The notes under the pieces were generated by a model. The model was not told the origin of the DNA, made no database searches, and saw nothing but the letters and a program-made list of their open reading frames with translations. 32,000 nt of DNA from Geobacteraceae bacterium GWC2_53_11 (GTDB lineage Bacteria > Desulfobacterota > Desulfuromonadia > Geobacterales > Pseudopelobacteraceae): the NCBI GenBank assembly GCA_001802645.1, contig MGZJ01000061.1, positions 24,522 to 56,521 of the forward strand. The letters run 5' to 3'. Below are positions 1 through 32,000 of the stretch, one piece after another; the first letter of the stretch is position 1; every line of letters begins with the position of its first letter. A program made the translations under genes and the position numbers.

Positions 1-1789
1 CCAGTCGGTGGCGCTGCGTCTGGTCTGTGAACGTGAAAAAGAAATTCTTGCCTTCAACGAACAGGAATACTGGACTATTGCGACCCGTCTCGGTATTGCG
101 CCTGGGCAGGAATTCAAGGCCGGTCTGGTTGATGTGGGGGGCGAAAAGCTCGGCAAGTTTGATATTCCGGGTGAGGATGTTGCGTCGGCTCTGAAAGCAT
201 CCTTGCAGTCGGGCCGTTACCAGGTTGCCAAAATCACGAAAACAGAAAGAAAGCGGAACCCTTCGCCTCCCTTTACAACATCAACACTCCAGCAGGAGGC
301 ATCGCGCAAGCTCGGTTTTTCCGCCAAGAAAACCATGTCAACAGCTCAGAAGCTCTATGAAGGGATTGATATCGGGGAAGAAGGCACGGTCGGCCTGATT
401 ACCTATATGCGTACCGACAGTGTCAACCTTTCTACCTTGGCGCTTCAGGACGCCCATGATGTGATTTCCGCGGCATACGGCAAGGAATATGCGCTCGCCA
501 AGCCGCGTATCTTCAAGACAAAATCAAAGAATGCCCAGGAGGCCCATGAGGCCGTCCGTCCGACCTATATCGCCAAAACCCCGACCGAGCTGCGGAAGTA
601 TCTGACACCTGACCTGTATAAACTGTATGAGCTGATCTGGAAACGAACCGTTGCCTGCCAGATGGCCGAAGCTTTGCTGGATCAGACGTCTGTTGACATT
701 ACGGCTGAGCTCTCGGTACCGTTGACTGCCGGTCCGTTTGCCGGAGCCGGCCGCGCCGGATTGCGCGCCGCCGGAACGGTTATCCGCTTTCCCGGTTTTA
801 TGAAGCTCTACATCGAAGGGCTCGATGATCAGGATGAAGAAAAGGAAGGCCTGCTTCCAGCCATGACTGAAGGAGCAGCGCTGAAACTGCACGAAGTCCT
901 CCCTGAACAGCACTTTACGCAGCCGCCTCCTCGTTACACCGAGGCGACACTGGTCAAGACGCTGGAGGAATACGGCATCGGACGCCCGTCAACCTTTGCC
1001 TCGATCATGAATACGTTGGTTGAGCGTAAATATGCTCGTCTCGACAAAAAACGCTTCTTCCCGGAAGATGTGGGTATGGTGGTCAGCGATCTGCTGACGG
1101 CCCATTTCCAGAAGTATGTTGACTATAACTTCACCGCCGGATTGGAAGAAGAGCTGGATCAGGTTTCTCGGGGCGAGAAAGAGTGGAAACCGCTTCTGAA
1201 GGAGTTTTGGGAGCCGTTTATCGCACTGTTGAAACAGAAAGAGGGTGAAGTCAACAAGTCTGATCTGACGACTGAAGTGACCGATGAACTTTGCCCGGAA
1301 TGTGGCAAGCCGCTGGTTGTCAAGCTTGGTAAACGCGGCAAGTTTATTGCCTGCTCCGGTTTTCAGGAAGGGTGTAAATATACCCGCAATGTTGATCAGG
1401 ATGGGGAGGTTGTAGAGCCTGTCATTTCTGATGAAAAATGCGAAAAGTGCGGTCAGCCGATGCTGATCAAGGATGGCCGCTTCGGTAAATATCTGGCCTG
1501 CTCCGGTTATCCGGCCTGCAAGAATATTCAGCCGTTGGTCAAGCCTGTTAGCACCGGTGTGGTCTGTCCGGAGTGCAAGGAAGGGGAGTTGACCGAGAAA
1601 AAATCACGATTTGGCAAACTGTTCTACTCTTGTAACCGCTATCCGCAGTGCAAGTTTGCGCTCTGGGATCTCCCCGTGGAAAGCCCCTGTCCGAAATGCG
1701 GTTTTCCGCTGCTGGTCAAAAAGATCTACAAGCGCAAGGGCGAATTCCTGAAGTGTCCCAAAGAGGGCTGCGACTACACCAGCGAGTAA
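1..1789 (+). CDS. topA: DNA topoisomerase I, C-terminal ~590 aa; 5' end lies outside the window
   Basis: The reading frame is open to base 1. The translation carries type IA topoisomerase core motifs (GLITYMRTDS, PPPRYTEATLVK, GIGRPSTFASI). Four C-terminal C4 zinc ribbons follow (CPECGKP..CSG, CEKCGQP..CSGYPAC, CPECKEG..CNRYPQC, CPKCGFP..CPKEGC). Confidence 0.95.
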   Translation, partial: QSVALRLVCEREKEILAFNEQEYWTIATRLGIAPGQEFKAGLVDVGGEKLGKFDIPGEDVASALKASLQSGRYQVAKITKTERKRNPSPPFTTSTLQQEASRKLGFSAKKTMSTAQKLYEGIDIGEEGTVGLITYMRTDSVNLSTLALQDAHDVISAAYGKEYALAKPRIFKTKSKNAQEAHEAVRPTYIAKTPTELRKYLTPDLYKLYELIWKRTVACQMAEALLDQTSVDITAELSVPLTAGPFAGAGRAGLRAAGTVIRFPGFMKLYIEGLDDQDEEKEGLLPAMTEGAALKLHEVLPEQHFTQPPPRYTEATLVKTLEEYGIGRPSTFASIMNTLVERKYARLDKKRFFPEDVGMVVSDLLTAHFQKYVDYNFTAGLEEELDQVSRGEKEWKPLLKEFWEPFIALLKQKEGEVNKSDLTTEVTDELCPECGKPLVVKLGKRGKFIACSGFQEGCKYTRNVDQDGEVVEPVISDEKCEKCGQPMLIKDGRFGKYLACSGYPACKNIQPLVKPVSTGVVCPECKEGELTEKKSRFGKLFYSCNRYPQCKFALWDLPVESPCPKCGFPLLVKKIYKRKGEFLKCPKEGCDYTSE

Positions 1790-1812
1790 GGCAAAAGATA
1801 TCATCAATCAGA

Positions 1813-1860
1813 AGCACGGGTTCCGAGCTACGCACAATGGTTTCGGTCCCGTGCTTTACT
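1813..1860 (+). terminator. Stem-loop after topA: AGCACGGG (1813..1820) pairs with CCCGTGCT (1848..1855), followed by TTTACTGTTT
   Basis: The inverted repeat was read directly and has an inner CCGA/TCGG pairing. It sits 24 nt after the topA stop. The loop is large and the U-tract is interrupted. Confidence 0.4.
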
Positions 1861-1879
1861 GTTTCTAAAGGAATACTAC

Positions 1880-3211
1880 ATGACTACAGAATATATTACC
1901 ATCATCGGCGGCGGATTGGCCGGATGCGAGGCCGCCTGGCAGGCTGCCCAACGCGGCGTATCCGTCGTGCTTCATGAGATGAAACCGCTGCGTTTCTCTC
2001 CGGCGCATGAGTTGCCCGGTCTGGCAGAACTGGTCTGCTCCAATTCTCTGCGCGGCATTTCGCTTGATAACGCTGTTGGGCTGCTCAAAGAGGAACTGCG
2101 TCGCTGCGGATCTCTGATTATGGAAGCTGCCGAAGCGACCTCGGTTCCCGCCGGAGGGGCTCTGGCCGTTGATCGCCAGCTGTTTTCCGGCTACGTTACC
2201 AGCAAGATTGAATCCCACCCCCTGATCAGGATCGAGCGCACGGAAGCAACGAGCATTCCGGCTGAAGGAACCGTCATTATCGCTTCCGGCCCGCTCACCA
2301 GTGACGCCTTGGCAACCACTCTTTCAGAATTGACCGGTGACCGGCTCTATTTTTATGATGCCATTGCACCGATTGTGGCTGCCGATTCACTCGACATGAC
2401 CAAGGTCTTTGCCGCCTCGCGTTATGGCAAGGGGGATGGCGATGATTACCTCAACTGTCCGCTCGATGAGGCTGAGTACCTGAGATTTATTGATGAACTG
2501 AATCGTGGCGAAAAGGTTCCGGCTCGAGATTTTGAAAAGGCGGTCCATTTCGAAGGGTGCATGCCGGTCGAAGAGCTTGCGGCCCGCGGCGTCGAAACCC
2601 TTCGTTTCGGTCCCATGAAGCCGGTCGGTTTGATCGATCCGCATACCGGACACGAAGCCCACGCGGTCATTCAACTGCGTGCCGAAAACCGGGAGAAGAC
2701 CATGTACAATCTGGTCGGGTTTCAAACCAAGCTGACCTGGCCGGAACAGCGCCGGGTGTTCCGCATGATCCCGGGGCTTGAAAACGTTGAATTTGTCCGC
2801 CTTGGTTCGATGCATCGTAATACCTTTATCAACTCTCCCGCGCTACTGGAAACAACCCAGCAGTTGAAAAGTGACAGCCGTATTTTCTTTGCCGGTCAGA
2901 TTACCGGTGTTGAGGGGTATGTCGAGTCAGCTGCGAGCGGTTTTCTGGCGGGCATTGACGCTGCCAGACGTATCCAAGGCGAGAGCCTGGTCGTGCCGCC
3001 GCCCGAAACCGCTCTGGGCGCCTTGATGCATCATATTACCAATGCAGATGTGAAGCATTTCCAGCCGATGAATGTGAATTACGGCCTCTTTCCCGAGTTG
3101 CCGGGGAAAATCAAGAAGAAGGAGCGTCGCCAGAAGCTGGCGGAGCGGGCGCTGGAAGCGCTTGAAGTATGGAAAACAGGTGTGCTGGGCTGTAACCACA
3201 GGGACGCGTGA
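1880..3211 (+). CDS. trmFO: Methylenetetrahydrofolate--tRNA-(uracil54-C5)-methyltransferase (FADH2-oxidizing), TrmFO/Gid
   Basis: The 443-aa ORF has an N-terminal FAD dinucleotide-binding motif ([18 protein letters not shown]). Its length and conserved blocks ([26 protein letters not shown]) are typical of TrmFO. An AAGGAA RBS lies 6 nt upstream, and the gene follows topA as in many genomes. Confidence 0.92.
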
Positions 3212-3313
3212 GCCGGCGTTCTTGATTAAACAGCTTGATAAGCATCGGGCAGTTTGTTTACTATGGACAAGTAACAATTACATCTGCTTTACAGTTTCAA
3301 GAAGGAACGAACT

Positions 3314-4594
3314 ATGTCTAACGATGTAATAGATCCCCTCAAACGGGTTGAAGACCAACTGAAAAAATGCGTCAAATGCGGCGCCTGCCGTACCAACTGT
3401 CCGGCGTTTGCCGCATTTCAGCGTGAACCGGCGGTAGCTCGCGGCAAGGTGGCTCTGGCGCAGCACATTCTGACCGATGATATAGAGCTGGATGACCAGA
3501 CCTATCAGGCAATGTCCAAATGCCTGCTCTGCGGCAGCTGTGTCGAGAAATGTCCCAATGATGTGCCGACCGATGAAATCGTCATTGCCGCCCGCGAGTC
3601 GCTGGCACAAAAGCGTGGTCTGACCACCTTTCATGCCGCCGTTGGGCAGGTGATAAAAAACCGGACTCGCATGAAAATGGGGGCCAAGATGGCCTCATTA
3701 CTAGGACCGTTGTTCTTCAAAAAAGTACCTGAAACATCCGGATTGCGCTTGCGTTTTCCGGCGCCGTTTATTGGTAACAAACGCTTTATCCCCCAAATCG
3801 CCAAAACCTCTTTTATCGACCAACATCCCGAAGTCATTCCGGGGGAGCCGGGCAAGCCGCGCATTGCATTTTTTGTCGGCTGTATGACCAATTTTGTCTA
3901 TACGGATGTCGGAGAAGCGACGCTGGCTCTGTTCCGCCATCTCGGCTGCACGATTATCATCCCCAAAGGGCAGCAGTGTTGCGGTCTGCCGGGTATGTCG
4001 GGAGGTGACATCTCTACGGTGCGCGATCTGGCGGAGCGGAATCTGGCGGAGTTTGAAAAATACGAAGTGGATTATGTCATGACCGCTTGTGCAACCTGCG
4101 GTGGTGCACTGCATCGCCTCTATCCGCTCGTGGTGGGAAAGCGCAATCCGGAATTGCGCGAGCGTCTTGAAGCGCTGGCGAAAAAGACCGTGGATGCTTC
4201 GCAACTGCTGCAACAGCTTGGCTTGAATCCCGCCGAAACCGGCGGCGGCGAAGCTCTGCGTATTACCTATCACGACCCGTGTCACCTGCGTACACGCGGC
4301 ATAACAAAGCAGCCGCGTGAGTTGTTAAAAGCAACGCCCGGAGTTGAACTGGTTGAAATGGAAGGAGCCGACAAATGCTGTGGTCTGGGCGGAACCTTCA
4401 ATGTCTACCACTATGACTCATCCATGACGATCAATGATGTGAAGAGTGAAGCGATTGTTGCAACAGGGGCTGATGTCGTTGTCACCGGTTGTCCCGGCTG
4501 CATGATGCAGTTGTCCGACGGCCTTAAACAGCATGGCTCTTCTGCCGAAGTAATGCATACCGTGCAGCTGCTGGCGCGTGGACTCAAACGGTGA
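3314..4594 (+). CDS. GlcF-like (Fe-S)-binding oxidoreductase subunit with two 4Fe-4S ferredoxin motifs and two CCG cysteine-rich domains
   Basis: CVKCGACRTNCP and CLLCGSCVEKCP are CxxCxxCxxxCP motifs. CCGLPG and CCGLGG, together with CPGC, are CCG-domain signatures as in GlcF/HdrD/LutA-type proteins. A GAAGGAA RBS lies 6 nt upstream. Confidence 0.85.
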   Translation: MSNDVIDPLKRVEDQLKKCVKCGACRTNCPAFAAFQREPAVARGKVALAQHILTDDIELDDQTYQAMSKCLLCGSCVEKCPNDVPTDEIVIAARESLAQKRGLTTFHAAVGQVIKNRTRMKMGAKMASLLGPLFFKKVPETSGLRLRFPAPFIGNKRFIPQIAKTSFIDQHPEVIPGEPGKPRIAFFVGCMTNFVYTDVGEATLALFRHLGCTIIIPKGQQCCGLPGMSGGDISTVRDLAERNLAEFEKYEVDYVMTACATCGGALHRLYPLVVGKRNPELRERLEALAKKTVDASQLLQQLGLNPAETGGGEALRITYHDPCHLRTRGITKQPRELLKATPGVELVEMEGADKCCGLGGTFNVYHYDSSMTINDVKSEAIVATGADVVVTGCPGCMMQLSDGLKQHGSSAEVMHTVQLLARGLKR

Positions 4595-4667
4595 GCTAAA
4601 TTTTTACTCGCAGTAAACCTGTCTTTATTTACACTGATATTATTTGGCTCGTACTGAAGGAATTTTA

Positions 4668-4694
4668 TTGACATTGTAAAGCAAATTGTATACA
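4668..4694 (+). promoter_or_regulatory. Candidate sigma70 promoter for the XRE-cupin gene: -35 TTGACA 4668..4673, -10 TATACA 4689..4694, overlapped by the palindrome TTGTATACAA 4686..4695
   Basis: The hexamers were read directly. The spacer is only 15 nt (16 if the -10 is ATACAA). The element lies ~50 nt upstream of the ATG at 4741. Confidence 0.4.
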
Positions 4695-4740
4695 AACCCC
4701 GCACGGAAACTGAGTTTTACTTTTATAGTCAGGGGTTTGG

Positions 4741-5304
4741 ATGCGCGAATTCAACATCGGGGCTAAAATTAAAAAGCTCCGCCTTTCAAAAAAACTGACA
4801 CTTCAGGCAGTTGCCAAAGAGACCGGTTTTTCACCGGCGCTTATCTCCCAAATCGAGAACAATAACGTTTCACCTCCGATTGCCACTCTCTCAAGAATTG
4901 CCAAGTTCTTCGATGTAAAGATCGGCCTGTTCTTCACGGAAGATGAAGAAGAATGTCGCTTTGAAGTCGTTCGTTCGTATGAGCGCAAGGCAATTCCCCG
5001 CGTTATCTCCAAAGCCGGTACCACCCAGGGCTACTCCTACGAATCACTTTCGTTTCACAAGCAAAACAAGAAAATGGAGCCGTTTCTGCTCTCCATTACC
5101 CAAAAGGCCCTTGAAGAGAATACTTACAGCCACGACGGGGAAGAGTTCCTGTTTATCATGAAGGGCACTGCAGAGCTGATGCTTGATGATAAACGAATTA
5201 TTCTGGAAGAGGGTGACTGTGTGTATTTTGATTCTTCGTTAAAACACCGTCTGCTTTCAAAAGATGGTAGCGAAGTAAAGGTCTTGGCCGTTGTTACCCG
5301 ATAA
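4741..5304 (+). CDS. XRE-family transcriptional regulator with a C-terminal cupin sensor domain
   Basis: The N-terminal HTH (IKKLRLSKKLTLQAVAKETGFSPALISQIENNNVSP) is the Cro/C1/XRE signature. The C-terminal ~70 aa (HDGEEFLFIMKGTAELMLDD..GDCVYFDSSLKH) is cupin-like. Confidence 0.85.
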   Translation: MREFNIGAKIKKLRLSKKLTLQAVAKETGFSPALISQIENNNVSPPIATLSRIAKFFDVKIGLFFTEDEEECRFEVVRSYERKAIPRVISKAGTTQGYSYESLSFHKQNKKMEPFLLSITQKALEENTYSHDGEEFLFIMKGTAELMLDDKRIILEEGDCVYFDSSLKHRLLSKDGSEVKVLAVVTR

Positions 5305-5367
5305 TATTTGGACACCGTTTAGCCAACTCAGGTCGTAGATATACATTAAACTGGAAGGATGGTTGAG

Positions 5368-7092
5368 ATGTCAAAAAAAGCGATAAAACCTTCACTGAAG
5401 AACCCGTTTGCACCCCGGGAAACCGTTGAATTTACCATTCCCGGCGAGATTCCGGGCAAGAAGGGGGGCTATGAAGAGGCGATGAAGGAAGGTCATGACC
5501 TGATCCAGCGTCCCGTCAAGTCGGTCAGTATTGCCCAGATTGAAAAACAGCATTTCAAAAAACGTATGACCGTGTGGGAGCGAATCCGTGTCCTGACGGA
5601 AAACGATCCCAATATCCTCTTTCAGAACTGGGGCAAGAATCTTGACGGCGCTTCTCTGGTGACTGGCATCCTTAATGTCAATGGACGCGATGTCGCTGTT
5701 TATGGCCACGACTTTACCGTGCGAGCCGGTTCCATCGATGCTACTAACGGTCGCAAGTTAGCCCTTCTGTTCCAGATGGCAGGCGAAAAAGGTATTCCGC
5801 TGATTGGTATGAACGACTCTGCCGGCGCATTTGTACCAGCAGGTGTCGGTGGTCTGGACGGTTATGCCGAAGCATTTACGGCACTCCGTAAAATCAGCGG
5901 CGTTGTACCATCCATCATGTGCATGTTCGGCTTCAATGCCGGTGGCGGCAGCTATCTTCCGCGTCAGGGTAGCTTCCTGATTCAGCCGCAGGACACTTTT
6001 TTCGGCCTGACCGGTCCGGGTGTCGTCAAGACCGTTCTGGGTGAAGATGTCACTCCTGAAGAGCTGGGTGGACCGAAAGTACACGGACAGTCAGGCGTTG
6101 CCGATATGACTGTGGAAGATGAGGTCGATGCTCTGCGTACGGCGCTGCAGCTGCTCTCTTATCTCCCAGACAACAACAGTGTTGCGCCCCGTTTCCGTGA
6201 GACGACCGATCCACTGGATAGAAAAACCTGGGAGATCAACACGCTGCTCAAAAAAGCCTTTAACTCGCCGACCGGGTTTAATACCCCGTTTGACGTGTCA
6301 ATCATGATCCAGCAGATCTGCGATCATGGGGACTATTTTGAGCTTCAGCGTGACCGTGCCCGCGAGGCAGTGACCGCTCTCGGCCGTTTGGGCGGCAATG
6401 TCGTCGGATTCGTGGCCAACAACAGTGCCGTTGCCTCCGGTCAGATTACCGTGGATTCGGCTTACAAGATTGCCCGCTTCAACCGTTTTTGCAATATTTA
6501 CAATATCCCCATGATCTTCATGGAAGACACGACCGGCTTCCTGCCGGGCAAGGAACAGGAAGGACGCGGCATCGTACAGGCCGGTCGCGCCATGCTGGAT
6601 TCCATCGTTGATATCAGAACGCCGCGTATCCTGCTGATCATCCGCAACGCTTACGGCGGGGCATATGCTTCATACAACAACTATCCTACCGGCGCTGACC
6701 TGGTATTGGCACTCCCAACTACGCGTCTTGCGGTTATGGGGCCTGCTGGTAAGGAATTTGTCTACAAGGACGAAGTGCGCAAGATTCGTGCATCGGCTGC
6801 CGAGCGGGTAAAAACCGGCACGCAGGAGCGCGTTGCAGCCGGTATGTCTCCTGGCGAGGCCAAAATAGATGCCGAAAAGGATGCCGCAGATTGGTTGAAA
6901 ATAGAAGATACGGCATTAAATCAGCGCTATGAAAAAGAACTTATGAATCCGAAAGAGGGCCTGGCACTGGGTTCTATCTCCTCCCTCGTTATGCCCACCG
7001 ACCTGCGCAAGGTGCTGGGTGAAAACATGAACTTCTTCCTGCGTCACTACAAGCCGGGTCCGATGCAGGGTGTTCAGCGCGAGTTCCATTAA
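5368..7092 (+). CDS. Acyl-CoA carboxyltransferase (PccB/12S-like, fused alpha+beta CT domains), probably specific for propionyl-CoA/methylmalonyl-CoA
   Basis: Two crotonase-fold carboxyltransferase halves are visible ([34 protein letters not shown] and [35 protein letters not shown]). The ORF track starts at 5359, but the GGAAGG RBS at 5353..5358 fits the ATG at 5368 better. Confidence 0.88.
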
Positions 7093-7125
7093 TTTCATTC
7101 ATTTCAGATTGGAGATAAAGAAGCC

Positions 7126-10035
7126 ATGCCACAGACTGATTACTACAAGCATAATCCACTGATCCACCGGAACCGTAAATTGGGTAAATCTACGTCCGAA
7201 TGGGTACGCTCCTTTTCCTGCGAGGATCTCAAGCCGCTGATCGTGTGCCGTGGTCCGATTCGTAAGGAAGCGATGGATGTTTATGAAGAAATGGGAATTT
7301 CCCACTACGGCATTCTGCTGTCCGAGAAGGATTCGATCATTTATCCGAATGCGCTCGCGCCCGAACTGCGCCAGTTGACCGATTCAAATCGTGTCCACCG
7401 GGTCCCTGATTACAGCGGTGCCAGCAAGGAAGAGCGTATCGAGCGCATCAACCAGATCATCAACATGGCCAAGGACAACGGCTATGACTCGATTTTTGCC
7501 GGGTACGGATTTATGGCTGAGGACGAGGAGTTCGTTGCTGCCATTGAAAAAGCAGGCCTCAAGTTTATCGGACCATGTGCTGCAACTCAGGCCAGGGCAG
7601 GTAAAAAGGATGAAGCGAAGCGTACGGCTTTACAGGTAAACGTCAGTGTTACTCCCGGTATCAACAATGTAACAGCCCTGACACTGCTTAAAAAATATCC
7701 AACCCGCGAAAAACTGATCAAGCTGGTTCAAGCCGAAGGGTTGGCCTGCGACAAAAAGATACTTGCGGACAAGAAGATTTCTGACGAAGTGGTGGCTGAT
7801 CATATCCTGATGACCTCCTACAGCAAGGGAATCGACCTGTTTTCCATTGAAGAACTTTGTGCCCAGGTGCAGACGGAAGTTGCTGGACTTTTTAAGAAGT
7901 ATCCGCAAAGCCGGTTCCGTATCAAGGCTATTGGCGGCGGCGGCGGTAAGGGACAGCGTATTGTCGGGGCTTCTCTGCTGGCATTGAAAAAGGCCGATGA
8001 CAAGGCGATTGCCAAGGCGGCAGCCGAGGCACCTGCCATGGTGCGCGAAGTCCTGAATGAAGTCAAAGCCACCGGTGTCGGTGAAAATAAAAACGTCCTG
8101 ATCGAACTGAATATAGAGCAGACCCGGCATAATGAAATCCAGTTGCTGGGAAATGGCGAGTGGTGCGTTTCTCTCGGCGGTCGTGACTGCTCCCTGCAGA
8201 TGCACGAACAGAAACTCCTGGAGGTTTCCGTTACGCAGGAAGGGTTGATGGCTGCCATTGAGAAGGCAAAGGCAGCCGGTCGCAAGGCTGAAGTCAAGGC
8301 GCTGGAAAGCGATCTGAAAGTTCTCGCCCGGATGGAAGAGGAGTCGGCCCGTTTTGGCCAGGCCGTAGGACTTGATTCCGCCTCAACCTTCGAGTGTATT
8401 GTCGATCGTGATCGTCACTTTTTCATGGAAGTGAATACCCGCATCCAGGTTGAACATCGCGTTACTGAGCTCTGTTACAGCCTCAAGTTCACTAACCCCA
8501 AGGACAAGAAAGATTTCTTCGTCGTCGAGTCGCTGGTCGAGGCGATGGCCCTGCTGGCGCAACATAAGGAGCGTCTGCCCAAGCCGGAGCGCATTGTCCG
8601 CTTTAACGCTTCCGTAGAGGCCCGTCTGAATGCGACTGATGCGTCGCTGTCTCCCCATGCCGGCGGCATGATCCGCTACTGGTCGAAGCCGATCAAAGGC
8701 GAAGTCCGTGATGATCAGGGCATCTGCATGACCAACCCTGATACCGGGATTTTCATGAAGTACAAGGTCGCCGGTGCATATGACTCCAATATAGCCCTGC
8801 TTCTCACCAAGGGAGAAGACCGGCTAGCCAGCTACGAACGTCTCTCTGATGTCCTGTGCAGCACAACGCTGCGCGGCAGCGCCCTGGCAACGAACCTTGA
8901 ATTCCATTACGGCCTGGTCAACTGGTTTTTGGGCAGGAATGTCATGGCCAAGCCGACGACCCGCTTCGTGGTCCCGTATCTGGCGCTGGTCGGTACCCTC
9001 AAGGAAGAATCAAATCGTCTGGACGTCGTCTACGCCTTCATCCAGATGAAGAAACACTATGCAAAGCACGTGGCCGAACAATTTGCCGACCAGCCGGATG
9101 TGTGTGCCAAAGAGCTGAAGAATATGTCGTCTCTGCTTGATCGTAAGGGAACCCTGATTACCCGTCCCATGGAACGGCTTCTTGAAGATCCGCACCTTCT
9201 CTCGGGCTGGTTGAGTATGAACACGAAAAACTTCCGTATCGAGAAGGGCAAGGTTATCTGGCTGAGAAACCCTCTTGGGGTTCTCAATGAGACGTACGAA
9301 TACCTGCATATGAATTATCGCAAGCACAAGCCGGCAGCGGAAATTATCTGGGATCATGACAACGAGCTGCTTCAGCAGTCACTGCATTTCTACCGCACTC
9401 TGCGGGAAAAACTCGGGCTTGAGCGGGATGAATATTTCAAGCTCAATGAACTGGTCAAAAAAGAGAAGCCCCAGGCCGGTTTCGACGCCGAGACTTGGGA
9501 GCAGATCCGTTCTGCGCACTTTGGCTATGAAGCTGGTCTTGAATTGCTGGGCATGCTGTTCCTGATTGGCGAAAACACCAAATTCTGGGATATGAAAGTT
9601 CTGGACGATCTGGAAGTGGTAATCCCCGATTACCTGACCGACCTCGATCTTCAGGCCCGGATGAAAAAGATCCTGGTTCCGCCACCGGCTACGAAAGCGG
9701 ACGAAATCGTTGCGGTATGCGGCGGGATGTACTATGGCCAGGAAGCACCGGGGCTGCCGACGTTTGTCAGCGAAGGGATGCATTTCGAGAAGGATCAACC
9801 GCTCTATATCATTGAAGTTATGAAAATGTTCAATACCATCCGGGCACCTTTCTCCGGAACCATTGACAAGATCATCATGGAAGGGGGCGATGGCACAATC
9901 GTCCAGAAGGGGCAGCCGCTCTTTAAAATCACTCCGGATGAAAAGTTTATCGAAGTCGATCAGAAGGCGATCGATAAAGAAAAACGTGAGCGGACTACGG
10001 AATACCTGAAGGCCGTGCTGCATAATGCGCTGTAG
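7126..10035 (+). CDS. Atypically long (969 aa) biotin carboxylase (ATP-grasp) fused to a C-terminal biotin carboxyl carrier domain
   Basis: Biotin carboxylase catalytic blocks are present: glycine loop IGGGGGKGQRIV, RDCSLQMHEQKLLE, and MEVNTRIQVEHRVTE. The C-terminal biotinyl motif EVMKMF places the predicted biotin-lysine codon at 9823..9825. A GGAGA RBS lies 10 nt upstream. Confidence 0.88.
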   Translation: MPQTDYYKHNPLIHRNRKLGKSTSEWVRSFSCEDLKPLIVCRGPIRKEAMDVYEEMGISHYGILLSEKDSIIYPNALAPELRQLTDSNRVHRVPDYSGASKEERIERINQIINMAKDNGYDSIFAGYGFMAEDEEFVAAIEKAGLKFIGPCAATQARAGKKDEAKRTALQVNVSVTPGINNVTALTLLKKYPTREKLIKLVQAEGLACDKKILADKKISDEVVADHILMTSYSKGIDLFSIEELCAQVQTEVAGLFKKYPQSRFRIKAIGGGGGKGQRIVGASLLALKKADDKAIAKAAAEAPAMVREVLNEVKATGVGENKNVLIELNIEQTRHNEIQLLGNGEWCVSLGGRDCSLQMHEQKLLEVSVTQEGLMAAIEKAKAAGRKAEVKALESDLKVLARMEEESARFGQAVGLDSASTFECIVDRDRHFFMEVNTRIQVEHRVTELCYSLKFTNPKDKKDFFVVESLVEAMALLAQHKERLPKPERIVRFNASVEARLNATDASLSPHAGGMIRYWSKPIKGEVRDDQGICMTNPDTGIFMKYKVAGAYDSNIALLLTKGEDRLASYERLSDVLCSTTLRGSALATNLEFHYGLVNWFLGRNVMAKPTTRFVVPYLALVGTLKEESNRLDVVYAFIQMKKHYAKHVAEQFADQPDVCAKELKNMSSLLDRKGTLITRPMERLLEDPHLLSGWLSMNTKNFRIEKGKVIWLRNPLGVLNETYEYLHMNYRKHKPAAEIIWDHDNELLQQSLHFYRTLREKLGLERDEYFKLNELVKKEKPQAGFDAETWEQIRSAHFGYEAGLELLGMLFLIGENTKFWDMKVLDDLEVVIPDYLTDLDLQARMKKILVPPPATKADEIVAVCGGMYYGQEAPGLPTFVSEGMHFEKDQPLYIIEVMKMFNTIRAPFSGTIDKIIMEGGDGTIVQKGQPLFKITPDEKFIEVDQKAIDKEKRERTTEYLKAVLHNAL

Positions 10036-10066
10036 GTACTGATTGAATGAGACGCTGAAGTTAAAG

Positions 10067-10106
10067 CCAGGGCGGGGAGTAGTGCTTCTCCCCCTGGTTT
10101 TTTTTT
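10067..10106 (+). terminator. Rho-independent terminator after the carboxylase genes
   Basis: A GC-rich stem CCAGGG(C)GGGGAG / CTCCCCCTGG of ~12 bp with one bulge is followed by a run of nine T (10098..10106). Confidence 0.85.
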
Positions 10107-10134
10107 GAATACAATCTGTGTAAAGGGGCTACAT

Positions 10135-11787
10135 ATGAGCATCAACGATGGTAAACAAAAGTGGAATGAAAAAGTCGCTAAAGGCATTGCCAAGTCACCA
10201 GAACGGATGGAAAAATTTCTGACGACTTCCAATATTGAGATGGAGCGTTGTTTTACGCCAGGTTTTGAATTTCCAGGTTATGAAGAACAGTTGGGATTTC
10301 CCGGTGAATATCCCTATACACGCGGTGTGCAGCCGACCATGTACCGCGGTCGTTTCTGGACAATGCGTCAGTACGCCGGTTTCGGGACCGCCAAAGAGTC
10401 GAATGAGCGCTACAAATATCTTCTCTCTGCAGGCCAGACCGGTCTTTCCATCGCCTTTGACCTCCCGACCCAGATGGGGTATGACTCCGATGCCGGCATG
10501 AGCCTCGGTGAAGTCGGAAAAGTCGGTGTTGCCATTGATTCACTGGCAGATATGGAAATCCTCTTCGACGGCATTCCGCTCGACAAGGTTTCCACCTCGA
10601 TGACAATCAACTCCACCGCAGCCATCCTGCTCTGCATGTATATTGCCGTGGCAGAAAAGCAGGGTGTTTCCGCTGACAAGATATCCGGTACCATTCAGAA
10701 TGACATTCTGAAGGAGTACATGGCTCGTGGCACCTATATATATCCGCCTAAAGAATCCATGAGGATTATTACCGACATCTTTGCCTACTGTAAGGACAGC
10801 GTTCCGAAATGGAATACTATCTCCATCTCCGGTTACCATATTCGGGAAGCAGGATCCAGTGCCGTGCAGGAAGTTGCTTTTACGCTGGCTGACGGGATTG
10901 CTTATGTAGATGCCGCCATCAAAGCTGGATTGGAAGTGGATGAGTTTGCTCCGCGTTTGGCATTCTTCTTCAACGCCCATAACAACCTGTTTGAAGAGGT
11001 TGCAAAGTTTCGCGCTGCCCGCCGTATTTGGGGAAAAATCATGAAGGAGCGTTTCGGCGCCAAGGATCCTAAATCACAGATGCTTCGCTTTCACACCCAG
11101 ACAGCTGGCTGCACCCTGACCGCCCAGCAGCCTGACAATAACATCATGCGCGTAACGATTCAGGCATTGGCAGCAGTGCTGGGGGGGACCCAGTCTCTGC
11201 ATACCAATTCCCGTGATGAAGCGCTGGCACTGCCAACCGAGGATTCTGTCCGGATTGCTCTTCGTACCCAACAGGTCATCGCCTATGAATCAGGGGCGGC
11301 TGATAGCATTGACCCATTGGCAGGATCATTTCTAGTAGAGTCGTTAACTGATCAAATTGAAAAGGCAGCTCTGGAATATATCGAAAAAATAGATAAGCTG
11401 GGCGGCGCTGTTGAGGCAATTTCTCGCGGTTTCCAGCAGAAAGAGATCCAGGATTCTGCCTATGCTTACCAAAAATCAATCGAGAAGGATGAGTTGATCA
11501 TAGTCGGAGTCAACAAGTTCACCGTTCAGGAACCGCCTCCAACCGGGCTGCTGAAAGTCAAGGAAGAGGTCGAAATCTCACAGAAAAAATCGTTGGCTGC
11601 CATGAAGGGCGGGCGGGATAATGCGGCTGTGGCGGCAGCGCTTGTACAGCTGGAAATAGCTGCCAAAAGCACGGATAACCTTATGCCGCACATTCTGGCG
11701 GCAGTTAAAACCTATGCGACATTGGGCGAAATTGCTGATGTTTTCAGAGGGGTATTCGGAAAGCATACAGAGACGGTAGTGTTGTAA
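10135..11787 (+). CDS. Methylmalonyl-CoA mutase catalytic (TIM-barrel, substrate-binding) chain without a cobalamin-binding domain
   Basis: There is strong block similarity to MutB-type mutases ([69 protein letters not shown]). The protein ends at ~550 aa, before any B12-binding domain. The ATG at 10135 has an AAAGGGG RBS; the track start at 10105 is a TTG inside the terminator T-run. Confidence 0.9.
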
Positions 11788-11857
11788 TTATTTTTAAAAA
11801 GTAACAATTCTGTGACCAGAACGTGAAAAACATTGTGTATTAATGAGGAACTTTCTG

Positions 11858-12262
11858 ATGCTTACAAAAATCAACCATATCGGCATTGCCGTGAAGTCGC
11901 TCGAAGAAACGGTACCATTCTACCGAGACAACCTTGGTATGGAATTCAAGGGAATTGAGGATGTAGCCGAGCAGAAGGTCCGGGTTGCTATGATGCAAAT
12001 CGGTGAATCCAAGATAGAGTTACTGGAACCGACATCTGATGATAGTCCGGTAGCTAAATTTATCGAAAAAAGCGGCGCCGGTATCCATCACGTTGCCTAC
12101 GAGGTGGATGATGTGGAGGCCGCAATTGCCAAACTGCTTGCTGATGGTGTCCGTATGGTTGACGAAAAACCCCGGCATGGTGCACATGGCACGCGCATTG
12201 CTTTTATCCACCCGAAAAGCAGCAATGGCGTACTGACAGAACTGTGTCAGGCAGGACATTGA
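11858..12262 (+). CDS. mce: Methylmalonyl-CoA epimerase (VOC/glyoxalase fold)
   Basis: The ~134-aa protein shows INHIGIAV, IELLEP, GIHHVAYEVDD and FIHPKSSNGVLTELCQ, which match the epimerase pattern. It lies directly downstream of the mutase. A GAGGAA RBS favours the ATG at 11858 over 11843. Confidence 0.85.
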   Translation: MLTKINHIGIAVKSLEETVPFYRDNLGMEFKGIEDVAEQKVRVAMMQIGESKIELLEPTSDDSPVAKFIEKSGAGIHHVAYEVDDVEAAIAKLLADGVRMVDEKPRHGAHGTRIAFIHPKSSNGVLTELCQAGH

Positions 12263-12332
12263 AAATCAAACCGGGCATATGTGACATTAAGCAGTTGTTA
12301 CGGATGGTTAGCGGCTTAATGTGAATTTTATG

Positions 12333-12360
12333 TTGACAACCGTTTTATTTGTTGTATATT
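12333..12360 (+). promoter_or_regulatory. Candidate sigma70 promoter for the porin: -35 TTGACA 12333..12338, 16-nt spacer, -10 TATATT 12355..12360
   Basis: Both hexamers are near consensus and were read directly. The promoter implies a leader of roughly 350 nt before the ATG at 12716. Confidence 0.5.
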
Positions 12361-12715
12361 TCGACCATTCAAATAGAACAAAGTCTGAAACAAACGAACC
12401 GATAAGTAGCTAACCGATTTACCAACCGAGCGTCAGTAGGTACTGATGGCAATGACCGGGAGCGAAACAAACTGTGACCGTTTCAGTAGAATTAAGCATA
12501 TCAATCACGAAATACACCCTTAAGCAACCGCTTTATCGCGAGATGCTTAAGGGTGTGCGCGTTTAAGGGGCCTTTTGGTTTTTCGATAGCAACACTGTTT
12601 GAGTAGTTTAGGCCAAATCTACTTCGAAAGGTGGTGAGTAACGGCATCAAACTTATCTGAAAGCACGTTAACCGCAGTTGTATAAGCAACTACTATAAAA
12701 ATGGGAGGAACACAC

Positions 12716-13993
12716 ATGAATATCAAAAAAACAGTAGCAATCGCAGCAGCAGCAGGTGCCCTGGCCGCTATTTCCGTACCGGCAATGGCATTGGAAAATG
12801 AATTTCACGGTATGTACAAGTTCATGGGCTATCAGTCTAACTTTTTTAACGGTGCCTCAGCTACTCTTGGAAAAGATGCCGGTTCCGGGTTTATGGCTGA
12901 GCAGCGCGCTCGTTTGCAGTACACGGCAAAAGCCAATGCTGACCTGAAACTGGTTACTCATTTCGAGTTGGACACCCGTTTTGGCGGCAAGAATGAAACT
13001 TACCTGGGAGCAGGTAATGACTCCGGTAACCTGGATGCCGACCAGCTGACTCTTGAGACCAAGAACATCTATCTTGATGTGAATTGCCCGCTCACCGGCG
13101 CCAATGTCAAGGTTGGTATGCAGCCAATTGCTGACTCCTATCAGAGCCTGTTCATTCTGGCTGATATGACCGGTGCGCTTGCATCCAAATCTTTCGGTCC
13201 AGCCACCGCAGCAGTCGGCTGGTTCCGTTTGAACGATGATACGGCCACAGGCGTCGCAGCAGTTGGAAAGCAGACTACGGACCTGATTATTCTCGATGGC
13301 AAGTACGCTCTCAACAAGGATATGAAGGTTGGCGCTTCCTACTACAATGTTCAGGATGACTCGGCAGTAACAGGATATGAACTGATGCATATGATCGGCG
13401 TGAACGCTGACCTCAATGTTGGCCCTGCCAATATCAAGCCGTTTGCCGCATTCCAGTTTGGCGATATCAATTCCAAAGATACCATGAGCGGCATGCTGCT
13501 GGGCGCAACTTCCAAAACCAAGGTAGGCCCCGGTGCCGTCAACCTGTCGGCTGTTTACATGTCCGGCGATGAAACTAATGGTGCTGCTGGTGGTGAAAAG
13601 TCTTTCAGAGCGGCAGTAAAAGGCGGAGGTACTACCTACTTCAATGCTGCCAACATGTGGCTGCTGGTTCGCAGTGGACAGGCAATCAACTCCTCCCACT
13701 CCATACTGGGTAACGATCTGACCGCTAAGGGTCTTGGTCTTATGGGTGTTTTCGGCGGATATGAAGCTACCATGGGCAAGCTGTTTTACAACGCTAACAT
13801 TGGCTATGCTCAGACCGATAAAGGCACTGACAAAGGAATTGGTACCGAGCTCAACGCCCAGGTCGGCTACAAGGTGTATGACAACCTGACCGCCAGCGGC
13901 GCTGTTGCTTACGCCATCCTTGGCGACAAATTTGATGCATCCAAAGCTGATGATCCTTATGCTGTCAATCTTCAGCTGAGCTACACATTCTAA
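12716..13993 (+). CDS. Outer-membrane beta-barrel porin, possibly related to the Geobacter OmpJ-type porins
   Basis: A Sec signal peptide is present (MNIKKTVAIAAAAGALAAISVPAMA/LE). The sequence has alternating hydrophobic/polar strands rich in G, Y, N and D, and a C-terminal LQLSYTF with terminal Phe. A GGGAGG RBS at 12703..12708 supports the ATG at 12716. Confidence 0.8.
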   Translation: MNIKKTVAIAAAAGALAAISVPAMALENEFHGMYKFMGYQSNFFNGASATLGKDAGSGFMAEQRARLQYTAKANADLKLVTHFELDTRFGGKNETYLGAGNDSGNLDADQLTLETKNIYLDVNCPLTGANVKVGMQPIADSYQSLFILADMTGALASKSFGPATAAVGWFRLNDDTATGVAAVGKQTTDLIILDGKYALNKDMKVGASYYNVQDDSAVTGYELMHMIGVNADLNVGPANIKPFAAFQFGDINSKDTMSGMLLGATSKTKVGPGAVNLSAVYMSGDETNGAAGGEKSFRAAVKGGGTTYFNAANMWLLVRSGQAINSSHSILGNDLTAKGLGLMGVFGGYEATMGKLFYNANIGYAQTDKGTDKGIGTELNAQVGYKVYDNLTASGAVAYAILGDKFDASKADDPYAVNLQLSYTF

Positions 13994-14019
13994 TTTACCT
14001 TTCGCGGTTGATGGAATGA

Positions 14020-14055
14020 GAAAAGGCGGATCGCAGCTATGCGGTTCGCCTTTTC
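14020..14055 (+). terminator. Strong 16-bp hairpin with a GCTA tetraloop downstream of the porin gene; possibly a partial terminator or RNA stabiliser
   Basis: GAAAAGGCGGATCGCA (14020..14035) pairs with TGCGGTTCGCCTTTTC (14040..14055), including two G-U pairs. The T-run sits inside the stem rather than after it. Confidence 0.5.
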
Positions 14056-14085
14056 TACTCTGACGATGTTTACATGGGGATTGAA

Positions 14086-15600
14086 ATGAAGCGATGTATA
14101 TTGATGCTGATGGCCGTAGCTCTGATTCATTGTATTGCAGGGAATGTTCTGGCAGCACCGCAAAAGGTGCAGATAACAGAATTCACTGTTGTCGGTGCTG
14201 AAAATACGCAGGAGTTAAAAAGTGTTATAAAAAGTCTGTTGTCATCGCGGATTACCACAGGCGACGTACTGGCGGTAGATGATGACTCGGGTGTCATTGC
14301 ACGTATCAATGGTGGTTACACTTCCTTTGGGAAAACATTCAGTATTGATGCATCTGTGAAAAGCGCATCCGGTGAAATGCTTGGCCGGAGGTATGTGCAG
14401 GGTGAAAGTCCGAGTGACTTGATTCCGGCAATCGGGCGATTGGCGGAGCAGCTTCGTGTGCTTTTGCCTGTAACACCATCAACACCACAAGTCGGGGCAA
14501 CGGTTGGGGTGTCTCCCGTCTTGCCCGTTGCCGCTAATGGGATTGCAGTTACTCAATCTCCTGCGGACAGATCGGCGGCGCTTCAAAACTCAAAGATCTC
14601 CTCGGAGGACATTGTGCGTAGTGCCCCTGTCGCCAAGTCGCTGTTGCAGCAGACACGGATTGAGGGAGCTTTGCATGGGATTGCTCCGGGGCGGATGCTT
14701 GCCGGTAATGAGCGTGAATATATCGTTGCTGATACGAGGAGTGTCTATATCTATCGCCAGACGGAATCTCTCAAAAAGGTCCATGAATATTCCCTCAAAA
14801 GAGAAGGGAAAATTCTGTCGATCGATACGGCGGATGTGGACGGAGATGGGGTGCTAGAGGTCTATGTTACCGTGATGGACCGCGAAGAACTGGTGTCTCA
14901 AGCCCTGCTTCTTTCAGATCAAGGATTCACCCTGATAGCGGCAGATCTGCCTTATTTCTTCAGGGCCGTTGAAATCAATAAACGGAAGAAGCTCTATGCC
15001 CAGCAGACCGGCAGAGGTTCTGATGATTATTATGGGAATGTGTGTCTGGTTGTGAAAAGGGGCAACTCTTATACGCTGGGCGAACCGGTTAAGCTGCCTA
15101 AAAATGTTAATATTCACATGTTTAATAGAATTGCTGATACAGCGGACAAGATGCTAACCGTGTTTATTGATACCGATGGCAATCTTCATGTAACTGATGA
15201 AGCCGGCAAGGAGCTTTGGAAAGGCAATGATCGGTTCGGTGGAAGTGAAGTGTACTTTCTGAAGGATGAGCAGCAAATGCAGAACGTAGCCGCTGATCGT
15301 TATCGTTGGCGCTTTATCGAACAACGAATAACAGTACTGCCTAATGGTGAAATTGTAATACCGAGAAACAGCGGCAACTACATTGGAAATGACCGCTCAT
15401 TTAGTAAAAACTCAATATTTGCGTTTGCTTGGAATGGCGCAACGTTGGACGAGCGTTGGCATACGAAGGAAAGGTCAAGTTATTTGGCAGATTATTTCTA
15501 TGATGCGGTGCACAAAGAAATGGTGACTCTTGAACAGGTACAAAAGGAAGGGTTGTTCAGTAAGGGTGCCAGTGTGATTCTGACCAATAAAATGGAATAG
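14086..15600 (+). CDS. Secreted protein of unknown function: N-terminal ~100-aa alpha/beta domain, Pro/Ser/Thr/Val-rich linker, and a C-terminal region with an FG-GAP/VCBS-like motif
   Basis: A signal peptide is present (MKRCILMLMAVALIHCIAGNVLA/AP). The motif DTADVDGDGVLEVYVT resembles an FG-GAP/VCBS Ca-binding loop. GGGGA lies 5 nt upstream of the ATG at 14086. The function call is weak. Confidence 0.65.
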   Translation: MKRCILMLMAVALIHCIAGNVLAAPQKVQITEFTVVGAENTQELKSVIKSLLSSRITTGDVLAVDDDSGVIARINGGYTSFGKTFSIDASVKSASGEMLGRRYVQGESPSDLIPAIGRLAEQLRVLLPVTPSTPQVGATVGVSPVLPVAANGIAVTQSPADRSAALQNSKISSEDIVRSAPVAKSLLQQTRIEGALHGIAPGRMLAGNEREYIVADTRSVYIYRQTESLKKVHEYSLKREGKILSIDTADVDGDGVLEVYVTVMDREELVSQALLLSDQGFTLIAADLPYFFRAVEINKRKKLYAQQTGRGSDDYYGNVCLVVKRGNSYTLGEPVKLPKNVNIHMFNRIADTADKMLTVFIDTDGNLHVTDEAGKELWKGNDRFGGSEVYFLKDEQQMQNVAADRYRWRFIEQRITVLPNGEIVIPRNSGNYIGNDRSFSKNSIFAFAWNGATLDERWHTKERSSYLADYFYDAVHKEMVTLEQVQKEGLFSKGASVILTNKME

Positions 15601-15660
15601 CGTGATCTGCCAAGATTTTTGTTAAGAAACCAAAAATACCTGCAATAGTGGATCTTTGGC

Positions 15661-15709
15661 AATAATACTAGTCGGGAGCAACCCCGGCTATTATTTTGGT
15701 CTTTTCTTT
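15661..15709 (+). terminator. Candidate terminator after the FG-GAP-like gene
   Basis: AATAATA..GTCGGG (15661..15676) pairs with CCCGGC..TATTATT (15683..15695), giving ~13 bp with a 3-nt bulge. The T-rich sequence TTGGTCTTTTCTTT follows. Confidence 0.45.
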
Positions 15710-15736
15710 GACGATTACAACGAGCTGTGTTACATT
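15708..15736 (+). promoter_or_regulatory. Candidate sigma70 promoter for parAB: -35 TTGACG 15708..15713, 17-nt spacer, -10 TACATT 15731..15736
   Basis: The hexamers and spacing were read directly. The promoter is ~60 nt upstream of the parA ATG. Confidence 0.45.
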
Positions 15737-15794
15737 CGCGCACTCTGAAATCTGTGAAACATGTCAGATAGTGAAATTTGTTGCCCCAATTGAA

Positions 15795-16592
15795 ATGAGT
15801 ATGATCTCCGTGAAATCACAAGCCAAAATAATTTGTATCGCCAATCAGAAGGGCGGTGTCGGTAAAACGACCACTGCTGTCAATCTCGCTGCTTGTCTGG
15901 CAGCGGCCGAGCGTCCGACTTTGCTGGTTGATTTCGATCCCCAGGGCAATGCGACCAGCGGTGTCGGCGTGGATAAGTCCGGGCTTAAGCATACGGTATA
16001 TGATGTGTTGATCAACGAGGCAGATCCGCGCGCACTTGTTGTTGACACCGGTCACCCCTTTCTACACATTCTGCCGGCTAACTCTGACCTTGCCGGCGCG
16101 GAGCTGGAACTGGCAACAGAGATAGGGAGGGAGCAGCGGCTCAAGTTTGCTCTCTCCGCGTTGGTTGATCAGTACAGTTACATCATCATCGATTGCCCGC
16201 CATCGCTGAACCTGCTGACAATTAATGCTATGACCGCTGCCGATTCGGTGCTGATACCCCTCCAGTGCGAGTTTTATGCAATGGAAGGGTTTTCCCAGAT
16301 TTTACGTACCATCAAGCTTATTCAGAAAATGATCAACCCACTGCTGACGATTGAGGGCGTACTGTTGACCATGTATGACGCTCGCAGCAACCTGGGGAAA
16401 GAGGTTGCAGAAGAAATCCGGTCGCATTTTCCCGGCCAGGTGTTTGACTCGGTCATTCCTCGCAATGTCCGTCTGGCGGAGGCGCCCAGCCACGGTAAGC
16501 CGGTCATTTATTACGACATCACGTCACGTGGTTCAGCCAGCTATCTGCAGTTGGCGCGAGAGATAATTCAAAGGGAGAATGTACATGGCTAG
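15795..16592 (+). CDS. parA: Chromosome partitioning ATPase ParA/Soj
   Basis: The deviant Walker A motif is present (IANQKGGVGKTTTAVNLA), along with DCPPSLNLLTINA and the typical ParA length. The track's upstream extension begins at a TTG and adds a non-conserved Cys-rich peptide, so the ATG at 15795 is preferred. Confidence 0.93.
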   Translation: MSMISVKSQAKIICIANQKGGVGKTTTAVNLAACLAAAERPTLLVDFDPQGNATSGVGVDKSGLKHTVYDVLINEADPRALVVDTGHPFLHILPANSDLAGAELELATEIGREQRLKFALSALVDQYSYIIIDCPPSLNLLTINAMTAADSVLIPLQCEFYAMEGFSQILRTIKLIQKMINPLLTIEGVLLTMYDARSNLGKEVAEEIRSHFPGQVFDSVIPRNVRLAEAPSHGKPVIYYDITSRGSASYLQLAREIIQRENVHG

Positions 16593-17439
16593 AATAGGCG
16601 GCCTCGGCAAAGGGATGGCTGCGCTGTTGCACGTAACAGAAACGGTCGATGAGTCAAAAAACTATTTTGTCTGTCCGATAGAAAAGATCAAGCCTAATCG
16701 TAATCAGCCCCGCAAGCATTTTTCTCCTGAGAAGCTGGAAGAGTTGGCTGCTTCTATTCGCGAGCAGGGAATAATTCAGCCGCTGGTTGTTACCAGAAAA
16801 GAAGACCATTACGAGATAATAGCCGGTGAGCGGCGCTGGCGCGCTGCCCAGAAAGCGGGATTACACGAAATACCGGTCGTCATTCGAGAGGCCACTCCGG
16901 ATGCTGTTATGGAGTTGGCTCTGATTGAGAATATCCAGCGTCAGGATTTAAACGCCATCGAAGAGGCACAGGCCTATCGTTCTCTGGTGGAGCACTTCAG
17001 CATTTCGCAGGAAGATGTGGCACGCAGGGTTGGCAAAAACCGTACGACGGTTACCAACGCACTTCGTTTGCTTAAGCTGCCAGATGATATTCAACGGGAT
17101 ATTGTTGAGGAACGCTTGAGCATGGGGCATGCCCGTGCATTGTTGTCACTTGAGAGCGGAGAACTGGTCGAAAAAGCCCGCCATGAAATACTGCACCGGC
17201 AATTAAGCGTAAGGGCAACGGAAGAGCTTGTGCGCAGGCTGAAGGTCAATCCTCACCCAGTACCGGTTAAGCGTTTGCAGCAGCCAGATCTTTTGATGAC
17301 GTCGCTTGAGGAACAATTGCAAAAGCGCTTCCAGTCACGTGTTGCGATTCGTAAAGTCGGTACCAAAGGCGGTCGCCTGGAGATTCATTTCAGTGATTCA
17401 GATGAATTAACCCGCATAATAGACCTGCTGGATATCTGA
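16585..17439 (+). CDS. parB: Chromosome partitioning protein ParB/Spo0J
   Basis: ParB box motifs are present (GIIQPLVV, IIAGERRWRAAQKAGL, LIENIQRQDLN) together with an HTH (QEDVARRVGKNRTTVTNALRLLKL). An AGGGAG RBS lies 7 nt upstream of the ATG at 16585. The gene overlaps the parA stop by 8 nt. Confidence 0.93.
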   Translation: MARIGGLGKGMAALLHVTETVDESKNYFVCPIEKIKPNRNQPRKHFSPEKLEELAASIREQGIIQPLVVTRKEDHYEIIAGERRWRAAQKAGLHEIPVVIREATPDAVMELALIENIQRQDLNAIEEAQAYRSLVEHFSISQEDVARRVGKNRTTVTNALRLLKLPDDIQRDIVEERLSMGHARALLSLESGELVEKARHEILHRQLSVRATEELVRRLKVNPHPVPVKRLQQPDLLMTSLEEQLQKRFQSRVAIRKVGTKGGRLEIHFSDSDELTRIIDLLDI

Positions 17440-17572
17440 TACTCCCAAAAATAAATGTAAACATTTGTGTAAATGTCTTGACATAAGATTAATTAGTATG
17501 GTAGCTAACGTCTGTTTTACGCCCATCCGTGGGATACAGTATACAACTCAGCATGCCTGCAAGGGGTAGGTC

Positions 17573-17998
17573 GTGATAGAATTAAATTTGTCGTTCGTAA
17601 TCCAGCTGATCAATTTCGGCATCCTCGTCCTCGTTCTTAATGTGTTCCTGTACAAACCAATCCGCAAGGTGCTTGCTGACAGACGTCAAGTGATCGACTC
17701 TGCCCGCGAGAAGACGGTTTCGGTTGATGCAGAGGTTCAGAGCAAGATGGCCCAGTATGAATCTCGTCTGCATGCTGCCAAGGCAGAAGCGGGGGCTCGC
17801 CGTGCGGAGGCTCTGAAGCTTGCCCAGGCTGAAGAGACTGCGGTGCTTGAGAAGGCTCGCAAGCAGGCTTCCGAATCTCTTGCTTCGATTCGTGAAAAAG
17901 TTGCCAAGGAAGCTGGCGAAGCGCGAGAGCTTTTGAAAAAGCAAGCCGAGGTTCTGTCCGGTGATATCTGTGAGAAAATCCTCGGGAGGAGCCTGTAG
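17573..17998 (+). CDS. atpX: F-type ATP synthase Fo subunit b' (second b-type stalk subunit)
   Basis: The protein has a single N-terminal TM helix (FVIQLINFGILVLVLNVFLY) followed by a long charged Ala/Glu/Lys/Arg coiled coil. It occupies the first position of the atp cluster. It has a GTG start with an AAGGGG RBS. Confidence 0.8.
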   Translation: MIELNLSFVIQLINFGILVLVLNVFLYKPIRKVLADRRQVIDSAREKTVSVDAEVQSKMAQYESRLHAAKAEAGARRAEALKLAQAEETAVLEKARKQASESLASIREKVAKEAGEARELLKKQAEVLSGDICEKILGRSL

Positions 17999-18000
17999 TT

Positions 18001-18612
18001 ATGAAGATGGTATCGGATCGCTCCAAAAAAATTATTTTTACGCTGGCATACGTGTCGGCAATCGTTCTGCTTGCATCAACCGGCTTTGCATCTGAAGCGG
18101 GCGGAGGGGCTCACCATCCTGATAGCGGCGCCCAGATGAAGGATTTTGGCTGGCGTGTTCTTAACTTTGCTGTTCTGGCAGGTATTATTGTCTGGGCACT
18201 CAAGAAGGCTGATGTGAGAGGCTCTCTTGCTGCCCGTCAGGCGGATATTGAAAAAAGTCTGAAGGACGCGGAGTCTGCTCGTGATGCCGCCGAAGCAAAG
18301 TTGCGTGAGTACAGTGTGAAGCTGGACCAGGCAGCCAAAGAGATTGATGAGCTTCATGCCGCAATCATTCGTGAAGGTGAGCAGGAAAAGTCGCGTATTA
18401 TTGCCGAGGCGAACAATGCGGCAGAAAAAATAGTAGCCCAGGCTGCGTTGTCAGCCGAGCAGGAGACGGTTAAAGCTCGCAACGAGCTGCGTGCAGAAGC
18501 GGCCCGGCTTGCGGTTGAGCTTGCTGCTGGTAAGTTGACAGGCTCTATTCAGAAGAATGACCACGACCGATTTGTCGGCGAATATCTTGACAAGGTGGTA
18601 CAGATCCAGTGA
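18001..18612 (+). CDS. atpF: F-type ATP synthase Fo subunit b
   Basis: The protein has an N-terminal hydrophobic segment and a second TM helix (VLNFAVLAGIIVWAL), then a charged helical stalk. It lies directly upstream of the delta subunit gene. Confidence 0.85.
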   Translation: MKMVSDRSKKIIFTLAYVSAIVLLASTGFASEAGGGAHHPDSGAQMKDFGWRVLNFAVLAGIIVWALKKADVRGSLAARQADIEKSLKDAESARDAAEAKLREYSVKLDQAAKEIDELHAAIIREGEQEKSRIIAEANNAAEKIVAQAALSAEQETVKARNELRAEAARLAVELAAGKLTGSIQKNDHDRFVGEYLDKVVQIQ

Positions 18613-19151
18613 TCAATAACGCGCTTGCGAAACGATATGCCAAAGCACTCGTGCAGCTTGGCTCCGAGGGTGGTCTGATTGACCGCTTTCGTGATGAGCT
18701 CTCTGTAGTAGATGGTATTTTTACCTCCAATAGCGACTTGCGTGCCGCTTTTGCGAATCCGGCTCTTACTCACGATCAGAAAAAATCCATCATGAAGGAG
18801 CTGATTGCAAAAACAGCCTGTTCCGAACTGGTGGGCAATTTTCTGCTCTTGCTGGTAGACAAGAACCGCGTTGCCTTTCTGGGACAGATTGTTCAGACCT
18901 ATGAAAAGCTGGCTGATGAATTTACCGGTGTAATACGTCCGGTCATAAAAACGGCTTTTGCGCTTGATGAAAGTCAAGTTATTGCTATTCAGAGTGCTTT
19001 AGAGAAAAAAACCGGTATGAAAGTTGTGCCGCAGATGGTCGTAGACGCGTCCCTGATGGGTGGTGTAGTTACCCAGATCGGCGATATTGCTTATGACAAC
19101 AGTGTCAAGACTCAGCTTAAACGTATTAAAGATATATTACAGAAGGGGTAG
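18609..19151 (+). CDS. atpH: F-type ATP synthase subunit delta (OSCP)
   Basis: The 180-aa protein begins with the typical [10 protein letters not shown] and ends with the delta signature [20 protein letters not shown]. Its GTG start overlaps the atpF stop (GTGA). Confidence 0.9.
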
Positions 19152-19159
19152 GAGCATCC

Positions 19160-20668
19160 ATGGAAATCAGAGCCGAAGAGATCAGCGAGATTATTAAAAA
19201 ACAGATCAAAGAGTATGGCAAAGAGGTTGAAGTGTCCGAAACCGGCACAATCATCTCCATCGGCGACGGTATTGCCCGTATTCACGGCCTGGCTGGCGCC
19301 ATGGCTGGTGAGTTGCTGGAGTTCCCCGGCGGCGTTTCCGGGATGGTTCTCAACCTGGAAGAAGATAATGTCGGTGCCGCTATTCTCGGTGAATTCTCCG
19401 AGATTAAGGAAGGCGACACCGTTAAGCGTACCGGCCGTATTACCGAGGTTCCGGTTGGCGATGCATTAATCGGCCGTGTTGTTAACGCAATCGGTCAGCC
19501 TATCGACGGCAAAGGTGCCATCAATACCAGCAGCTTCAGCAAGGTTGAGATCAAGGCTCCTGGAATTGTTGACCGTAAATCGGTTCATCAGCCGATGGCT
19601 ACCGGCCTTAAAGCTATCGACTCCATGGTTCCAATCGGCCGTGGTCAGCGCGAGCTCATCATCGGTGACCGTCAGACGGGTAAGACAGCTGTTGCAATTG
19701 ACACCATCATTAACCAGAAGGGTGGCGATGTTGTCTGTATTTATGTCGCTATCGGCCAGAAACGTTCCACTGTTGCTCAGGTTGTTTCCAAGCTGACTGA
19801 GCATGGCGCGATGGATTACACCATAGTTGTTGCTGCGACAGCTTCCGAGTCGGCACCGCTTCAGTTTATTGCTCCTTACACAGGCGTTACCATGGGTGAG
19901 TACTTCCGCGATAACGGCAAGCATGCTCTGATCATCTATGATGACCTTTCCAAACAGGCTGTTGCCTATCGTCAGCTTTCTCTGCTGCTCCGTCGCCCGC
20001 CAGGACGTGAAGCATATCCGGGCGACGTTTTCTATCTCCACAGCCGCCTGCTGGAGCGCGCCTGCAAGCTTTCCGATGCCCGTGGCGCCGGTTCCCTGAC
20101 CGCTCTGCCGATTATCGAAACACAGGCCGGCGACGTTTCCGCATACATTCCGACCAACGTTATTTCGATTACAGACGGCCAGATTTACCTTGAATCCGAC
20201 CTGTTCTTCTCCGGTGTACGTCCGGCGATCAACGTTGGTCTCTCGGTTTCCCGCGTCGGTGGTTCAGCACAGACCAAATCGATGAAACAGGTTGCCGGTA
20301 CATTACGCCTTGACCTGGCACAGTATCGTGAGATGGCAGCATTTGCCCAGTTCGGTTCTGACCTTGACAGAGCTACTCAGATGCAGCTTGAGCGTGGTGT
20401 ACGTCTTGTTGAAATTCTCAAGCAGCCTCAGTATCGTCCGATTCCTAACGAAAAACAGGTTCTGGTTATCTTTGCAGCCAACAACGGCTTTTTGGATGAG
20501 TACCCAGTTTCTGCACTCAGAAAATATGAAGTCGAACTGTACGCATTCTTCGATAATCGTCAGGCTGAACTTCTCGCAGAACTTCGCGATAAAAAAGCCA
20601 TTGATGATGATATGAAGGGCAGAATCATTGCCGCTCTGGGCCAATTGAAGAAAGAATTTACCGCGTAA
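19160..20668 (+). CDS. atpA: F-type ATP synthase subunit alpha
   Basis: The Walker A motif GDRQTGKT is present, and the sequence is alpha-subunit-like throughout ([43 protein letters not shown]). Confidence 0.98.
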
Positions 20669-20686
20669 TCAAGGACGGTTTGAGAT

Positions 20687-21553
20687 ATGGCAAGCCTTAA
20701 AAGCATTAAAAAACGGATTGTTTCCGTAAAAAATACTCGCCAGATCACCAAAGCCATGAAAATGGTTTCGGCTGCGAAACTGCGCCGTGCTCAGGAAAAC
20801 GTTGTTGCGGCCCGCCCGTATGCAAAAAAACTGGGTGAAGTAATGCAGTCACTGGCAACCAATCTTGAAGGTGATCTTCATCCGTTGCTTGAAAAGCGCG
20901 ATGCCAAGAAACTTCTTCTGATTGTGATTACATCAGACCGCGGTTTATGTGGTGGTTTCAACACCAACCTGTGCAAGGCTGGCGACCGCTACATCAAGGA
21001 AAAAATGAATTCATACGAACAGGTCAGTGTCCTGACTGTTGGGCGTAAAGGGTATGAATTCCTCAAAAGCCGTTACACGGTCTATAAAAACTTTGCCAAT
21101 GTGCTGGCCAAGCCAAGCTATCAGACTGCTGCCATGCTGGCACAGGAAGTGATCGACGGTTTTGTGGCCGGTGAGTATGATCAGGTTGAGCTGCTCTATA
21201 ACTCATTCCGTACCGTCATGTCCCAGGATATCACTTTCCAGCAGTTGCTGCCGGTTGAACCTGAAGTAACAGGCGCATCCGATGAGACCCCGGTAGAGTA
21301 TATCTATGAGCCGTCGGTTGGTGAATTGCTGGCGGAAATATTGCCCAAGAACATCGAAGTTCAGATTTTTAAAGCGATGCTGGAAACCGTAGCTGGTGAG
21401 CATGGCGCTCGTATGACTGCAATGGATAGCGCATCGAAAAACGCCAATGAAATGATCGGCAAGCTGACGCTTCAGTACAACCGGGCACGTCAGGCAGCCA
21501 TTACCACCGAGCTGATGGAAATTATTTCCGGCTCCGAATCAATTAAAGGCTAA
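20687..21553 (+). CDS. atpG: F-type ATP synthase subunit gamma
   Basis: The N-terminus [36 protein letters not shown] and the C-terminus [11 protein letters not shown] are gamma-subunit hallmarks. Confidence 0.97.
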
Positions 21554-21579
21554 TACACTTATTACGCATCACTATATGA

Positions 21580-23025
<1,446 letters not shown>

Positions 23026-23063
23026 TTAACCTTACGGGATAGCTCCCTTTCAAGGAATGATAT

Positions 23064-23480
23064 ATGGCTGAAAAGATGAAGTTGGAAATAGTCACACCCT
23101 ATAAAAAGGTGGTTGACACTGAGATAGAAGAAGTTACCGCTACTGGTAAGCTGGGTGAGTTTGGAGTATTACCGGGACATGCTCCTTTTCTGACATCACT
23201 CAAGATTGGCGAGCTGGTCTTCAAAAATAACGGCGTCACCGAGCATATGTCGCTTAACTGGGGTTATTTTGAAGTTTGCGACGACAAGATCATCGTCTTG
23301 GTGGAAACAGCTGAGACCGCATCCGAGATTGATATTGAACGTGCCAAGGCCGCTCAGGGTCGCGCTGAGGAAGCTCTCAAAAAGCTGACTTCCGAGGACA
23401 AGCAGTTCAAGGTGTACGAAGCAGCTTTAGAGCGTGCCATAATTCGTATGCAGGTTGCGGGTAAGGCTGTTCGTAAGTAG
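23064..23480 (+). CDS. atpC: F-type ATP synthase subunit epsilon
   Basis: The 138-aa protein has an N-terminal beta-sandwich (LEIVTP..GEFGVLPGHAPFLT) and a C-terminal helical hairpin. It is the last gene of the cluster. Confidence 0.95.
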   Translation: MAEKMKLEIVTPYKKVVDTEIEEVTATGKLGEFGVLPGHAPFLTSLKIGELVFKNNGVTEHMSLNWGYFEVCDDKIIVLVETAETASEIDIERAKAAQGRAEEALKKLTSEDKQFKVYEAALERAIIRMQVAGKAVRK

Positions 23481-23509
23481 TCTTTAGTTAGATATTATCT
23501 TTTACCTGT

Positions 23510-23540
23510 AAGAGCGGCAGCGATGCCGCTCTTTTTTATT
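23510..23540 (+). terminator. Rho-independent terminator of the atp operon
   Basis: The perfect 10-bp stem AAGAGCGGCA / TGCCGCTCTT has a GCGA loop and is followed by TTTTTATTT. Confidence 0.9.
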
Positions 23541-23548
23541 TACGGCCT

Positions 23549-24466
23549 ATGTTACTAAAACGCTACAACACATTCTCCGCTGAACTGAAACGGCTCTTCG
23601 GCTGCAAAGTGCAGCGCATCTCGGTCGATGCCGGCTTTACCTGCCCCAACCGGGATGGCTCTCTCGATACAGAGGGGTGCGTTTTCTGCGGGGGGCACGG
23701 CTCGGGCTCATTCGGCATCCGTCGGGACTATTCCGTGGCCGGGCAACTGGAAGATGGCAAGGAGGTCATGCGCCGCAAGTACCGGGCGGCAAAATTCATC
23801 GCCTATTTCCAGGCCTATTCCAATACCTATGCCCCGCTTGAACATCTGCAGGGACTGTTTTCCGAAGCGCTGGCCGTTCCCGATGTGGTTGGTCTGATTG
23901 TTGCCACCCGGCCGGATTGCCTGCCGGATGACGTGCTTGATTATCTTAAGGAACTGAGTCGGGAAACGTACCTCTGGCTGGAACTTGGCCTCCAGTCGAT
24001 GCATGACATGAGCCTGGCAGTTATTAACCGGCGCCATGACCATGCCTGTTCCGTGGCTGCCGTTGAGCGGGCCAGGCAGAGAGGACTACGCGTGTGTGCC
24101 CATGTTATTCTCGGGATTCCGGGGGAGACGCGCGAGGAAATGCTGGCCACTGCGGGTGAGCTGAACCGGCTTGGCGTGGATGGCGTCAAGCTGCACCTGC
24201 TGCATGTGATGAAGGGAACGCGGCTGGCTGAAATGTACGATCGCGGAGAGATCACAGTCCTGGGTCGGGACGGTTACGCCGGGCTGGTGTGCGACTTTCT
24301 GGAACTGCTCGACCCGCGCATCCTGATTCACCGGCTGACCGGCGACGGGGGGCATGACAACCTGATAGCGCCGCTCTGGTCGCTGAAAAAGTTCGAAGTT
24401 CTCAACCTGATCGATGCGGAACTGGCACGGCGGGGAACACGGCAGGGAGCTAGATATAACCCATGA
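23549..24466 (+). CDS. Radical SAM protein, TIGR01212/YhcC-like family
   Basis: The N-terminal pattern (KVQRISVDAGFTCPNRDGSLDTEGCVFCG) matches the YhcC-type unusual cluster-binding region. The protein is ~305 aa with a TIM-barrel-like remainder. Confidence 0.82.
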   Translation: MLLKRYNTFSAELKRLFGCKVQRISVDAGFTCPNRDGSLDTEGCVFCGGHGSGSFGIRRDYSVAGQLEDGKEVMRRKYRAAKFIAYFQAYSNTYAPLEHLQGLFSEALAVPDVVGLIVATRPDCLPDDVLDYLKELSRETYLWLELGLQSMHDMSLAVINRRHDHACSVAAVERARQRGLRVCAHVILGIPGETREEMLATAGELNRLGVDGVKLHLLHVMKGTRLAEMYDRGEITVLGRDGYAGLVCDFLELLDPRILIHRLTGDGGHDNLIAPLWSLKKFEVLNLIDAELARRGTRQGARYNP

Positions 24467-24471
24467 AGATC

Positions 24472-24501
24472 AGCGCCAGGAATGCATGATCTCCTGGCGC
24501 T
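24472..24501. terminator. Hairpin between convergent genes (radical SAM gene and kup-1), a possible bidirectional terminator
   Basis: AGCGCCAGGA (24472..24481) pairs perfectly with TCCTGGCGCT (24492..24501) around a 10-nt loop. No clear U-tract is present on either strand. Confidence 0.5.
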
Positions 24502-24518
24502 ACCAGCATAGAATCCAG

Positions 24519-26336
24519 TTACATCTCCACTCTGGTAACAACTCCCTGTAGCTTGGCAGCAGGGAGTTTGTTGAATTGTACGAAGTTTGGCGTCAGTTTT
24601 TTGATCAGGGCAAAGACCTTCCAGATCGGGTTCCTGGTCTCAATATCCTCGATGCCGTAAAAGATTACCTTTTCCTTGATGCCGTTGTCGGTAAGCAGTT
24701 TTTCGATATCCAGCACTTCCATGTAGCCGGCATTCACCTCGAAGAATTCGAGGCCGGTGCCCACATCCTTCTTGTGATGGCAGGAGACTTCAAAGGGATC
24801 GTCGGTGCGGACGATGGAGATGAAGATGTTGCGTTCGTAAATGATGTTGGAGCGAATCACGCAATGAACGATATAGGGGGGGATCACGTCCAGCCCCTTG
24901 AGGAAGAAGAGCGCCGTGCCGGCAATATGCCCCTTGGCGTAGATCTGCTCGTAGGAGAGCATGAATATTTCAAGCTCCAGCGGCCGCAACGCCTTGTAGA
25001 GGGAGCGCTGGCCGTTGGTCCAGATCAGGATGGTGGCAAAGGGCAGCGACGCCAGGATGAGCGACCAGTAGGCGCCGTGCGGGAACTTGGAGAACGTGGA
25101 GGTGAAGTACACAACGTCTATCATGGCGATTATCACGACAATCGGCACTTTCCATTTTTTCGTCGTTCGTGAAAAGACCATGATCATCATGAGCGCCGTT
25201 ATGGTCATGGAGCCGGTGACTGCCATGCCGTAAGCCGCAGCCAGGTTGCCGGACTTCTGGAAGAAGAACATGACGAAAATAACCGCCACCATCAGGGTCC
25301 AGTTGACCGCGCCGATGTAAATCTGGGACTGGATATGGCTGGAGGTGTAGTCGACCTTGAACAGCGGCATCAGGCGGGTGGTGATCCCCTGGTAGACGAT
25401 GGAGAATACGCCGCTGATGATAGATTGGGACGCTATGATGGTGGCCATGATCGTCAACAGCAAAAACGGGATATAGAGGAGTGCCGACTGGCTCTGAATC
25501 ATGGCAAAGAGGATGTTCTTTGCCTCGGGGTTGCGCAGGATAAACGCTCCCTGGCCGAGGTAGTTAAGGTACAGCGCCGCAAAGACGAAGTACCAAGCCC
25601 GGATGATCGGCTTCTTGCCGAGATGTCCCATGTCGGCATAGAGGGCTTCGCCGCCGGTGGAACAGAGGATAACCTCGGAAAGGACGATGTAGCCGGCAAA
25701 ACCGTTCTGGCGGAAAAACTCGAAGGCATGCCACGGGTTAATGGCCGAGATTATCTCAGGAGTGCCGGAGATGGAAGCGACCCCTGATACGAGCAGCGAG
25801 CCGAAATAGACGATCATGATCGGCCCGAAGATGCGGGCAACCTTGTCGGTACCGCGTGACTGGAAGAAAAAGAGGGTAAAGGCAATCAGGGCGGCAATGA
25901 AAACCAGCACCGACTGTTTGGTTGCGGCTAGCGAGGGGATGAGAAGGAGGCCTTCAACCGCAGAGAGGATCGAGATGGCTGGGGTGATAACGCCGTCGCC
26001 GAGCAGCAGGGAAACGCCGAGAAACGAGAGAAATCCCGCAAAGGCAAGCACGCGCCCCTTTTTGAAGAGTTTAATGATGATTTCCCGGAGGACGATCTCA
26101 CCCCCTTGCCCTTTTTTGCCAAGACTCATGGCTAGCCAGGCGTATTCCGCCGTCACCAGGATGGTCATGGTCCAGAAAATCAGGGAAAGGATGCCGTAAA
26201 CGTTGGCAACGGTCGGTTTTGTCATGGCAAAGACTACAGTCAGGGTATAGATGGGGCTCGTGCCGATATCGCCGAACACCAGGCCAAGGGCCTTGACGAT
26301 GCCGCCCCAGAAGGAGTCTTCGTGTTTTTGGGTCAT
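24519..26336 (-). CDS. kup: KUP/HAK/KT-family potassium uptake protein, downstream copy
   Basis: The conserved N-terminus LGLVFGDIGTSPIYT is present, with ~12 hydrophobic segments and a cytoplasmic C-terminal domain. The ATG at 26336 (MTQKHED..) aligns with the paralog's start. The track's extension to 26447 overlaps the upstream gene's stop. Confidence 0.93.
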   Translation of the reverse strand: MTQKHEDSFWGGIVKALGLVFGDIGTSPIYTLTVVFAMTKPTVANVYGILSLIFWTMTILVTAEYAWLAMSLGKKGQGGEIVLREIIIKLFKKGRVLAFAGFLSFLGVSLLLGDGVITPAISILSAVEGLLLIPSLAATKQSVLVFIAALIAFTLFFFQSRGTDKVARIFGPIMIVYFGSLLVSGVASISGTPEIISAINPWHAFEFFRQNGFAGYIVLSEVILCSTGGEALYADMGHLGKKPIIRAWYFVFAALYLNYLGQGAFILRNPEAKNILFAMIQSQSALLYIPFLLLTIMATIIASQSIISGVFSIVYQGITTRLMPLFKVDYTSSHIQSQIYIGAVNWTLMVAVIFVMFFFQKSGNLAAAYGMAVTGSMTITALMMIMVFSRTTKKWKVPIVVIIAMIDVVYFTSTFSKFPHGAYWSLILASLPFATILIWTNGQRSLYKALRPLELEIFMLSYEQIYAKGHIAGTALFFLKGLDVIPPYIVHCVIRSNIIYERNIFISIVRTDDPFEVSCHHKKDVGTGLEFFEVNAGYMEVLDIEKLLTDNGIKEKVIFYGIEDIETRNPIWKVFALIKKLTPNFVQFNKLPAAKLQGVVTRVEM

Positions 26337-26349
26337 GCTTTCCGCCTTT

Positions 26350-26377
26350 AAAAAGTAAAGGCGGCATTTCTGCCGCC
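26350..26377 (-). terminator. Terminator-like hairpin between the two kup genes
   Basis: The minus strand reads GGCGGCA-GAAA-TGCCGCC followed by TTTACTTTTT. Confidence 0.5.
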
Positions 26378-26421
26378 CCCGCTTATACACCATTTCGGAA
26401 GTCATTGTCACCAGAAGAGTA

Positions 26422-28242
26422 CTACATCTCGACCCTCGTGACCACACCCTGTAGCTTTGCAGCAGGCAGTTTGTTGAACTGTACGAAGTTCGGCGTCTGG
26501 CGCTTGATGGTGGAGAACAGTTTCCAGAAAATGTTGTTGGTCTCGATATCCTCGATGCCGTAGAAAATTACCTTTTCCGTAATGCCGTTATTTTTAAGGA
26601 CACTTTCAATATCCAGTATCTCCATGTAACCGGCGCGTACCTCAATGGCGTCAAGACCTGCTGCCATACCGGTTGTAAGTTTGGTTTCCAGTCCGTAAGG
26701 TTCGTCGGTGCGGACGATGGAAATCAGCACGTTGCGCTCGTAAATAATGTTTGAGCGGATAATGCAATGAACCAGATAGGGCGGGATGACGCTCCACTCT
26801 TTGACAAAGAAAAGGCAAGTCCCCGGGATATTTCTGTCCTTGGCGTAGATCTGGCCGTAGGCAAGTTCGAATGTTTCGAAATCTAGTGGTTTAAGTGCCT
26901 GATAAAGTGCCCGCTGCCCTTTGGTCCAGACCATGATAGTAACAAAAGGAACCGATGCAAGAATAATCGACCAATATCCACCGTGAGGGAATTTGTTGAG
27001 GTTGGCGATCAAAAACACCAGGTCGGCCAGAGTGACCAGCAGGGCAACCGGTACCTTCCATTTTTTTGTCGTATGGGCAAATATCATGGTCATCATGATA
27101 CCGGTAATGGTCATGGTGCCGGTTACGGCAAGACCGTAAGCCGCCGCCAGATTCTCCGATTTGCGGAAGACGATCATGATCATGATGACCGCTGCCAGCA
27201 ATGCCCAGTTTATGGAGCTTATGTATATTTGCGATTTCAGGTGCGTTGAGGTGTAGTCAACTCTGAGAAGCGGCAGAATTCGAGTGGTGATCCCCTGGTA
27301 GACGATTGAAAAGACACCGCTGATCAAGGCTTGTGACGCAATTACCGTGGCAATTATGGTCAGGATCAGGAAGGGGATGTAGAGAATGGCCGCTTCGTGG
27401 CGAACCATGCCGAACAGGATGTTCTTTGCGTCCGGGTGGGTGATGATGTACGCGCCCTGACCCAAATAGTTGATTACCAGCGCTACGAATACGAAATACC
27501 AGGCACGGACGATCGGCCTGCGGCCCAGATGACCCATGTCGGCATAGAGTGCCTCGCCGCCGGTCGCACAGAGGATCACCTCGGAGAGAACAAAGAAACC
27601 TGCCAGGCCGTTATCATACAGGAATCTGGCGGCGTACCAGGGGCTCAGCGCCTTGAGGACAACGGGGTGGTCGATGATCGAGAATGCTCCGGACAGCGTC
27701 AGGGCGATGAACCAAACGACCATCAGCGGGCCGAAGGCGCGCGCCACCTTATCGGTTCCCTTGCTCTGAAATATGAAGAGTCCGACCGCAATTATGGCGG
27801 CAATGAGGATCAGAATGTTTTCAGAGGTATGTTCCAGGCCGGGTATCAATTCAATACCCTCTACCGCCGAGAGGATCGAAATGGCTGGGGTGATGACGCC
27901 GTCGCCGATCAGCAGGCAGATGCCGACGTAGGAAAGAAAGGTAACGAAGGCAAAAGTTCTTCCCGGTTTGATCATTCTGACGAGAATTTCGCGCAGAACG
28001 ATGGTGCCGCCTTCGCCTTTACGCCCCAGACTCATGGCCAGCCAGGCGTATTCGACCATTACCAGGGTGATCAGGGTCCAGACAATCAGGGAGATGATGC
28101 CGTAGATGCTTTCCTGGGAAGGTTTGGTGAGGGTGACGATGACGGTGAGGGTGTAGATTGGGCTGGTGCCGATATCCCCGAATACCAGTCCCAGGGCCTT
28201 GATGATGCCGCCCCAATAGGAACCTGCTTCATGTTGCTTCAT
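26422..28242 (-). CDS. kup: KUP/HAK/KT-family potassium uptake protein, upstream copy controlled by the riboswitch
   Basis: It shares family motifs with the downstream copy (LGLVFGDIGTSPIYT, GGEALYADMGHLG). The ATG at 28242 is preceded by an AGGAGG RBS at 28248..28253 (minus strand). Confidence 0.93.
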   Translation of the reverse strand: MKQHEAGSYWGGIIKALGLVFGDIGTSPIYTLTVIVTLTKPSQESIYGIISLIVWTLITLVMVEYAWLAMSLGRKGEGGTIVLREILVRMIKPGRTFAFVTFLSYVGICLLIGDGVITPAISILSAVEGIELIPGLEHTSENILILIAAIIAVGLFIFQSKGTDKVARAFGPLMVVWFIALTLSGAFSIIDHPVVLKALSPWYAARFLYDNGLAGFFVLSEVILCATGGEALYADMGHLGRRPIVRAWYFVFVALVINYLGQGAYIITHPDAKNILFGMVRHEAAILYIPFLILTIIATVIASQALISGVFSIVYQGITTRILPLLRVDYTSTHLKSQIYISSINWALLAAVIMIMIVFRKSENLAAAYGLAVTGTMTITGIMMTMIFAHTTKKWKVPVALLVTLADLVFLIANLNKFPHGGYWSIILASVPFVTIMVWTKGQRALYQALKPLDFETFELAYGQIYAKDRNIPGTCLFFVKEWSVIPPYLVHCIIRSNIIYERNVLISIVRTDEPYGLETKLTTGMAAGLDAIEVRAGYMEILDIESVLKNNGITEKVIFYGIEDIETNNIFWKLFSTIKRQTPNFVQFNKLPAAKLQGVVTRVEM

Positions 28243-28280
28243 TGATGCCTCCTGCAAAAGTGCTTGTAGGGGCTGACAAC

Positions 28281-28316
28281 CGGAAAAAGGAAAAACCGCC
28301 GGCATGAACCGGCGGT
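28281..28316 (-). terminator. Intrinsic terminator forming the expression platform of the c-di-AMP riboswitch
   Basis: The minus strand reads ACCGCCGG-TTCATG-CCGGCGGT followed by TTTTTCCTTTTTCC. It lies ~40 nt upstream of the kup RBS. Confidence 0.85.
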
Positions 28317-28330
28317 CTGAATCCGCTGTT

Positions 28331-28466
28331 GTGCCCTTCCAGGTGCCTACGAGGTTAGCTGACGGGCTCGGGATTGGAAGTTCCCTATCCGGTGGTTATC
28401 CGGAATGCGCCCCAGTTGATCGGGTCCCCCGTATCCGTCCTTTGCGGACGAATCTCGGCTGCTTGT
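28331..28466 (-). promoter_or_regulatory. c-di-AMP riboswitch aptamer (ydaO/yuaA, kimA class)
   Basis: The minus strand contains the conserved ydaO cores ACGGGGGACCCGA (28420..28432), CUGGGGCGCAUUCC, and CCCGAGCCCGUCAGCUAACCUCGUAGGC (28345..28372). These nearly match the B. subtilis ydaO leader as I recall it (GCGGGGGACCCA, UGGGGUGAAUCC, CCCGAACCCGUCAGCUAACCUCGUAAGC). A candidate pseudoknot pairs CUUCC (28376..28380) with GGAAG (28336..28340). Confidence 0.85.
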
Positions 28467-28472
28467 GCGGTT

Positions 28473-28500
28473 GTTATACTCCTCCTGATTTCGCTGTCAA
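28473..28500 (-). promoter_or_regulatory. Candidate sigma70 promoter driving the riboswitch and kup: -35 TTGACA (28495..28500), 16-nt spacer, -10 TATAAC (28473..28478)
   Basis: The hexamers were read on the minus strand. The position is appropriate, just 5' of the aptamer. Confidence 0.6.
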
Positions 28501-28583
28501 GATATCTTGTCAATGGTCAAAACTTTGCTCTTTACACGGTACCTAAAACTGCTACACTTCGCGGCCTGCAACCTGAGCGAGGA

Positions 28584-28862
28584 ATGAAGATACGTATGGA
28601 CAATACGAATATTGAGCAAAAGCAGGATGCGATGATCTGCCGTTATTTCAAAGTGGCCCACCGTGATATGGTCTTCCTCAAGTTTATCCTGGAAGCGTAT
28701 GAGGGGATGAACGTCATGAGTACTGTTGATAACAAGGCTGGTATCATCCGGATCGCCATCATGCGTGGCTTTTTGGATGATATGGATCGGCTGCTCGCAG
28801 AGCTTGGAGAGCAGGTGGTGATGGAACCGGTGGAGTGGCATGATGAATCCTGTACCTACTGA
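28584..28862 (+). CDS. Small (~92 aa) conserved hypothetical protein, DUF4911-like
   Basis: The ATG at 28584 is preceded by GAGCGAGG. The core FLKFILEAYEGMNVMSTVD..GIIRI resembles my recollection of the DUF4911 family found in deltaproteobacteria. The track's upstream extension covers the antisense strand of the riboswitch and promoter and is rejected. Confidence 0.55.
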   Translation: MKIRMDNTNIEQKQDAMICRYFKVAHRDMVFLKFILEAYEGMNVMSTVDNKAGIIRIAIMRGFLDDMDRLLAELGEQVVMEPVEWHDESCTY

Positions 28863-30081
28863 AACCGGTCAACGTGGTGCCCGTTACGCGCTTGCCCTGC
28901 TGCTGACGGTCAATCTGCTGAATTATGTTGACCGTCAGACGCTCTATGCCGTTTTTCCACTCATAAAGGCGGATTTGCACCTCTCCGATGCCGGACTCGG
29001 CTTTCTGGGAAGTGCCTTCATGTTCAGTTACATGCTGGCCGCCCCGGTTTTTGGCCGGCTGGGGGATCGAGCCAATAGGGCCCATCTTGCGGCGGGCGGT
29101 CTGGCTGTCTGGAGCGTAGCGACGATACTTTCCGGCATGGCTACATCATACCGGATGTTGCTGTCAGCACGAGCGCTGGTAGGGGTGGGGGAAGCCAGCT
29201 TTGGCACAGTGTCGCCCGGTCTGCTGGCAGATTATTTTCCCCGTGAACGCCGCGGCCGTATGTTGTCGCTCTTCTTTTTGGCAATTCCGGTCGGCAGTGC
29301 TTTGGGATATATTCTGGGGGGACAGCTTGGGCAGGCATTCGGCTGGCAGCGGGCTTTTCTGCTCGTCGGGTTGCCCGGACTCCTTCTGGCCGTACCGCTT
29401 TACCTTCTGTACGAGCCTCGCCGGAGCGACCATGCTGTTTCGCGTCAGCATGAACGGCTCATGCCGCAATTGCGACGTTTTTGGCAGAACCGCACCTATG
29501 TTCACGCCACGTTTTCGATGGCTGCCATGACCTTTGCGCTGGGAGGCCTGGCTCAGTGGGCTCCCTCTTTCCTGCAGCGCTCGTTTGGTCTTGAAGTTGC
29601 CCGCGGTAATACCATTTTCGGGATCATCACGGTCGTTTCCGGCATTCTCGGTACTCTGGCGGGAGGATGGCTGGGGGATTGGTTTCAGCGCCGGAATGCC
29701 GCCGGCTATCTCTATGTATCCGCAGTCGGGTTTTTGGCTGGGGCGCCGCTGATGATGATTGCCCTGACAACTTCCAACCTGACGATCTGTCTTGCCGCTA
29801 TTTTTTCTGCCGAATTATTCCTGTTTCTGAATACCGGACCACTCAATACCGTTCTCGTGAACGTCGTGTCGCCCGGTCAGCGGGCCATGGGGTTTGCTAT
29901 TAATATTTTTGCCATTCACGCCCTGGGGGACGCCATATCTCCGGCCATCATCGGCTTCCTCTCGGATCGGTGGGGATTGGCCCATGCACTGCTGATTACA
30001 CCTTTGGCGGTGCTGCTTGCAGCCGGTTTTGCTCTCTGGGGAGTACGCTTCCTGGTTGGTGGCCAGCAGGCGCCGGAGTAA
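28840..30081 (+). CDS. Major facilitator superfamily transporter (Spinster-like/MFS_1)
   Basis: The 413-aa protein has ~12 predicted TM helices and the MFS loop 2-3 motif GRLGDRANR, with a second-half repeat. It overlaps the preceding small gene by 23 nt. Confidence 0.88.
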   Translation: MMNPVPTETGQRGARYALALLLTVNLLNYVDRQTLYAVFPLIKADLHLSDAGLGFLGSAFMFSYMLAAPVFGRLGDRANRAHLAAGGLAVWSVATILSGMATSYRMLLSARALVGVGEASFGTVSPGLLADYFPRERRGRMLSLFFLAIPVGSALGYILGGQLGQAFGWQRAFLLVGLPGLLLAVPLYLLYEPRRSDHAVSRQHERLMPQLRRFWQNRTYVHATFSMAAMTFALGGLAQWAPSFLQRSFGLEVARGNTIFGIITVVSGILGTLAGGWLGDWFQRRNAAGYLYVSAVGFLAGAPLMMIALTTSNLTICLAAIFSAELFLFLNTGPLNTVLVNVVSPGQRAMGFAINIFAIHALGDAISPAIIGFLSDRWGLAHALLITPLAVLLAAGFALWGVRFLVGGQQAPE

Positions 30082-30142
30082 CCCGAATCGTCGCAACACT
30101 ATGGTAGTGCGGGGTACATGACGCGGCATGCCTGGTTGTTGG

Positions 30143-31336
30143 TCAAGTGCCGCCATGATGTGCCGTGTTCAACCCGGTTTCCGGTTTCGTCGGTATGCCG
30201 GTTTTCGGGTCATTGTCAGCCATGCCGACGGCGATGGTGAAGCTGAACGATTCTCCGGGGCGAAGTGTCCGCGGCCCCCATTGCATGCCGATGAAACGGT
30301 TGGTTGGGCTTACGAGGGGCATGGGCCTGGGGCCATGCGTGGTTCCGCCGCTGAAGTTTGAAACATACGCCCTGTCGGGACGGGTGTTCCTGTCCCATTC
30401 GATGAAGTTGGCTATGCCGCTGAAAGAGTGCGTCTCGTCGGCAAGGGGATTGCCGTTGTCAAACATACCGATGAACGTATCGCGCTGAACATTCACCTCC
30501 CGTTCCGCAAGCAGCAATTCATGTTCCATCCACCCCACGTCTCCTGCCGAAGATCCAAAATTTCCAACCCATGGTTCGTCACCGTACAGATACTGGATGG
30601 TTGTCGGGGTGGTCCCCCTGTTGGTAATTTCGGTTGCTAAAATGACATATTTGTTTCCGGCGCGGTAGAAGAGTACTCTGTTCAAATCCAGCGGCACACC
30701 GGCTAATGCCAGATGATGCCTGCTTTCAATGGTCAGGTTGGAACCGTCATTTTCCCGGACCCAGCTCCCCTTGAATTCCCAGTCAGATGGGTAGCTTGGC
30801 AGAAACGGGGCGGAGGGTGACACTATGCCCTCGTTGACATTGCACCAGACGTGAAACCAGCGCTGGCCGTTAAAATAGGTCATGCCCGTGGCTTCATTAT
30901 TCATGAACTGGTAGTCGGGGTCGGAGGGGGGAAGCCCGCCTCCGATAAAAAGACCGGAGGGGTATTTGCCATTACTTTCCCTGAAACGTCCGAGATTAAT
31001 GATTATTTTGCGGCCATCGCGCCAGCTGTTCCTGATGAATCCGCGTCCTTTTTTCTTGTTCCAGCGGAAATCAAGGCAAAAATCATGGGTCAGATCGCAT
31101 TTGGGTGATTCCACGATATTTCTAAAGGGGAAGAGAAGCTTCCCCCACAGCAGGCGGTGGGCGTCCTCTGGTGTCAGGTCGTCAGTAAGTTCAAACCAGG
31201 CACCCTTTTCCCCTTCGAGTATGAACAAGCCTTCCACTTCATGATGAAAGCTGATTGTTATGTTGGCATAAAGTAAGGCTGAGCAGCAGAGTGTGACTGC
31301 AATGGCAAGAATGAGTTTGTGGCGCATGTTTCTCAT
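30143..31336 (-). CDS. Membrane-anchored or exported protein of unknown function (~397 aa)
   Basis: The N-terminal signal/anchor is MRNMRHKLILAIAVTLCCSALLYA. I recognise no family motifs. The ATG at 31336 overlaps the upstream gene's TGA (ATGA). The track's extension to 31417 lies inside the upstream gene. Confidence 0.7.
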   Translation of the reverse strand: MRNMRHKLILAIAVTLCCSALLYANITISFHHEVEGLFILEGEKGAWFELTDDLTPEDAHRLLWGKLLFPFRNIVESPKCDLTHDFCLDFRWNKKKGRGFIRNSWRDGRKIIINLGRFRESNGKYPSGLFIGGGLPPSDPDYQFMNNEATGMTYFNGQRWFHVWCNVNEGIVSPSAPFLPSYPSDWEFKGSWVRENDGSNLTIESRHHLALAGVPLDLNRVLFYRAGNKYVILATEITNRGTTPTTIQYLYGDEPWVGNFGSSAGDVGWMEHELLLAEREVNVQRDTFIGMFDNGNPLADETHSFSGIANFIEWDRNTRPDRAYVSNFSGGTTHGPRPMPLVSPTNRFIGMQWGPRTLRPGESFSFTIAVGMADNDPKTGIPTKPETGLNTAHHGGT

Positions 31337-32000
31337 CCGGAAGTGACCTCGATCCGTAACCCCTGCCCGGCGCCGGATATGTAGATGAATGTGAGCGGCA
31401 GAGGGTTGCTTCCCCACGGCTCGCTACGGTAGTCGTGGCTGAATGTGCAGCGGAAGGCTTTGACCCGGCTGCCAGGAGGTATATCGAGCCCTTCCGGAAG
31501 TTCTTTGCGTCCCGGCCAACTGCATTCTGTCTGGTGTGCCTCTGCAAACGACGGCAACTTACCCATCAACGGCATCTCGCTGCTGCAGTAGTCGAAGAAA
31601 AGAGCATCGTACAGCAGGTGCCGGTCCGATTCGGGAAGGAGTGTTTCGGAAAGACGGGCAAATAGCTCAAAAACGCGGCGGCTGGAGAGGCTCGAGAGGT
31701 TTTCGTTTCCTGCCTGCCGGGCCATCCGGTCAAGTGCCGTGGACAGCGTGCCATGACTCAGTAAGACGTGAAATGCCGCCCTGAACCCGCCCTGTTTGTT
31801 GAACAGGTCGAGTAGTCTCCCGATCGTTTCGACCCGGCAGATATCATCATAAGAAAGCCATGGGTTGCGTAAAATCGTGTAGGGTGGGGCTTCTGAAAAT
31901 AAATATCCCTCCTGCTCGCCGATTTTACGCATTGGTGAGCCCTTCAGCAGTTTGAGCGGTTCGATCTGGATGTCATGGGGCTGCAGGCTGGCAACCGTAT
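31333..32000 (-). CDS. C-terminal part of a DUF4080-containing (B12-binding-type) radical SAM protein; N-terminus lies outside the window
   Basis: The frame stays open upstream of the listed Met to the window edge (..TVASLQPHDIQIEPLKLLKGSPMRKIG..). The pattern EPLKLLKGSP...PPYTILRNPWLSYDDI..IGRLLDLFNKQGGF resembles the linker and DUF4080 tail of B12-binding radical SAM enzymes. This is recalled similarity, not a search result. Confidence 0.65.
   Translation of the reverse strand, partial: TVASLQPHDIQIEPLKLLKGSPMRKIGEQEGYLFSEAPPYTILRNPWLSYDDICRVETIGRLLDLFNKQGGFRAAFHVLLSHGTLSTALDRMARQAGNENLSSLSSRRVFELFARLSETLLPESDRHLLYDALFFDYCSSEMPLMGKLPSFAEAHQTECSWPGRKELPEGLDIPPGSRVKAFRCTFSHDYRSEPWGSNPLPLTFIYISGAGQGLRIEVTSG

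Follow-up and report, generated by a model that had tools for sequence, protein, structure and literature searches.

The stretch of DNA analysed here raises the question of whether the leader of a K+ transporter gene carries a c-di-AMP riboswitch and, if it does, in which direction and over which genes the switch would act. By "the window" we mean the whole stretch, 32,000 nucleotides long. The leader lies on its minus strand and is followed by two consecutive genes, which we call kup1 and kup2. An earlier note, made from the letters alone, had proposed a ydaO-class riboswitch controlling a KUP-family K+ transporter in a deltaproteobacterial context. Our analysis very probably places a standard c-di-AMP riboswitch in the leader of the kup mRNA, where it would act as a transcriptional OFF switch on kup1.

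The aptamer and its probable ligand

When the whole window was compared with Rfam 15, a single match rose above threshold: RF00379, the ydaO/yuaA class of c-di-AMP riboswitches, at 28470..28329 on the minus strand. The match was full-length (model positions 1-134 of 134) and scored 80.1 bits against a gathering score of 38, with an E-value of 2.6e-17. The earlier note had named this covariance-model search as a check on its class assignment, and the significant match, together with the covariation in the fold described below, bears the assignment out. The three sequences that it had picked out as ydaO cores, ACGGGGGACCCGA, CUGGGGCGCAUUCC and CCCGAGCCCGUCAGCUAACCUCGUAGGC, all lie within the match. 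The conserved core nucleotides of the class are all present as well (ACGGGGGA-CC, GGGG-G-AU, UAGGG and CCCG-CAGCUAACCUCG-AGGC).

The aptamer contains a two-fold repeat, in which GAGAUUC-hairpin-GAUACGGGGGACC and GCGCAUUC-hairpin-GAUAGGGAAC aligned to both halves of the model. By this alignment, the units of the form GA-AUUC, hairpin and GAUA(C)GGG are the two model halves, that is, the known internal repeat of the class. The "G-AUUC" motif itself occurs three times in the minus-strand sequence, as had been noted: GAGAUUC at 28456..28450, GCGCAUUC at 28410..28403 and GCGGAUUC at 28326..28319. The proposal that the first two copies fit the pseudo-twofold symmetry of the riboswitch agrees, by sequence, with the two RF00379 model halves. 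The third copy had been taken to imply that the terminator stem mimics an aptamer helix, an idea that we rejected on comparison with the orthologs. These share GCGGA and no more of the motif, the UUC being peculiar to the window, and they continue after GCGGA with CAAAG, TATGT, GAGAT and others.

To quantify how well the fold is kept, we used 33 aligned leaders, which comprise 32 related loci and the window. The Rfam fold plus the pseudoknot had 94.7% of its cells paired, compared with 30-51% for controls in which the structure was slid along the alignment; since the alignment was fitted to the Rfam model, the structure is somewhat favoured in this comparison. Thirteen aptamer pairs showed changes on both sides, and none of 500 shuffles reached the observed value. 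The earlier note had also offered CUUCC/GGAAG as a candidate pseudoknot. Its 5' strand, CUUCC (28376..28380, minus strand), belongs to the loop of the final hairpin of the aptamer, and its 3' strand, GGAAG (28336..28340, minus strand), lies in the aptamer 3' tail. This helix was 99.4% paired across the 33 sequences, with one pair changing from CG to UA in 4 sequences and from CG to UG in 7. It corresponds to the pseudoknot of the class, which stands outside the nested Rfam structure line.

How widely is this aptamer kept? A covariance model built from five leaders found it in 32 of 80 related loci with E-values below 1e-27, and Rfam added one further locus (L022), whose aptamer carries a large insertion. 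The aptamer thus precedes a kup gene in 33 of the 80 loci, and all 33 aptamer-bearing loci have kup downstream. Among them are the cultivable Trichlorobacter thiogenes (L028) and MAGs from Thermodesulfovibrionia (L077) and Poribacteria (L080); in another locus (L066), the aptamer stands ahead of a kup1-like copy, itself upstream of the matched kup2-like copy. Across the 33 loci, which span several phyla, the aptamer, the promoter and the terminator are kept with compensatory substitutions. A resemblance to a riboswitch that arose by chance or has decayed, and that has no regulatory function, would have to account for both this conservation and the E-value of the Rfam match. The covariation effectively refutes such an explanation, to which we assign a negligible probability. 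Judged from its sequence, the aptamer is a genuine, well-conserved and ordinary member of the known c-di-AMP riboswitch class.

From this class membership we infer that the aptamer at 28470..28329 binds c-di-AMP, for which picomolar binding by the class is reported (PMC7266159). Its junctions deviate from the Rfam consensus at three positions: GAA is replaced by GAG in J1/2, UGAAU by CGCAU in J5/6, and GAACCCG by GAGCCCG. These deviations raise the alternative that the ydaO fold senses another ligand in this lineage, for example a different cyclic dinucleotide. Such changes have a precedent in the same group of bacteria, because GEMM-I riboswitch variants of Geobacter have switched their specificity to cGAMP. 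The changed specificity of a Geobacter riboswitch is among the points cited in PMC5888326.

We compared the junctions with those of 74 diverse c-di-AMP aptamers retrieved from environmental sequences by a core pattern. The variant nAG-CCCG appeared in 60 of the 74 and GCCGAG in approximately 30%, and on these frequencies among natural aptamers we rejected the junction variants as a sign of altered ligand specificity. Even inside the kup clade, the J5/6 position can be C, U or A, and it is therefore not a fixed specificity determinant. In addition, the score lies far above the family threshold, and K+ importers are among the classic targets of c-di-AMP. Taken with the junction data, these points make a different ligand highly improbable. 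The genes that follow the environmental aptamers specify transporters of the amino-acid-permease type as well as peptidoglycan hydrolases and binding proteins, and 3 of 60 carry K_trans. They match the published regulon of the class, which covers osmotic, K+ and cell-wall functions (PMC7266159), and kup is a minor but regular member among them. In the literature, K+ transporters are a main gene association of the class (PMC7266159).

Promoter, terminator and the direction of control

Upstream of the aptamer, a sigma-70-type promoter occupies 28473..28500 on the minus strand, with the -35 box TTGACA at 28500..28495, a 16-nt spacer and the -10 box TATAAC at 28478..28473. The predicted transcription start lies at about 28466. 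TTGACA-16-TATAAC is the sole match in the window at one mismatch or fewer, with 0.14 matches expected by chance, and taken alone the string is not significant. The consensus promoter scan demanded a T at the last -10 position and hence did not list the TATAAC site. The weight of the promoter call comes from the conservation of its position across loci, not from the window match alone: of 31 orthologous loci, 29 have TTGAC within the 60 nt that precede the aptamer, usually at a distance of 30-36 nt, and GTATAA(C/A) follows downstream of TTGAC in the orthologous leaders. The consensus-like promoter of the earlier note is thus present and kept in position among orthologs; indeed, every literal sequence feature that the note listed was found where it had been placed.

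Downstream of the aptamer, an intrinsic terminator is predicted at 28284..28318 on the minus strand, where an 11-pair hairpin (28318..28293) is followed by UUUUCCUUUUU. Its core reads ACCGCCGG-TTCATG-CCGGCGGT in the DNA (28316..28295), followed by TTTTCCTTTTT, and ACCGCCGG-UUCAUG-CCGGCGGU in the RNA. According to the terminator scan, 7 of the 11 stem pairs are GC, and the hairpin folds at -29.9 kcal/mol (z = -4.7). It ends 41 nt upstream of the Shine-Dalgarno (SD) sequence AGGAGG (28253..28248), with the kup1 ATG at 28242, in good agreement with the "textbook terminator" previously described some 40 nt before the kup ribosome binding site. Of the 33 aligned leaders, 31 have a hairpin and then four or more consecutive U downstream of the aptamer. 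The stem sequences are clade-specific (ACCGCCGG.., ACGUCGUUGGC.., AGCCGCAGG.. and ACCGCUG..), and within the close clade they show compensatory changes. Clade-specific stems with the hairpin itself retained are the expected outcome of selection on structure. A GC-rich hairpin, a U-run and a conserved position thus all characterize this element as a predicted intrinsic terminator. The location of the aptamer also fits the class, as it sits in the 5' UTR between the conserved promoter and kup1, with the conserved terminator downstream.

One related locus, L011, has no terminator. Only 2 nt separate the end of its aptamer from the kup ATG, and the pseudoknot 3' strand GGAAGG stands 7 nt before the AUG, where it would act as the Shine-Dalgarno sequence. 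With the pseudoknot strand at this distance, ligand binding would hide the SD. Read in this way, L011 is an independent OFF design built from the same aptamer and the same gene.

The order of events that we propose for the window is as follows. The sigma-70-type promoter (TTGACA-16-TATAAC) would start the leader transcript at about 28466, and the first ~140 nt would fold into the ydaO-class aptamer, whose seven helices make up two similar halves and which the CUUCC/GGAAG pseudoknot closes. At high c-di-AMP, the bound aptamer would let the hairpin and U-run at 28318..28284 terminate transcription ahead of kup1; at low c-di-AMP, RNA polymerase would read through and the K+ importer would be made. 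The OFF direction is the most likely one, and three lines of reasoning lead to it. First, the 5' arm of the terminator starts 19 nt past the pseudoknot 3' strand and does not overlap the aptamer, which makes an ON design unlikely. Second, the design of L011 points the same way. Third, there are published precedents: the kdp riboswitch of B. thuringiensis was found by experiment to terminate transcription on c-di-AMP binding (PMC6488665), and the OFF logic of the B. subtilis kimA and ktrAB leaders is likewise experimental (PMC5575661).

What would compete with the terminator is less apparent. When nascent transcripts ending before the terminator 3' arm were folded, the search for an antiterminator returned only weak partners of 4-6 bp. 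The commonest partner of the terminator 5' arm was a conserved pre-terminator segment, which we call segment X, and the second was the P1 5' strand. The GCGG of segment X is also able to pair with the CCGC of the terminator 5' arm, and this pairing extends over GCGG:CCGC in the window and 5-6 bp in other clades. In these modelled folds, pairing of the terminator 5' arm with segment X or with the P1 5' strand provides the only recurrent candidates for a competing structure. A pairing between GGAAGG and the U-tract, reported by RNAalifold, was set aside as weak and rich in G-U pairs; it would also form only after the termination decision. The OFF logic of the earlier note therefore agrees with the arm layout, with L011 and with the published precedents, while its antiterminator counterpart is not convincing in the folds, and the OFF direction is an inferred one.

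A possible translational layer

The region around the terminator contains further conserved segments. Segment X, GGGCACAACAGCGGA at 28322..28336 on the minus strand with the conserved box GGGCnnGACAGCGGA, is the candidate 5' half of a long-range helix; segment Y, CCGGUUGUCAGCCC at 28270..28283 on the minus strand, follows the terminator and is the candidate 3' half in the minimum-free-energy fold. The GCCC(CU) of segment Y doubles as an anti-SD strand. The SD, AGGAGG at 28253..28248, lies 5 nt upstream of the kup1 AUG and falls within a predicted SD-sequestering hairpin at 28247..28273 on the minus strand, which folds as GCCCCU-A-CAAG / CACU / UUUG-C-AGG-A-GGC. One pair of this hairpin has both-sided changes in 8 sequences. 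As the SD lies within a conserved hairpin, translation may be gated in a way that goes beyond the simple termination model.

These elements suggest an alternative in which control is mainly or additionally translational: the anti-SD GCCCCU would lock the SD, and pairing of X (GGGC..ACAGCGGA) with Y (..GUUGUCAGCCC) in the read-through RNA would free it. Several results are in line with this proposal. Conservation of the SD hairpin is accompanied by compensatory changes, and L011 would be a purely translational platform with the same aptamer and gene. The X:Y duplex was found in all 18 close leaders, where the native mean energy was -18.0 kcal/mol versus -16.4 kcal/mol for swapped pairs (permutation p = 0.0004), the control being an exchange of partners between genomes with a flexible register. 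The native duplex energies also fell about 2.5 standard deviations below those of shuffles. In a fixed register, 76.9% of the X:Y cells were paired, versus 30-52% for slid controls. Finally, masking X slightly lowered the modelled accessibility of the SD, from 0.40 to 0.33 (p = 0.03).

Nevertheless, the modelling did not connect this layer to the ligand. The modelled probability that the SD is unpaired was approximately 0.2-0.5, independent of the state of the aptamer. In partition-function calculations on 23 leaders, ligand-dependent masking of the SD was not detected, with accessibilities of 0.34 in the free and 0.40 in the aptamer-locked state (p = 0.43). Covariation within X:Y was weak, as 22-107 of 500 shuffles were equally good, and the conserved canonical terminator already accounts for regulation. 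A long-range helix between X and Y around the terminator is thus possible, and control that is mainly or additionally translational is unlikely.

We give a similarly low probability to a composite platform for the Geobacter-type kup leaders, in which the terminator would sit inside the X:Y helix and the Y strand would serve as the anti-SD, forming a two-tier switch of termination and translation with interchangeable outputs. If it were true, the related genomes would display interchangeable output modules, namely the terminator, the SD within the pseudoknot (L011) and replacement by KdpDE. Transcription termination ahead of kup1 is the reading that we retain below.

The target genes, their relatives and known systems

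Both genes downstream of the leader encode predicted K+ transporters of the KUP/HAK/KT family, with the K_trans membrane domain and the K_trans_C cytoplasmic domain. The first, kup1 (26422..28242, minus strand), encodes 606 aa (Pfam K_trans 3.1e-158, K_trans_C 1.6e-20), and the second, kup2 (24519..26336, minus strand), encodes 605 aa (K_trans 5.4e-155, K_trans_C 8.3e-24). The two products are 65% identical by BLASTP. Two other K+ transporters, KimA and KupA, bind c-di-AMP as proteins. The kup2 gene begins with the ATG at 26336 rather than with the GTG at 26447; in the related locus L081, a 605-aa gene is called at the kup2 position. The KUP-family target of the earlier note is therefore well founded, and the best reading is that kup1 is the gene directly controlled by the riboswitch.

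Whether kup2 shares this control depends on the 85-nt spacer between the genes. On the minus strand at 26351..26411, it carries promoter-like boxes (GTGACA at 26411..26406, an 18-nt spacer and TATAAG at 26387..26382), followed by a GC hairpin at 26380..26357 and a T-run. Boxes and hairpin are conserved across tandem loci, and in three of them (L003, L004 and L008) the hairpin and a run of 8 or more T form a perfect terminator. The same spacer is likewise kept in loci that lack the riboswitch (L003, L005, L019 and L020). A transcript initiated about 7 nt past the spacer -10 box would begin within the hairpin 5' arm. Transcripts arriving from upstream would then terminate at the hairpin, and those from the spacer promoter, lacking the full 5' arm, would not. 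The conserved spacer terminator and the promoter-like boxes indicate that kup2 is probably transcribed on its own, from a promoter behind the kup1 terminator, and is at most partly under riboswitch control.

The earlier note had treated the tandem pair as one regulated unit, which is doubtful given the hairpin, T-run and promoter-like boxes conserved between the genes. An operon of kup1 and kup2 governed as a whole by the riboswitch has some points in its favour: the genes lie on the same strand 85 nt apart, their tandem order is kept in the closest relatives, and in the window the T-run is interrupted (TTTACTTTTT), so that some read-through is plausible. Set against the perfect terminators of L003, L004 and L008, the position of the conserved boxes just upstream of the hairpin and the retention of the same spacer in riboswitch-less loci, we consider a common operon rather unlikely and favour a separately transcribed kup2.

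The deltaproteobacterial context agrees with the origin of the nearest genomes, which are Geobacteraceae (Geobacter), Pelobacteraceae and Desulfuromonadaceae MAGs with up to 96% identity. Kup1 orthologs that are 60-96% identical occur in Geobacterales and related lineages, and more distant relatives in Syntrophales and Nitrospirota. The exact Kup1 sequence was found on a 58.5-kb contig from a groundwater metagenome. The rest of the window holds a topoisomerase, methylmalonyl-CoA pathway genes, parAB and an ATP synthase operon. Neither a diadenylate cyclase nor any other gene of c-di-AMP metabolism was found in the window, and no diadenylate cyclase signature turned up when 967 kb of related DNA were scanned for the motif. 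According to reviews at the level of the class, Deltaproteobacteria often carry diadenylate cyclase (DAC) genes (PMC7288161, PMC5575661).

The comparative set places the Kup K+ importer of approximately 30 related genomes under a c-di-AMP riboswitch, consistent with c-di-AMP as a general regulator of K+ homeostasis beyond Firmicutes. For the uncultured, Geobacteraceae-like groundwater bacterium itself, the finding in the Kup leader is mainly of annotation value. The set could also serve as a compact natural experiment on the exchange of expression platforms and regulators at one orthologous transporter gene, since it spans terminator platforms, one variant with the SD in the pseudoknot, and close kup homologues behind kdpDE. 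The latter homologues are 90-91% identical and have kdpDE in place of the riboswitch.

The earlier note had regarded the locus as a clean case for extending the link between c-di-AMP and K+ to this lineage. This novelty was overstated, because c-di-AMP riboswitches linked to kup had been reported from Proteobacteria before and KimA (YdaO) itself belongs to the KUP family (PMC10284832). As summarized by Wang et al. (2019, PMC6488665), who cite Nelson 2013 and Block 2010, the 5' UTRs that had been predicted to contain c-di-AMP riboswitches include those of ktr, trk, kdp and kup transcripts, in phyla including Proteobacteria. As the riboswitch class, its ligand, the OFF mechanism and the link to kup can all be found in the literature, the locus opens no new question.

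The closest known systems can be compared with the kup1 leader directly. It resembles the founding members of the class, B. subtilis kimA (ydaO) and ktrAB (yuaA), in its aptamer family and in having a K+ importer as the target, and also in the succession of an aptamer and an intrinsic terminator with OFF logic, which in our case is the most likely direction. Unlike in B. subtilis, the host is a Gram-negative, Geobacter-like bacterium and the target is a canonical Kup with K_trans and K_trans_C domains, and the leader adds a conserved SD hairpin and possibly a helix flanking the terminator. Compared with the riboswitch of B. thuringiensis kdpFABC, the target is kup instead of kdp. In B. thuringiensis, the riboswitch and KdpDE are alternative regulators (PMC6488665), and similarly, closely related kup genes are found behind either a riboswitch or kdpDE; this alternation is not strict, as two loci (L015 and L048) have the order kdpE, riboswitch, kup. 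With the kup riboswitches predicted in Proteobacteria by Nelson et al. (2013) and Block et al. (2010), as these are reported in PMC6488665, the kup1 leader shares the riboswitch class, the gene association and the phylum.

The kup1 leader and its variants in related loci

Two complementary conserved boxes lie on either side of the terminator between the riboswitch and kup1, at 28322..28336 and 28270..28283 of the window. These boxes are a candidate long-range helix, and their complementarity makes such pairing possible. A conserved hairpin at 28247..28273, whose anti-SD strand shares bases with the 3' box, would sequester the Shine-Dalgarno (SD) sequence. No dependence on the ligand emerged from modelling.

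Among the 80 related kup loci, L011, from a MAG, has at 5857..6003 a variant leader in which the aptamer stops 2 nt short of the kup ATG, and both the terminator and the SD hairpin are absent. A distance of 7 nt separates the kup AUG from the pseudoknot 3' strand GGAAGG, which would itself serve as the SD. Unless it is an assembly artefact, L011 would be a natural translational-OFF form that joins this aptamer to the same gene. Another variant is found in L022 (Geobacter sp. OR-1): because its c-di-AMP Rfam match spans 270 nt (5643..5912, 54 bits), the aptamer has an insertion of ~130 nt relative to the others. Separately, L076, from a Nitrospirae MAG, carries a cobalamin riboswitch (RF00174, 10573..10760, 120.5 bits) ~2.8 kb downstream of its kup homolog; this riboswitch has no relation to the c-di-AMP/kup finding.

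Candidate promoters and genes on either side of kup1

Downstream of kup1, the spacer before kup2 (26351..26421, minus strand) contains conserved promoter-like boxes, GTGACA-18-TATAAG, with a GC hairpin and then a T-run directly behind them. The same spacer is present in L001-L008, L011, L012, L019, L020 and L044. A transcription start set by these boxes would fall within the 5' arm of the hairpin, and this position suggests that the hairpin is the kup1 terminator, which transcripts of a kup2-specific promoter would escape.

Upstream, a gene pair encoding DUF4911 (88 aa) and an MFS transporter (28596..30081, plus strand) diverges from kup. This pair begins ~95 nt from the kup promoter. The MFS neighbour is common to L001, L006 and L008, which makes two back-to-back promoters probable in the region between the divergent genes. 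Between the divergent MFS gene and a radical-SAM/DUF4080 gene lies a 424-aa ORF (30143..31417, minus strand), which the gene calls of the source contig also include. This ORF had no Pfam match, and its equivalent is missing at the corresponding position in L001, the closest relative.

kup genes behind kdp genes

Riboswitch-less kup genes, 76-91% identical to kup1, occur directly 3' of kdpB-kdpC-kdpD-kdpE. This arrangement is found in L005 (135..5845, upstream of kup), L013, L019, L020 and L024, and the L003 kup is probably likewise downstream of kdp genes. In the upstream regions of L005, L010, L019 and L020, TCTTGAT direct repeats ~11 nt apart lie 5' of the -35 box. The gene order in L015 and L048 is kdpE, riboswitch, kup. 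Loci of both types, L013 and L074, are present in one MAG, SOY_65_metabat_437.
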